Below, one piece after another: positions 1 to 64,000 of a DNA stretch of 64,000 bases. Position 1 is the first letter of the stretch. Each line of letters begins with the position of its first letter. The position numbers were made by a program, and so were the translations under genes. This stretch comes from Andalucia godoyi And28. Taxonomy: Eukaryota > Protista > Jakobida. Under the pieces are notes generated by a model. That model had not been told where the DNA came from. It searched no databases and worked only from the letters and a program-made list of their open reading frames with translations. The stretch lies in NCBI GenBank assembly GCA_009859145.1, contig VRVR01000018.1, forward strand, positions 253,688 through 317,687. Direction: 5' to 3'.

Positions 1-2
1 TC

Positions 3-2171
3 GTCAGCGCAGGCCAGTCGTCTTCGGATGGCTTGGATGATGAACGAGTAACACTTGACAATATTCATGGAAAATACGGGGAGCTGTTTATGGAACTTGC
101 TGAACGAAAGGCGTACGCCGACGACCAAGCAGATTTGGACGACTTTCCAAAGGAAGTTCCAATTCCGTTCATGCAGAAGTCACGAAACATGCCGGACGAG
201 CGAAGAACGCCAAGCCCCAAGCAAACACACATCCGATCCCGATCCACATCACCTATATCTCCGTTATCGAATTCAGTGATCATGCCTTTTGATCGTGATG
301 GTGATCCTACCACGAAGCGTATTCGCTCCAGCGCAGCTTCACGATCCCCAGAAGTTCGAGGAATGACATCAACGCCAAAAGGTAGCTCGACAAGTGGAAG
401 AATGCTGGTTCATTCCGATCCGCATCAAGAAGTGCCCTCTTTACGCCTTTCAGTCGAAAAAGATGGGTCCCCAAAACCTTCCAGACTTCTTGCTCCACCA
501 ACTTTTCCAGCCCAAAAACAATTAGCACCCATTCGATCACGTTCAGTCTCGCCAGATCCACGAGCAGAGATCAGCAAAGACAGAGAGAGAGGTCAACTGA
601 TTGGAGACAAAGAGCAAGATGAAGGCGATTGTGATCATTTTGGCGGTTCTGACGAAGATTCGGCGACGACTAGTACTCCTCCTGCTGGAATTGGCGGGGG
701 TTTAAATGCGTCAATCCAGCGACCCCCGTTTCCCCCGAGTGCCGATAACTTCTCTGTCCTGGAGTACGATGATTCCGCATCTGCGGATAGCGAAACCGAT
801 GACGAAGAGGAATTTAAAAGCAATCTTTCAAGGCGGCATCTGAAAGGTCCAGCCACTGGCATCTTATCGGGAACAGCATCTCTTCAGGCCTTCACGGCTC
901 TGGTTCGCAGTATCAATGCGGCAATTTCAACGCTTACGAACAGCGCCAACGACGACATCATTCGCGAATGGTTTGCGCAATCCAGCCACTTAGAGAACAC
1001 CGGAGATGCTTTGCAGACAATCCGCCAAATCATGGATGGTTACAAACCAACTGCAGAGCGTCACAGCAGCGGTCCTCATCACTCGCAAGCTACCCGCTCG
1101 AAGCAGTTCCATCAAAAAGATGTGTTTACACAGACGATCCCGTCCAACTTTGGTAAGCAGCTGCAGAGTGAGTGTGAGGTAGCGGGTGTTCTGCAGGCTC
1201 GCATCCGTGCCCACCAAACCACGTCGATGTCGATGATCAAGCATTCCGTAGCAACCATCGAACGGGCATTCGCAAATTTTTCAATCCGCCAAAAGAAGAA
1301 AGAAATATCGGTGAAGCACAATCAAGAATTGCTGATGATTTGGGCACGACACGTTGGCGATCCTCCAGCAAAATCCAGAAAGTGGCTGCTGAGGTTCATT
1401 GCTAGCCTATGCCGCGCGAAGGTGTTATTTGATATTCAGCGCTCCCAGATCGCCATGGGCTCCATGCAGATGACTGCCGCACTAACTGCAAGAAAAGAAA
1501 GGACAGGAAGCAACAACATGACGCTTCCCGAGTTCCTGTTTGATCACATTCGCCAAACCTTTGGACAGAAACGAATTGTCGAAGAGTTCTGTGGTTCCCT
1601 GATCTCAACACTTGAATACTATAGCAAACAGAACGGAGACTTGATCGTCGCACTTTTCACAATCCTTTTGCAGGAACAGTGGAACATGGCCATCTGCGAT
1701 GTGTTCCTTGCATGCCTACGAGAATTTGGTATTCTAACAGCCAGTTCCTCCACGTCGCTTGTGATTGACTTTACACGGCCCATTCTGTTGGATGGAGAAG
1801 TCTGTCTAGAGATCTGCAAAACAATATTCAAGGATTGGAAGGTGCTCAGTCCCGTTGAGGAACTCATGCAAGATGTATCCACGGATTGCCAGCAGCTCGA
1901 GCGGATCATGCGCAAATCGCAGGCAGGGCGTCAGGACGTTGTGAATGCCTACGAGATCCTTCTCAACACACCCGTTCCAGTTTCCTCCAAACAACGACCG
2001 ACATCGTCCAACAATCGTGCCGATGCACCAAGTAGAACACCGTGGTTCAAAAAAGATCTAAATCGCAAGCTGCAGGAGTTCAGGACACCACATTCTGTGT
2101 TTTTCTGTGCGGTCTGCCGCTGTGTTCTCGGAAAACTAACAGGAAAGATACCGACACTGCAGAGCGCCTAA
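3..2171 (+). CDS. Hypothetical protein, 5'-partial; Ser/Pro-rich disordered N-terminal half and helical C-terminal domain
   Basis: Frame is open from the window edge, and the track start at 33 is a TTG. Over 700 codons with no stop. No family recognised. Confidence 0.75.
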   Translation, partial: VSAGQSSSDGLDDERVTLDNIHGKYGELFMELAERKAYADDQADLDDFPKEVPIPFMQKSRNMPDERRTPSPKQTHIRSRSTSPISPLSNSVIMPFDRDGDPTTKRIRSSAASRSPEVRGMTSTPKGSSTSGRMLVHSDPHQEVPSLRLSVEKDGSPKPSRLLAPPTFPAQKQLAPIRSRSVSPDPRAEISKDRERGQLIGDKEQDEGDCDHFGGSDEDSATTSTPPAGIGGGLNASIQRPPFPPSADNFSVLEYDDSASADSETDDEEEFKSNLSRRHLKGPATGILSGTASLQAFTALVRSINAAISTLTNSANDDIIREWFAQSSHLENTGDALQTIRQIMDGYKPTAERHSSGPHHSQATRSKQFHQKDVFTQTIPSNFGKQLQSECEVAGVLQARIRAHQTTSMSMIKHSVATIERAFANFSIRQKKKEISVKHNQELLMIWARHVGDPPAKSRKWLLRFIASLCRAKVLFDIQRSQIAMGSMQMTAALTARKERTGSNNMTLPEFLFDHIRQTFGQKRIVEEFCGSLISTLEYYSKQNGDLIVALFTILLQEQWNMAICDVFLACLREFGILTASSSTSLVIDFTRPILLDGEVCLEICKTIFKDWKVLSPVEELMQDVSTDCQQLERIMRKSQAGRQDVVNAYEILLNTPVPVSSKQRPTSSNNRADAPSRTPWFKKDLNRKLQEFRTPHSVFFCAVCRCVLGKLTGKIPTLQSA

Positions 2172-2228
2172 AAAAGCGTCAAAAGAGAAACCGCATAAGA
2201 TTAAAACGGAAATTCGTTAAGAACAGCA

Positions 2229-3636
2229 TCAAAGCAAGTACAAATTCAGTACCATGTTCTGATCGTTGAGCCCACCCTTACCACCACTGCGACGAGCAAA
2301 GTCTGTGAGAGACATTTCCGGAAAAGGAGACGGGAAATGAAGACCATTCTCCCCCACGCTCATCGCTGCAACATCTCCGACACTAACCTGTGTCTTCTTG
2401 CACAGCTTGCTAAGGAGTTTCACGACCGATTCGGTCATGCGCACCTGGACGGGAAATGACTGCGACTCCTCATTGTGATGCATGACGACGGTGATGATGG
2501 AAACGCTCGCGTCGCCAGCCGTCCTCTTTTGCGAGGAATCAGGCACAGATGCTGACGATGCAGCAGCAGACACAGTACGCATCGGAGACATCGGTATCTT
2601 CGGCGTGCCAGGAACATCGTCAGAATGGGCTCGTTCCACCAAAGTTCGTTCAATAATCTTGAAAACTTCAGTACGGTCTGACTCAGCCAAAATGGGAACC
2701 CGTCCAAACGACGAGTTCCTCTCTTCCTGGGGGGTAGCCAGATCCTTCGGGGATTCTGTCTTCACCAAATTGAGAGAAAATTTCTGAAAGGCGGCTCTAC
2801 TCTTCTCTCGCAGCTCTTCCGTAGCAGCAGGAAGCACAAAACAATCCAAAAGGTCATCATCTTCCATGCCAAGGTCCTCCGCAGTGTCCTCATCGCGAAC
2901 TTGGTCCGCGTCAAATCGCAACACAATGCGATGAAATTCATCATCATGCAACTTCATTCTCCGAGACGCTGCCAAGCGAAGCTTTGCAAACGGATGATCT
3001 GCTCGGATTTTGAAAGACAGAACGTCCTTTTCTGAGAGTTTGCATCGGACGGAAATAAAGTCGTCAGATCTCGCATTTTCCAGCTGCACCTGGCTTGTAC
3101 CTCCACCCGTGGATGGCTGCTTGTTCGCCATGCACAAGGACTCTGGAGCAGGGGGCTCACAAGGATGGATCCCAAATCCAGGGACGCTGACGTTCCAAAC
3201 CCCTGCTTGAGCAAGGAACTTGAATGATGTTTTCATGATGGTGTTCAACTCCTCATTGCTGTCTTCAACGGAGTCGTTCAATGCGCTCGACGACGCCTCA
3301 GCTTGTACAGCGGAGCTCATGATAAGCCCTTGTGTTTTCGAAATCGTTCGTCTGTAATCATCAATCTGCTGACTGATAGCCGTGGCTCCCAGTCGAATCG
3401 CCGCACGAGACCTCATAGCCGCATCGAATTCATCCTGCATAGATTTTTCAAAGGACATTGTCTCTCGAATAACAACCAGTTCATTGTCCTCTTTCCGTCT
3501 TTTCAAGGACACCTCTGAACCTTCCGATCCATTCCCCCTACGACCCCGCTTCCTGCCATAAGACGGGCCGTCGCTATCACCGTAATCGCCACCACCGCCA
3601 CCATGATCACCACCACGATCATCATCATCATCATCA

Positions 3637-3678
<42 letters not shown>

Positions 3679-4010
3679 GCAGCATCATTGATACCAGTCT
3701 TACCACCAGCACCAGTTCGAAACCTTCTCTGCGACTTCCTCAGCAGTTGACTGGTCTTTTGGTCATATTCCTTTTTCGTTATTTTCCCCCTTTTCAGCTT
3801 CATGCGCAACAGCTTCATAGAGTCTGCAGTAAACGGAGAGAGTTCTCCTCCATTCTCCCCTTCAGTCCCGCTCTCCGCCGCAATCTCGGCCCGTTTCTTG
3901 GCTTCCTCTTGCGCTGCTTTTGAAAAAACGGTAGACTTCTTGTGTCCAAAGCTGAAGAAATCATCATCGCTGCTGCTGCCATCATCTCCCTCAGCACCCG
4001 AAATCCCCAT
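2229..4010 (-). CDS. Rad60/Esc2/NIP45-like protein with SUMO-like domain(s) and a poly-Asp tract
   Basis: 593 aa. SUMO/ubiquitin-like segment (FKIRADHPFAKL...LRFDADQVRDEDTAEDLGMEDDDLLD), a possible second ubiquitin-like fold at the C-terminus, and an acidic/basic low-complexity N-terminus. Confidence 0.55.
3618..3677. repeat. (ATC)n(GTC)n microsatellite encoding about 20 Asp on the minus strand
   Basis: Seen directly in the sequence. Confidence 0.95.
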
Positions 4011-4137
4011 GTCTGCGTCCTCGTACTGGTTATTGGTACTTGCAACCTCTCGAGGTCAATCAAAGTGCGACAATAGTTATCATTCTTTCAAGGATATTTA
4101 TATATTTTTTGTTCATGAAAAAACCTTCAATCGCAAG

Positions 4138-4665
4138 CCGTTGAATAATAACACGTCATTGTCATGCATACAGAAGGAAAGTATCCATAAACAGACACGG
4201 TCAATGCTGGCCGACACTAGCACGTTTTGCTTCACAGGCATTCGTGCTTACGCATGCTCGGCCAAAATTCAGCCGGTGACATAGGCTCCGCATTTTCGAC
4301 ACTCTTTAACGCAGCATCCGTAGCCATCTATTCTATCATTCGTTGGTTTCACTTTTTGCAACGTTTGTGCCATACGGCGACCGAGTATCGCGAGCGCCAT
4401 GTTGCCATCGTGACGGAGGAGCACACGTCCAAAACGTGCGGGTGCTGCGGTGAGATCCATGCACGTCTCGGCGGAAGCAGCAAAGTGTTTGCATGTCCCG
4501 CGTGCAGCTCAGAGATTGATCGAGATTGGGAACGGAGCGCGGAACATTTATCTGAAGAACGCCGTGGGGCGTGTTGGGGGGCCTATCCCCTTCCCGGCAA
4601 CGGGATGCAAGACTGAATATGCATGTCTATTCGTAGATATGCATGTTCAGTGCATAATGTAGGCG
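4138..4665 (+). mobile_element. Non-autonomous Fanzor2 (TnpB-derived) element, deletion derivative 1; keeps the RuvC-II/zinc-finger/RuvC-III remnant
   Basis: Translation HFLQRLCHTATEYRERHVAIVTEEHTSKTCGCCG...LGGSSKVFACPACSSEIDRDW(+1)NGARNIYLKN matches the TnpB/Fanzor2 C-terminus. Both ends are homologous to 35062-35564. Starts at CCG, ends TAATGTAGGCG. Confidence 0.9.
4570..4665 (+). ncRNA. Putative omegaRNA scaffold (3' part) at the Fanzor right end; the guide would be the flank from 4666
   Basis: UCCCG-GCAA-CGGGA hairpin, a 17-18 bp stem capped by UUCG, and loop CCUAU complementary to terminal GUAGG. Structure is conserved with a compensatory change in copy 2. The 5' boundary is uncertain. 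Confidence 0.65.
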
Positions 4666-4822
4666 CAGTCAGTCACATGCGAATTCCTTTGCGGATCATC
4701 GACCGTAGTGCACAAGAGCTGTGCCAAAAAGCGCAAAGCATATCAACAACAAAACAACCGATCATGCGCGCACAAAAATTCCCTATGACTGCTTGATTAC
4801 TGCGAGAACGCACTACGCAGTG

Positions 4823-6142
4823 ATGCAGCGTTATGACATAATTCCTGAGAGCCCCAGTTATTACCCGTCTCCGAGTTTATTAGCGGGGTCCGAGTCGGAG
4901 AGTAGACGGAATGGAGATGACTGGAGAGCGGGCAACCATCACCACCTCCACAACAGCAGCAACAACAGCAACATCAGTAGTAGTAGTAGTGGTGGCGTTG
5001 GTGGTGGTGGGGGTGCGGTGGCAGGTGACGATGAGGGGTCCCCCATGCGCAAAGTGTCCCGAGTGGCAGAGGCTGCAGCACAGCACTATGACGAGATCGC
5101 GAGGCTTCAGTTTGATCGAATGGACTCGGATATTCTCAATTTACGAAAGTTTAACAACTGGGTGAAGGCGATGTTGTTGTCGTGGCACACTGCGAGAGGA
5201 CGCCCGCTCTTGGATATCTGCTGCGGAAAGATGGGGGACCTTCCCAAGCACATTACGAACGAAATCGGGTTCTTGGTTGCTGCTGACATTTCTGGGGAAT
5301 CGGTCAAGGAAGGGATTCGACGGTTCCAAGACTCGAAAAACGCTCTCTTTGACGCAGCCTTTCTCGTGTGCAACTGCTTCCAAGATGATGTACCAAGCTT
5401 GTTGTTTTCAAAACTGGCACCGTTGAAAAACAGCTTGTGGTTTGCCACTGTGTCGTGCCAGTTTTCGCTGCATTACTCTTTTGTGAATGAAGCGACGGTT
5501 CGTGGATTTGTGCGGAACGTCTGCGAACGAATGGCAAACGGAGCACGGTTTGTCGCCACGGTTGCCGATATGAGGAAATTGTTGAAGAAGCTCGCTGAAG
5601 TTCCAAGCGACAGCCTGCGGTTCGGAAATGCGTTCTTCAACGTGGAAGTGTATGACGCAAATCTCAAAGCAAAGAGCGCAGACGACGCGGCGATCGACAA
5701 GCTTATTCGCGAACAAGTATTGACAAATCCGTTCGGTCGTGCATATGAGTTTACGCTGCGTGGCTCTGTAGAGGCCTTAACAGAGTTTTTGGTGCCCATT
5801 CCTGTTCTGCGATCGCTTTTTCAGGAACATGGTGTGCGATTGGTAGAAACGCTCAATTTCGGTGAGTTTTGGAAGAAATATCGCTCGGATCCAGAAGGAT
5901 CCGAAGCTTTCGAGAGAATGGTTCTTGGGCCATCGACAATCAGCGAAGAAGGAGTCCCGCCTTCCCTGTCCACTGAGGAATGGGAGATCGCCCATCTGTA
6001 CAGAACGCTGGTTTTCCAGAAAGACAGGAGAGACCCAACTCCAGGGTACGGCAGTCCCATCGAAATCAAGAGTGTGTCCGCGACTGCCGGCGGGAGGGGA
6101 CATCCCCAGTTTGTTTACATCACGAAAGAGGAGTCCATGTAA
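4823..6142 (+). CDS. RNMT: mRNA cap guanine-N7 methyltransferase (RNMT/Abd1)
   Basis: AAQHYD, LRKFNNWVKAMLL, LDICCGKMGDLPK, VSCQFSLHYSF and EFLV...EWEIAHLY motifs. First ATG at 4823 (the track start at 4721 is GTG). Confidence 0.93.
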   Translation: MQRYDIIPESPSYYPSPSLLAGSESESRRNGDDWRAGNHHHLHNSSNNSNISSSSSGGVGGGGGAVAGDDEGSPMRKVSRVAEAAAQHYDEIARLQFDRMDSDILNLRKFNNWVKAMLLSWHTARGRPLLDICCGKMGDLPKHITNEIGFLVAADISGESVKEGIRRFQDSKNALFDAAFLVCNCFQDDVPSLLFSKLAPLKNSLWFATVSCQFSLHYSFVNEATVRGFVRNVCERMANGARFVATVADMRKLLKKLAEVPSDSLRFGNAFFNVEVYDANLKAKSADDAAIDKLIREQVLTNPFGRAYEFTLRGSVEALTEFLVPIPVLRSLFQEHGVRLVETLNFGEFWKKYRSDPEGSEAFERMVLGPSTISEEGVPPSLSTEEWEIAHLYRTLVFQKDRRDPTPGYGSPIEIKSVSATAGGRGHPQFVYITKEESM

Positions 6143-6159
6143 AGCTGTGCAAAGTATAA

Positions 6160-7197
6160 TTATTGGTCGGCGGGTCGCGTCTGGTCAGTTTCATGGTCGC
6201 GTCGCTGCTGCTGTTGTTGCCGTTTCCAGCGGCGAAGCTCCAGTGGAGGGATGTCCTGAGGGATACTGCTCTTCGGCTTGTTGCTGAAAGGAGAAGTGGT
6301 GTAGCCGTTATGATACACGAATCCCGATTTCACTGTCTCGAATGTACAGAACATGACGCCCGCAAACGGAACAACTTTAAGAACCCCAGCCTTGTACCCA
6401 GACCACAGGCCGCGAGCACCTCTTTGGCGAACAGTCTGGACAAATCCATCAATCATGCCTCGCAGCAACGAAGCATCAGAGAGTGTCTCAAAATTAGCTC
6501 CAGCAGACTGCACCTGGAGTCTCTTTTTGACCGTGTCAAACGGATAAGCAATCACCAATGCAAGGGCCGAAGCACTGCATCCATGCAAGAAATGCTCCAG
6601 CGCAGACCGTTGATGCCGTGGTCTCGAAATGATCTTTTCAAGAAGTTCATACGTCACAAATGTACCTCCAGAATACGGAACATGTCCCAGAACTGCCGGA
6701 ACAACACCGCGATAGAACGTGCGAAACCCTTCTTCTCGATAGATCATCTTTGCTGCGCTGCAGATCCCAGTGTACTTCCGAACGCTCTTTCGAGAATTTT
6801 GGACGGTCAGTCTCGTTTTGATGAGATCCAATGGATACGTTACGAATGTGGCCACAATTCCTCCCGCTGTCCCAGCAACAAACGCTTTCGCTGGAGAAAG
6901 CATTCCTGACAAGCCATCCGACATCTCGGTCCGGAGATAGAAAAAAGTGCTAAACTGTGCAAAGTTGTGCGGGATGGACTTCGCACAAGACGCGCCATTT
7001 CCTTTCCAGAACGCACGAATTCCTTCTGCCTCATAGATGTTGCGAAAAGAATGCATCAATCCCGCACTGGTGCTCTTGCATCCCACCTGTCGCATAACCT
7101 GCACGACTTCAAACGGTGAAGTCAGTGTCCGGGCAACGATCCCCGCCGCCGACGTTGCGCAAAACGACTGTCCAAAGGTTATCCTGTTCTCCTTCAT
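6160..7197 (-). CDS. Mitochondrial carrier family (SLC25) protein
   Basis: Three carrier repeats with PX[DE]XX[KR]X[KR] signatures (PFEVVQVMRQ, PLDLIKTRL, PFDTVKKRL). Substrate not determinable. Confidence 0.93.
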   Translation of the reverse strand: MKENRITFGQSFCATSAAGIVARTLTSPFEVVQVMRQVGCKSTSAGLMHSFRNIYEAEGIRAFWKGNGASCAKSIPHNFAQFSTFFYLRTEMSDGLSGMLSPAKAFVAGTAGGIVATFVTYPLDLIKTRLTVQNSRKSVRKYTGICSAAKMIYREEGFRTFYRGVVPAVLGHVPYSGGTFVTYELLEKIISRPRHQRSALEHFLHGCSASALALVIAYPFDTVKKRLQVQSAGANFETLSDASLLRGMIDGFVQTVRQRGARGLWSGYKAGVLKVVPFAGVMFCTFETVKSGFVYHNGYTTSPFSNKPKSSIPQDIPPLELRRWKRQQQQQRRDHETDQTRPADQ

Positions 7198-7557
7198 ATA
7201 TATGTTTTTTTTTGTTTTTGTTTTGTTTTTTGGATCTCACTCTTCCCGATCCAGCTACGAACATCAGCCACACCCTTTTCAGAGATCGTCACTCGTACAG
7301 GCACATCCCCCCCGCACATCCGACACCATCGGTTCTCGCTTTCCCCAACCCTGTCCAGCCTGGCGTGTTGCGTTCTATTGTTGCTCCACTGTACTGCTCA
7401 GAGGAACTCGAGCGGAACTCAAACTTGTACGTGACATAAAAGACGCGTTTTCCCTGTGGAATAATGGCACACCGCCCCAACGCACGAAAGAGATCCAATT
7501 GTTATCTTGCACGCTGTACGTACAGAAGAGAGAAATAAAAAGAAGAGAAGGGAAGAT

Positions 7558-8031
7558 ATGGTGCATTCGCGGCTCGCGCAACTCGCAGTGCTCAAGAAGC
7601 TGAGAACGAAGCTTTCTGACTGGCACATTCTTCAGGGGCATTTGCCGGATCCGCCGCTGAGCGAAATTCCTGAGCGATGGCGAGTTCACGCATTTACTCT
7701 TTCGCGCAGCGATCGCATGCGTCTTCTTCGAGAGTCTTGGAAAGACTACGTGCTGTCCTGGAAGTCTGTTCGAGGTGGGCCGGCCGCGGGCGTGTCTCTG
7801 ATTGAATCGCAAACGCAGAAGACTAGAGATGCGTGGAACGAAGTCATCAGTGCGGCAAATTCTTCAAACAAGGATGGCACGGTGGAGCAATCCAGGGTGT
7901 TCTTGCAGGACCGTATCAAGGCTTGGGTTGCCGATCGCATGCAAGTCTACCAGCTGTGTCTCGTTGCCTTTGTCCAAGGTTATAAAGAGGGTATTTCAGG
8001 TCCAACCCAAACGACAGCCAACAGCACAACC

Positions 8032-8093
<62 letters not shown>

Positions 8094-8136
8094 TACTGGT
8101 ACTAGTAGCGATGGTAGTGGGAGAAATAGCAATTGA
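7558..8136 (+). CDS. Hypothetical protein with C-terminal poly-Ser
   Basis: 192-aa ORF from ATG 7558, divergent from the carrier gene. Helical pattern ending AFVQGYKEG. Confidence 0.7.
8032..8088. repeat. (AGT)19 microsatellite encoding poly-Ser
   Basis: Seen directly in the sequence. Confidence 0.95.
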
Positions 8137-8190
8137 GAGCAGACGATTCGGGAAAATGTACAATATTCTCAAGGGAGGATGAAAGATCCT

Positions 8191-9369
8191 CTATGTCCAC
8201 GGATAAAAATTTCCGAACATGAGAGCTCCGAGGACCATATAAGCACCGCAGTACAGGAACACCACAAAGCGAACTCTCGTGGAGGAATAGCAGATCTCTC
8301 CGAGAAACCAAAACAACGGCGGACATGAAGCCAAGAACCTTGTCAGAACCTGCACATGCATAACCGTCACGCCAGCACCAGCAAGAATGACCCAGTAGTA
8401 GTAGAACGGGAGAAGCACGTCGTCCCGCTTGTCCGTGTCTAAGCCCCTTTTCACACCGAAGAGATTAGCTGTAAAGAACCGAACGGGATCCTTCTTCACA
8501 TATCGGTAGATCGCAATGGCTGAAACATAGAGAATGGGAGCGGCCAGCACGAAATTCGGAATCTGCTTCAACGTGTAGTATTTGAAAAGTCCAACGCCCC
8601 AATATCTGGACTGCACGTATCCGTATAAGTTTCGAGATTCGCAGTATGGCCTTGCATCGGTAGTGGGGCAAAAGTAGTACATACCAACAGCCTGGTGGAT
8701 CACCGAGGGCAGCGCAACCAACAGCGTCTGCAGCATGGAAACCATGATCCTTACAATCGATCTCGATTGAAGCGCAGAAAGGATGAGAAATCCTGCACAA
8801 ACAGCTCCATTGGAACGGATTCCTGCGGCGATCACAAACGAGAGCGTCGCCAGCCACGACCTGTGCGAGACAAGCAACAAGTACATGCCAGTGAGCGTTG
8901 CAAGGGCAAAGGGAGACTCTGTGTAGGCAGCAGTCAGAAAAATAGAAGCCGGATTAAATATATAAAGCAGAGTCGATCGCACAGCTGCTTTGTGGGAAAG
9001 AAAGCGTGTGGACAGGAGATGGAACACCGCCACGGAGATCAGAAACGTCGAATTGGAAATAACGATTCCTGCAAACAGGGCAGTGCACCGAGTGAGCGGT
9101 CCAAATGCCTCGGCCAATGCACGCATCAGGAACGGATACAAAGGAAAAAACGCATAAAAGTTTTCAAAGTCATATGCGCCGCCGGACGTCGCAATAGCAG
9201 TGAAATAATGAGCGTCCCAGTGGCCAAACGGCTGTAATACAGCGGAGCACCGCGAAACTTCCGACGACGTGTCGTAGTCGGAGATCCACAGCGACGCCAG
9301 AATGACAAATGCAATGTAGGCGAGTCGAACGCCGGCGGCTAGACCCACTAATGATCCTACTCGAAACAT
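8191..9369 (-). CDS. PIGV: GPI mannosyltransferase 2 (PIG-V/Gpi18)
   Basis: HWDAHYF, YAFFPLYP, FNPASIFLTAAYTESPFA, IRSNG, YVQSRYWGVG..KYYTLKQIPNF.LA.P and terminal FYPWT motifs; multi-pass membrane protein. Confidence 0.95.
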   Translation of the reverse strand: MFRVGSLVGLAAGVRLAYIAFVILASLWISDYDTSSEVSRCSAVLQPFGHWDAHYFTAIATSGGAYDFENFYAFFPLYPFLMRALAEAFGPLTRCTALFAGIVISNSTFLISVAVFHLLSTRFLSHKAAVRSTLLYIFNPASIFLTAAYTESPFALATLTGMYLLLVSHRSWLATLSFVIAAGIRSNGAVCAGFLILSALQSRSIVRIMVSMLQTLLVALPSVIHQAVGMYYFCPTTDARPYCESRNLYGYVQSRYWGVGLFKYYTLKQIPNFVLAAPILYVSAIAIYRYVKKDPVRFFTANLFGVKRGLDTDKRDDVLLPFYYYWVILAGAGVTVMHVQVLTRFLASCPPLFWFLGEICYSSTRVRFVVFLYCGAYMVLGALMFGNFYPWT

Positions 9370-9645
9370 TTATTCTCAAAGAGGATCGATTCTCGTCTCC
9401 TTCTTTCAACCTGTTCGGTTTCTCTCCCGTTGTTCCGCACTGACTGGCCGCCGCATTCAAAGGCTTTTTCGGAAAGGCCGTGTTTTCTTTTTTGGTTTTG
9501 GCCTTTTTTTTGTCTCTAGCATCAAGTTGAGGCATGCGCAGGTGAGTCGGAGTGACGCCCACAAGCAGGAAATGCATGGTTCTGCAACTCGGAAAGCTCA
9601 AAAGGAATTTCCCCCCTCCAAACCTCCCCGTCTGTTTTTCTCTTC

Positions 9646-9835
9646 TTGTCTTCTCGGCCAATTGGCTAAGATTATTTGTAGTATCTGTTCTTATTAGTTT
9701 AACAACTAATATCGGCGCCACGTGCGCTTTGTTGTTATACTAATTTTTCTGGGGGGAGGCCTGCGGGCGCTTGCGTTTCGTGGTCCTCGGCCTTGATCCT
9801 TTGGCATTACACAACAGCTAGGTTTTGAGGACCCC
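9646..9835 (+). ncRNA. RNU2: U2 spliceosomal snRNA (variant); ends approximate
   Basis: CTTCTCGGCC-aatt-GGCTAAGAT...TGTAGTATCTGTTCTTAT. Branch-point recognition sequence GTAGTA at 9678-9683; stem IIa TATTAG/CTAATA; IIc pairing TAACAA/TTGTTA; Sm-like site AATTTTTCTG at 9742-9751; CUUG-capped stem III; loop IV ATTACAC. Confidence 0.88.
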
Positions 9836-10081
9836 TTACACTTCTTATTGTATTTAATTTAATTTAAGCGATTATGAACCGTTTACACCCATACATGCAG
9901 CCGCAGAACACGAGAAACGAAAACGGCCAAACCCAGAACAAGAAAAAGGCGGCGGCCGAAAAAAAACAAAAACAAAACGACAACAACATAGAAAGTAGTG
10001 AGCACTACCATACACCCGACGCGGGCACAGTGCAGATACATTGAGCGTATGCATGCGCAAAAATGATGTCTTGTTTACGAG

Positions 10082-13000
10082 CTAACGGCGCCGACGAGTC
10101 GCATTTGCTTCGGCTTGGACACGCTGCTGTTGCTCCAGCGACTTTTGACGGGTGTCGTTCTGCTGCTGAATGATAAGCTGCATTTGCTGAAGAACGTTTG
10201 TCTGGTTCTGCAGATCTCGGAGAACCTTGTCGACAAATCCATCACGTTCCCTGATTTCCGAAAGACGTTTCCCCACATTTTCAAGCGACGTCTGCAACAC
10301 CTGGGCCTCATTGCGACAGTCTTGTTTAACTTGTTCTGCTGACGCATTCTTCAGAAGTACTCGCTGTTGCAAGCAACGGGCTTTGCCCAATGGGTACACG
10401 GTGATGTCACCCTTGCTTAGCCGCTTCCAAATGACATCGCGAGTGCCAACGAGTCCTCCTGTCTGCCGAGCATCGTCGAACAAGAACCGTGTGTGCTGAG
10501 GCTTCACCAGTTCCGGGTTGGTCATTGCAGCAGAGACCAATGACAAATACACATAAAAATGGATATAGTTCCAAATGTTCTGTTCATGCTTGATGTGATC
10601 GGTGAACGAGATTCCTTCGAGTTCAAACGTCTGCGCTTCAATGCCAGACATGAAAGACTTTGATCCCATCGCTTCGCGAATGGTTGACCGCTCTTCACGA
10701 AGCTGTCCAAACGTGTCGATGATAATACCAAGCACAATGTTCAAAATGACAACATAGACAATGAAGAAGGATGTCCGAAACGCCAATTCCCCGTCAAAGC
10801 CTCCGATGCTATCATTGAGAGCATCGCCGTTGGATGGGAGAGAGCTCACAATCATGCCAAAGCACTGGGGAAGATTATCGCACTGGAATTTTTCCTGATA
10901 GTACCGAAATGCGATCAATGCGTAAGCATATATGAAAAAAACCCCAAGCAGTCCGGTCACAAGCAGGGAGCGCCCATTTCGGTACACGGACTGCAGAACG
11001 GACACCAGCAGCGGAATTTGCCGAATGATCTCAATCAATTGATAAGCAAAGAAAAATGGCGATATGAGAATTGCTAGGACGCAAAATACCACGGAAGCGA
11101 TGCGATGCAACGAATTCGCTGTCACCGAGTACTGCAAGCGCCGCACCAATGCTTCCCTCCTCGACATGCTGTACAAGGGGTTTTTTCCCGTTCGCTGCCG
11201 GATGAATGCACGAAGTCGTTCTTCGCGCTCTATCACGAAGTCAGAAGGCCAAAAAACAACATTTGACGCAACAAGGGCCGTCAGCAGCACCACACCGATG
11301 ATTCCGTATTCGTAACGGTCCGCAAAAGAACTGGAAGTCTCAGGAGACTCGGAGAAAACCAAGATGTTCAGCACAATGGTCAGCAAACACACGAACCTTT
11401 CGAGCCACAGTCGAACAAATGAATTGGAAAGGAACCCTTTCAAGGACGAAGCTGCTGCGGCATCCGCTCGTCTGCGAAAGCGGGAAGACAAATCCTGTGA
11501 AAAAGACAAGAACTGCTCCATCTTATCTGTTTGGTTGCGATGGGACACTCCCCAAATAACGTCGTGACGATCTGATGCATTTAAATGCTTCTCGGACAGC
11601 GCCAGTCTCGGAAAATAAACAACTTCCACAGCCTCTGTATTTGGCAACACAACCTCAACACGACCCAGCGACTTCAGAAGCGGGTATTCTCTTTCGACTT
11701 CCTCCGATGAGAACGGCGGTTCATCCATGTGCAGCAGGGACAGCAGGGCACCAAATACGAGTCCTTCTTCCTTGATTCGTTCCAAACACTGCAACATGGA
11801 TTCCTTGTGCTGCTTTTCATACGATCGATTCAATTTGAGATGCTTGAGACGCGACTCGGAGTATGACAAATACGAGTCGTGCATCTCGCAATAGGATTTG
11901 AACTGCTTGCAGACAAGCGACGTATCAAGCTGCTTTTGCAGCAGCTTCAGCTGCACATTCTGATCCACGCCCTCCTGCAGAGAAATGACGATCCTGATGG
12001 CCAGCATGCATGCATTTCGTTGCAGAACAGACACAGGACTCATGAACGTCGAAACACGCAACGACCGCTCCCAGACAAATTGTTTCGACAAAATCGTAGA
12101 AACAGAGGACACAATGGACACAAGGACAGGGCCATCCGCTTGAGCAGCTCGATTTGGTCCGGACACCATGGAGAGAATGGCAAGAAGGACATCCAAGAAC
12201 TGCTGCTGATACTGAAATCCCATCTCAACGACAGATCTTCTCGCATACTCTTGAACAGACAAGCTGGATCCATCAGAACGCTCGTTTTTCCCTTTGCCAT
12301 ACTCATCATCGTCGTGATCATCAGCATCATTGTCGTTTTCATCGTCGTCATCATTAAAGATGAACCCACCGGACGTCCTCAACAGCGCATTGTCACAATA
12401 CTGGGCGTAGGCATCCGTCATACGTTGCAGGACATCCGACAGAGGTCTCAAATATCCCAAGTTCTGGAACGCATTCGGAGGACTTGAAAGCAGGGATAAC
12501 GACTTCAAAAACCCCGCGGCGGACGAAACGCGTGCTCTATTGGTCGTGTCCAGGATGATGCGAACGAGTACAGGAAACGCAGAGGAGTTAGTATTTAGCA
12601 GCGCCGCAACAATTGCTTCTTCCTCCGGTTGCAGCGGTGCGAAGATGCGGACAAGTGTGGACACAGTGTGGAAGCAAGCATGAACAACATCCTCTCCGAG
12701 ACCTGATGCCACATCAAAAGGTACGATGTGTCTCGCAGAAGGATATGACAACAACTGCAAAATTCGAGGCAGAGCATCGCTGATCACAAATCGACGATAT
12801 TCCGGACTATTGGCTACTGCAGCCTTCCCCATGGACACGGAAAGTCCCCAGATCGCAATGACAGTCAGACTGGCAGATCGCAATGGCAGATCTCGAACAA
12901 GGGATTTGAGAGAACGCAAACTTAGATCCGTAAAGAACGAAACTCGAGAAGCCTTGTCGCGCTCCAAGAGAGAGGATAGTGAAACCTGGAGGGAAGATAC

Positions 13001-16000
13001 AAACAGTGAATAGCTGCGGACATTGGCATCCTCAAACTCAATTTCCACATCACTCTTCGCATCATCACTATGAGACGGCGAATTCATCGCATGAAATCGG
13101 CCAGACGCAGAGTCCTTCTCCGTGGTTTCCAAATGCACAGGCAGCCTAGAAATAGAGGCTTCGAGATCCTCGCATTCCTGAACAGATGGGAGATTGAACG
13201 TCCAAAGGCCGACCCGTTGTGTTGACAGCACCCACGAGTGCATCTGGACAATTTGCGACGAGAGCCCCTCTCGCTCAACAGCGCCGCTACGACGCAAAGC
13301 CACCATTGCGTTGGACACACATCTCCTTGCGGAAACAGCGACACGATACAACAACGACAGCCAAGCAGCAGCAGCCGAAGATGGCGAGCCAGTGTTTTGA
13401 ACAAACGCAACAATAACGGACGGCATAACAGAGAACAAACGACAAGCAATGTCCATGTTGCTGCCACTGTTGTTTGATGAAAATACAGAAAGAGCAACCT
13501 CCGTGCCTCCTACGTTCTTCAGTGACGCAGACACAATCCCCAACGCACAAACAAATCCATCTTCGAGAGCCACCTTATTGTTTTTAGACAAAACAAAAGA
13601 CGAAGAGAGGTAGAACAGTCGAATAGCATTCCAGGCAACTGCCACAAACTTGGCTGCCACATTCTTAGATTTCCCCGAGGCAATAGAAAGCAGGTCATGC
13701 AGAGGAACAACTTGCCGTATTGCATCAACTTTGCGCTCATCCCTCGAAAGAAGTCCAATTGCTTCGGCGATGCAAATTGCATTAATGTGCATGTGAGGTC
13801 CTGTTAAAATGAGATTTGAGCGCGAGAGAAACGCCAGAACAATCCGATCATTTTGAGAAGAAATAAGAAGCGAAATGGAGCTCGGAACAGCTCCGGTCGT
13901 ATCCCGTTTGAGGACATCCGGGTCGCGTAGCAACAACAGAAGTGAAAATAAATCTTCGTCTACCAATTCCTCAGACCGGTAGGGCGCAACTGCACAGCAG
14001 CATCGCGCCACAAAAAGACCAAAATCCCGCCAATACGGCATAACAAAACGGACAAACCGACGAAAATTCTGTCCATAGGAAATTAAATGTCGCTCGTGAA
14101 GGAGAGGCATCATTGCAAGGCAATCCTCCGGAAACCGAGCAGACTCCTCAAGGCAAAATGTGTCCAATGGAAGAGATGAAATGAGTTCCTTTTGTCTGCG
14201 AGAAGCCGACGTCAATGCTTCCCTCATGCTTTCAAAGGACCGACCAGCCATCCAATCTTTCCAATTTTTCAGATATTCCATATCTTCCACAGACTCTAAT
14301 ACCACGCAATTCTTCATGCCATCCAGAATTGTCGACCACGTTGCACACTCATCAAATACCATTTCCCACAAACTGTTCATACTGATTCCGGATGCGGATG
14401 ACAAAGACAACAGGCAATCTCTGATGATGCGGTCCTGCTCCACTGTTGCACGACCCAGAGACTCTGCATTTTCAAGAGAAGACAAGAGAATCATTTGACG
14501 CAGCTCAGAAACATCAGATGGATTCTGCTGTGCATGAGCAGCGTATTCCTCTTCGACTGGGGGGTCGAGATCCTTCAAAAGACGCCTTGAGGATCGTGAC
14601 CCCGAGCCTGGAGTGACCGGAGATGCTGGAGATGTCGGAGATGACAATTCTTGACCGGCTCTTGCATCCACAACATCCATAGCAACTGATGAAGAGTCCG
14701 CAGTATCTGAAAAAAGAGACTGATGTTTCAAATACGTCTGCCATAGCACATCTGACCGCTCCGCATCTCTTTTTAACCGTATGGCCCAAATCAGCAAAGA
14801 TAGATGGTGCATGAGCGACGCCAAAAATCGCCGATCCACACTTGGCTGCGCTGACAACCGCTGGGCAACTAATGCAACTCCTTTCATCATACGGGCCGTG
14901 GATGTCGATACAGTCTCCCTTGTGTGGCCATGCGAAACAAGCAACGTCAAAATACGGACAAGAACAGCAATACGCTCGAGATCGGAGGACTCTGTAGAGG
15001 TGGACAGAGCCAATGAAATGGAGTCAACCAGATCAAGAAGATCACCTTGCGGTTTGGGAGTCAGCTGCTCAGAAAGACGCGAAAACACCACCACGGATTT
15101 GACGGAAGCTTCGAATGCTAACCGCTCCGCAATATCGGAAGGAATTGCCGCAAACCAATGACAAATCATTCTGCCCATTGCAACGACAACAGGAGTAGGA
15201 ACAGACGAATTACCAATGAGCTGAGTGCAGCAGCTTCTCGGAAGGATACCTTCAACCCACGTCACGAAAGCCGGGCTTCGTACAGGAAGCGCAGATGCCA
15301 CAGTCACAATCAATGTCAGAACCGCATGGTGAAATGTGGAATGCGTCATCGAGCAGCTTCCGGAAGAATACGAGTGTTTCTGAATGAGGGAGGACAGACG
15401 AGACGAAGAAATAATGTTGGCGAGAACAGAAACGAAAGAAATATTCACAGCACCTGTGGAACCATCTGGCAAGATCCGGTCCAAAATCAGCTTCTCGTAG
15501 CACATCGACTCTGCCCAGCGGATCAAATTGGAGTTTTCTTCCTTAAGAGCAGATTCTAATACACTAGTCACATACCGCTCACCACCAAGGAATTTCAGTG
15601 ATCCGCCTGTCACAGAGCTGAGCTTCAGAATAGCTTCTACCAACAACAAAGAATCTCCGGAGCCTGTTCCATGCAGCAAAGACTGCACAATCCTGGTAAA
15701 GCGAGTCCCAAGAAATCCGTTTCCCGACATCAGACCTCGTAAAATGATAGTCAGTTCAGATCGAGGTGCAGAGGATACGTTCTGGCTTTCATCCGATGCA
15801 CGCTCCATAGTGATGAGGAACGATTTCGCAAAGGAGTCAGACCATGGAGAAGAGGATAAACTTGAACCGACTAAAGGCAGCATATCCTCTCGGATAATAA
15901 TCGAAGCGAACTGGGAACAGAATTCCAACGACCGATTATGGCTCCACAGCGCAGAACACAGTCGAAACGCATAGGCAGCCGTTCGAAGCTTGTCGGAAAC

Positions 16001-18373
16001 GAGCTGGAACGAAAACACGTCTTCTTCTTTCAACTGTGAATTGCCAACAGAAAGACGAGCGCAAAGTGGTTTGACAGAGTAGGCAAGGATTGGAGATATG
16101 GGAATTCGCTTCACCAGATACTGCGCAATAGCCTGCGTTGTGACACGAAGGTACTTCGAACTATCAGCCGTCACCCCAATGTAATCAGCGGCTCCATCTT
16201 GGAACAAAACCAGGGGAAGCGTCGCCGGGTCTGAATCCTTCTCCGAAAACTCATAAAACTTTCTGTCAGGAGAATACGAAGACGTAAAGCACCAGCACTT
16301 GTTGATCCACAAAATCGTGTAGAACTTCCCAGAAGCACAGCAGCGGAGGAGTGGCCGAGAACCAAACTGGCCATCCTTGACACGAGAAGCAGCTGGCGGA
16401 GCTCGTGGAATCAAATCAAAGACAGTTTCGGGGATCACCGTTTTCGAAACATCGCCCTTTTCGGTAACGAACGATTTCCCATCACGTCCCAGAATGCAAA
16501 CGCGTGGAAATCTAGCAGAATGAATGGATTGCTCGAACACCGACGTAGAGTTCATGGACAGCGTAATCGAAGACGCAACATTCCGAAGAGTTACGTACAG
16601 GGTCTTCGACCGAGACGAAACTGAAAGATACTGCGAACGAGAGACGCTATCCACTGCTGACGATGATGACAGCGTCCAGGCCAAAAGATCCGATTCGACT
16701 TCGTTGTCGGAACACAGGACAACAGAGAATGGTTTTTGGTCGTTCTGTATCTCTGCAATGGCTGCACTGACATCGGTAAACGCTGAGCCGGCCAGCAGCT
16801 CATCAAGAGTAATGGATGTGGAACTTTCCGTAGGATTAAACTCCAGCTGAACCACATCCTCCTGCGATACGATTTCATTTCTGCGCGCTTCTTCAGATAT
16901 CTGCTCTGCCCTTGTTTCCCGAGCCGTCAAGATGGATGCATAACATCGGTCTCGTCGAGGAATTGACAGCGTGATCTCTTCTGCGCTCGTTCCAGAAGCT
17001 GAATCGAGAGAAAATGAAATGCGGATCAAACCGAGCCCGGAGTTATCCACAGTCTTGATAGAATCAATGGAGACAATATCCGGGTCTCGTTTGAAAGTGT
17101 GATCAAACACGAGCCGGGATGTAGTAATGTACAGACGTCCGGGAGATGCCAAGAACCCTCGAATAAGCGAGCCTGCAAAGTCTGCAACGAGCGCTTCATT
17201 TTCCGCCAAACCTTGATTGCCTGCAGACACGAATTTCAGCAGCTTCTGCAGCTTCTCTTTTGGATCATCAAAAAACAAGTCAAAGATGGACGAAGAAGCA
17301 CCGCTCTTGTCGCTACTCACAGAGCCAAGAGACTGGTTCGAGCCTACCAGTCCGAGAGACTGGTTCACTGCCAAACAAAGGCCGGAAGTCAACGACCGAA
17401 CACGGACAGCAACCTTACCAGACAGGATAATTGAACCATCCTGTTTCGCTGTCATTGGTTCCATTACCCACAGTCCGCGTACTGACAAATCAGCGACAGA
17501 TGGCATCTCATTTGAAGCTGCAAGATGGGGCCGAGCAGCCACCGGTATGACGGACGTCGCATCGGCCGGGTTCAATTGCAAGTAGTTGCGAATACCGCAG
17601 ACGACTTGCGATTCCGCGTCCCCGTTTTTCACGACGTTCCCACCGTGCTCATGCCCGGTATTCTTGAAAGGAATATGAGATATTAAATGAGGTGGACAGA
17701 AAGGCTCTGTGATAACAACGTTCTTATCGTTGACATGTCCCATTGAAAAAACATCGCCAGCATAAAGCAAATCAGGATCGAAAAATGGCGCCATTCGCTG
17801 AATGATCCATGGAGCAGAAGAGACCGAAGCACAAACCGGAGACATTGCGTCAAACTCGTCTTCCCGATTGGAAGAATTTCCAAGGTACAGCGAAGTCGCC
17901 AGATGCAGCAAGAAAAGTGGGCCGTCCGTCGACAGCACAGGATCCCCCGTACTTCTGATTTTCGATGCTGGCTGGACCTGAAAGCACGTATGGTCGTTCG
18001 TGAAGTTGGATTTTGTCTGTGCATTCTGGACCTTTCCAGGCCTAGAATGCGATGAAGACGTTTCGAAAGCGGCAATCGGCGAGAACAGAGCTGCATAGCC
18101 AATATTGAGATGCAGTGCTCGATTCAAACAAAGATACCGATCTGACCGCCATTCCCTGATGCGAACGACATCGCCATATCGAAGTACGGGGGAGATGTCT
18201 GCAGCATCTGCAATTTCCAATATGCAGTATGTGGATGCATCGTACTCGGCCGAAGGAACCACAACATCCGAATATGTCTGCACAGTTCCGTAATGAAGAA
18301 ATCTACGGAACGGACGCAACTGACCTTTCACATTCGACTGAAATCGAACTACACATCCGTTTGGAAAATCCAT
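10082..18373 (-). CDS. ITPR: Inositol 1,4,5-trisphosphate receptor-like Ca2+ release channel (about 2,760 aa)
   Basis: N-terminal beta-trefoil/MIR-like region (VLRYGDVVRI, CFQVQPASKIRSTGDPV), armadillo-like core, six-TM region and ILNIVLGIIIDTFGQLREE...FTDHIKHEQNIWNY. First ATG at 18373 (the track start at 18397 is TTG). Confidence 0.9.
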   Translation of the reverse strand: MDFPNGCVVRFQSNVKGQLRPFRRFLHYGTVQTYSDVVVPSAEYDASTYCILEIADAADISPVLRYGDVVRIREWRSDRYLCLNRALHLNIGYAALFSPIAAFETSSSHSRPGKVQNAQTKSNFTNDHTCFQVQPASKIRSTGDPVLSTDGPLFLLHLATSLYLGNSSNREDEFDAMSPVCASVSSAPWIIQRMAPFFDPDLLYAGDVFSMGHVNDKNVVITEPFCPPHLISHIPFKNTGHEHGGNVVKNGDAESQVVCGIRNYLQLNPADATSVIPVAARPHLAASNEMPSVADLSVRGLWVMEPMTAKQDGSIILSGKVAVRVRSLTSGLCLAVNQSLGLVGSNQSLGSVSSDKSGASSSIFDLFFDDPKEKLQKLLKFVSAGNQGLAENEALVADFAGSLIRGFLASPGRLYITTSRLVFDHTFKRDPDIVSIDSIKTVDNSGLGLIRISFSLDSASGTSAEEITLSIPRRDRCYASILTARETRAEQISEEARRNEIVSQEDVVQLEFNPTESSTSITLDELLAGSAFTDVSAAIAEIQNDQKPFSVVLCSDNEVESDLLAWTLSSSSAVDSVSRSQYLSVSSRSKTLYVTLRNVASSITLSMNSTSVFEQSIHSARFPRVCILGRDGKSFVTEKGDVSKTVIPETVFDLIPRAPPAASRVKDGQFGSRPLLRCCASGKFYTILWINKCWCFTSSYSPDRKFYEFSEKDSDPATLPLVLFQDGAADYIGVTADSSKYLRVTTQAIAQYLVKRIPISPILAYSVKPLCARLSVGNSQLKEEDVFSFQLVSDKLRTAAYAFRLCSALWSHNRSLEFCSQFASIIIREDMLPLVGSSLSSSPWSDSFAKSFLITMERASDESQNVSSAPRSELTIILRGLMSGNGFLGTRFTRIVQSLLHGTGSGDSLLLVEAILKLSSVTGGSLKFLGGERYVTSVLESALKEENSNLIRWAESMCYEKLILDRILPDGSTGAVNISFVSVLANIISSSRLSSLIQKHSYSSGSCSMTHSTFHHAVLTLIVTVASALPVRSPAFVTWVEGILPRSCCTQLIGNSSVPTPVVVAMGRMICHWFAAIPSDIAERLAFEASVKSVVVFSRLSEQLTPKPQGDLLDLVDSISLALSTSTESSDLERIAVLVRILTLLVSHGHTRETVSTSTARMMKGVALVAQRLSAQPSVDRRFLASLMHHLSLLIWAIRLKRDAERSDVLWQTYLKHQSLFSDTADSSSVAMDVVDARAGQELSSPTSPASPVTPGSGSRSSRRLLKDLDPPVEEEYAAHAQQNPSDVSELRQMILLSSLENAESLGRATVEQDRIIRDCLLSLSSASGISMNSLWEMVFDECATWSTILDGMKNCVVLESVEDMEYLKNWKDWMAGRSFESMREALTSASRRQKELISSLPLDTFCLEESARFPEDCLAMMPLLHERHLISYGQNFRRFVRFVMPYWRDFGLFVARCCCAVAPYRSEELVDEDLFSLLLLLRDPDVLKRDTTGAVPSSISLLISSQNDRIVLAFLSRSNLILTGPHMHINAICIAEAIGLLSRDERKVDAIRQVVPLHDLLSIASGKSKNVAAKFVAVAWNAIRLFYLSSSFVLSKNNKVALEDGFVCALGIVSASLKNVGGTEVALSVFSSNNSGSNMDIACRLFSVMPSVIVAFVQNTGSPSSAAAAWLSLLYRVAVSARRCVSNAMVALRRSGAVEREGLSSQIVQMHSWVLSTQRVGLWTFNLPSVQECEDLEASISRLPVHLETTEKDSASGRFHAMNSPSHSDDAKSDVEIEFEDANVRSYSLFVSSLQVSLSSLLERDKASRVSFFTDLSLRSLKSLVRDLPLRSASLTVIAIWGLSVSMGKAAVANSPEYRRFVISDALPRILQLLSYPSARHIVPFDVASGLGEDVVHACFHTVSTLVRIFAPLQPEEEAIVAALLNTNSSAFPVLVRIILDTTNRARVSSAAGFLKSLSLLSSPPNAFQNLGYLRPLSDVLQRMTDAYAQYCDNALLRTSGGFIFNDDDDENDNDADDHDDDEYGKGKNERSDGSSLSVQEYARRSVVEMGFQYQQQFLDVLLAILSMVSGPNRAAQADGPVLVSIVSSVSTILSKQFVWERSLRVSTFMSPVSVLQRNACMLAIRIVISLQEGVDQNVQLKLLQKQLDTSLVCKQFKSYCEMHDSYLSYSESRLKHLKLNRSYEKQHKESMLQCLERIKEEGLVFGALLSLLHMDEPPFSSEEVEREYPLLKSLGRVEVVLPNTEAVEVVYFPRLALSEKHLNASDRHDVIWGVSHRNQTDKMEQFLSFSQDLSSRFRRRADAAAASSLKGFLSNSFVRLWLERFVCLLTIVLNILVFSESPETSSSFADRYEYGIIGVVLLTALVASNVVFWPSDFVIEREERLRAFIRQRTGKNPLYSMSRREALVRRLQYSVTANSLHRIASVVFCVLAILISPFFFAYQLIEIIRQIPLLVSVLQSVYRNGRSLLVTGLLGVFFIYAYALIAFRYYQEKFQCDNLPQCFGMIVSSLPSNGDALNDSIGGFDGELAFRTSFFIVYVVILNIVLGIIIDTFGQLREERSTIREAMGSKSFMSGIEAQTFELEGISFTDHIKHEQNIWNYIHFYVYLSLVSAAMTNPELVKPQHTRFLFDDARQTGGLVGTRDVIWKRLSKGDITVYPLGKARCLQQRVLLKNASAEQVKQDCRNEAQVLQTSLENVGKRLSEIRERDGFVDKVLRDLQNQTNVLQQMQLIIQQQNDTRQKSLEQQQRVQAEANATRRRR

Positions 18374-18690
18374 GGTCTCCTGAAAACACCTCGACAATCC
18401 GTAGAAACTCCCTGTGGATCTGCAGCTGAGGGCACGTCGTCGTCAGAGGAGCAAAAGATCAAAAGGAAAGTCAGATGTGCAGGTCTTTCTGAGGAGTTTT
18501 CGCCAAAAGCCCACGGAATTATGCGATTCGAGAGGGAACAGTGAAAGAGCAAGCTTGGCAGCGCTTGCAAATCAAACTGCGGAGAACCTGCAAAAGAGTC
18601 AAGCGAGGTCTGCCAATGCGACAGCAGCACAGTCGGTACAGTCGGTTTCCGAAAAGATGATGATGCGTCTTCTTTCTTTCATCTGGTTCA

Positions 18691-18943
18691 CCGCTGCCAC
18701 TTGTTGTGATATGATGAAGCAATCTAAAGCGCACGTAAACGAAAAACACTGTCACGCGCCATGCCGCATGCGTTTGTTATCTTAAGCAACTCCGTCACAC
18801 GATGCCCCGATTCGTTGCGCCCCATTTTGATCATGAAATCCCTATACACACACCGCCGCGTTGCATTATGCATGTTGTTGGGTTGCAGCATTGATTATGG
18901 GTGATCAGCGATGATTATCCATGGATAGTGTACAATGTAGGCG
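18691..18943 (+). mobile_element. 253-bp non-coding dispersed repeat, copy A (MITE/ghost-locus-like)
   Basis: Colinear, same-length, highly similar copy at 59244-59496. Begins CCGCTG and ends TACAATGTAGGCG, the same terminal motifs as the Fanzor derivatives. Confidence 0.85.
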
Positions 18944-19072
18944 TGTGGTGTGCACAGTGCAGAACAAAATTTACTATCTAAGCCCAGGCTAGATCATTTT
19001 ACTTGGCTTGTCGTCGTTGCATGCTGCAGAACCTGATTGGTGATTTATTCCTCTTTTCCTTTTCCTTTGCTT

Positions 19073-22000
19073 TCACGTACCGCGAAACCAGCGGAAACCC
19101 TGCGATGCCTTTGCAACGCCAGATAGCTCATCGAGTACTTCCTCAATGCTGCACGAGTCACAGTCAAATCCATCATTCATCGAACGTTCAATGTGCGTCT
19201 GGAAGCCGCGGTCTCGCAGCTGCCCGCACTCTTGGATACATTCTTCAAGCACGACCGCGTACGGCTCAACGGCATGTGGGAATGACTGCGAGAAAGACGC
19301 CTGTGTATGAGCAAGGAAGAACCGGCGAGACGGAAGCTGGGAGATGAATCCGAATGCTTTCGGAACATCGAATGAGAGGGAGACGCTCTTTTCATTATCC
19401 GAAGCTGCATTGAAGAGGCCAGATCGCGAGCGAGACGATGCAAACAAGTTGCAGTTTGCAGTTAAGAACTGCGAGCAAAAAGACACCACTTCGGCGACAC
19501 CTGTTTGCAATTCTTCTCGGTTTTTGCAGTACAAACGGGTGTATTTTCGTAAATCTTCGAATCCTTCGGGCGACATCTCGCAGCGAATCTCTTTGGTCAG
19601 GATGTCTAAAGTGATTTTGAACACAGCTGGGGGCCTCACAATCAGCTCTAGCTGCCGATCTAGCATGCGCCCGGAAGAGACAAAGGAGCACTTCCATTCG
19701 TGCTGCGGGGGAAGAGACACAACGGCACACAACACATCCGCTTCAAGAACACAAACCAGCATCCAAGAAGTGTGCCAAGATCGATCGATGATGCGAAACG
19801 TCGCACGAGCAACAGTCGTCGAAGCTTGCGATAGAACAAATCCTTCCTTGTCAGCGACTTGCAGCAAGAAAGACAACTCACGAAGATGCAAGAAAGGGTC
19901 GAATGCAGAGCGCAAGACGGGTTTCGGGGATGCACAGACAAGTCCAGGGAACACAGCCATATTCGACGCAACCCCTTGAACCATATGTTTTGGAACGTCG
20001 AGCCAGGTTAGCTTTCCAAGACGAATGCAGCAAACGGCACGGGAATTCGACCTGATTAGACGAAAAAGATACACAATGTCTTGCCGTAAAGACTGCAGAT
20101 CAACCGATCCAAACATGACTTTGCGAGTAACCATCCCTGGAACATGGTCCTTCCATCGAGCAACAGCAGCATTCGACGGACGCGCCGCTTGCGTTCGCCT
20201 AATGTACTCTGGATGTGTTGTGTCTCTCCTTTTCCGATAATGCGTCGACATTTCTTCGGCATACTTATCAAGCGACGCCGAGTCTTCATTGAGCGAATCC
20301 GAAAACGCATGCACATCGGGCTGTGCTTCTCCGCGCGGGCGCGACGCTCGTACCAAAGTCGGTCCGATATCGACGGCCTTCTCTGCGTTTGGGGTAGTTA
20401 CTTCTGCGAGGCTCTTCACAGAACTACCGTTGAGTTTCCTCAACGACAGAATGCGTCTGGTGTGGTTTCGAAGGAAAAAAGGAGTGCAAGGAGATTGCCA
20501 GACTCTGCTGAGCAGGACAAGATGCTGATCCGGCGATGAGCCCTCGTCGACATCGAGAAACACAGACACATCTCTCCTACTTATCGGAACGTAATGATCA
20601 AAGTAACTTGCCAATGCAAGAACCAGCAAAGTCTCTGCGTGACGACGGGGCGTTGCTCCAGCTGCAGATACTTGGATGTACCATGCAAACTCTTTGGATG
20701 CCGAGGAATCGCTTGCAAACGCGCTTCCAAGAGATCTGGCAACACCGTAGGTGATGCTTGGCGACGCTGACTGTCCAAACAGCGAGCGACAAGCATCTTT
20801 TGGAGTTGTGCGCCCGCCATTTGTATTCTTGGGAGGCTGTCCGTTCCGTGCTCGGGCTGCCATTGCACGATCGAAGTAGGAGTCGCACGGCACAGAAGAT
20901 GGCGAAGATGACAAAGACGACGAGGAAGACAAACCTGATTGGCTCTCGCTCCGCTCGGGGGTCGGCGCCGCCATCTTTGCAGCTTCGACACGTTTTCTAA
21001 TCACTTTCAGCAACACTTGAGCATAGGTCATGATATCCCGAATTACGGCAGAAGTGGACTTGGGACCATCTGCAGACAATCGGTCAGGTTGCGCCATTAA
21101 GGACCTCGATTCTCGTCTTTCCGCGGAAGCGGAAGCTGTGGTCGTGGTCGTGGCTGTGGTTGCAGTTGTTGCGTGCCTCGGTTCTGGATCACTCACAAGC
21201 AGCGCAAATTCTTGCGGAACAGGGGAGAGGAAAGAGGATTTCAACGTTCTCGCCTCCAGCACTTCTCTGCAAATTTCCTGCTTGGACTTCATGTGATCCA
21301 TCCAAAATTCTAAAGATGCGGGTCGGGGACACGGTTCAAGCGAGGACGACGAAACGCTGATGAGCGACGCCACAAAGAAAGATGTCACATCGATCGCTGG
21401 GAATTGAAGAGGCAGCGGGCGCGAGCTGACCGACGGCTCCACTAATTTCATAAATGTCATGAAGACGGATAGCTTTTCGTCTCTCGAAGAGGAAGATCCG
21501 AAGAACGTTCGCTGACCATCCACATTCATCGTCAGCTTGCAATTGTCAAATGTGACCATACCGGAAGCACGGGGTCCAGAGCCATAGTTTGGAAACGACC
21601 GCTCAAACGAGGAGCGGAACGCCGGAACATCTGCGAAAAGCCCAAAAGCAATGCCGAAGCGTACTAAATCTTGCAGAGTCTCCACTTGATTCTTACGGGC
21701 AGGGCCATTGACGAGAGCAGTGATGGAAGACATCGCGGTTTCCGCAAGGACTTCTGCAATTATGAGCCGTTCGAAGCAGTCAACAGAGAATTGGACATCA
21801 AACACATGGTTGTATACAAACTTCAATTCAAAAGAACGAGACAGATTCGCAGAGATGTACTTCCATAACAACGAGCATGCAACTCTGAATGTCGAAACAT
21901 CAGACAACGTTTTCAACAATACTTTCAGATCAGCAGCGATAGAAGCTCCCTCCCCAAAACCAACGTGATCTAAGCATGAGCGAATATTGTCCAAAAGCCA

Positions 22001-23557
22001 ATCATTCCCGAATGTCATGCCTCGCTGCACCGAATAGAACTCAAGGGCATCATACGCAGCATGAGTGTCCAGGATGAAGTTCGTGGCACGACCCGAGTCC
22101 CGTGATTGAGGACTGTTATGATGTCCGGTCATGAAGTTCAGATGCGATGAGACAGCCGCATCGCTCCCAAAAGGATATACACCGGAACTCGAAGAGCCGC
22201 CAGCAGAACCCGGACTCGGCGTGGATGCACCAGATGCCGCCGCCGACACCGCCGACGAAGATCCAGAAGCCGCAGCAGACGCATAGCCAGACATGTCCGA
22301 CAGCGCTAACAATACAAAGGAGGATCGCAAAGCAACTTCGTGAAATGCAAATCCTCGGGCCAGGATGCTTTCGAGGAGTGCCCAAGGCAGGAAAGAGGTC
22401 AGCGATCCACTGAATCCAAACGAGTGACCCAGCTGTGCAAATCGAAACCACCGGTCCACGGAGGGAACATAACGCAAAGAAAGAGTCCGATCCCCGGACA
22501 ACGTTGCGGCCCATTTCCAAATACTGCCGTTCTCGTACTCGACAGAAAACTCTGAAACGCCTGGTTCCCAAAAGATCTTGCGAACGGGACTGGAGCAACC
22601 AAACGCCGAAGAAAAGCAATGCGCATTATGCAGATTATAAAGACGAGCTACACCGTCCGAATGACCTAAAGCGAGAATCCTCGCATTTTCGAAAATGATG
22701 AACGCGCAACATGTCACAAACGGAACATTATGTCCTCTTGGCGGAAACGACATAACCGGTGAAATGTGGCTTCCTTTGTCTTTTGCAGAAATTGAAAACA
22801 AATAAGCACCCTCTCCAAACAAGATAAACGACATCTGGTCACGATCAGCAGGCTGAGCAATTGTCGTTTGGGGAAGCAAGCCATTCAGAACGTTGCATTC
22901 CGATATTCCACAGACGTTTTTCACATTTTCACAGATGCGTTCCGAGACTGTTGCACCACCGCAAAGGATAGAAACACACAAGTATCGCTGTCGAAATCCG
23001 AGAAAGAGCGCAACCTTTCTCGAAGGACAAGAGCAAACACCAAGAACCCTGAGGGGGTCTTTGGACTTTTGGTCTGCAACTGCGAGTGTTTCGCTGCCAA
23101 AGCTCGCTGCTAGTCTCCCTCTGTGTGCATGCGCATGATTATCCAATGCAGCCCAGCCGTTGTGAAATGCAGACTGGAAATCCGTTTGGAACCCAAGGAC
23201 ACACTTCACGAAACCACGAAGGTAGACTCCAGTCCACAGCTCGAAAAACACCTGAAAGTAAAACGCATCTCGATCTGGAGCAGGCAGCTGTTCCACAGAG
23301 ATCTGGAATTCCCGAAATATGAGATACCTCCAGAGACCATCTAGATGATGTACGAAGATGTGCTCTTTGCACACGTATCTGAAGTTAAAGATCGTGGATA
23401 CATTGCAAAACGCAAACATCCGACCAAGACAACTTGGAGGGAGTCGCAAGAAAACGCCATTGTCAAACGCACCACCTTCACAACCACCACCAATACTGCT
23501 ACTGCTACTGCTACTGCTACTCCTGCTCATTGGCAAAGAAGACGTATTCAAATTCAT
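19073..23557 (-). CDS. Large F-box protein (about 1,490 aa) with a probable beta-propeller after the F-box
   Basis: FLRLPPSCLGRMFAFCNVSTIFNFRYVCK...LWRYLIFREF (F-box); WD-like ALGHSDGVARLYNL and VEYENGSIWKW. The rest is unrecognised. Confidence 0.7.
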   Translation of the reverse strand: MNLNTSSLPMSRSSSSSSSSSIGGGCEGGAFDNGVFLRLPPSCLGRMFAFCNVSTIFNFRYVCKEHIFVHHLDGLWRYLIFREFQISVEQLPAPDRDAFYFQVFFELWTGVYLRGFVKCVLGFQTDFQSAFHNGWAALDNHAHAHRGRLAASFGSETLAVADQKSKDPLRVLGVCSCPSRKVALFLGFRQRYLCVSILCGGATVSERICENVKNVCGISECNVLNGLLPQTTIAQPADRDQMSFILFGEGAYLFSISAKDKGSHISPVMSFPPRGHNVPFVTCCAFIIFENARILALGHSDGVARLYNLHNAHCFSSAFGCSSPVRKIFWEPGVSEFSVEYENGSIWKWAATLSGDRTLSLRYVPSVDRWFRFAQLGHSFGFSGSLTSFLPWALLESILARGFAFHEVALRSSFVLLALSDMSGYASAAASGSSSAVSAAASGASTPSPGSAGGSSSSGVYPFGSDAAVSSHLNFMTGHHNSPQSRDSGRATNFILDTHAAYDALEFYSVQRGMTFGNDWLLDNIRSCLDHVGFGEGASIAADLKVLLKTLSDVSTFRVACSLLWKYISANLSRSFELKFVYNHVFDVQFSVDCFERLIIAEVLAETAMSSITALVNGPARKNQVETLQDLVRFGIAFGLFADVPAFRSSFERSFPNYGSGPRASGMVTFDNCKLTMNVDGQRTFFGSSSSRDEKLSVFMTFMKLVEPSVSSRPLPLQFPAIDVTSFFVASLISVSSSSLEPCPRPASLEFWMDHMKSKQEICREVLEARTLKSSFLSPVPQEFALLVSDPEPRHATTATTATTTTTASASAERRESRSLMAQPDRLSADGPKSTSAVIRDIMTYAQVLLKVIRKRVEAAKMAAPTPERSESQSGLSSSSSLSSSPSSVPCDSYFDRAMAARARNGQPPKNTNGGRTTPKDACRSLFGQSASPSITYGVARSLGSAFASDSSASKEFAWYIQVSAAGATPRRHAETLLVLALASYFDHYVPISRRDVSVFLDVDEGSSPDQHLVLLSRVWQSPCTPFFLRNHTRRILSLRKLNGSSVKSLAEVTTPNAEKAVDIGPTLVRASRPRGEAQPDVHAFSDSLNEDSASLDKYAEEMSTHYRKRRDTTHPEYIRRTQAARPSNAAVARWKDHVPGMVTRKVMFGSVDLQSLRQDIVYLFRLIRSNSRAVCCIRLGKLTWLDVPKHMVQGVASNMAVFPGLVCASPKPVLRSAFDPFLHLRELSFLLQVADKEGFVLSQASTTVARATFRIIDRSWHTSWMLVCVLEADVLCAVVSLPPQHEWKCSFVSSGRMLDRQLELIVRPPAVFKITLDILTKEIRCEMSPEGFEDLRKYTRLYCKNREELQTGVAEVVSFCSQFLTANCNLFASSRSRSGLFNAASDNEKSVSLSFDVPKAFGFISQLPSRRFFLAHTQASFSQSFPHAVEPYAVVLEECIQECGQLRDRGFQTHIERSMNDGFDCDSCSIEEVLDELSGVAKASQGFRWFRGT

Positions 23558-23885
23558 GTGGTAGTCATCGCTCAGCTCTGAATGCTCAATTGTAAGCAGA
23601 CAGCACAAGAAATAAGAAGCAAAAATACATATGTGTACATTTGTACAGTATCAAAACAAAACCAAAAAATTTAATGGATCTTCTTTGGTTTTGTATGGGT
23701 TTCCAGCGTCTACAACAGGCTGCTGAGCTGGTGGTGATCCGGCGGGAAAACAAAAATTTGTTTCCGCAGAGCTTGCAAAGCTTCTCTCTCTCGGCTTAAG
23801 GAGCGTTGTTTGCTCAGGAGATTTTTATTGACCAATTAAAATCAAAAAAATATAGTGATCGTTTGTTTGCTGTTCAAACTGAAAG

Positions 23886-25112
23886 ATGAATATGAAGGAA
23901 CCTTTGCTAGTGTCGGGTTCGTCGACTGCGCTTGACGGTGAAGCGCCGGTTTTCCGAGCTGGGGCTTCGATGTTGGAGATGCTGATGCGTTTTGGAGCGC
24001 TTTCTCCGATGGCGCCGGCAAACATGCCCTTGTCATACTGCTATCTGACGCTGTTCCTGTGCGTTCATTCCATTGTGCTGGTGTGTTCTGTTGTTGCATT
24101 GTTTGGCGGAACATCAGACTTTGGAGTGGCCGCAGGATACTTTTTGTGGGCTGCGTTTGTAGCCATTCAGCTGTTCTGCACGTTCTTCACCATGAAGAAA
24201 CACGGAGGAAGACTCCGCAGCTTCTACGCGGGTATGTGCTCCACTTCAGAAGATGCACGGCTCCTGGAGTGCGACATCCGTTCCTTGTTGATTGTCCTTC
24301 TATTCGCCTGGACCATCAACGTTGTCTCTTTCGGAGTGATTGTCTTTTCCGGGTTGGATTTTCCGTTTGTCACCGACATGGCGTTTGGAAATGTCCTTTG
24401 GCTCAGGATCTTGCTCTGGATCTGCGTGATGCCCGTTTCGCTTTCGTGGCTGCTTCCTTGCGTGTTGCTCGCCAGCATATTTCGTGGCGTGGAACGTAAG
24501 CTGTCTCAGATTTCCGCCGAAGTGGAAAAACACTGCCAGTGCACAGATGCAAACTTGCCGTTTCCATTGCTTCCTCACAGCATCGACGGCTCTCAGTGCA
24601 GCGACGATGGAGATTTATTGCTGCGGGTCGTGCAGCAACTGGATGGCTATGTGTCGTTTGTGCAGTATTTCAACAAGAAGACGGTTCACGTGCTGGCGGT
24701 CTCGATTCTTTTCAATGCTGGAGTCGGGGTCTTTGAGGCAGCAGTGCTGATCCGTCTGGTAGGGGAGTCGGCGACAAACACTCACTCTCGAAACGTGCTG
24801 TTCATGGTTCTGTTCTGGTTTCTCTGTTCGCTAGTGTATCTGCTTGTGATCTTGTGGTTTGGTGCCTCGGTCAACACCCGCGCAACGTATCTTGTGCAGT
24901 ACATCCTTGATTCTCCAGCTTTCTCTCGCAGGAATTCCACTGCAGAATTTCTCGAAACGTCACACACGGTGGACGCCATTCTGAAGAGACATGCAGCCAA
25001 TCGACATGCGTTCACTGCCTCTGGTCTTCCTCTGACTCGATCGCTTTTATTCCGTGTTTTTTCCATCTCGATAACATTCATCTTGTTTCTCGCCAATTTG
25101 CGGTTTTTCTAG
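23886..25112 (+). CDS. Gustatory-receptor-like (GRL/7TMIC) multi-pass membrane protein
   Basis: 408 aa, about 7 hydrophobic segments, long loop after TM4, C-terminal AFTASGLPLTRSLLFRVFSISITFILFLANLRFF resembling the GR TM7 signature. Confidence 0.6.
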   Translation: MNMKEPLLVSGSSTALDGEAPVFRAGASMLEMLMRFGALSPMAPANMPLSYCYLTLFLCVHSIVLVCSVVALFGGTSDFGVAAGYFLWAAFVAIQLFCTFFTMKKHGGRLRSFYAGMCSTSEDARLLECDIRSLLIVLLFAWTINVVSFGVIVFSGLDFPFVTDMAFGNVLWLRILLWICVMPVSLSWLLPCVLLASIFRGVERKLSQISAEVEKHCQCTDANLPFPLLPHSIDGSQCSDDGDLLLRVVQQLDGYVSFVQYFNKKTVHVLAVSILFNAGVGVFEAAVLIRLVGESATNTHSRNVLFMVLFWFLCSLVYLLVILWFGASVNTRATYLVQYILDSPAFSRRNSTAEFLETSHTVDAILKRHAANRHAFTASGLPLTRSLLFRVFSISITFILFLANLRFF

Positions 25113-26315
25113 ACCTTCCCCTCCTCTTCCATCACCACCACACACCATCTTTTTCTCTTTTTCTAATTTATGAATACCATCAATAGTCTTGTTGCCCATT
25201 TCCGCACAGCAGGTTATAAAATTGATTATTGCTTTTTAAAAAATCGTCATTCACGTCCGCACTCCACAGTAAATCTTGCTTGTATGGCCGCGTGCGTCGT
25301 TAAATTTAAAAAAAATTAAACACACTAAATAAATCTTCAAAAAAGATCGTTGTGTTTTCCAGACAAGAGATTGTCGATCTGCTCGCCGAAGCATGAATCA
25401 TTATTGATCATCATCGGCTGAGCTGTCACCAAAGACAGATCCAATTTGGGGCGATCACTAACGCTACATCAAAGGATCGTCGCAACCAACATATTCCCCA
25501 ATTGATTCAACATTCTAAAATGAACGTTGGAGAAAACAGAATATCGTCGGCGATATTACACATCGAATGCGAAAATTCTCTGACGACGCAATTGCCTCTG
25601 CTCCTTCTTGTTCTCTGACTTGAAAGCACGCATCCCGAACGCAATTGATCGCATCTTTGCGATTAAAAATATCTTGTTCTTCGCCTCCGACCAGAGAGGA
25701 TCAACGGGTTTCGAGGATCAACGGGTTTCTTGGTTCTCGGCATCTTCGGACATGGCCAGTTTGAGTTTTCTGGGAAGATCCCTCTTTGGAGTCATGAGAT
25801 GTTCTGTCTCTGATGCGGTCCTGCTTGAGGGATCGATTACGAAAAACCAAACAAATCAGAAAATAATGGAAAGAAGAAGAAAAAGTGAAGAATGAAATGA
25901 AATTCTCGACTTGACTACGGTAAGACAATCGGATTCCCGTAGTCAGGCAAGTCTTTTCGCTCTTGGCGCGTCATTCCTGTCATCCCCACTCTGACAGCTG
26001 ACATAACAGCTCAAAAAAAAGCCGACAAAACGCAATTCAAATCCTGTGTCTCCGTTTTCGCAGTCCACAGTTCTCACTCACTCACTTGACTCTGTTTCTC
26101 AAATGTTTTCTTCTTCTCTTCCTCTTCTTTTCGATTTAGTTTCTCCCTTCTTTGTCTTCTTTCTCCCCCCCACCTCTCCTTCTTCTTAGTGGTCGCTCAC
26201 GCTGTCAAACGCCAGAATTTCTGCCCCGCTTTGCTGTGAATCCTTTTTTGGTGTTATAGATTGCTGAATACGGAAGGAAACAGCAGAAGAAAAATAAGAA
26301 GAAGAAGAAGAGGAA

Positions 26316-26966
26316 ATGTCTGACGCATCAAAGACTGTGCAAAGTCCCTCCACAACAGAACCGACGACGACGACGTCGAACAGCACGAGCAGCAGTAGTA
26401 GTGCTGGTAACAACGGTAGCGCGCCTGCGTTTAAGCCGTTTGTGTTTTCGTTCAGCACTCCGGCATCGTTTTCGAATGCCGTGCCGGTTGCGAAGGCGGA
26501 CGAGGAAGAGGATGGAGGAGACGAGGATGTTGAGGCGGAGGCTGCGATTGAGTTTGCACCGCAGATTGCAGTTTCCGACCGTGTGGAGGCGAATTTGAAC
26601 GAGGAACACGAGGAAGAGCTGCTGAAGGACAAGGCGAAGCTCTTTCGCTGGGACAAGCCAAGCGGTCAGTGGAAGGAACGCGGGTCGGGTGATGTCAAGA
26701 TCCTCAAGCACAAGGAGTCCCACAAGGTCCGCATTCTGATGCGCAGAGATCAGACGCTCAAGATCTGTGCAAACCACTACATCACCAAGAACATGAAGCT
26801 TCAGGAGAACAAGGGCTCTGATAAAGCGTGGTCGTATGCCGTCACGGCCGACTTTTCCGAGGAAGTCCCCAGCAAGGAACTCTTCTGCATCAAGCTCAAG
26901 TCCAAGGAGTCTGCCGCACAGTGGAAGCAAGTCTTTGACAAGGCCGCTGCCGACTCTTCCGAGTAA
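26316..26966 (+). CDS. RANBP1: Ran-binding protein 1 (RanBD)
   Basis: EEELLKDKAKLFRWD..WKERGSGDVKILKH...RILMRRDQTLKICANH...SDKAW motifs. Confidence 0.95.
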   Translation: MSDASKTVQSPSTTEPTTTTSNSTSSSSSAGNNGSAPAFKPFVFSFSTPASFSNAVPVAKADEEEDGGDEDVEAEAAIEFAPQIAVSDRVEANLNEEHEEELLKDKAKLFRWDKPSGQWKERGSGDVKILKHKESHKVRILMRRDQTLKICANHYITKNMKLQENKGSDKAWSYAVTADFSEEVPSKELFCIKLKSKESAAQWKQVFDKAAADSSE

Positions 26967-27277
26967 ATATCCATCAACACCCGTGAATCAGAAGGAAACC
27001 GAAAAAGAAGAAATGAACAAAACTATCTCTCAAATACAAGAGCACATCATCGAAATCTTTTTCATGTTTTTTAAATGTTGCATATATTTTGGACTGTTTT
27101 CTTTTTTTCTGCATGTAATTTTATTGCTTGATTCACCGATTTCAGTTTCTCCTACTTTTCTTCTTGTTTTTTTCCCCCCCTTTCTCTTTTCCTTCTTCTT
27201 CTTTGCAGCAGCAGAAGCCTGGTGCTGTTACCATTCAGGGTGGGACTGCAAGACAACTCCAGCAAGACGGCTTCTTG

Positions 27278-28114
27278 TTACGCATGCTTTTCAGAGTGAG
27301 CGGCATCCTGGTGCGAGTCGTCGTCCTTCTTCTCCTCGAGTGCGTCGAGCTGTCTCTTTGTTTCCTCTTCCATGCGTCGGATATCGACCATTGTGAGACC
27401 GTGCCACTCGTCGATCCAAGTAAAAACCTGTTTGTGGAACTTGAGAAAGACGCCGCGCTGTGACGTGACGATGTTATGTTCGACCTTGGACTGAAGCCCC
27501 CACTGCTTGAACTCTGCAACGACGAGCTTGTATGCCGTCATGATGGGAGTCTTTTCGGTCTGTTGCTGCCACCCCTTCTCCAGTGGACCACGCCCAGTCT
27601 TTGTTGATTTGAACAAGGCAGGATCTTCCTCTGCCTTGTAGTCCTTCTTTTCTGGCAGCGGGTCCAGTGCAATGTCAATGAAGTCGACTTCTCGCATCGC
27701 AAGCATCTCGTCCGACAGCTTGTGGACATTCTCTTGCGACCCTGCGTCCTGCACATGCAGTGTCTGCACAAGAATCGAAAGCTTCTTTGCAAAGTACTCG
27801 CATGTCAGAACAGTCTTGCAGAACGGATACGCATTCCATGCGTCTTCCTGCAGCTTCAGCATCGATTTCGGTGCAATTGCCCTGATCCATCCAGGAACTC
27901 GATTCCCAATATGATAGATCTTGTGCGTATACTGCCCTTTCTCCACACTCCCATCCTCAAGTGTCTTCTCATAAGGCTCGTTCTTCAAAATCTCAACTCC
28001 GTCTCCCTTTGCAGACGTTTCTTGTCGAGACGACTTTGCAACTGAATAAAGCTGTCCAATCTGGTACTCTTCCACCGTCAGCGGCAACACAACCCGGTAC
28101 TCTTTCACTCTCAT
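27278..28114 (-). CDS. PITPN: Class I phosphatidylinositol transfer protein
   Basis: KEYRVVLPLTVEEYQIGQLYSVA, GQYTHKIYH, EDAWNAYP, DPALFKSTKTGRGPL and MTAYKLV motifs. Confidence 0.96.
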   Translation of the reverse strand: MRVKEYRVVLPLTVEEYQIGQLYSVAKSSRQETSAKGDGVEILKNEPYEKTLEDGSVEKGQYTHKIYHIGNRVPGWIRAIAPKSMLKLQEDAWNAYPFCKTVLTCEYFAKKLSILVQTLHVQDAGSQENVHKLSDEMLAMREVDFIDIALDPLPEKKDYKAEEDPALFKSTKTGRGPLEKGWQQQTEKTPIMTAYKLVVAEFKQWGLQSKVEHNIVTSQRGVFLKFHKQVFTWIDEWHGLTMVDIRRMEEETKRQLDALEEKKDDDSHQDAAHSEKHA

Positions 28115-28343
28115 TCTCTTTATACAAATCCAGCAATTACCAAACGTCTTATTTCAGAAAAAAGAAACAAAAGAACCAACAATCAATCCTTCTCTTTCCC
28201 AACAACGTAACTAAAGCCAGGCCCACAAAAATTCCAACAACAAAAAAATATTTAAAAACTAAATATTAATATTAATATTTAAAAAAGAAAAAAAGAAAAA
28301 GAAGAAGCGGGGAGGAAACAACACTATCTCTTCTTTCTATTTC

Positions 28344-28384
28344 AAAAACAAAACAAAACAAAACAAAACAAAACAAAACAAAAC
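28344..28384. repeat. (CAAAA)n pentanucleotide repeat, intergenic
   Basis: Seen directly in the sequence. Confidence 0.9.
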
Positions 28385-28906
28385 ACGACACGTAGAAAAA
28401 GAACGAATCTCGCTGTTCAGTTTAGTAATTGGGAACAAATAATAAGAATAATCTGGAAATTATATAATAATCTAGTTATAAAAATGAGAAGAGGGAACAA
28501 AACTATGCAGGAAAAAGCAAGGACTGGCGACGACCTCTATTGAAGAGGGTGACAGGATCGCGCCCAAGGAAGGATCGAGCAACCGAGGGGAAAATTGACT
28601 TCGAGATAGCACGCTAGACACTGCACGATACACAAAGCTTTATTATTATTATTATTGTGTCGTGAATGCAGTTTGAGTACCTTCACTTGATGCAAGGGTG
28701 CTTGTTTTATTCTCCTGGTATTCATACACACAAAAGGGTGCCACATGCTGACTCTCCCAACAACAATCTAATGAGAGACTGAGAGACCCGAGCTGGTGAT
28801 TTGATTAAGAACAAGGAAGCAGGTGTAGGTAGACAACGCGGAATTTTTCACAGAAGAGGATAAGGGGACCAAAAAAAAAAAGAAAAAGAAAAAAGAAAAG
28901 AAAGGG

Positions 28907-30127
28907 ATGATTGATACGACGGATGCGCATGTGCAAGAAGAATCGCTTGGGGTAGACCCGTCGCTGATTCTTCCGCATCAGTCTTCTGCAGTGCCGTACT
29001 TTGCCGTCGACATTGGCGGATCGCTGATCAAAATGGTCCAGTTTGTCCCGGCGTCCACCGCTTCCACCGCCACCAACAGCGCTGCTACTACCACGGCTGG
29101 TGCCGTGTCTGGGGGCAAGTTGGTCTTTCGAAAATTCGAGACGCGAGATCTGGCTTCGTTTATCACGCATGTGCAGCGCACTCTTCTTCTGACTCCGTTG
29201 ATGGATGACGGGGGTGGGGGAGGGGAAGAAGCGAAAAAGATGATGATGACGATGACCCATGTTCGCGGGACAGGAGGCGGCTCGTTGAAACATGGGAGCA
29301 GGCTTGAGACATCGCTTGGATTGCGAGTGGAACATCGAGATGAACTGGCGTGTTTGGTCCGAGGGTCGAATTTTCTTCTTCAGCACGTTCCGCACGAGTC
29401 GTTTGTGTATGATGCAAGCAAGAGCACGTCGTCTCCAGAGCAGGCACGTGCGTTTTCGCCTGCGATTCCACCGAGTCGTGTGTTTCCTTATCTTCTCGTG
29501 AGTGTTGGGTCGGGTGTTTCGATTCTTCGTGTGGACTCGGAGGACTCGTTCACGCGAATCTCCGGGTCGTCCGTTGGTGGAGGCACCTTCTGGGGACTCT
29601 GCAGGCTGTTGACAGGTGTCGCCACGTTTGACGATGCACTTGCGCTCACGGCTCACGGAGACCATACGTCAGTGGATATGCTTGTCGGCGACATTTATGG
29701 ACGCGATTACCAGGTGGGGAAGTTGTCGGCCGATACCATTGCGTCAAGCTTTGGAAAGGCAAGCTACTTTTCCCAGGAAGAGGTTGAGGAAGTGAGGTCC
29801 GGGAAGAGAAAGGGCGCGCATGCCGATCTCGCACATGCGCTACTCGGCACCGTGTGCAACAACTTGGCCCAGATTGCGTATCTCAATGCCCAGAAGGAAA
29901 ACCTCGCCAGAATCTACTTTGGAGGATTCTTCATTCGAGACCATCCGACCACCATGGCCGCCATCTCGTGGGCCATCGGATTCTGGTCCGCGGGTGCTAT
30001 GCAGGCATACTTTTTCAGACACGAAGGATATCTCGGAGCACTCGGTGCGTTTCTCGACGACCATCCTCCTCCTCCTCCCTCTTTTTCTGCATCTGCATCT
30101 GCATCTGTTTCGAATGCATCGTTGTAA
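28907..30127 (+). CDS. PANK: Type II (eukaryotic) pantothenate kinase
   Basis: AVDIGGSLIK, DELACLVRG, PYLLVSVGSGVS, GSSVGGGTFWGL, DMLVGDIYG, IASSFGK and FFRHEGYLGALGA motifs. Confidence 0.95.
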   Translation: MIDTTDAHVQEESLGVDPSLILPHQSSAVPYFAVDIGGSLIKMVQFVPASTASTATNSAATTTAGAVSGGKLVFRKFETRDLASFITHVQRTLLLTPLMDDGGGGGEEAKKMMMTMTHVRGTGGGSLKHGSRLETSLGLRVEHRDELACLVRGSNFLLQHVPHESFVYDASKSTSSPEQARAFSPAIPPSRVFPYLLVSVGSGVSILRVDSEDSFTRISGSSVGGGTFWGLCRLLTGVATFDDALALTAHGDHTSVDMLVGDIYGRDYQVGKLSADTIASSFGKASYFSQEEVEEVRSGKRKGAHADLAHALLGTVCNNLAQIAYLNAQKENLARIYFGGFFIRDHPTTMAAISWAIGFWSAGAMQAYFFRHEGYLGALGAFLDDHPPPPPSFSASASASVSNASL

Positions 30128-30223
30128 ATTATATTTCCCACATGCTTTTCGTCTCTGCGTCTTTGTGTCTCCCTGAGCGGCTAACCTCCTGATGTTGTGA
30201 GATTCTGATTTACAGGGTTCTTT

Positions 30224-30568
30224 TCAGGCATGCTTGTCATTGGGCTTGGCTTGGCTTGGCTTGTCGATGAGGATATCAAGGGCAATGAGGTCTTGTGCAA
30301 GAGGTGTGATGTGGTCGCTCTTGACCTGAACATGCACCGGATGACGCGCATACTCCTCCAGAGCGTCTTTGGAGTCACACAGACAACGCAGCACATGGGT
30401 GTATCCTTGGTTGCGCGCCGTCGTGAAACTCTCGCGGAACGCAATCTCCGTCGTCCCTGCAATCCGTCCATTCATCCCTTCAATCGCACTCTGCAGCTCC
30501 TGCAACTCCGCCGCTGTTACCCCGACCTTTGGCTTGAACAGCACAAGATGCTCCACCACCGTCGCCAT
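30224..30568 (-). CDS. Dabb (stress-responsive A/B barrel) protein
   Basis: VEHLVLFKPK...QGYTHVL...DSKDALEEYARHPVH motif. Likely start is ATG 30568; the upstream part of the track ORF is low-complexity UTR. Confidence 0.85.
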   Translation of the reverse strand: MATVVEHLVLFKPKVGVTAAELQELQSAIEGMNGRIAGTTEIAFRESFTTARNQGYTHVLRCLCDSKDALEEYARHPVHVQVKSDHITPLAQDLIALDILIDKPSQAKPNDKHA

Positions 30569-31006
30569 GCCTCGCCGCATCATCATTCGCTCCTGGTGCT
30601 GTTCTTTTCTTCTTTTTTTTCCTGCTCTCTCTCTCGTGCCTTTTCCCTCTTCTCCTTCTTGGCCATCCGTTTGCCCTACTTCAAAATGCGGACTCATCGC
30701 CAAAAGCCACAGTCTCATTTCAAAGTTTCCCAGCGTAAAAACAGCAACAGCATCAAGCACTGTAGTCGAAGCGTAGTCGGGAACTTTCGAAAAGTGCAAA
30801 AACGATCGTAGATGACTGCGGAGAATAATCCTGCTTTTTTAGTTAAGGAACGTCGAAAAAGTCAGCGGAAACGACCGGGAAAAAAAAACGGTTCCATATT
30901 GTTCTGCGATTGCTGCGTTTTCTTTCCTTTCTTTCGTGTTTTCGCAATCGTCAAAGACTCGGGAAAAAATTGCCCTTGGCTTAGTTCAAATCTGAGAGTT
31001 GTAGAG

Positions 31007-31574
31007 ATGCGAATTGTGAGCTTGTTTGCACTGGTTTTGTGCGCTGTTCTGGTTGTCCATGTGTGTGTTGTGAGTGCGGACGACTGCAGTGGGTGTGGCG
31101 GATGCTGTGCAGATCGATGCAATTGCGTCGCGTTTGCACGGTGCAATGTCCCGCAACTTCCTAACGGCCTCGTCACATGCGCGGATAAAAAGGCTGCGGC
31201 AAACTCTAGGTCTGGACATGCTGGCTGCGTCATGTTCCGAACCGGAGGTACGTCAACTCTTCCTCATCCTTCAAATATGCTTACAGAGCATCGTTTTCTA
31301 TGATCTGAACCCAAACGCATCACGCTTTGTGTGTCAGAAGTATTTTATGATCATGATCATGATCATTATTATTATTATAATTTGTTGTTGTTGTTGTTGC
31401 TGATAATTGTTATGTTTTGATTTTGTAGATCCGACGTATTGCCATGCGGCGGTTGTCACGGGAAACAGTGGAGGAGTGCTCTCAATCAACCAAGCAAACT
31501 GGAGCCCTTGCCAATGTTCGACTGCTCAGATCAAGGAAGACGACCCGGCTATCCTTGGCTTCTGGTGCCCGTAA
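31007..31574 (+). CDS. Secreted CHAP-domain (Cys/His amidohydrolase) protein, 128 aa; two exons 31007-31247 and 31429-31574
   Basis: Signal peptide MRIVSLFALVLCAVLVVHVCVVSA; NCVAFAR (catalytic Cys). A GTACGT...TTTGTAG intron (31248-31428) restores the frame to YCHAAVV...INQANW (His and the EAN-like motif). Confidence 0.8.
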
Positions 31575-32103
31575 CGATGTCGTGATGTCGTGATGTCGTG
31601 TTGTCATGGTGTCGTGATGTACCAACATGAATTTGATGTTCTCCGTTTTCCGTTTTCCTCTTCCGTTTTGTAGTGTTTGTTTCAGCAGTTTTCGTGATGT
31701 AAAGATGTAGGAGACACTGTTCTTTTTATTTTCTTCTCTTTTCTGAAGAGTCCTTTGGTTGCTGGCTGGTTGCGCACGTCAGCACGTGTGACTGCGGACA
31801 TGCAAGCAGCGACCTGGTCGTAATTCTCCCGTGGGCTGCCTGCCATCCGCGGTCCACTCAGGTTTGCCCAGCGCTTCCAAGCTGTTTGCTACAACGCGGA
31901 AGCTTTATCGGAGGTTTTTTGCTTTCATATTCTTGTCTTTTGGGGAAACTTCGCTTGGATGGCTGGTGCATCGCGGGGAACGAGAGCGAGAAAGAAAACA
32001 CACAAGGAGAGAAGGGAAGAAGAGAAGTGCTTTCGCAATTTTCTATTCTATTCTTTTCCTTTTCTTTTGCTCAGCAACGCCGCAGCGTACTTTGACAGAC
32101 TCG

Positions 32104-32832
32104 ATGATTAAGAGCGGTAATCCGCTTTATCGAAACCAGAGCGTCAGTTCCAGAGACATTGAGCTGTCTCCCGCTTCTGACGCTCGACATGGCATTACGG
32201 CACCGGATGGTGATGCACCGCCCACCCACCGCAAGAATCTTCCTCTTGTCCTCTTCATTGTTCTCATGATATGCGAGCTGTACACGTCGTCTGCAATCGG
32301 GTTCCTCGATGTTGTCGACAAGCAAGTCGTGTATATGGTTTACGTGTTCACGACGGTTGTTCGGTGTGCGATCTGGCTTACTTGCTCTATTTATTTGCAG
32401 CGGGACTGGAAAAAGCTTCTCGTCTTGTACTGTCCCATTGACAATCTCTTTCTCACTGCAGCTCTTGCTTCCGTAACGTATGGTTTCCTGAATGTCGGTG
32501 ACAGTCCAGACGGCTGGGTCGTTGCGGCTCTGATTGCATACCCAATCTTGCTGTTCTGCTTAAGCGGGAACTTCCGTGTCATGATGCACGACATGAAGTG
32601 GACCCCACCGCGGCTCATTGCCTACAAACTCAACCGAGCGTACGGGGTCGTTTTTTACCTTGTGATCGGATCCGTCAAGATTCGAAATCCTCCCGAGGAC
32701 TTTGATCTCGACATGTACTTACTGTTTGTGTTCACGACACTGGCGTTTTTGTCAGAACTCTACTTTTTCATTTCGCGCGTCGACGGATCTGAAAATATGA
32801 AGTACAACTACGAGTTTCAGGAAGAGGACTAG
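32104..32832 (+). CDS. Hypothetical multi-pass membrane protein (about 6 TM, 242 aa)
   Basis: ATG at 32104; alternating hydrophobic segments; no family recognised. Confidence 0.7.
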   Translation: MIKSGNPLYRNQSVSSRDIELSPASDARHGITAPDGDAPPTHRKNLPLVLFIVLMICELYTSSAIGFLDVVDKQVVYMVYVFTTVVRCAIWLTCSIYLQRDWKKLLVLYCPIDNLFLTAALASVTYGFLNVGDSPDGWVVAALIAYPILLFCLSGNFRVMMHDMKWTPPRLIAYKLNRAYGVVFYLVIGSVKIRNPPEDFDLDMYLLFVFTTLAFLSELYFFISRVDGSENMKYNYEFQEED

Positions 32833-33060
32833 AGAGAATTCCACAAGGAGTAGTAGTCGTAGTAGTAGTAGTAGAAGAAGAAGAAGAAGAAGAAGACGAC
32901 GACGACGACGATGATGGCACCCATATAAAGCACAACACGAGGAAGACTGGAAAGGTATTTTTATTTTTTAAAAACGCATTTTGGCTTTCATTCATAGAAT
33001 AGTGATCATCAGTGGACAACAACAACGACGACGACGATGACGGACGACGATTGCAGCTTG

Positions 33061-34683
33061 CTACTCACCAATGGAATAGGACTCCACACCAAGAGACGAC
33101 TTTGCACTGAATGCAACCTGTCTTCCCGAATCGACGGCGATGACATCCACAACCTTCAGCGACGACAGCAAGTCCGGGGTGTCAAACGAAACCCGTACTG
33201 GGAAATACGCATCCACAGTCTTTGCACCACCTGATATGGTCAGTTCGACGGAGCCCGTAGAGCCTGCTTCGACGGCAGGCAGCATCCATTCGACAAACGA
33301 GTTTCCATTGTCGTCTCGCGTAACGCGCACTTTCGAATTGACGCCACCCGTATCTTCGGACTGCACGGCTGCGTTGACATTCCCGGCGATTGCCGGAACT
33401 GGGAAAACGACTCGCAGATGGCGGACGGAAGAGAATTTGCGAGCCTCAAACTCAACGGTCGCATCGACCCCGGCTGGCGACGGATTGACCCACACATTGA
33501 CCATGACTGGGAGCGCGTCATCGTCGAGATTGGATGCCTTTTGTCTCCACCGCAGGATCGACAGGGGAGTGTTGACTGGAAATCCACCGCTGGAAGATGC
33601 GTCCTTCATTGCAAGGACCGACGACTCTGCAAAGAGGTCCTTGTTGATCTTGGGATGCGTCTTGAACGCAAACAAGCCCGCTCTTTGAGCATTGGAAAAC
33701 GATGAGATGATCCGCACGTTGGACTTTGCAGGATCAGAAACGGTAACAAACACGTCTCCAGACAGCGAAAACCCCCTCATTCCGCCCGACTTGTCGAGGA
33801 CCACGTGTACCTTTTCTTCAGCAGAAACCACGACCCCCTCCGTCTCCTCTGAGCCGCCTGCAAAGTTTCCAGCTGCCGACGCTGCACCCGAACCAGGAAC
33901 CATCGACGCTCCGCCTGCAGAAGTAGAGCCCGCGATTCCCTCCTCTCTCGCAAGCTGATCCGCCAAATCCACCGTCTTTTTCTTTCCAAGCTGCATTCCT
34001 GTTGATCGCTTCCCTCCAGCACCTCCCGAACTTTTTGAAGATCCATATGCGCTCGAAGAAGACGACGACGACAATGCACCGGACGACGACGACGAGCTGA
34101 CTGCAAAGTGTCCAGACGTGGAGGAGCGGTCGCTTCCCATGGACCTTGGGGCGTGTCCGATAACCTTGTTGGCCTCGATTTCCTTGACTTTTTGCTTCAT
34201 TTCCTCTCTGGCACGAAGCTCCTTGCTTTCTCGGATCAGGTTGGCAAGCTTTTCCTCCTGGGAATCCATTGACAAGAACATTCTGATCTGGTCCACAGAG
34301 AACGACTCGCGGTTTCCACCCTGCACAATTACCTCGTCGAATGCAAAAAGAATCTCAAACGACGCCTTCCTGACTTCGTTCTCTGAAAACCCCTTGCACA
34401 AATCCGGCAAAAGACGTGCCAACAGCCGCAGCGTCTCCAAATCTTCCACAATGTTGGACGATTTGGTCGAAATCACAACCAGATAAAGCCCAGACTCAAG
34501 CGGCTGGTACACATACCGAACAGAGTCCGTCTCAACAAGTGTGTGCGACTTTGGCCCCGTCCCCACGAGCTTCGGAAACGCTGAGAGCAACCCTTCAATT
34601 CGAATCCGCGATGTATCCACATACTGCCGAGAAAGCAGCGGCTTTCCACTTTTGCTCAAAATCGCAGCAGAAATAACAACCAT
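33061..34683 (-). CDS. ARCN1: Coatomer subunit delta
   Basis: Longin domain (LLSRQY...RIEGLLSAFPKL...VETDSVRYVYQP, SNIVEDLETLRLL) plus mu-homology domain (FKTHPKINK, ILRWR). Confidence 0.96.
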   Translation of the reverse strand: MVVISAAILSKSGKPLLSRQYVDTSRIRIEGLLSAFPKLVGTGPKSHTLVETDSVRYVYQPLESGLYLVVISTKSSNIVEDLETLRLLARLLPDLCKGFSENEVRKASFEILFAFDEVIVQGGNRESFSVDQIRMFLSMDSQEEKLANLIRESKELRAREEMKQKVKEIEANKVIGHAPRSMGSDRSSTSGHFAVSSSSSSGALSSSSSSSAYGSSKSSGGAGGKRSTGMQLGKKKTVDLADQLAREEGIAGSTSAGGASMVPGSGAASAAGNFAGGSEETEGVVVSAEEKVHVVLDKSGGMRGFSLSGDVFVTVSDPAKSNVRIISSFSNAQRAGLFAFKTHPKINKDLFAESSVLAMKDASSSGGFPVNTPLSILRWRQKASNLDDDALPVMVNVWVNPSPAGVDATVEFEARKFSSVRHLRVVFPVPAIAGNVNAAVQSEDTGGVNSKVRVTRDDNGNSFVEWMLPAVEAGSTGSVELTISGGAKTVDAYFPVRVSFDTPDLLSSLKVVDVIAVDSGRQVAFSAKSSLGVESYSIGE

Positions 34684-34693
34684 CCTGCACCTC

Positions 34694-34733
<40 letters not shown>

Positions 34734-35061
34734 CCCCCTACACACTCTTCCCCCTCCTCCCTTGCAGCAACGAAAGAAAGAAGAAAAAGTAATATGAGTA
34801 CAGTAATGATTTATGAGTGAAAAAGGAAGGGGGAAAAAAAACTATAAAGAAAAAATACTGATTTAAATTATTCAATTATAAAACCATTAAGACAATAAAA
34901 AAAAGCCCAAATGGACAGCGCTCGAGGCACAAAGTCCTTCCGAGTCTTCCCAAAGTTTCTTGACCCAACCTGAAATCCAAGCATCAATTGAATCCACGTT
35001 TTTCACTTTTTTCAACAGCAAGTGTTCTGTGTCTTCTGTTTTCTTCCAATTCTCTGCACTC

Positions 35062-35564
35062 CGCCTACGTTATACTCCGAGTATGCATATCTACGAATAG
35101 ACATGCATGCTCAATCGTGCATCCCGTTGCCGGGAAGGGGATAGGCCCCAACACGCATCACGGCGCTCTTCAGATAGATGCTCCGCGCTCCGTCCCCAAT
35201 CTCGATCCATCGGTGAGCCACTTTCTCAGCGTGACACGCTGTTCCTGAGAAGGGTGCATTTTGATTCTGACGGCCCTGTATCGAGCGACGTAGGCGTAGG
35301 CGAATGCGTCATCCCAGCGCACCCCCGCCATATTTGAATTAATAAAGCGGAACCAACGAATGATAGAATGATAGATGGCTATGGATGCTGCGTTAAAGAG
35401 CGTCGAAATTGCAGAGCCTGTGTCACCGGCTGAATTTTGGCCGAGCGTGCGTAAGCACGAATGCCTGTGAAAACAAACGTGCCAGTGTCGGCCAGCATCG
35501 ACCGTGTCTGTTCATGTGTACTTTCTTTCTGAATGCATGACAATGACGTGTTATTATTCAACGG
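35062..35564 (-). mobile_element. Non-autonomous Fanzor2 element, deletion derivative 2; N-terminal remnant joined to the C-terminal RuvC-III remnant and right end
   Basis: Left about 215 bp and right about 160 bp are homologous to 4138-4665. ATG 35331 gives MAGVRWDDAFAYAYVARYRAVRIKMHPSQEQRVTLRKW (TnpB OrfB N-terminal pattern), joined to MDRDW(+1)DGARSIYLK. Ends TAACGTAGGCG. Confidence 0.88.
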
Positions 35565-35657
35565 TCGAAACGTCCCGGACACCTTTCTAATACGACCCGG
35601 TCTACCGGCATTTGCACCAAGAGCAACAGAGGTTGAGGAAGGAAGAGGAAGGGTGGG

Positions 35658-36335
35658 ATGAGTGGGTACTACGGATCTGCGTCGATTTCCGCGAGTGCGA
35701 TTCAGGCATCTGTGAGTCATGTTCAGGGTGTGATGGATCAGTTGCAGGCTCGCATCCGTGAATTGGAAACGGAGAATTCGGCGCTGAGGTCGGAAAACCG
35801 GGCGCTGAATGATGGTCTTGAGTATGTGCTTTTACAGGTGAAGAAAGGCCAGACGATCCAGCCTTCTGCCCTGCGACATCTCCAGACAGTGAACCACGAC
35901 CAATTGCAAAACCCTGTTGATGTTGGCTTCTCAAGGTTCACCCAAGGGTCGTTGTCTACTCCTACTGCCAACACCACCAGTAGTTATTCCACTGACCGAA
36001 GGCCGTTGCACGCATCTGCCGAGATGAAGTTCGTCGGGTCCGGCAGTGCGAGTGTTGGTACTGGCGAGAGCAGTCCAGTGAAGCGGTCTCCTGCAAGCGC
36101 GAGTGGTACTGGTGGGCCTGCAGAGAAGGACGATCTCTACCAGTTTGTCATGCGGTGCAAAAACGTGCTTGGGGCCGACGAGTTTCTCAGATTTTCAAGT
36201 GCTGTGCATGATTTTCATAATGGACAAGTGTCGGCGGCTGGAACTATGCAGGCACTCCAGGAAATCATGGGTGACGACATGCCCTTTCTGATGAAGCATG
36301 CCATCAAAGTCATGGCCCTGGACCAACAGCAATAG
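35658..36335 (+). CDS. Coiled-coil protein with a C-terminal PAH-like helical domain (At4g15545-like)
   Basis: LQARIRELETENSALRSENRAL coiled coil; FVMRCKNVLGADEFLRFSSAVHDFHNGQ...LQEIMG. Confidence 0.7.
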   Translation: MSGYYGSASISASAIQASVSHVQGVMDQLQARIRELETENSALRSENRALNDGLEYVLLQVKKGQTIQPSALRHLQTVNHDQLQNPVDVGFSRFTQGSLSTPTANTTSSYSTDRRPLHASAEMKFVGSGSASVGTGESSPVKRSPASASGTGGPAEKDDLYQFVMRCKNVLGADEFLRFSSAVHDFHNGQVSAAGTMQALQEIMGDDMPFLMKHAIKVMALDQQQ

Positions 36336-36554
36336 TTTCATTTTACTGTCTTCTTCTTTGCTTCCATCCGCGTGTACATTCTTCATCTTTACCTGTTGTT
36401 TCCTCGTTTCATTATTAAAAACTTCTACATGAAAATTTTGCAATTTGTCCGTTTGTAGCATTGTCTGTTAATTGGTTGGCTCATTGCCTTGCAGAAGGGT
36501 TACGTGACGCTGCACTGCATTTGCAAGCCTGTGTACATGGCATTATCTTTGTTC

Positions 36555-37356
36555 TTATAGGGAGAACGTATTGAGAGTGAACACGCGATCGACATTGACG
36601 ACTGTTTGAAACTCTTCAAACTTGATGGTTGTTTGCGACGCCGACAGTTCATGGATGCATTCGCGCGCCACAACATCGAGCTCTCGCTGGGGAATTGTAC
36701 CAGCGACAATCTCGGTGAGAATTGTCCGAATGTCTGTCTCCGAAACCTCTCCGTCTCCATCAAAATCGTAAAACATGAAGCTGAACCGCATCTTGTCCGC
36801 CACCGACGCAAGCTTTGAAAACGTTCGAAACGCATACACCACGTCCGGGAACATTAGTCGGTCGCGCAACGCAAGCTTTGGGTTCATCGACAATAGCACA
36901 GCTGCAACGTGTTTGCGAAGCGGATTGTATCGAAGACACTCAAGCAAGTACAGCTCCGACGCAAGTATGTACTGCGTGTGTATCTCGTCCTCAGGCGTAC
37001 TCTTCCGTTCTCGCCTCTTCTCCACTCCCGCGTCACTTCGTACTCCCCCACCACCCACCACCCCCACCACCACCACCATCAGCAGCATCATCATCAGCAG
37101 CATCATCATCACTCTTTGAACTTGTACCAGTACTCGTACTTGTCCCTGTTCGTATGCAGGCTCTTTGAACAGATCGGCAAGCCGTGTCTGAATCTTCAGT
37201 CTGCGCACTATGAGATAAAGCAACGTCCTTAAACTGCTTCCATAGCACACACAGTTCTTTTTCGTCGAACCCAGTCTTCATTATCATTTCATCAGTTATT
37301 TCTGCACTTGCTGGAATACCCGCCACTGCTGGCGAGCGAGACAGCCAGCTGCCCAT
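36555..37356 (-). CDS. Calcineurin B/CHP-like EF-hand protein, split across two frames near 37040-37140
   Basis: 5' frame: MGSW (myristoylation-type start) and TGFDEKELCVLWKQFK. 3' frame: NPLR, DKMRFSFMFYDFDGDGEVSETDI and IKFEEFQTVV. Needs a frameshift or an intron. Confidence 0.75.
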
Positions 37357-37607
37357 GTCTTCCTTTCCGCTGCGCACTGCTTTTTGTTTCTTTTTCTCAA
37401 ATTATTTTCTCCAGACTCTTTCGTTGTGGACGCCTCTCTATCCAGCGTCGAAATCTCCATTCTCTCTGGACTTTGATTTCGCCCGAGTCTTGTCTGATGA
37501 GGTCCTAAGAAAGTCTTTAGAGTTGCCTGGCAAAGAAACTGCCGTAACAGTTCGCGTCAAACAGCTGTAATCGAAGGACGCAGCGAGACTGCTCCCAACA
37601 ACAACAA

Positions 37608-37655
<48 letters not shown>
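37608..37655. repeat. (ATA)n microsatellite upstream of the SDR gene
   Basis: Seen directly in the sequence. Confidence 0.9.
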
Positions 37656-37657
<2 letters not shown>

Positions 37658-37694
37658 TGATGAAAGAAGCATAGTCGCGACTGAGCGAGGAGGG

Positions 37695-38930
37695 ATGGTG
37701 GATGCGATCAAGATGGTGCTGTGCATCGTACTGCACGTCCTTCGAGCTGTTCTGTATGTCGTGCTTCGGCCGGCTGTGCTTCTTGCTCGGCGACTGACTC
37801 CGCTGGAGCATTTGCTGACAGCAGCTGTTGCACGGACTTCGGATAAACGGGTTCTTATTACAGGCGCAGGTTCTGGAATTGGCCGGCTGATGGCACAGAA
37901 GTTCCTGGACTGCGGAGCGAGTGTCGTTGCATGGGATGTGTCGTTTCCCCAGTCGTACATTTCTCATCCAAAGTTGGCGACGGCGGTTGTTGATGTGACA
38001 AACAGGGCGCGTGTTGCAGAGGCTGCTGCGTCCGTGTTCGAGGCTGGGTCCATTGACGTTCTTTTCCAAAATGCAGGAATTGTGTTTGGAAAGCCGTTTG
38101 TGGATGCGCAGTCTGTTCAAAATGCTCTGCTGTCCGAACAGACCGTCGTCAGCACTGACGCCCAGGATCGTGCATGCGAAAAGGTCATGAATGTGAACTC
38201 TGTTGCGCATTTCTGGTCCACGCGAACGTTTCTTCCTCGGATGGTTGCGTCTTCGTTTGCAAATGCTTCCGTCTCCAAGAACCCGTCTGCCGACCCAGTG
38301 CAGTTTCTGAATGCTCTGCGCCACAATTCTGCGGCTGTGCTCACTGCAAAGCCGAAGACGGTCGTTTCGGTTGTGTCGGCTGCATCGTCCGTCGGCGTTC
38401 CGGGACTTGCTGATTACTGCGCCTCGAAATGGGCGGCGGCGGGATTTGCAGAATCGATTCGTGGGGAATTGAAGAATGTCGGCACTCCTGCTGCGCATGT
38501 GGGAACTGTCATTGTGAATCCATACTACATCAACACGGGGATGTTCGCGGGTGTTCAAACTCGGTTTTCTTGGCTGCTTCCCATTCTGGAGCCACAGTAC
38601 GTTGTGGAGCAAGTGCTGCGATCCGTGTGTGAAAATCTGCTTGATTCGCAAGGTTTTGGCATGGGCTTCTGTATCGGGACTCCGGCATTCTCTCTTTTTG
38701 ATCTGTTGATTGGCACCCCGATTTCCGCATTTCTCGGAAAATCCCTGACAGCGATCCAGGGTGCGCCTTGGGTGATGAGAAGAGATGACGTGCTTAATAT
38801 GCCTTGGATCGTCAATGTTGTGCCGATCGCGAGACTGCTTCCGGTGTCGCTGGCGGATGCGCTCGCAGACTTCCTTGGAATCAACCGTTCCATGGACCAC
38901 TTCACCGGCCGCAAGGAGAAGTCCACTTGA
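37695..38930 (+). CDS. Short-chain dehydrogenase/reductase (RDH10/17-beta-HSD11-like)
   Basis: N-terminal TM anchor, VLITGAGSGIG, NAGIV, YCASK (YxxxK) and YINTGMF. Confidence 0.93.
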   Translation: MVDAIKMVLCIVLHVLRAVLYVVLRPAVLLARRLTPLEHLLTAAVARTSDKRVLITGAGSGIGRLMAQKFLDCGASVVAWDVSFPQSYISHPKLATAVVDVTNRARVAEAAASVFEAGSIDVLFQNAGIVFGKPFVDAQSVQNALLSEQTVVSTDAQDRACEKVMNVNSVAHFWSTRTFLPRMVASSFANASVSKNPSADPVQFLNALRHNSAAVLTAKPKTVVSVVSAASSVGVPGLADYCASKWAAAGFAESIRGELKNVGTPAAHVGTVIVNPYYINTGMFAGVQTRFSWLLPILEPQYVVEQVLRSVCENLLDSQGFGMGFCIGTPAFSLFDLLIGTPISAFLGKSLTAIQGAPWVMRRDDVLNMPWIVNVVPIARLLPVSLADALADFLGINRSMDHFTGRKEKST

Positions 38931-39139
38931 TGGGTTTCCGAGTCGCTATTCTCTCACTCACTATCACTCTCCCACTTGCACTCGCGCGCGTGCGCGCGTG
39001 TATGTGTGTGTGTGTGTGCAATGTTTACTTCTTCCTATGACTTCTATTGTCAGCGTTTTTTGGATTTTTTTGTTTTGTTTTTGGAATTAAACTATCTTTC
39101 TTTTCTTGGGTCCTGCTTGTTCCAAAGAAGAGGCTGGAT

Positions 39140-42100
39140 TCAGGCAACAGTCAGACACCAGCGCTTCTCAAACGTCACCGACACCCCTCTTTCTGAATTC
39201 ACACACACTATCTTCATTCCATCCTCGTCTTCCTCTGCGACCCCTCGCAATGAAAACGTGTTTGCATCCGATTGGCAGTAATAGACTTCGAATCCTTGGG
39301 CATCAGCAAGCAGCGATCCTTCAATTTCTGGCGATTCTCTCTGCTGTTTGGACGAAAAGTTTCCACTTGGGTCAAAGTGGAGGATGACATGGAAGACAAA
39401 GTCCTGCGCTCCAGACTGGGACACGGTCACATGCCACATTCCACTTCGCTGGCGATATCTTGATCGAGCCGGATCGAACGCAGGATGCAACTGCAAGAAT
39501 CGTTCGTTGGAAATGTTCAAAGTTTTCCCAATGTCCTTTGCACCCGGCCACTGTAGGGTCCATTGAGCGTGGGCGACGTTGCTTCCAAAAGCAGGAAACC
39601 AGTCTACATCCGAGGGTGATCGCTCCAGGGATGCATGGAGGGGAAACAAGTCTTTAACGCCCATCAGGAACCCATTCAACGTAAACAGCACTTTGCGCTC
39701 CCCTCGATCCAGCGCCACGCCAATGCAATCACCGTTCTCCGCCTTGGGCCATCCGCTCAACGAATAGTTGTTTTCCGAGTCGTAGCCGCTCAGATAGGCG
39801 CCATCCGACACCGAGTACGACAATGAAAAGCCATCCCAGCCTGGCAAAGACTCGCAGTCCACATCGGAACTCACGAGCCCTATAAAGAGGGGAAGCTTGT
39901 TGGTTGTCGAAGCTTGAGCAGGGGCCAAATCCACGGTTGCCTCGAAGAAATACAAACCAATGCTTTTGGGAACAGGCAGATCTCCGCGAATTGTCGTTGG
40001 CTGACTGGACAAGTACCGCACGGACGATCTGGTACGCAACAGGCTGCCATTGACTGCTTCATTGCAAATCTGCACACACGCCTTTTCATTTTCGGCCAAA
40101 CAATCCTGTTCGTCTTCCAGGCCGTCCCGAACAACCAGTTTTGCGGGAAGTGGGACCGTGCAGTCCAGCAACACAGCAATCTTGGGTGCTGGCACTGTAA
40201 TGTACTGATATCGCTTGTCATTTTCGTCTCGAGTAAGCTGAAAGTAGTACTTCATAATGTGACCGAGAGCAGACTTTCCATTCCCAAACGCGACGGAGAA
40301 GGAGAACGTCATGTCGACAACACCGGTGGAAGGATCCACGACGCAAGCATTTCGTGCGAGTAGATCGATCTCCTCGAGCGTGGAAGGCGGCCAAAACTTG
40401 GCAATATGACTCTGGTCCTGCAGGAATTTACAATGCCGAAACACCTTGCGGTACGTCATTGGAACGTACGCTCTGACCGAAACGCGCATTGGCTGTTGCA
40501 GATCGTCGCAGCGAATGGACGTCCCAACACTTGAATTCGCCGCAGTGCCGACAGACGACGACGACGACGACGATGATGATGCAGTCGACTGGGAAATGTC
40601 GTAAACTTTCAACGAGGTTGCGCAAAGATAGTCTTCTGAGAGTGCGGATGCTTCGGACGAAAGCATGGAATCCGCGAGCTTGGAGATGTGCCGATCGTCC
40701 AGAACAACAGAGAGCCAAGGCTCATCGACGACCTCGATGATTCCGCACTTTCCGACATACGACACGACATTTGGATTCCTCCCCGAGCGCATTGCCAATC
40801 TCAACGCATAGAACCCGGTATTCTTGATGCTGAACCTCGCAAAAGAGCCGAGCCGCATGTCAAACACCTCCTGAGCGTGCGCATCGTCCACTTCGAACGA
40901 CTTGTGAAACCGGCTTATCGGATGAAGCGGAAAATCAGCACATGGCTTCACAGGGATCGAATCCCATTCTACGTGGTCAAATCCTGCTGCAAACACATGT
41001 TCTGCATCAGCCGGTTTGAGGTCAAATCGCACAAGACAAACAGCGTCCAGTTCAGCAGTGCTGCCAAATGCAGAGGACCACCACAAATTGAACACGGCCA
41101 TGAGCGGCTCGTGGCGGTTCACCCGCCATCTTCTCAAGCCACCGCCATCTCCTCCAGCTCCCATGCTCATGAAGGACTGCGCAATACTAGATTCTGAACA
41201 CAATGCATACTCGTATCCTCTGTGGAACGACAAGCTCTGCTCTGCGATCCACTCCAACATCGTGCGAAACACGGATGTTCCAGAACGTGTGTCCTTGAAC
41301 TTTTGCTGTAAATCAAACACTGAGATGGTGTCTGATCCTCCATCGCTCCATCCTCTTTCAGCAGACGACGTCACATATAAAGCCGCGAGCCTTCGAAGCA
41401 AAATGCATGGATCTGAGGCATGATCCGCCAAACCGGCCACACGACTGGCACATCCCGCGTCGCTTTCGCTTCCACGACCATCTTCGCCTTCGCCTTCGCC
41501 ACCGCAGTTCGCATCGTGGTCAGTTGGGTGAAAGGCATGCTCAAACACACACTCTCCAAACTCTTCCTTGGAGACGCGTGCCTTGTCCCTGCCGATTTTG
41601 CGTCTCCAGAACATCCGAAGTTCCTGGTTTGTCATTTCCGACGATGAATCAAACGTCGATTCAAGGCTTTCCTTTTGGACGCAGAACGATGCAACGCTGA
41701 TCGCGCTCTGCAGGATCGAAATGTGATCCTTGAGCGCCACTTCATGGTCGTCCATCTCGCCTTTCAGCGCATTCTGCTTCCGAATTTTCCACGGAGTACA
41801 GAACAACCACGCGAGACGAGGCTGTCGAATCTGCCGCAGCGTCTCTGAGATACTTGCCAAAAGCTCCACAATCAGCTGCACTGTACACTCGAGACCAAAC
41901 ATGGTCGTTTGCAACTGCGACAGCGTCTCATTGTTCTGCGCAATGTACTGCTTCAGCATCTCGGCAGGTCGATCTGCTGCCTTCGGTTCCGGCGCAATCT
42001 GGCTCTTTTTCGGCACTCTTTGCACCATTTCCGATTGCCCATCATCCTTCATTGTAGCAGGAAGAGCCGTACTTGTATTTGCAGCAGGGGCAGCAGTCGT

Positions 42101-42397
42101 CTGTTGTTGTCGACGCAGTCTGAATCGTAAAAGACTGTTACGTGGTTCACGATTTTTTTTCAAGCGAGGTTCTTTAGCAGAAGCAGAAGTAGCAGCAGAA
42201 GCAGAGGAAGACGAAGAAAGAACCTTTGCAATGACAGTCCGGCTTCGTTCGTCTCGAGGAATCATAAAGACCACCAGCTCAAGCGAATTCAGAGTGTTGC
42301 GGACTCGACGTGATTGCTCATATGCATCGTTTGCTTCATCCAAAGCAGCCTTTGCAGCAGCGAGTGCACTGAACAACGTGGATGCAATCGAGTCCAT
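39140..42397 (-). CDS. 1,085-aa protein with an N-terminal helical bundle, an EF-hand-like segment and a C-terminal SPRY domain
   Basis: SPRY: YFFEATV...FIGLV...LPGWDGFSLSY..DG...GDCIGVALD..RKVLFTLNG...WFPAFG. N-terminal assignments are tentative. Confidence 0.75.
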   Translation of the reverse strand: MDSIASTLFSALAAAKAALDEANDAYEQSRRVRNTLNSLELVVFMIPRDERSRTVIAKVLSSSSSASAATSASAKEPRLKKNREPRNSLLRFRLRRQQQTTAAPAANTSTALPATMKDDGQSEMVQRVPKKSQIAPEPKAADRPAEMLKQYIAQNNETLSQLQTTMFGLECTVQLIVELLASISETLRQIRQPRLAWLFCTPWKIRKQNALKGEMDDHEVALKDHISILQSAISVASFCVQKESLESTFDSSSEMTNQELRMFWRRKIGRDKARVSKEEFGECVFEHAFHPTDHDANCGGEGEGEDGRGSESDAGCASRVAGLADHASDPCILLRRLAALYVTSSAERGWSDGGSDTISVFDLQQKFKDTRSGTSVFRTMLEWIAEQSLSFHRGYEYALCSESSIAQSFMSMGAGGDGGGLRRWRVNRHEPLMAVFNLWWSSAFGSTAELDAVCLVRFDLKPADAEHVFAAGFDHVEWDSIPVKPCADFPLHPISRFHKSFEVDDAHAQEVFDMRLGSFARFSIKNTGFYALRLAMRSGRNPNVVSYVGKCGIIEVVDEPWLSVVLDDRHISKLADSMLSSEASALSEDYLCATSLKVYDISQSTASSSSSSSSSVGTAANSSVGTSIRCDDLQQPMRVSVRAYVPMTYRKVFRHCKFLQDQSHIAKFWPPSTLEEIDLLARNACVVDPSTGVVDMTFSFSVAFGNGKSALGHIMKYYFQLTRDENDKRYQYITVPAPKIAVLLDCTVPLPAKLVVRDGLEDEQDCLAENEKACVQICNEAVNGSLLRTRSSVRYLSSQPTTIRGDLPVPKSIGLYFFEATVDLAPAQASTTNKLPLFIGLVSSDVDCESLPGWDGFSLSYSVSDGAYLSGYDSENNYSLSGWPKAENGDCIGVALDRGERKVLFTLNGFLMGVKDLFPLHASLERSPSDVDWFPAFGSNVAHAQWTLQWPGAKDIGKTLNISNERFLQLHPAFDPARSRYRQRSGMWHVTVSQSGAQDFVFHVILHFDPSGNFSSKQQRESPEIEGSLLADAQGFEVYYCQSDANTFSLRGVAEEDEDGMKIVCVNSERGVSVTFEKRWCLTVA

Positions 42398-42430
42398 TCT
42401 CTATGCTCGCCACAAAAACACCGAAAAAGA

Positions 42431-42431
<1 letters not shown>

Positions 42432-42479
<48 letters not shown>
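42432..42479. repeat. (AAC)16 microsatellite in the 5' region of the SPRY gene
   Basis: Seen directly in the sequence. Confidence 0.9.
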
Positions 42480-42481
<2 letters not shown>

Positions 42482-43486
42482 AAAAACGTGTCGTCGTCTT
42501 CTGTGCTCTCTCTTTTACGTAGGAGTGTGCTCATGTTTGGGAAAAAGAAGTTGGCAACGCTCCTTTGGTGCAGACGTACGAGCAGACACTACATTAATCA
42601 AACTTGGGGTTTTTTGGGGGTGGGGAGGCCTGGCGGTTGATACTTTTCCAAGCATCAAGGCTCAAAAACCAAAGACGTGGTCCGCCAAAAAAGGTGCGTG
42701 CTGATTCAGGGTCGAGGTTTGCGGATAAATTTCCTACTCGGACATGCGAGTAGAGCGGGAAGGTTTCCTCGGACACGAAAAAGGAAACATGCCGAATCGT
42801 CCGTCACACACATTCGTCTGTCGGGGCGCTTCGCTCTTTCCTTTTGCGGTCTCCTTTTGCTTTGCTCTCACGGCTCACAGCGCTTTTCCTTTGACAGAAC
42901 AAGAAGAAAGGTGGGGGAAATATAAAGCAATAGCACCAACTCGACGTCCATTGGCCGCGTTTTTTCCCCCACGCCCTTCACCACTTCTTTTTTTTTTTGT
43001 AACTAGGGAACCTCCCCCCCTTCCCTCGCCACGCTCCTCGAACCTAGTCAGAGGTTTTTTCACAGGGAGAGAGCGTCCCGTGTTGGCTACTGTTTGGAGG
43101 AGGAGGAGGAGGAGGAGGAGGAGGGGTGCCCCCAAACTGCCATGTTGTTCTTGAGAATTTACCGATCCACTCGTGGCTTCTGTTTGCCATTCATCTGCTT
43201 TTTTAATTTATTATTATGCTGCTGCTCTCCCATCCGCGAATTACCTTCCGGTTTCTCACGTGCGCAGACGACAGCGAGTTCCCAGGAAAACAAAGACAAT
43301 TAAAAAGAAGAATAAAAAAGGGAAAAAAGTAAAATATAAAAAAAGGGAACTACCTACACGCAGACAGAAACTCACTCAAACCAGTACGTACATCACATCG
43401 TCATCGCACAATCACACATCCTTTTTTTTCTTTCTTCTGTACATTTTTTCTCCCCCGTATTCCTACCCAGAGAACAAGTGGGATCG

Positions 43487-43867
43487 TTACTTTCTTGCAG
43501 GGGAGATTGTGAGGAGGCGCAGTTCATTCTCGCAGCTGCTGGTCGACGTATTGGTGCTGATAGCATTGTGGCATCCCATCATCGGGAAGCAATTGTTGTT
43601 GGCGAGAGAGAATCTGGGCCGAGTTGGATCCGAGTCCGGGCGCATAGGGATGCTTTGGACAGGCTCCGCATCAACAAGTGACTCGGAGGATCCAAAGATG
43701 AAGAGGACTTCTCTTGCAGCGCGCTGCTCGGGCAGCTCGTACGCATAGTGGGACGGCGACGCAGACACCGAAGCCGACGCAAACAGTCTGTGACGATCCG
43801 AGATTGGACGCGTCGGAGAGAGACAAAACGGCTTGACTGCTCTGGGCGTAACCAACGAACAAGACAT
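43487..43867 (-). CDS. Possible small hypothetical protein (126 aa)
   Basis: GC-richer ATG-initiated island flanked by A/T-rich low-complexity sequence; no motif. Confidence 0.35.
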   Translation of the reverse strand: MSCSLVTPRAVKPFCLSPTRPISDRHRLFASASVSASPSHYAYELPEQRAAREVLFIFGSSESLVDAEPVQSIPMRPDSDPTRPRFSLANNNCFPMMGCHNAISTNTSTSSCENELRLLTISPARK

Positions 43868-45261
43868 TCTTAAAAAAATGACAATAATAATACAAAACAA
43901 CACGGCAACAACCAAAAACAACGAACAAAAAAAGAAACCAATCAAACAAGACAATATACAACAAAAACACAAACGGAGAAACTCAGAAACTGTACAAAGG
44001 AAGCGTTGAGTGGCCACGGAAGGAAAATTGATGAACAGAAATTCAACAATAAGCCTGAGGAAAAACCAACCACAAAAAAAGAAAAAAGACAGAGATAAAA
44101 AGAGAAAAAAAGAATGGCAAGCAATTGGGAAAGAGCTAGAGAGACCAAAAAAAAAAACGGAAAAAGCAAAGGGAAAAAATTGGATATGCAATTTGAGGGA
44201 AAGCAGTGGTGGACTTGGTGGTCGGCGGACCCAGCGAAGAAGAGGGTGCGTGGAGACACCGGCATTGGCTAAATTGGTTTTCGGGGTTGCTGTCTGGGGT
44301 TCGGAGCTTCGATTCGACTGAGTTGCTGAGAGGAGAATTTCGGGATCTGCTCCGACCGATCTTTTGCCCCTCGACTTTTTTTCCAGATCTCAGAGATTCC
44401 GAATCGCGATTTCGTGAGGCAGTTCGATGTTGTTACAGCAGTTGCTGTTTTTGATTGTTTTGTTTTGTTTTGCAGGGGGGTTGTCAAGTGCTCTTTCTTT
44501 TCCCACCCGGCCTGCAGCCAAGAGCCAGAAATCAGAACAGGCAGGAGATATGCAGAACGCAAGACGTATCTTGGAAAAAGGCGATGACAAGCAGAAAATA
44601 AAAATGAAAAAATCCCTGCAGTCTGCAGTGAAAAAGGGCGCAAAAAACCGTCTGTAGAGCGGATGCGCTTTGGCCTTCCTGTACAGCGCAGGAGCGGACA
44701 GATTCAAGTTGGCCCGCAAGTTCATACAAAAAAGTAGCCGTCGACACGAAGAGGAAAGGAGAAAAAAAAAAAGAAAATGCCCGGCGGCTATTTTGAAATT
44801 CAAGTCAAATCACTTTTTCTTTGCCCTTTTTTGTGTTTTTCCCTCTTTTTTTTTGGCCTTCGGGATTCGCCGACCGGCTTTTCCCGGGAGAACGCTTCAT
44901 TTTCAACTCATTACAAAATATACATATTTTTTGTTTTGCCCAAACCTCGTGTCTCCTTCCTCCACTGTCCACGTGTCGTGTCTCGGAGCCTATTTATTTT
45001 ATCACGCGAGTTTTCATATTCTTTTTATTCTCTTCTCTTCTCTTCTTTTTTCGTCTTTTCATCTTTCCGTTTTTAATAATTATAGTAATAATAATAATTT
45101 ATTTTTTGCCTGCTGTTGTTTTTTTATTGTTTGGTTTCTCGTGTACTGTGTCTCTGGTGCTAGATTCCCGTGTCTTCCGACCGACCGACCGACCCACACA
45201 CACACACACACACAGACGCTCACCCACCCACTCACAACCAGAAGGAAGAGGGAGCAGAAAA

Positions 45262-45828
45262 ATGATTGATGATCCGTTTGCGTTTGTTTCGTCGTCGCCT
45301 CTTCCGCTGCGAAAACGATCGTACGCACACACAGTTTCAGGAGACTGCGAAGACGAAGAGGGCTCAGAGGCCGGGAGCATGACGCCGTTTGCGAAGCGGC
45401 AGAAACAAGCAGAGATTGTGGCAGACGAGTGGTTTTCAGTCGAAAAACGCAGCAGTAGTGACGGGTCTCCTGCGGCAACGGTCCATTTCGATGGTGTTGC
45501 GAGTGACGAGCAGCCCGATTCAGAAGGCACCGATTCGGAAAAGGAGAAGGAGGAAGATCGGGACGAAGGAGACACATCCGATGAGAGAATCTGGAATACG
45601 TTTGTGTGGGAAGACGACGGGACTGGTGCGATCTGCATGGATGTCAAGTCCCGCATTCTTCTCTCGAACCACGATGCCGACGCGGGTTCCGGTGCGAATG
45701 GCGATGCTGGTGCGGATGCGGATGCCGATACCGAGTGCCAATTAGGGGCTGTCAACCCCACCGTTGCCATTTCGAAAACTCTGTCCTTTGATGACCTGTT
45801 TGTATCCGACTTGGCTGATCTTTTCTGA
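45262..45828 (+). CDS. Acidic hypothetical protein (188 aa) with possible NLS
   Basis: ATG 45262, GC-rich island, LRKRS and AKRQK motifs, Asp/Glu-rich. Confidence 0.6.
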   Translation: MIDDPFAFVSSSPLPLRKRSYAHTVSGDCEDEEGSEAGSMTPFAKRQKQAEIVADEWFSVEKRSSSDGSPAATVHFDGVASDEQPDSEGTDSEKEKEEDRDEGDTSDERIWNTFVWEDDGTGAICMDVKSRILLSNHDADAGSGANGDAGADADADTECQLGAVNPTVAISKTLSFDDLFVSDLADLF

Positions 45829-46245
45829 TCCTTTTGTTGTTGTAATATAAGTACTTTCTCCTTTTGTTTTGTTTTGTGTTTCCGACGAACGGCCACCGTG
45901 TTTGGCTTGCTGTTTGCGTGTCCCCCTCCGTCCCGTCCCCCGCTGTGTTTTGTTTTTTGTTTTCCTCTTATTGAACGTGTCCGCTTTTGCGCAAAGTTGC
46001 AGTTTTTCCTTCAAATAAAAACAAACTGACTGCAACAAGACGAAAATGCAAAAAAGTCTGCAGTTTCTTCACATCAAACAAAAAACAACAATAATATAAA
46101 AAAATCATGATAAAGAAGAATTAAGAAAGAAAAGAAGTGGGGAAACAAACAAAACAGACATGCATAAACAGCAGCGTGCGTGCGATACAATCCGACGGCA
46201 AACGTGCCGACGCAGAGCATAGTAGTAAGTAACTATAAGTACAAA

Positions 46246-48818
46246 TTAGTTGAGATAGTGGCGACAGTTCGGTGCGCCGCAGTGGCAGATAATCTTCTCG
46301 TCTTCCTCGGGAAGCTTGTAATCATATGTAAGTTCTTCGCCGATTGCGATGTTTCGAAGAGCATAAATGCAGATCTTGTTGCGGCCGTCGACACGAATGA
46401 TGCGAGCGCAGCAACTGGGGTCACAGGAATGATTGATGAACCGCGCAAGATTACCGGTGAATGTGGCGTCAATGATGGCGTCATCATCCAGCTTGAACAT
46501 GTACGTGGACCCGATCCCAATCCCTTCGTACGCCTTTTCACGCATATCGGCAACCTTGGTCCGTACAATTTCGCCCACATACTCAATTACCATATCACCT
46601 TCATGAATGCGTTCGCAGGCAAACAGCCCCCAGTCATGGATCCGCGACTGACGGAACGCAATAGCTTTCCCTCGCATATCCATCGACCGACTACTGCTGC
46701 CCTCAAGATCGACTGTCGCAAACCGATCACGAAAGCGGCCTCGCGATATTCCAATGCTAGACCTGGACTTTGTGGACGTCGCCGAGGCGCTTGCTGCTGC
46801 TGCTGCTGCTGCCGCCGCCGATGCCGCCGTCGATGCCGCCACCACCGCCGAGCCAGAAGACGAAGAGGCGTCGATGCCATCGGGTTCACCGTTGGCATTG
46901 TTGTTGAACACGCGCATTCCTGCATTCTGAGGAACTTGCGCCGTGTCTTCCAGACCCTCCATATACAAAAGCTTGTCGCGCAGAGTTCGAAGATCGACGA
47001 GGGTCAGTCCTTGTACCCGCATGCACCCCATTGGATGGAAGGGCAGAATCTCCGCTTCCGGATTAAACAATCGCAAATCCTCGTCCAGGTTCGAAAAGAG
47101 ACTCTCCTCCGAATCGGCAACCGAGCCAGCCTCCTGGTCCCACGCGCCACTGCTGGCGGCATCCAATGGCGTGGGAGGCTGCGAAGCCTGCTCTGCAGAT
47201 GGCGAATCCTCGCTAAACCGCGCTCTCCGCTTCCGCCGCGTCGATATCTCAGCGTCCATCATCGCGGTTGCCAAAGTGGACTCATCCGCAGCAGCACTCG
47301 CATTTTCATACTTCTTGCCTTCGTCCCGACCGTCCGCCAACCGGGTCTTGGTGCGCTTTGACTGGCGGTTCTGGTTGCTGTCATCGTCCTCCTCCGCTTC
47401 TCGTTTTCGACTCGAAGAACCAGCCTTTTGTTTCTTAGACAGCAGCTTCTCCTCCTCATCGTCTGGATCATAAAAGATATTTCGAATTTTCGAACGAGTG
47501 ACCTCGGAATCCCAAGTGGACACAGCAGCCACACTTGGATCGTTCTCTACGGACTGGTCCGCAGTGTCTGCTTTTACGGGGCGCCGAGGGGGCTTCTCCG
47601 CAGAGTTTCTGGACTTTGTCTCAGTCTCGTCCATCTTTTCTCGTTTCGCAGTCGTTGGAGCCGAGTACGTTTTCATGAATTCGCGGACCCGCTCGTTGAT
47701 GGGTTTTAGAAACACCTGCTCTTCAAAATGGCGCAATATTGCCTTGCGCAGTGTCTCCTGCACAGCCTCGAAAGCTGCTTCCTTGGCCTTGACCAGATCC
47801 ACAACGGCCCGCGAAGGTGGATTCAAAATGCCGATAGGAAGTCCGCCCATGGACCTTCCTGCACCGCGGCTACCTTTCGATAATGGTGACGCATCTCCGT
47901 CCTCCTCGTCGTCATTCACACCCGCACCCGCACCGGCCGCAGGTGAAGAAGATAAATTCGACAAAGGTGAGAGCTTCATTCGCAACGCTTTTGCCAGTTT
48001 TGCAACTGCATCGTCCACTTTCCGACGCATTGCCACTTCCCGTTCTTTCCGTTTTCGTTCTTCTTCTTCCTGTTTTTTCCTCCTCGCCTCCTGCTTCTTC
48101 TTCTCGAACTCCACAGCAAATTTTGCAGTTTTCGCAATCAGCTTCGGTTTTTCCATGTTGGACACATCACACATTGCCTCGATCACGGCTTTGAGAAAGC
48201 GCACGCGACCGCCTCTGCAAGCCTGCAATGCCAGTTTCCCCTGGTTGGCATTTTCGTATCGGATCTCAATCGCAACCTTTTCCTCGTCATAATGTCCAAT
48301 CCTTGCATATTCAATGACTTTCCCAAAATACGAAAATTCACGAATGACTGCATGCAAATCAACACTTGGCGGCACGTTGAGCAGCAGGATCACTCGCTCC
48401 CGGTCTTCCATCCTTGGTGTCGCTTGGTAACAGTTTGGCTGCCAGTACGGAGTAAACGAAGGCAGCGGAACACTCTTGATCGTCTGTGATCTTGCAACTC
48501 GCGCGATCTCCATTGATTCAACCGATCTTGGATCTTTCAGCACCGGAGTTTCGAAAGGCTACATCCCAGATGACATTACATAGATGTACGATTAGCATGA
48601 CGGATTACTTGTCAAACCGCGGTGGTCTGGAGGCACAGAGTTGGAGGGAGGCGTTTTTCATTTTAAAAAAAAAGGCATACTGGAGGATAGAACCCATCCA
48701 CTGCGTAGATTCTCGGCTCGTTTGAGATCGTTTGCCAGTTCGAAGACCGAAGCTTCGAAGGAGTCATCGCCTTGGTTTTCCCGCCATCTGCAGGAAATAG
48801 CCTCGGAGGCTGGTTCAT
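46246..48818 (-). CDS. SET1: Histone H3K4 methyltransferase SET1; exons 48818-48681 and 48558-46246 (816 aa)
   Basis: RRM, N-SET (GCMRVQG), SET ([33 protein letters not shown]) and post-[19 protein letters not shown]...GCTAAT...ATGTAG intron (48680-48559) links an ATG exon encoding [16 protein letters not shown]. Confidence 0.92.
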
Positions 48819-49492
48819 ATCTGTTCTTACAAGCGCAGATACTCAGGCCGGAGACTTTCTCAAAAAAAATAATTGAAGAATGGATAAAGTAAAATCAAAA
48901 AATATCTGTAAGGAATATATGATTATAAAATTCAACAAAACAAATTAATCCGGAGGGAAAACGCTTCAAAGGAGGGAAAAAACGCATAGCACAGTCCATC
49001 TTGCATCAATTGATGAATCTTTTTTGTGTTCCCCATATGGTGCAGTGCTGTACGTATCGTCTGGTCGTGTCTTGTAATGGGGGCCGACCGATGGTTCGTG
49101 CTGAGGAACCTGTTTTCGTTCTGTTCTGCTGTGACGAAGTTGGGGTTGCTTTGCCAAGGATGCACATCAGACCACCTCAGATTTGTCTGGGTGCTTTGAC
49201 CGCATCGCACGAATCATGAATGGGTTGCTCGCATCGTTTGATTTGCGTTGGAAATGTTCCAGCAAGCGATCCGGTCCGTTGGGAGAAATGCTTTCCATGA
49301 TGCTCTCCTTCCCTTCCCTTCCTTCTCCTTCTCCTTCTCCTTCTCCTCCATCTTCTTTCTTCTTTCTTCTTTCTTCTTTCTTGTTCTTGTTCTTGTTCTT
49401 GTTCTTGTTCTTGATCTTCTTCCTCATTTGTGCATGTTCAGTGCCCTTTTCAAATCACAACAACAGTTTCTTGTATTTTGTTCACCGCTGCA

Positions 49493-52400
49493 ATGACGAA
49501 TGCAAAGAGAAAGTCTGCGATCTCTGGTAGCAGTATATGCAGCAGTTCTATGCTTATTGCTTTGCTGTTAGCTCTTATTGGGTGTGCGTATGGGCAGTGC
49601 CCCGGTGCGATTAACATTTATAACTCCTTTGTCACATCGGATGGCCCCTGGGTGGCTGCGCACGGAGGCGGGACTCTGCTTCTTACAGGAAATTCGTTTC
49701 CCCCCGAGTTGGCAGACAATTTGACCATTTTGATCGACAACGTGTATCCGTGCTTGACGGTCTCCGTGAATTCGTCGATGCTGGAGTGCTTGGTCGCTGG
49801 AATTCCCGGAGTTGCAAGCTATACAAGATCAATCCGCGTGGTTTCGGTTGACCCTGTTGCCAACTGCACCGTTTCGTCAGCCGTCGGCGCATTCACGAGC
49901 ATTCAGGAAACGCAGGAGTGGTTCCGGTTCACGTACGGACCGTGGGCTCCAAAGAACGCACTGGAAATCTCCAGCATTGCCGATCCAAGGATCAGCAACT
50001 TCACATTCCAGTCGAACCAGGGGTTTGCATTGTCCTTCTTTTTTTCGCAGCAACGGCAAGCGGATGTCGGCATCTCTTCTTTACTCGTTGTGGGAAATGT
50101 GAATGGAACCTCGCGGCGCTGTGATGCGTTGCAAAATGGAATCCATCTGTGGCACGACAACCAGAACGGCATGCTTTGCTTAGAGTACGTTGTGAATGGA
50201 ACCGGCCCCAGTGTCGGGTGCCAAGTCCGATGTTCACGAAGTCAGTTTTTTAGACCCTTGTTACCAACCGACGGATTCGCGCTGCCAGACACGTATGTGT
50301 TTGTCGTTGTGGACGTTTCGCAATCCGGTGCTTATGTATGGGTAGACGGCAATCTTGAAATTTTTGTGCGCTTTCCTTCCAACGCTACCAGTTTGAGACT
50401 TCCCACTGGTCCCCAGACGGTTCATTTTGGACGACGGTGTCCCACAGGCGGATACTGCCCCCTTCAAGCGATCGACCATATCGCGGTATTCAGCAGGAGT
50501 CTGGGACCCGAGACGGTGGCGAAGTCATTAACGTCGGACCCGCGGACCAACGCCCGTGTGAACACTTCTCTTATTGCGTTGTACTCGTTTGACGGGACAA
50601 ATCTGGCGCAGAGTATGGTTCCCTCGAACGGATTGTCGTTTGTCAGCTCTTCGTTGTCGAGCAAGCCATCTTACGCCAAAGTAGAAGGCATCCACTTTGC
50701 AGAGTGCCCATCACAGTCTGTGAACTGCTCCACGTTTGGAGGTCACGCGTTCTTTCGAAATGACGTTGTTCTGAATCAGTGGAATGCACGACTGTCGGAT
50801 TCCATGACAACTGATTTCAGAATCGTCGATCGTCTCTCGTCGTGCGAACAGCTGCGAGCAATGGGATATAATCGCGATGTCGAGACTGTTCTGTACTCCA
50901 AAGGGTTAAATGCTGTTGTCGTTCACTGCAAGTACATGTCCGGCACGACGCCGTCTGCATTCCTGAGGTTGGTCACTCCCGCGACAATGAACTTTACCGG
51001 TGGAAAGAAAATTTGGGAGAAATTGCCAATATCCATGAGTTCTAACAAAATATGTGCTTCTTGCATGGATTTTGTGACGTTTGATCCTCCCAATTCCTTT
51101 TTTAAAGGTGATTTCGGAAACTTTTCAGGCGAAGCAGTTGCCACACAGAACATTCATTTTGAAGCGGATTTCATTAGCAGCCCTTTTGGGTTCGGGCAGC
51201 GATATGTCCGCCTGTTCAATGTCGGTGCTTTCAACCAAGACTTCACGAACGGCAATCGCACGATGTCCATAACTGCATCGAATGGCGAAGGGGCGTATAT
51301 ACCGGGGTGCTTCGAGTACGGGGGGTTTTGCATCACTCTCGACGCTGCTTCGAGTTCTCCAAACGTTTCTTTTCCCTGGAAACTCGTAACATTTGTTCTT
51401 CCGCCGAGCACTTCTTCTGATGGCTCTTCATTGGCGTACCCGTCGCAAAGTCTCACCGTGCAACTCGGCGGCAGGCGACCAACCGGTTCGCAGTCCTGGT
51501 ACTTTTCGTTCCAGTTTCAACTGAAAACAGCACGCGCGTTTACGAATCAGCTTGCTGACAATGATGGGGATAATCCCGCAAACTGGGATGGAAGCGTTTT
51601 ACCGGGCGCACAAGACACAGTGTTTGTCGGCGCTGGCACGTTGATTCGGTTTCGAACCGCGCAGCTGAGTGTGCTGAAGTTTGTCTTGTCCGGTGGCACT
51701 GTGGTTGGTCCGGGTGCGAACAACGACTCATACTACATTCAAGCGCAGGGCGGAAGCCTGTCTACAGGGACGCTTCAGGATATACGCATCATCTTTTTGC
51801 TGCCGACAGGGACTCCAAAGTCAAATGGAGTAGACATGTCGCCCAAAAGTGGACCAACACTAACCCTCAACAATTCCACCCTGGAATTTGTCAACACATC
51901 CTTCTCTTTTATGACGAGGATGAATGCTTTCAACTCCCGTTTTGTTTCCAACAGTCAGTTCGAGTTTTGGCACCTTCTGTCGCCATTTGGAAATCTCTCG
52001 GATTTCACCTTGCAGATCAAATCTGGAGGAACCGGGCTGATTCGAAGCTCTGCAACCGTTGCACCGCTATCCCTGATTATCGAACCTGGAGCGATGGCTG
52101 TTGTGCCGTTTTTTAACCAGTTCACTGACGTACTGGGTTCTCAAAAGAACTTTATTGATAACAAGGGCGTGCTCATGTTCGGATACGATGCAAAGGCTGT
52201 GCAGGATGTGTACCTCACGGATGCCGATGATGGTGGTAATTTGAATGGCGCTATTTTCAAATTGTTCCGCCCTCTGAGTGAAAATGTGCGCTCTCGTATC
52301 AACTGTCCTGCTGCCAGTCCAGCGGCTTTGGTGCTCCCATCTCGTGGCATGGACGTGATGCTGACGACAAATCCCCTTCCTGTCAATCTACCGAATTCCT

Positions 52401-55400
52401 ACATTATTGTCAATGTTTCGTTTGGTGATGGCTCATCATACGACTGCATCCTGACAAACAGCTCGAGTACTGGTACGATTTCAATCTCAGGAGGTGTGCT
52501 TTACTCGGGTATCGGTATTTTGGATGTTGTATTTACTCAATTGTATTCCGGGCCGCTTAGTAGCTTATCTCCATTGGGCGCGGTTCTCAACGTTTCCGTT
52601 CCACAAATTCTGCGATCTTGTGCGACGCTGATCCGCGTTACGGTGAATTCTCCGAATGCAGCCATCGCTGTTCGTAGCATTTTGATATGGTCACCGCAGA
52701 GTGTGGTGGACGTCTCCCGCTCGTCATTGCTATCGATCGAAGCGATGAGTCTTTGCAGGAAGTCACTGCCAATTCGGTTTTCCAACGACGGTGGAATGGT
52801 GAGGAGTTCCGGTTTTGGAAGCTTGATGTTTTCTGGGGATTGGTCCCGCGGTGGTGAGAATACATTGAAAGGACAGTTTTTCTTTTCAAATGAATCCGCA
52901 GTCGTGTTTGACATCAATCGTGCTCCGGCGGTTACCAATACGGCGACGTATTTTCTGCCATCCTCTTCCGCACTCTCGGTTTCTCTGCTGATTGTGAACC
53001 CACGTGCTCGACTTATCGTCGACGGGAGCTTGATTGCTCGGGATGCGCTGATAGCAGGACAGCTGCTGTTCACAGCCGACTGCCTTGCGAATAATCGGTC
53101 CGCGATTCCATCAATCAGCATCGCCAACATATCCGGGGTACTTGTGGGCGTTGCGCAGCAAATGTTCCGCTTCGACGGTGGCTCTTCTGCTGCATTCTCT
53201 GCGGTTAATTCTTCGAACGGATCTCCGATTTCTGGCGCTCTTACTGTGTCCAGCGCTGTGCAGGACGAGTGGAATCGATGGATTGAATTGACAGATGCAG
53301 ATCCAACGTCGGAACTGTTTCTTCGGTTCGATCCGTCTGTCCGATCTCTGTGCAGTAATTCGTTTTCCTGCGTCCTGTCACTGGATCGGCGAGTCAAAAG
53401 GGGAGATGTCGCTGTTCCATTGAACCGGGAAATCACGGGAGACTATTTCTTGGGTGCTCCGACATATGCCAAATCTTGGATTCTCGACCCTGCCGGTATT
53501 AGAAACTTCTCCGTTCTTCCGGATATTTGGATGGCCGAAATCGTAAGTTTTCATGCTGCGCCAGTACCTTTCAGGAACACCATCGTTTACGGACCTGACG
53601 CCGGTGATGTCGAGCAACTGAATCATGTGAGCGATTTGTTCACCCGTGCGGAGTTCTATGCAGACGGTGGTCTTGTACAGGAAACAGTCGCCTTCGACAA
53701 CGTGATTGCTGTCGGCTCGTTAATGCAGGTTGAGGATTGCTGGATTTCCAGATTCCATCCACTCGGAGCAACCGTCAAATTCCGAGTCACGTCGAAATCC
53801 TCCACGATGAGTCTGCCTGCAAACATGACTGTCACGATGTCACAGTTGAGCGCTCCGACCGCCAATGCGATGCTATTCAACCCTTCAACCTCCTTTTTGT
53901 CCATTCTGGACTCGCAGTTCAATTACGGATTCGACATCTCGTTTCTGATGTCTGTCGATGAGTATGCATTGTCCGTTAAGCCGTTCTCACCTTCCCCAGC
54001 GATTTCCGTGTGTCCCGGTGTTATCAAAGTTGGACGGCAGTCGCTGACAGTGCTCCCCTCATTGTTGGATGCTTCTTCGTTACGGAGGATTTCTTTGCGC
54101 ATCCAGGGGTTCAAGTCGTCGGATGTGAATGCGCTGCCGTCTGGACTGGCGTGCGTGTTTAATGCGCTTCAGCAGCAAAATTCTTCCGCAGTTTGGGACA
54201 GTAGTTTGGGTGTTGTCAATTGTTCCGTCCCCGTTTCTGTTGCCGCCGGCAGTGTGAATGTGATTTTGCAGAATGGGACTATTGAATTGGGTTCTGGAAA
54301 TTTCAGTATCTCCAATGTCGCGACGTTTTCTGCTGCATCCGTGGACGTGAATGCGACCTTTATTCGGATTTCCTTCTCTTCTCCCACCAATATGCCTTCC
54401 TCTCCTGATTGTTCACTCCTTTTGCTCCTGGCATCTCGCCTGACTTTGGGTGAAAGGACTGGCTTGCAGTGCTCATGGCAGGATGCGTCGAACTTGGTGA
54501 TTCAGCTTGGGCAGCTGGTTGTGTGGAACAAAGATGATCCGTTTTTCAATATTTCGATAGTCCCCGGGTCCATTCGAGATGGCACCGATGTGACAGCAGC
54601 GGCGCAGATTCCAACTTTGATTCGGCTTCCGTTCTCTCCTCCGTTGCCGATGTTCCAAATCTCTCCCAGTCAAGCCGTTGTGAACATTTGTGACGCCTTT
54701 TCCCTCTCTGCAGTACTGGTTTCCGGAGGTTTGAACCGGGCGGTGAGCAGCACTTGGAGGTTGTTGTCCACGTCCATGACTGGATTCAACCAGTCTTTGC
54801 CGTATCCCGTGTCCAGCAGTTTGGAAGTGTCACTGGGTGACCCCTTTCGACTTCCAGGATCTTTCGTATTTGAATTCACGGGAGTGAACGCGTTTGGATA
54901 TCAGTTCCGCGCAACGGTGAATGTGACGAGACGTTCCAACGAAATAACGAGTGCCAGCATAGTGGGTCCGAGTCCTGCAACAGTTCGCATTTCGCAAGCT
55001 TTGACTTTGAATTCTCTTGTTGCGTCCGCCTCCTGTCTTTCTTCGCTGGGCTTCTCAGTAGACTATGAATGGAACATCTCGGGATCGACGTTGTCTGCTG
55101 TTGCAATCGGAAAGGCTGCATCTGCAAAGGGGCTGTCGTCGATCGTGTTCCCTGGGTTTGCGTTCGTTTCGGGGAACAATTACAGTGTTTCACTGCGAGT
55201 GAAGACTGTTCCGTTCCTGTCGTCCGCATTGCTTGCCGAGTTCCAATTCTCTGCATTTGCGCTGCCATTGTCTGCGGTTGTGGACCAAGGCTCCTTTGTG
55301 GAGCAAGGAGTGGCCAGCCCACTGCGACTTTCGAGTCTGGGTTCTGTTGATCCGGACAACGAGCCTGGAATCACTCCCACCTTCTTGTGGTCTTGCCTGC

Positions 55401-58400
55401 GGTTTGCGAACTCCACTGCAGCGAAACTCAGAGACGAATCCCAAGGAGCTGTCTGCTCAGAGATCTCTTCCGTTGCCAAGACTGCTTCCGTTTTAGACAT
55501 CCCAGCCAAAGTTCTCCAGGTCTCCTTTTCGTATGTATTTGCGATAACGTACTCGAAGGGCTCGCGCTCTTCGACGTCCTCGATTGTCGTGTTTACAAAG
55601 TCCGGAAATCCGCCGCTTGTGCGCATTTCCCAGCCGGTGACGAAGGTGTCTGCAGCCGAAAAGGTTGTGGTGACCGCGGAGGTCTCGTCTCCTGATCCAC
55701 GTCCTCAAATTCAGTGGCAGTTTGTTTCGGGATCACCGTCGTTTGATCTAACCAACAGTTCGCTAATTCTTTCGTCTGACAAGTCCGCCAACCTTGTGAT
55801 CGCCCCCGGAATTCTTGTTTCTGGCCAAACTTATTCGTTTGAAGTTGTCGTCACAGATCAATGGGGTGCGAACTCGTCCGCATTCCGGAATGTCATCGTC
55901 AACACTCCACCAGCAGGTGGGTCTTGCTCCGTTATTCCCGACTCCGGGTTCGAACTGGAAACGGAATTTACGCTGTCATGCTCCGGTTGGTCGGATGAAG
56001 ATGCTCCAATCCAGTATGATGTTTATCTGGTGAACAGGGTTGATCTTTCTGTCGTTGCGCTTCCTCTCACTGTCGAGGACCCGAACCGTGTGATACTGCT
56101 TCCGAACCAACTCATCTATAATACTCCAAAGATGATTTTGCCTCCGTCAAAAAGCTCCACAGGAAATATGACGTTGCTGTTCAACATCAGAGATTCATTC
56201 CGATCGTCTGTTTTGGTATCTGCGAACGTCAAGGTCGTGCGCAAAGTGTTTGCAACCGAAGGTGCTCGAATCTCGTTCGTCAACAATGTCGTGAACACGG
56301 AACTAAAGGAAAAGCTGCAGTCTAACGACACAACAGCCATCTTGCAATTGACAACTTCTATTGCGCAGTCGCTGACTTCGAACAGTTCTGCAGCCTCGGC
56401 AGCCTCTAGCCTTATTTCGCAGTCGTCTTCTTCGCAAGACTCTTCCAAGTGCCCAGCCTCGTGCTACAACGGTGTCTGTGTTACGCAGAACAACGTCGCG
56501 TTTTGCAGATGCAATGCAGGCTGGGGTGGCCCTGTGTGCAATCTCAACCGAACGGAAATTGACGACCGAGCCCGTGTCAACGCCCAGCTCTTGCAGGGCC
56601 TTCTGCAGGTGAGTGCGTCGCCGTCGTCGACCATGGATGTAACGGAATCAAAGCAGCTTTTGCGCTCCACGATGGACGCTGTTGTAACGATCACTGAGAA
56701 TCCTCTGATGATTGATGATTCGGGAGCTGCAAAAATGGAGTCTGTTATCTCCAATGTCGTTCTTGCAGCGCAGAATACGGGGGCGGACAGTCAGTTGTTC
56801 GAGCGCATGAATTCCGCATTGTCGCAATACGTGCTCATGGTTGGATTGGGCGAGAGCTTGCAGCAGCGTCAATCGTTCTCAGAGCAAGGCAGAAATCGAT
56901 CCGCGACGGCAGACAGGAAGAATGCGCAAACCGTCAATGACCTGATGCGTCAAATGGGTCAGTCAATTGCGGTGTCGTTGTCTGCTGGAGAGCGCGCCGT
57001 GGAAACATCGACCTCCGTGTTCGTCAATCGCATCCAGAAGAAGGACGCGAGTCAGCTTGGCGGTAGTCGGATCGAAGCAGGTGGTTCCCTACTTGTTGCG
57101 GATCCTTCTTCCAACGTCACGTCAGCAATGTTTGATCTTCCTGCTTCATTTTCTCCTTGCCAGAACTCGAACGAATCATCGAACCACGTCACAAATTGGA
57201 ATCGCAACCCGTATTCGTTTGCAATGGGGGCGAACGACACGACCGCATCTACATTGGTGACCTTTAGATTTACGGACTCGAATGGGACGGAATGCTCGGT
57301 TGCCAACTTGCAGGTGCCCATCGTTTTCTATATTCCTTTGAGCGCAAATGCGTCCTCTGCGATGAACACCAGTGTGATTCCTTCTTGTTCTTTTTTCGAC
57401 GATGCAGCGCAAAATTACTCAACCAAAGGTGTGCAAAGCAAGGTTCTTCGGAATTCCCGCGGTCACGCGTACGCTGTTCAGTGCAACACGACCCACTTGA
57501 CCTCCTTTGTAACATTTGAAGCTGCGGCGTCTTCGGTGCCTGACGTTGCGCTCGTCGATGTGACGAGTACGAATGCGTACAATGCAGATTTGTTGACATC
57601 CGACATTTTCTATGTCGTCTTGGCGATATTGCTCATCGGATGGAGTCTGATGATCCTTGGTTATATCAAGGATCGTCGTGCACAGCTTGATTTTCTGTCT
57701 GCAGCGGTAATCACCGTGTTGCCTAGCTCCGCTTCGGCTTCCGTGGACATGCAAAATCCTTGTTCTGCACAGCCGGATTGCGAGCAGCCGGCAGATGCAC
57801 ATCAGATCTTGGTGGGTGCAAAGTATGTCGCAAAGGATTCTGAATCGCAGCCGGTTTCGAGTGGAGGAGATGTTTCAAAGCCGATGGCAGAGGCGCAGGC
57901 AGACAAGGCCAATGGCCTTCCAAAGGACGAAGAAAGTGGAATTGCTCCTGCGGAAGGCGTTGTCTTCCCCGTCGGTATCTATGCATCGACAAACGCGGGA
58001 GATGTTGCCGCCTACCGTGTTGAGGGCGACGAAGAAATTGTGACCCTCAAACAAGAAGACCGTTGGGTTCAGTTCCGTCGTCGCTTGCCTCCAAAGATGA
58101 AGCACGAGCATTTGGTGCTGTCAATGTTCTTCCGCGATCCTCATGAACTTGTGACTCGTCCTCAACGGGTGATGCTTCTCATGTGCCTGATTTTCCTTGC
58201 TATGGCGATCAATGCGTTCTTTAGCCCAAGCAAGGATGCGTCATTCGGTGCAAAGTTTGCAGTGAGCGTGCTGAGTTCATGGATGGCCGAGCCATTGGTT
58301 GTCATGATGTCGCTGTTGTTTGCTCGCATTGCCGCGGATAAGGAAAGGAATCGCCGCCGAAAGGAAAAGGTCCTGAGAGGAGAAACGACGTCGAACGCCG

Positions 58401-59215
58401 CGGCATTGGCGGTAGCTGCGCCTCCTGGTCTTCCTGTCCTTCAGCCGCTCACCGATACTTCGTCGCCGTCCTCCGCGTCCACGCAGCCCCAGGTTTCTGC
58501 ATTTCCGACGGCGGATAACGCCGCATCCGCCCCGTTGTTTTCTCCGCGTTCTCGCGCAGCTGTGGACAATGCTGGCACGGCCCCAGAGGACCAGCAATTC
58601 GACTCGGTGATTACTCTGGATTCTGGATTCCGCTCGAGGAGGTACAATAAGCAGATGAAGAAGCTGCGCGATGGCAGACCTGTGTACGGTCCACCATCGA
58701 TTGCGAACATTTTGATCATTATGTTTACCATGATTTTGTTTACCTTGTTGATCGTGTTCTGGCTTCTGCAGGCTGGAGCGGAGCCGTTTGAAATTGGCAT
58801 TTGGGTGGGAGCGATGGCGCTTCTTACCATATTCTTTTTGTATGCGCAGGTTTGGAGGCGTCGACCGCGTTTAGATGAAGAAGGTGTGCGAGCGATGGCG
58901 CAAAAGCGACGTGATGACCATGATAAGGCGTTTGCGGATGACGGTGCCCAGTTTTTGTTCCCAGCGTGGTGTGTTGTGCTTGTGTACATTCTGGCGGCAT
59001 TGATTCAAGCATTTGCAGTTCACGTCATCTTCATTTACGCATTGATGTTTGACGCCGACAGTCGCCACTTCTGGTACATTGATTGTGCGTTGTCTTTCTG
59101 TCAGGACATGCTTATCGTCGAACCGCTTGTGATCATCGGTGAGGCGCTTCATGAGACATTCTTGGACACTGTCGCAGGAGAATTCGTGGACATGATCATG
59201 TCTGTCATTTGCTAA
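49493..59215 (+). CDS. Giant polycystin-1-like/adhesion receptor: signal peptide, IPT/TIG, LamG-like, G8-like, REJ, EGF, GAIN/GPS and multi-TM region
   Basis: REJ motifs (SVDPDNEP...FLWSC, VNTPPAGGSCSVIPDSGFELETEFTLSCSGWSDEDAP), EGF CYNGVC...CRCNAGWGGPVC, GPS CNTTHLTSF, PKD motif EHLVLSMF...TRPQR. First in-context ATG at 49493. Confidence 0.85.
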   Translation: MTNAKRKSAISGSSICSSSMLIALLLALIGCAYGQCPGAINIYNSFVTSDGPWVAAHGGGTLLLTGNSFPPELADNLTILIDNVYPCLTVSVNSSMLECLVAGIPGVASYTRSIRVVSVDPVANCTVSSAVGAFTSIQETQEWFRFTYGPWAPKNALEISSIADPRISNFTFQSNQGFALSFFFSQQRQADVGISSLLVVGNVNGTSRRCDALQNGIHLWHDNQNGMLCLEYVVNGTGPSVGCQVRCSRSQFFRPLLPTDGFALPDTYVFVVVDVSQSGAYVWVDGNLEIFVRFPSNATSLRLPTGPQTVHFGRRCPTGGYCPLQAIDHIAVFSRSLGPETVAKSLTSDPRTNARVNTSLIALYSFDGTNLAQSMVPSNGLSFVSSSLSSKPSYAKVEGIHFAECPSQSVNCSTFGGHAFFRNDVVLNQWNARLSDSMTTDFRIVDRLSSCEQLRAMGYNRDVETVLYSKGLNAVVVHCKYMSGTTPSAFLRLVTPATMNFTGGKKIWEKLPISMSSNKICASCMDFVTFDPPNSFFKGDFGNFSGEAVATQNIHFEADFISSPFGFGQRYVRLFNVGAFNQDFTNGNRTMSITASNGEGAYIPGCFEYGGFCITLDAASSSPNVSFPWKLVTFVLPPSTSSDGSSLAYPSQSLTVQLGGRRPTGSQSWYFSFQFQLKTARAFTNQLADNDGDNPANWDGSVLPGAQDTVFVGAGTLIRFRTAQLSVLKFVLSGGTVVGPGANNDSYYIQAQGGSLSTGTLQDIRIIFLLPTGTPKSNGVDMSPKSGPTLTLNNSTLEFVNTSFSFMTRMNAFNSRFVSNSQFEFWHLLSPFGNLSDFTLQIKSGGTGLIRSSATVAPLSLIIEPGAMAVVPFFNQFTDVLGSQKNFIDNKGVLMFGYDAKAVQDVYLTDADDGGNLNGAIFKLFRPLSENVRSRINCPAASPAALVLPSRGMDVMLTTNPLPVNLPNSYIIVNVSFGDGSSYDCILTNSSSTGTISISGGVLYSGIGILDVVFTQLYSGPLSSLSPLGAVLNVSVPQILRSCATLIRVTVNSPNAAIAVRSILIWSPQSVVDVSRSSLLSIEAMSLCRKSLPIRFSNDGGMVRSSGFGSLMFSGDWSRGGENTLKGQFFFSNESAVVFDINRAPAVTNTATYFLPSSSALSVSLLIVNPRARLIVDGSLIARDALIAGQLLFTADCLANNRSAIPSISIANISGVLVGVAQQMFRFDGGSSAAFSAVNSSNGSPISGALTVSSAVQDEWNRWIELTDADPTSELFLRFDPSVRSLCSNSFSCVLSLDRRVKRGDVAVPLNREITGDYFLGAPTYAKSWILDPAGIRNFSVLPDIWMAEIVSFHAAPVPFRNTIVYGPDAGDVEQLNHVSDLFTRAEFYADGGLVQETVAFDNVIAVGSLMQVEDCWISRFHPLGATVKFRVTSKSSTMSLPANMTVTMSQLSAPTANAMLFNPSTSFLSILDSQFNYGFDISFLMSVDEYALSVKPFSPSPAISVCPGVIKVGRQSLTVLPSLLDASSLRRISLRIQGFKSSDVNALPSGLACVFNALQQQNSSAVWDSSLGVVNCSVPVSVAAGSVNVILQNGTIELGSGNFSISNVATFSAASVDVNATFIRISFSSPTNMPSSPDCSLLLLLASRLTLGERTGLQCSWQDASNLVIQLGQLVVWNKDDPFFNISIVPGSIRDGTDVTAAAQIPTLIRLPFSPPLPMFQISPSQAVVNICDAFSLSAVLVSGGLNRAVSSTWRLLSTSMTGFNQSLPYPVSSSLEVSLGDPFRLPGSFVFEFTGVNAFGYQFRATVNVTRRSNEITSASIVGPSPATVRISQALTLNSLVASASCLSSLGFSVDYEWNISGSTLSAVAIGKAASAKGLSSIVFPGFAFVSGNNYSVSLRVKTVPFLSSALLAEFQFSAFALPLSAVVDQGSFVEQGVASPLRLSSLGSVDPDNEPGITPTFLWSCLRFANSTAAKLRDESQGAVCSEISSVAKTASVLDIPAKVLQVSFSYVFAITYSKGSRSSTSSIVVFTKSGNPPLVRISQPVTKVSAAEKVVVTAEVSSPDPRPQIQWQFVSGSPSFDLTNSSLILSSDKSANLVIAPGILVSGQTYSFEVVVTDQWGANSSAFRNVIVNTPPAGGSCSVIPDSGFELETEFTLSCSGWSDEDAPIQYDVYLVNRVDLSVVALPLTVEDPNRVILLPNQLIYNTPKMILPPSKSSTGNMTLLFNIRDSFRSSVLVSANVKVVRKVFATEGARISFVNNVVNTELKEKLQSNDTTAILQLTTSIAQSLTSNSSAASAASSLISQSSSSQDSSKCPASCYNGVCVTQNNVAFCRCNAGWGGPVCNLNRTEIDDRARVNAQLLQGLLQVSASPSSTMDVTESKQLLRSTMDAVVTITENPLMIDDSGAAKMESVISNVVLAAQNTGADSQLFERMNSALSQYVLMVGLGESLQQRQSFSEQGRNRSATADRKNAQTVNDLMRQMGQSIAVSLSAGERAVETSTSVFVNRIQKKDASQLGGSRIEAGGSLLVADPSSNVTSAMFDLPASFSPCQNSNESSNHVTNWNRNPYSFAMGANDTTASTLVTFRFTDSNGTECSVANLQVPIVFYIPLSANASSAMNTSVIPSCSFFDDAAQNYSTKGVQSKVLRNSRGHAYAVQCNTTHLTSFVTFEAAASSVPDVALVDVTSTNAYNADLLTSDIFYVVLAILLIGWSLMILGYIKDRRAQLDFLSAAVITVLPSSASASVDMQNPCSAQPDCEQPADAHQILVGAKYVAKDSESQPVSSGGDVSKPMAEAQADKANGLPKDEESGIAPAEGVVFPVGIYASTNAGDVAAYRVEGDEEIVTLKQEDRWVQFRRRLPPKMKHEHLVLSMFFRDPHELVTRPQRVMLLMCLIFLAMAINAFFSPSKDASFGAKFAVSVLSSWMAEPLVVMMSLLFARIAADKERNRRRKEKVLRGETTSNAAALAVAAPPGLPVLQPLTDTSSPSSASTQPQVSAFPTADNAASAPLFSPRSRAAVDNAGTAPEDQQFDSVITLDSGFRSRRYNKQMKKLRDGRPVYGPPSIANILIIMFTMILFTLLIVFWLLQAGAEPFEIGIWVGAMALLTIFFLYAQVWRRRPRLDEEGVRAMAQKRRDDHDKAFADDGAQFLFPAWCVVLVYILAALIQAFAVHVIFIYALMFDADSRHFWYIDCALSFCQDMLIVEPLVIIGEALHETFLDTVAGEFVDMIMSVIC

Positions 59216-59243
59216 TGGAGGGGGGAAAAAGAAGAAGAAAACA

Positions 59244-59496
59244 CCGCTGCCACTTGTTGCGATATGATGAAGCAATCTAAAGGGCATGTAAACAAAAAAC
59301 ACTGCCACGCGCCATGCCGCATGCGTTTGGTATCTTAGCAACTCCGTCACACGATGCACGATTCGTTTGGCCCCATTTTGATCATGAAATCCCTATATAA
59401 ATACGCCACCGCGTTGCATTATGCATGTTGTTGGGTTGCAGCATTGATTATGGGTGATCAGCGATGTTTGTCCGTGGTTAGTGTACAATGTAGGCG
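59244..59496 (+). mobile_element. 253-bp non-coding dispersed repeat, copy B
   Basis: Homologous to 18691-18943; starts 29 bp after the stop codon of the PKD-like gene. Confidence 0.85.
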
Positions 59497-59598
59497 TTCC
59501 AGTTTGGAAAATAGCTGTCCTTTTTGGGATCCTATATTAATAAATAAAAAATAATAATAAAAACACGTTTCTGTCTTGAGTTTCGGCTTCCCGGGGGC

Positions 59599-60873
59599 TC
59601 ACTTTCTGTCCTTCCCTTTTCTTTTCTTTCCCACTTCTTTGTCCGAGTCTGAATCCGCCAATGGACGACTTCGGCTGGGTTTCGCAAGCGCTCCAGCACC
59701 AGTGTCCTCCAGCTCCTCTTCCTCCTCTTCTGGTGCGTCATCATCATCACCAGGGCTCTGCACCCCACGAGCCTTTTCCGCTTTCAAGCTCATAGCTGCA
59801 ACTTTTTTCTTTAAAGCAGCCGTGCTCTCCTCTTCTGAATCCGAGAAAGCTTGCTCTTCACTGTCCTCCGAGTCTTGGATCTTACTCTTCTTGCTCTTCT
59901 TTTGCTTCTTGCTGTTCTTTTTGGTCTTCATCGTCGATGGCACGTCATCATCATCCGAATCGCTGTCACGATCTTCCTTGGACGCACCAGATTTCTTTTC
60001 CTTTTTCAAAGCTCGCTTGAGCTTCTTTTCTTCGGTTCTTGAATGCTTTGCTCCCTTATCTGCAACCTCCGATACAGCCTCCGCGGCCTTGGTGGCTGGA
60101 GGAGGCTGCTCAACCATCGATTTCGCGTGTGAATCATCCGCAACAAACTGATCAATCCGTTTTTCTCCTTCTTCCAACACTGCGCTGTCGATAATCTCAA
60201 TCGAAGATGCTTGCTGTTGGAGGACGCGATACATTTCAGGGTCAATCAGGCAGGTCACTGCAGATCCCTTTGCTCCTTGTGGCACACCGCTGTTTTCCAC
60301 AAACACGCCGAGATCTTTGAGCTCGGCTTCTCCTATCCCAAAGATGCGGACCAACATGCGAGATCGCGCAATTGGCATTGTCTTGGAAAGCAGCCTGATG
60401 ACCTCCAACGCCTGTTGCTTTGCGGGCTTCGTCAGCCTGATGACGTAGTGGGAATCCTTCAATGCTCTCTCAATCGTTGGTAAAGGATACGGTCTTTTTG
60501 TAAGCGGATTGAACGCTTTTTCCGCAACAATATTGCAGACATCATGAGTTAGCTGTGTTAGAATAGCCTGCCGCTCCTTCTCAGCAACCTGCAGCTCGCC
60601 CTTTTCCAAGATTTCGAGAATAATTTTCTGCTCATCGTGTGTTCCAAACACTTCGTACATCTCCTGCTTATTCGCCATCTCCCCCTTTCCCACATTGTCG
60701 AACACAATGCGAGTCTGGAGCACCTCGTCGAGATCCTTTTCGACTCCCGATCTCCAAGAAAGAACCTTGTTTGGATACGCTGCAATCTCGAACTTCACGC
60801 CTTGTTTCTTGTACCGAATAACCGCAACATTCGTGTGTCGCCGCTGATTGACAGGTGTGAAGTGCTGCGCCAT
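59599..60873 (-). CDS. SBDS: Ribosome maturation factor SBDS/Sdo1 with a charged C-terminal extension
   Basis: HFTPVNQRRHTNVAVIRYKKQGVKFEIAAYPNKV..WRSGVEKDLDEVLQ, ILEKGELQV and KPAKQQALEVI. Start is ATG 60873. Confidence 0.95.
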   Translation of the reverse strand: MAQHFTPVNQRRHTNVAVIRYKKQGVKFEIAAYPNKVLSWRSGVEKDLDEVLQTRIVFDNVGKGEMANKQEMYEVFGTHDEQKIILEILEKGELQVAEKERQAILTQLTHDVCNIVAEKAFNPLTKRPYPLPTIERALKDSHYVIRLTKPAKQQALEVIRLLSKTMPIARSRMLVRIFGIGEAELKDLGVFVENSGVPQGAKGSAVTCLIDPEMYRVLQQQASSIEIIDSAVLEEGEKRIDQFVADDSHAKSMVEQPPPATKAAEAVSEVADKGAKHSRTEEKKLKRALKKEKKSGASKEDRDSDSDDDDVPSTMKTKKNSKKQKKSKKSKIQDSEDSEEQAFSDSEEESTAALKKKVAAMSLKAEKARGVQSPGDDDDAPEEEEEELEDTGAGALAKPSRSRPLADSDSDKEVGKKRKGKDRK

Positions 60874-60996
60874 CTTGATTGATCCAACCACCTCTCTCAA
60901 CACCAGCAGAAAAAAAACCCAAAAAATATATTCCGTGGTAAAAACAACAACAACAGCAGCAGCAATAGCAGCAACAGCCAAGAAAAAGTGTTGTGA

Positions 60997-61000
<4 letters not shown>

Positions 61001-61072
<72 letters not shown>
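61001..61072. repeat. (AG)36 microsatellite between the divergent SBDS and membrane-protein genes
   Basis: Seen directly in the sequence. Confidence 0.95.
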
Positions 61073-61074
<2 letters not shown>

Positions 61075-61308
61075 CGAGACACGAACTTGATCGAATCCAT
61101 GACTTTTCTCTGACACGCTTTGTCTCGAACTCTGACTTCAGCAATTTCAATAAGATAACTCAAAGGTTTCAATTTCGCCTTATTCCATTTTTGTGTCGTT
61201 GTTTTTCTTATTTTGCATTTTCTTCGGCTTTCCCCCCTTTCGTCTGTCTCCTTGTGTTTGCTGTTTCTTCTGTCTCTCGGGCTAGGTGAGATACCCGGTT
61301 CTAGGAAA

Positions 61309-62197
61309 ATGCGATTTGTAATTCTTGCAGTTGTTGTGGTGGCAGTTGCGCTTGCCTCGCAATCGGTTTGCGCTGCAGAAGCTGTGCCGGAAAAGCTCAA
61401 TCTCGTCAAGTTTTTGGAAGGGTATGTCCATTAGTTGATTCTGCTATTAATGGTGATAGTGGTTATTATCATGCTTTTTCTGCTCTTCAACTCTCCCATA
61501 CTTACATGCATTTCTCAGAGAGTGGATTTTCCAGAAAGTGTTGTTTGATCTTTCGGCGTCCACCGATGACGAGTCGATCATGACGGGGTCCTTGTCATTC
61601 TCGCCGGTTTCTGAGTATGCGATTGATGGAGTGTACTATGAGAACTCGACTTCTACGTCGTTTGCCAATGTTCGGAAGGTCTCGTTGGCGATGGATTCGG
61701 AATCGACCGGTAGTTTCCTGTTTGCACCAGTCGAATCCTACGAGTCGATCAAGAAGATCGCGTCTGCCAAAAAGACTCCCGTTGAAAATGCAGATCTGGC
61801 GGAGGCGGATGCTGACGCAGATGATGAGGTTCCGTCGACGAAATGGTTTGACGTGTCCATCGAAAAGGCTCCTGCTGGGCAGTTCTACGTCTCTCGCTCT
61901 GGAAATACCATGTTCCGTGTTGTGAGCAATGCTGAATTTCTCATGGACACCTTGGAAAATGGGCACCTTGTGTCGATCCATGCATACCGAGTCAATGTCG
62001 AAAAGCCAAAGTCGCTTTTCCAAAAGTATATGATGCCGGGCATGCTCATTTTGTTCTTTGGAATCAACTTGTTTGTCAAGCGAAAGACCGCCGCGTCCGC
62101 AGCTCGTCCTGCCGGTACCCCTCGCCGTCCCACTCCTGCCCCGACTCGCCCTGCTGCCGGTGCTGGAACCGGACTTGCATCTTCCAAGAAGGACTGA
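61309..62197 (+). CDS. Type I membrane protein (signal peptide plus C-terminal TM), possibly EMC10-like; exons 61309-61421 and 61519-62197
   Basis: A GTATGT...TTCTCAG intron (61422-61518) joins the signal-peptide exon in frame to ORF 61538-62197. KSLFQKYMMPGMLILFFG is followed by a short basic tail. Confidence 0.75.
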
Positions 62198-62428
62198 AAA
62201 AAAAAAATTTCAAAAAAATTCATGAGCTGCTTCTTTTGTGTATTGCCATGTCTCTCTCTCTCTCTCTCCCTACTTTTTATTACACTGTACGTTTTCACTC
62301 GTAAACCATACGGCTCCTATATAATGGGGAAAAGGAAGCGAAAAAAGAAAAAGAAATTAATTAATTTAAAAAAATGAAGAGCAAATCAAATCAAATCAGA
62401 AAAAAAAAAAAAAACGCACATTGACGCC

Positions 62429-64000
62429 CTACAATTCTTGATGAGAATCGGAACCGTCTCCGTCGTTCGCAGTGGCGGCCTGACCGGCTTGGGCCTGGGC
62501 GGCGGCTTGTTGCTGCTGTTGTTCCTTCAACGCAGATCGTGACGTAGTGCCGGGACCGCGATACAGATTATAGTCCTTGTTGCGGAAGCTGGACATGTTG
62601 GCTCGCGTGGTCTTCTTGACGGAGCCTCTCTTTTTCTTCTTTTTCTTTTCTGTTCCATCGTCAGTCCCTTCTTCAGAAGAGGATTCGTCCAGATGCATTT
62701 GTGCTATGGCGGCGACATCAAAGCCGTCGAATACCACAACTTCGACACGCGACCGACCAATTCGATAAGCCGGAGCAGGCATGAAACACCCACAGTTGCA
62801 CTGCGCACCAAATGGATTCGCCTTTCCGAGCTTCGCTTCGCAGTGGGGGCAATCGATCTTGTCATCCTCGCCAACTTCAAAGACGTCATTGAATGCTTCT
62901 TCCGAGATGAAAAACGAGTCGCAGTCCAGCGCCTCCTGGCTCTTTGATCCGGAAGATTTCTTTCCAAAGTCGCGACTTCCTTTCACACCTTGAGAATGCG
63001 ACAAAACATCAGTTTCGCAAAAAAGAATCTTTCTGCACATCTTGCATGCGTACTCCAGGGCTTCACGTGTCTGGAGAGCCGGTTTGAGAGCAGACTTTGA
63101 CGACCCAGCAATCTTGGAATCTTCTGAGTTCTCTGCAAATTTCGTTCCTTCTTCCTGATCCTCTTCCTGATCCTCCTCCAGCACATCATCCTCACTCGAT
63201 TCTTGTGTCTTCTTTGTCTTTGTCTTTGTCTGCTGCTTCTGTTTCTTTGCGGCTACAGCGGGTTCCTCTTCTGAATCATCGTCATTCACTCGAGGCTTGT
63301 TTTTTTTCCCTCCCTTCTTGGGCTTCATGGAAGCACGAACGTTCTCCGCATCATCATCATCATCACTGTTTGCCGCTGCAGACTTTTTCTTGGCCAAAGC
63401 AGCGCTGTCCTCATCATCACTGCTGTCGCCTCGTCTCTTTCCCTTCTTGTTCTTCTTTTTCTTGTCATTGGCATCTGTGATCGATTCCGTCTTGGCGTCC
63501 TTTTCTTTTTCCTTTTCCTCATTCTTCTTCTTGGATTTCGACTCCTTTGAAGCCGCCGAATGCGCAACAGCACCCACAGCTTGGGCTGTAGAGGTTGCAA
63601 CCGAGGCACCCGAGGACGCAGCGCTTCCGGCTGCGGTTGTCGTCGTCGTTGTCGATGCGAATGACTCTGCTGCTTGAAGTGCCGCATCCTTTGTAGGATC
63701 GTACTCGGAAAGACCATAGAATTGGATAGCGTTTTCCAATGTTGTTGCGGCGATTTGCTTGACGGTCACACCGAGTTTTGCAGCCACGGTTTCCAAAATG
63801 TACGGGAAATTGGAGGGTTCGTTTCTGGTTTCTCGGATGAATGCATCTGGAATGTTCTGTGGCGTGTCAAACGGCGAATTGGACGCCAGCAAGAGCTTCG
63901 AAGCAGGGATCCTGGGCAGCAGATCCAGAACGGGATGCGGCTTCAGCGGATCGCAGATGACACCGGTGATCATGATGTAGCAATCAAGATCGAGGAACGC
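62429..64000 (-). CDS. TatD-family nuclease C-terminus fused to a Yvh1/DUSP12-type zinc-binding domain; 5'-partial
   Basis: FLDLDCYIMITG...IPASKLLLASNSPF...RNEP...TTLENAIQFYGL (TatD); YACKMCRKILF...CPHCEAKLG...QCNCG (Yvh1 zinc domain). Frame is open to the window edge. Confidence 0.8.
   Translation of the reverse strand, partial: AFLDLDCYIMITGVICDPLKPHPVLDLLPRIPASKLLLASNSPFDTPQNIPDAFIRETRNEPSNFPYILETVAAKLGVTVKQIAATTLENAIQFYGLSEYDPTKDAALQAAESFASTTTTTTAAGSAASSGASVATSTAQAVGAVAHSAASKESKSKKKNEEKEKEKDAKTESITDANDKKKKNKKGKRRGDSSDDEDSAALAKKKSAAANSDDDDDAENVRASMKPKKGGKKNKPRVNDDDSEEEPAVAAKKQKQQTKTKTKKTQESSEDDVLEEDQEEDQEEGTKFAENSEDSKIAGSSKSALKPALQTREALEYACKMCRKILFCETDVLSHSQGVKGSRDFGKKSSGSKSQEALDCDSFFISEEAFNDVFEVGEDDKIDCPHCEAKLGKANPFGAQCNCGCFMPAPAYRIGRSRVEVVVFDGFDVAAIAQMHLDESSSEEGTDDGTEKKKKKKRGSVKKTTRANMSSFRNKDYNLYRGPGTTSRSALKEQQQQQAAAQAQAGQAATANDGDGSDSHQEL

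Follow-up and report, generated by a model that had tools for sequence, protein, structure and literature searches.

The locus and its gene model

The window, by which we mean the whole 64-kb stretch of Andalucia godoyi DNA that was analysed, contains on its forward strand a small two-exon gene surrounded by ordinary eukaryotic genes. An ATG at 31007 opens a frame which runs to a GT at 31248, and the coding sequence resumes after a single intron. The gene and its surroundings are listed below.

27278-28114, reverse strand: neighbour gene, phosphatidylinositol transfer protein (PITP)
28907-30127, forward strand: neighbour gene, Fumble-type pantothenate kinase
within 30224-30799, reverse strand: Dabb-domain protein; the Pfam Dabb match starts at residue 82 of the mechanical ORF
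30587-31006, no strand assigned: probable 5' region, divergent intergenic, between the Dabb gene (reverse strand) and the CHAP gene; the 30587 boundary is estimated
31007-31247, forward strand: exon 1, 241 nt, encoding the signal peptide, the N-terminal Cys cluster and the catalytic-Cys helix, down to G80 and the first base of D81
31248-31428, forward strand: intron of spliceosomal type, 181 nt, GT..AG, phase 1 within codon D81
31429-31574, forward strand: exon 2, 146 nt including the TAA stop (31572-31574), encoding the catalytic His strand, the Q-A-N motif and the C-terminal beta strands
31576-31620, no strand assigned: tandem repeat of GATGTCGT, 5.6 copies, beginning just past the stop codon; probable 3' UTR
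33061-34683, reverse strand: neighbour gene, adaptor-complex (AP) mu subunit

The intron begins with GTACGT and ends with TTTTGTAG. It has a GC content of 0.33, stop codons in all three frames and a T-rich 3' end with TAG, and it includes two microsatellites, (ATGATC)3 and (TTG)6. Joining the exons gives 387 nt, that is 128 codons, and a 128-aa pre-protein terminating in GFWCP. This spliced product is identical over its entire length (100% identity, 100% length) to the EukProt entry ANDGO_04341.mRNA.1, which is named "hypothetical protein". Since four intronless homologous loci (L001, L003, L004 and L005) align in tblastx without a break where the window jumps from 31246 to 31428, the splice junction is fixed to the base. 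At the protein level, CVMFRTG/DPTYCHAA in A. godoyi (the slash marks the junction) faces CVMFRTGDPQYCHAA in the relative P0002 with no gap. Verified introns of A. godoyi, 134 in number, measure 55-756 nt and are all GT..AG (PMC7050145), a range which includes the 181-nt GT..AG intron found here.

The first-pass annotation, made from the sequence, had proposed a spliced, intron-bearing gene for a 128-aa protein. The published model and the intronless homologues bear this out, and the motifs which it quoted (NCVAFAR, LPNGL, DKK, NS, YCHAAVV and INQANW) are all present in the spliced product. Its statement that the gene had been missed holds for the mechanical ORF list, which splits the gene into 30812-31303 and 31407-31574, but not for the genome annotation, where ANDGO_04341 exists, albeit without a function. 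An in-frame ATG also lies upstream at 30812, in a frame free of stops down to 31007. A hydrophobic leader stands at the very beginning of the published model and of all full-length homologues, which makes 31007 the likely start codon.

The CHAP family, to which the product is assigned below, is overwhelmingly bacterial, as would be expected if the gene were a bacterial contaminant of the assembly or a chance pair of ORFs joined by an imagined intron. We give next to no credence to such an artefact: the gene lies on one contig flanked by eukaryotic genes, removal of the GT..AG intron restores a gap-free alignment to the homologues, and the product is identical to the published ANDGO_04341 model. 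Base composition argues in the same direction. The coding sequence has a GC content of 0.55 and a host-like GC3 of 0.55, against 0.56-0.66 for the GC3 of its neighbours and an overall GC of 0.65-0.73 for the myxobacterial homologous loci. The intron had already been read as an argument against contamination and, together with the eukaryotic neighbours and the neighbour-like GC3, it rules out a bacterial contaminant. No paralogue was found within the 64-kb window, nor any synteny between the window and the homologous contigs.

Assignment to the CHAP superfamily and predicted active site

Searches with the single protein were uninformative. The 128-aa sequence matched nothing in Pfam and NCBIfam, even at E<=10; this includes the CHAP model PF05257 (gathering score 26 bits), so that the HMM check which had been suggested for the protein itself gave a negative answer. 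A direct phmmer search of the PDB sequences returned chance matches alone (phage baseplate proteins at E ~0.2), and a word-indexed protein search returned only the protein itself; an exact look-up of the protein among recorded contigs yielded no entry that encodes it. Exhaustive HMMER comparison with 1.84 billion representative proteins led to the recovery of 164 relatives at E<=1e-3, the best of which, P0002, is 65% identical (E 2.5e-39). Judged by these scores, the family resemblance is far beyond chance.

The counts given hereafter refer to the 150 relatives that were aligned and scanned. Pfam CHAP was matched by 128 of them at E<=0.01 (best E 6e-19), and some bear GH25, SLT, SH3, SLH or other wall-associated modules. 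The closest relatives, P0002-P0004, scored 22-24 bits against PF05257, below the cut-off of 26, and the myxobacterial type scored 34 bits. When compared by hhalign, the eukaryote-type and myxobacterial-type profiles aligned end to end over 93 columns with 99.8% probability (E 2e-28). The whole-family profile matched solved CHAP domains among the PDB sequences, with 2lrj first (2e-10), followed by PcsB, 2k3a and LysK, and it also matched Ly7917 and Gsp amidase. The eukaryote-type subfamily profile alone gave chance rows only against the PDB and no CHAP structure. On these alignments, membership of the CHAP superfamily is secure, but it is transitive, through intermediate sequences.

The residues predicted to form the active site, and the leader of the protein, are encoded as follows.

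31007-31078, forward strand: predicted signal peptide, residues 1-24 (MRIVSLFALVLCAVLVVHVCVVSA), from hydropathy and sequence reading; predicted cleavage after VSA
31124-31126, forward strand: codon of Cys40 (TGC), predicted to act as the nucleophile; first residue of helix 40-47, kept as Cys in 146 of 150 homologues
31440-31445, forward strand: codons of Cys85 and His86 (TGC CAT), His86 being the predicted general base; His in 149 of 150 homologues
31491-31499, forward strand: codons of Q102-A103-N104, counterpart of the CHAP E-x-N motif, aligned with the 'EaN' of solved CHAP domains

In family-profile alignments, Cys40 falls in the stretch that holds the catalytic Cys of 2k3a, a solved CHAP domain, and the region of His86 on the GHVAYV motif of solved CHAP domains. 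Asn104 is kept in 124 of the 150 homologues. Position 102 is more variable, with Glu in 115 of them, Gln in 17 (the A. godoyi protein among them), Asn in 14 and Asp in three. Gln replaces Glu at this third active-site position in most of the eukaryote-type clade, one member of which, P0166, has Glu.

AlphaFold gave a pLDDT of 41.7 from the single sequence, and AF2 with the 150-sequence alignment a mean pLDDT of 84.6, exceeding 93 over residues 41-128. In the AF2 model, helix 40-47 begins with Cys40 and strand 85-94 has His86 at its start, a papain-like arrangement of the Cys helix and the His strand. The best Foldseek match in the PDB was the CHAP lysin Ly7917 (E 2e-4), followed by trypanothione/Gsp amidases, 2k3a, Spr and PlyGRCS; in a viral library, it was a Peptidase C51 protein (E 2e-5, TM 0.60, rmsd 2.5), followed by CHAP endolysins. 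A papain-like fold, for which structure prediction had been put forward as the check, is what the model and its CHAP, Peptidase C51 and amidase matches depict. The substrate does not follow from the fold, CHAP domains including amidases that act on glutathionylspermidine and trypanothione in place of peptidoglycan.

The N-terminus, composed of MR, a 20-residue hydrophobic core and VSA/DD (the slash marks the predicted cleavage), reads as the signal peptide that had been claimed for it, and the protein is presumably secreted. The N-terminal helix has low confidence in the AF2 model. Hydrophobic leaders also open the eukaryotic homologues, and the bacterial relatives carry lipoprotein-type leaders with a lipobox. 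The many extra cysteines noticed at first pass were also recovered: the mature protein contains 13, an odd number which would fit six disulfides plus a free nucleophile. Cys85, immediately before His86, occurs in 19 of the 150 homologues and Cys58 (31178-31180) in 20, with a correlation of 0.91, and the two co-occur almost solely in the eukaryote-type subfamily. Cys74, Cys110 and Cys127 likewise go together, and the bacterial sister group already has them.

Taken together, these data make it very probable that the gene encodes a CHAP-fold protein which is secreted and has its Cys/His pair intact. The original designation as a CHAP amidase is upheld at the superfamily level, with the Cys/His pair kept in both homologues and predicted fold, but lacks a direct Pfam match.

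Relatives in eukaryotes, giant viruses and bacteria

The signature GCV[ML]FRTGDPTYCHA was found to be common to 22 sequences recovered by the searches, two giant-virus sequences and the spliced product of the contig L024. The sources of these eukaryote-type sequences include the following.

A. godoyi: ANDGO_04341
Dinobryon divergens: EukProt, P0156
L006: eukaryote-like contig of 589 kb, carrying genes for eIF2A and an EF-hand protein as well as a (CA)n repeat
L001: eukaryote-like contig of 6.4 kb with a protein kinase gene and a GH25-like gene
L024: chrysophyte-like contig
L025: giant-virus-like contig (IMG/VR), 222 kb, GC 0.29; gene intronless, flanked by Erv1/Alr, NUDIX and kinase genes
L026: contig of a giant-virus MAG (IMG/VR), GC 0.27; gene intronless, flanked by eIF4E and PCNA

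The L024 gene is interrupted by a GT..AG phase-0 intron between the Q and the A of DQ/ANW, a position different from that in A. godoyi. This difference points, at the sequence level, to separate intron gains in resident cellular genes. An insertion in P0166 showed no obvious GT..AG intron. In L025, the CHAP-type domain is preceded by a second Cys-rich domain, which is also present in the Dinobryon protein, and in L026 it has a lipocalin domain on one side and a C-type lysozyme (PF00062, E 1e-21) on the other. Cys40, His86 and Asn104 are retained across the eukaryote/virus clade, including these viral fusion proteins.

A neighbour-joining tree of 155 sequences over 95 columns recovered the eukaryote/virus-type sequences as one clade in 189 of 200 bootstraps. 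This clade is nested among bacterial sequences, in agreement with the bacterial derivation that had been suggested and for which phylogeny had been named as the check, and it has Cys-rich lipoprotein-type CHAPs as its sister group. When GTDB genomes were scanned, the sister type turned up in Myxococcota only (Labilithrix, Byssovorax, Chondromyces, Archangium and Cystobacter), although the scan was seeded with six myxobacterial-type sequences, which biases the taxa recovered. The nearest relatives among bacteria, at 36-38% identity, are these uncharacterised lipoproteins of Myxococcota (Labilithrix, Byssovorax, Chondromyces and Archangium). They share with the A. godoyi protein its length, the NCVxYARC and GCV motifs, the WCP C-terminus and several Cys; they differ in their lipobox leaders, in having GHVAYV in place of YCHAAVV and Glu in the E-x-N motif, in the absence of introns and in a GC content of 0.65-0.73. 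The gene would accordingly appear to have its source in a line of bacterial CHAP lipoproteins, of which Myxococcota hold the closest members sampled. The donor, as well as the direction and route of transfer (from bacteria, a virus or another eukaryote), can be named only tentatively, given a simple neighbour-joining tree built from 95 columns and a scan whose patterns came from myxobacterial-type sequences.

By one such route, A. godoyi would have acquired the gene from a giant virus or a different eukaryote, one already in possession of the eukaryote-type gene. The clade members on the giant-virus-like contigs L025 and L026 are 52-55% identical to the A. godoyi protein, the clade joins a jakobid with a chrysophyte, which are very distant eukaryotes, and its recovery as a single clade speaks against separate acquisitions from bacteria. 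Against this route, the viral sequences group with a Dinobryon-like subgroup (L025 and Dinobryon together in 136 of 200 bootstraps) and not with A. godoyi, in a tree whose internal branches within the clade are weakly supported and leave A. godoyi without firm placement; moreover, the genes that flank the locus in the window belong to the ordinary host complement, none of them viral. We regard this route as a serious possibility which falls somewhat below an even chance. As it concerns the origin of the gene and not its function, it is compatible with the enzymatic role proposed below.

More tentatively still, these sequences may represent an undescribed protist/giant-virus clade of disulfide-rich CHAP amidases, marked by the Cys58-Cys85 pair beside the catalytic His and by Gln for the active-site Glu. 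Such a clade would go back to a single origin, in a lipoprotein of the myxobacteria-like kind, and would then have spread among distant bacterivorous protists (jakobid, chrysophyte and others), possibly through giant viruses deploying the enzyme fused to a lysozyme or to a second amidase-like domain, and it would be a family of antibacterial or digestive effectors comparable to Dae but found outside animals. In the literature that was searched, we found no paper describing this clade or linking CHAP domains with giant-virus genes. Bacteria-derived cell-wall hydrolases in eukaryotes are a kind of gene already known. What appears to be new is this lineage, with its peculiar Gln and Cys-His features and its presence in both protists and giant viruses. 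The interest of this compact clade lies in the fact that, overlooked by standard domain models, it unites distant protists and giant viruses.

Proposed function and comparison with known hydrolases

We propose that removal of the signal peptide would leave a disulfide-rich, single-domain CHAP cysteine amidase/peptidase of ~104 aa. Cys40, at the N-terminus of its helix, would attack a peptidoglycan amide bond, which could lie in the stem peptide or at MurNAc-L-Ala, with His86 on the neighbouring beta strand acting as the base. Gln102 and/or Asn104, the counterpart of the Glu-x-Asn motif, would orient His86, and catalysis may proceed with Gln102 in place of Glu. The 12 further Cys could form six disulfides stabilising this small domain outside the cytosol. 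Since A. godoyi is a bacterivore devoid of peptidoglycan, the enzyme would most likely act in the food vacuole or in the medium, helping to lyse ingested or surrounding bacteria. We hold this scheme as a whole, peptidoglycan substrate included, to be reasonably probable. The substrate itself is probably peptidoglycan, and the role prey lysis or antibacterial defence, on account of the best-matching characterised enzymes, the wall-related partner domains and the bacterivory of a peptidoglycan-free host. Among these partner domains the C-type lysozyme fused in L026 weighs most, and it supports this choice of substrate at the level of domain architecture.

An active CHAP-fold amidase could nevertheless have another target, such as a gamma-glutamyl or isopeptide-type amide, or could serve as a protease or acyltransferase on host or prey molecules. 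Fold and profile searches matched, among others, trypanothione synthetase-amidase and the E. coli Gsp amidase, the fold does not settle the substrate, and the active-site Glu is replaced by Gln. However, those amidases are cytosolic domains of large enzymes and the protein studied here is small, Cys-rich and endowed with a predicted signal peptide; the best sequence and fold matches are cell-wall hydrolases, and in relatives the domain comes fused to lysozyme, GH25, SLT and cell-wall-binding modules. A different substrate is, in our estimation, unlikely.

The Glu-to-Gln change in most of the eukaryote-type clade also raises the question of a catalytically dead or weakened fold that only binds peptidoglycan or another ligand, as in lectin-like recognition or adhesion, and the Cys directly before the catalytic His might constrain this His if it is disulfide-bonded. 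We consider such a purely binding protein to be more improbable again. The clade-wide retention of Cys40, His86 and Asn104, viral fusions included, argues against it, and the Glu at position 102 of P0166 suggests that Glu and Gln are interchangeable. Papain itself orients its His with an amide side chain, that of Asn. If the protein were inactive, the conserved Cys/His pair would need another explanation. If instead it is active, as in the peptidoglycan amidase scheme that we favour, it would offer a simple handle on the breakdown of prey walls by small flagellates, show how such genes travel between eukaryotes and provide a very small disulfide-stabilised lytic scaffold.

The proposed enzyme can be compared with CHAP peptidoglycan hydrolases (PF05257) such as S. 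saprophyticus 2k3a, PcsB, the phage protein LysK and the S. suis prophage lysin Ly7917. It shares with them a papain-like alpha+beta fold, in which a helix has the Cys at its N-terminal end, the beta strand after it bears the His and the next strand E/Q-x-N. It differs from them by the absence of a PF05257 score, Gln for the usual Glu, 12 extra Cys, a 5-residue insertion, the Cys directly before the His, and its origin from a eukaryotic nuclear gene with an intron.

Eukaryotes have captured a small, well-cited set of bacterial cell-wall hydrolases, which comprises tick Dae2, Trichomonas NlpC/P60 and GH25 lysozymes. The first-pass annotation had drawn a parallel with the Tae-derived Dae enzymes. 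This parallel stands as a concept, that of a domesticated bacterial amidase, but not as a family relationship, since profile and fold searches indicate a different lineage. With family profiles searched against all PDB sequences, none of the Tae1-4 structures appeared at E<=0.01; at E<=10, the sole possible Tae-related row was 4eqa, which we take to be the Tse1 complex, at a chance-level E of 1.1. Tae2 (6win) came only 37th in the Foldseek ranking, with an E of 0.33. Membership of the Tae/Dae family was rejected on these grounds. In addition, the nearest bacterial relatives of the A. godoyi protein look like lipoproteins and not, as for Dae/Tae, like T6SS cargo. The likeness lies in the genomic setting, a bacterial-type gene with an intron, eukaryotic neighbours, host-like GC3 and a hydrophobic leader in a eukaryotic genome. 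Dae of the tick Dae2 type are small papain-like peptidoglycan amidases of bacterial origin, secreted by eukaryotes (bioRxiv 10.1101/2020.04.10.036376).

Membership of the NlpC/P60 family was likewise rejected. The protein had no match to NLPC_P60 (PF00877), which was weakly matched by one of the 150 relatives (E 8e-4); Spr and LytE were distant fold matches only in Foldseek, and the family is at best a distant fold relative. The NlpC/P60 proteins of Trichomonas were, when reported, the sole functionally described examples in protozoan parasites (PMC10461829). TvNlpC resembles the enzyme proposed for A. godoyi in being a protist-encoded, bacteria-derived, papain-like cell-wall hydrolase, which is used against bacteria; it differs by its NlpC/P60 family, its Cys-His-His triad and its frequent SH3b domains. 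The hosts also differ, Trichomonas being a parasite and A. godoyi a free-living bacterivore. With this locus, the set of captured hydrolases gains a free-living, bacterivorous host among the jakobids, a lineage that lies deep in the eukaryotes.

Domain combinations in giant-virus and chrysophyte homologues

Two giant-virus-like loci encode the eukaryote-type CHAP domain together with other domains:

L026:2401-3801, + strand (IMGVR GVMAG-M-3300021425-21_000001): ORF for a 466-aa lipocalin, CHAP and lysozyme fusion protein
L025:2239-3285, + strand (IMGVR_UViG_3300043427_002048, 222-kb contig): ORF with an extra N-terminal domain and CHAP

In the secreted-looking fusion protein of the L026 giant-virus MAG, a CHAP domain of the eukaryote type sits between a lipocalin domain and a C-type (GH22) lysozyme; the gene is flanked by eIF4E-like and PCNA-like genes. 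Such a three-part, antibacterial-looking protein is unusual for a virus of eukaryotes.

In the L025 ORF, the CHAP domain is preceded by a second Cys-rich domain of ~150 aa, also found in the chrysophyte protein (P0156 of Dinobryon divergens; P0010 of the chrysophyte-like locus L024). This domain (YDK..SW.Q.C..GC.EC..DSTCG.TYFTTHAL...GD.VIMNNG..GDASHCC) has no Pfam match, and its Cys...His pattern suggests that it may be another papain-like amidase.

Loci of cellular homologues

L001:4660-5034 and L002:1047-1421: contig with the closest relative, P0002, and a GH25-like gene
L024:4840-4955: phase-0 GT..AG intron in the chrysophyte-like homologue

P0002 is 65% identical to the A. godoyi protein. 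Its contig also holds a gene with a weak GH25 lysozyme match, with which this eukaryote-like genome would have two wall hydrolases of bacterial type. The L024 intron splits Q from A in 'DQ|ANW', at a site different from that of the A. godoyi intron; the database 'proteins' P0006, P0007, P0010, P0011 and P0013 are read-throughs of it, ending in '...DQV...'.

Repeats and neighbouring frames at the A. godoyi gene

30812-31006, + strand: open upstream extension of the CHAP frame
31347-31399: perfect intron microsatellites, (ATGATC)3.3 and (TTG)6
31576-31620: tandem repeat (GATGTCGT) x5.6
31638-31669: tandem repeat (GTTTTCC) x4.7
31831-32832, + strand: downstream ORF (mechanical, GTG start)

The CHAP frame continues without a stop for 65 codons upstream of the annotated start at 31007, passing an A9 run and T-rich tracts before it reaches an ATG at 30812. 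ATT and TTA runs separate the two intron microsatellites. The two short tandem repeats, beginning two bases past the stop codon, probably lie in the 3' UTR. The product of the ORF at 31831-32832 is hydrophobic and multi-pass, with no Pfam match, and the GTG start of this ORF was probably set too far upstream.
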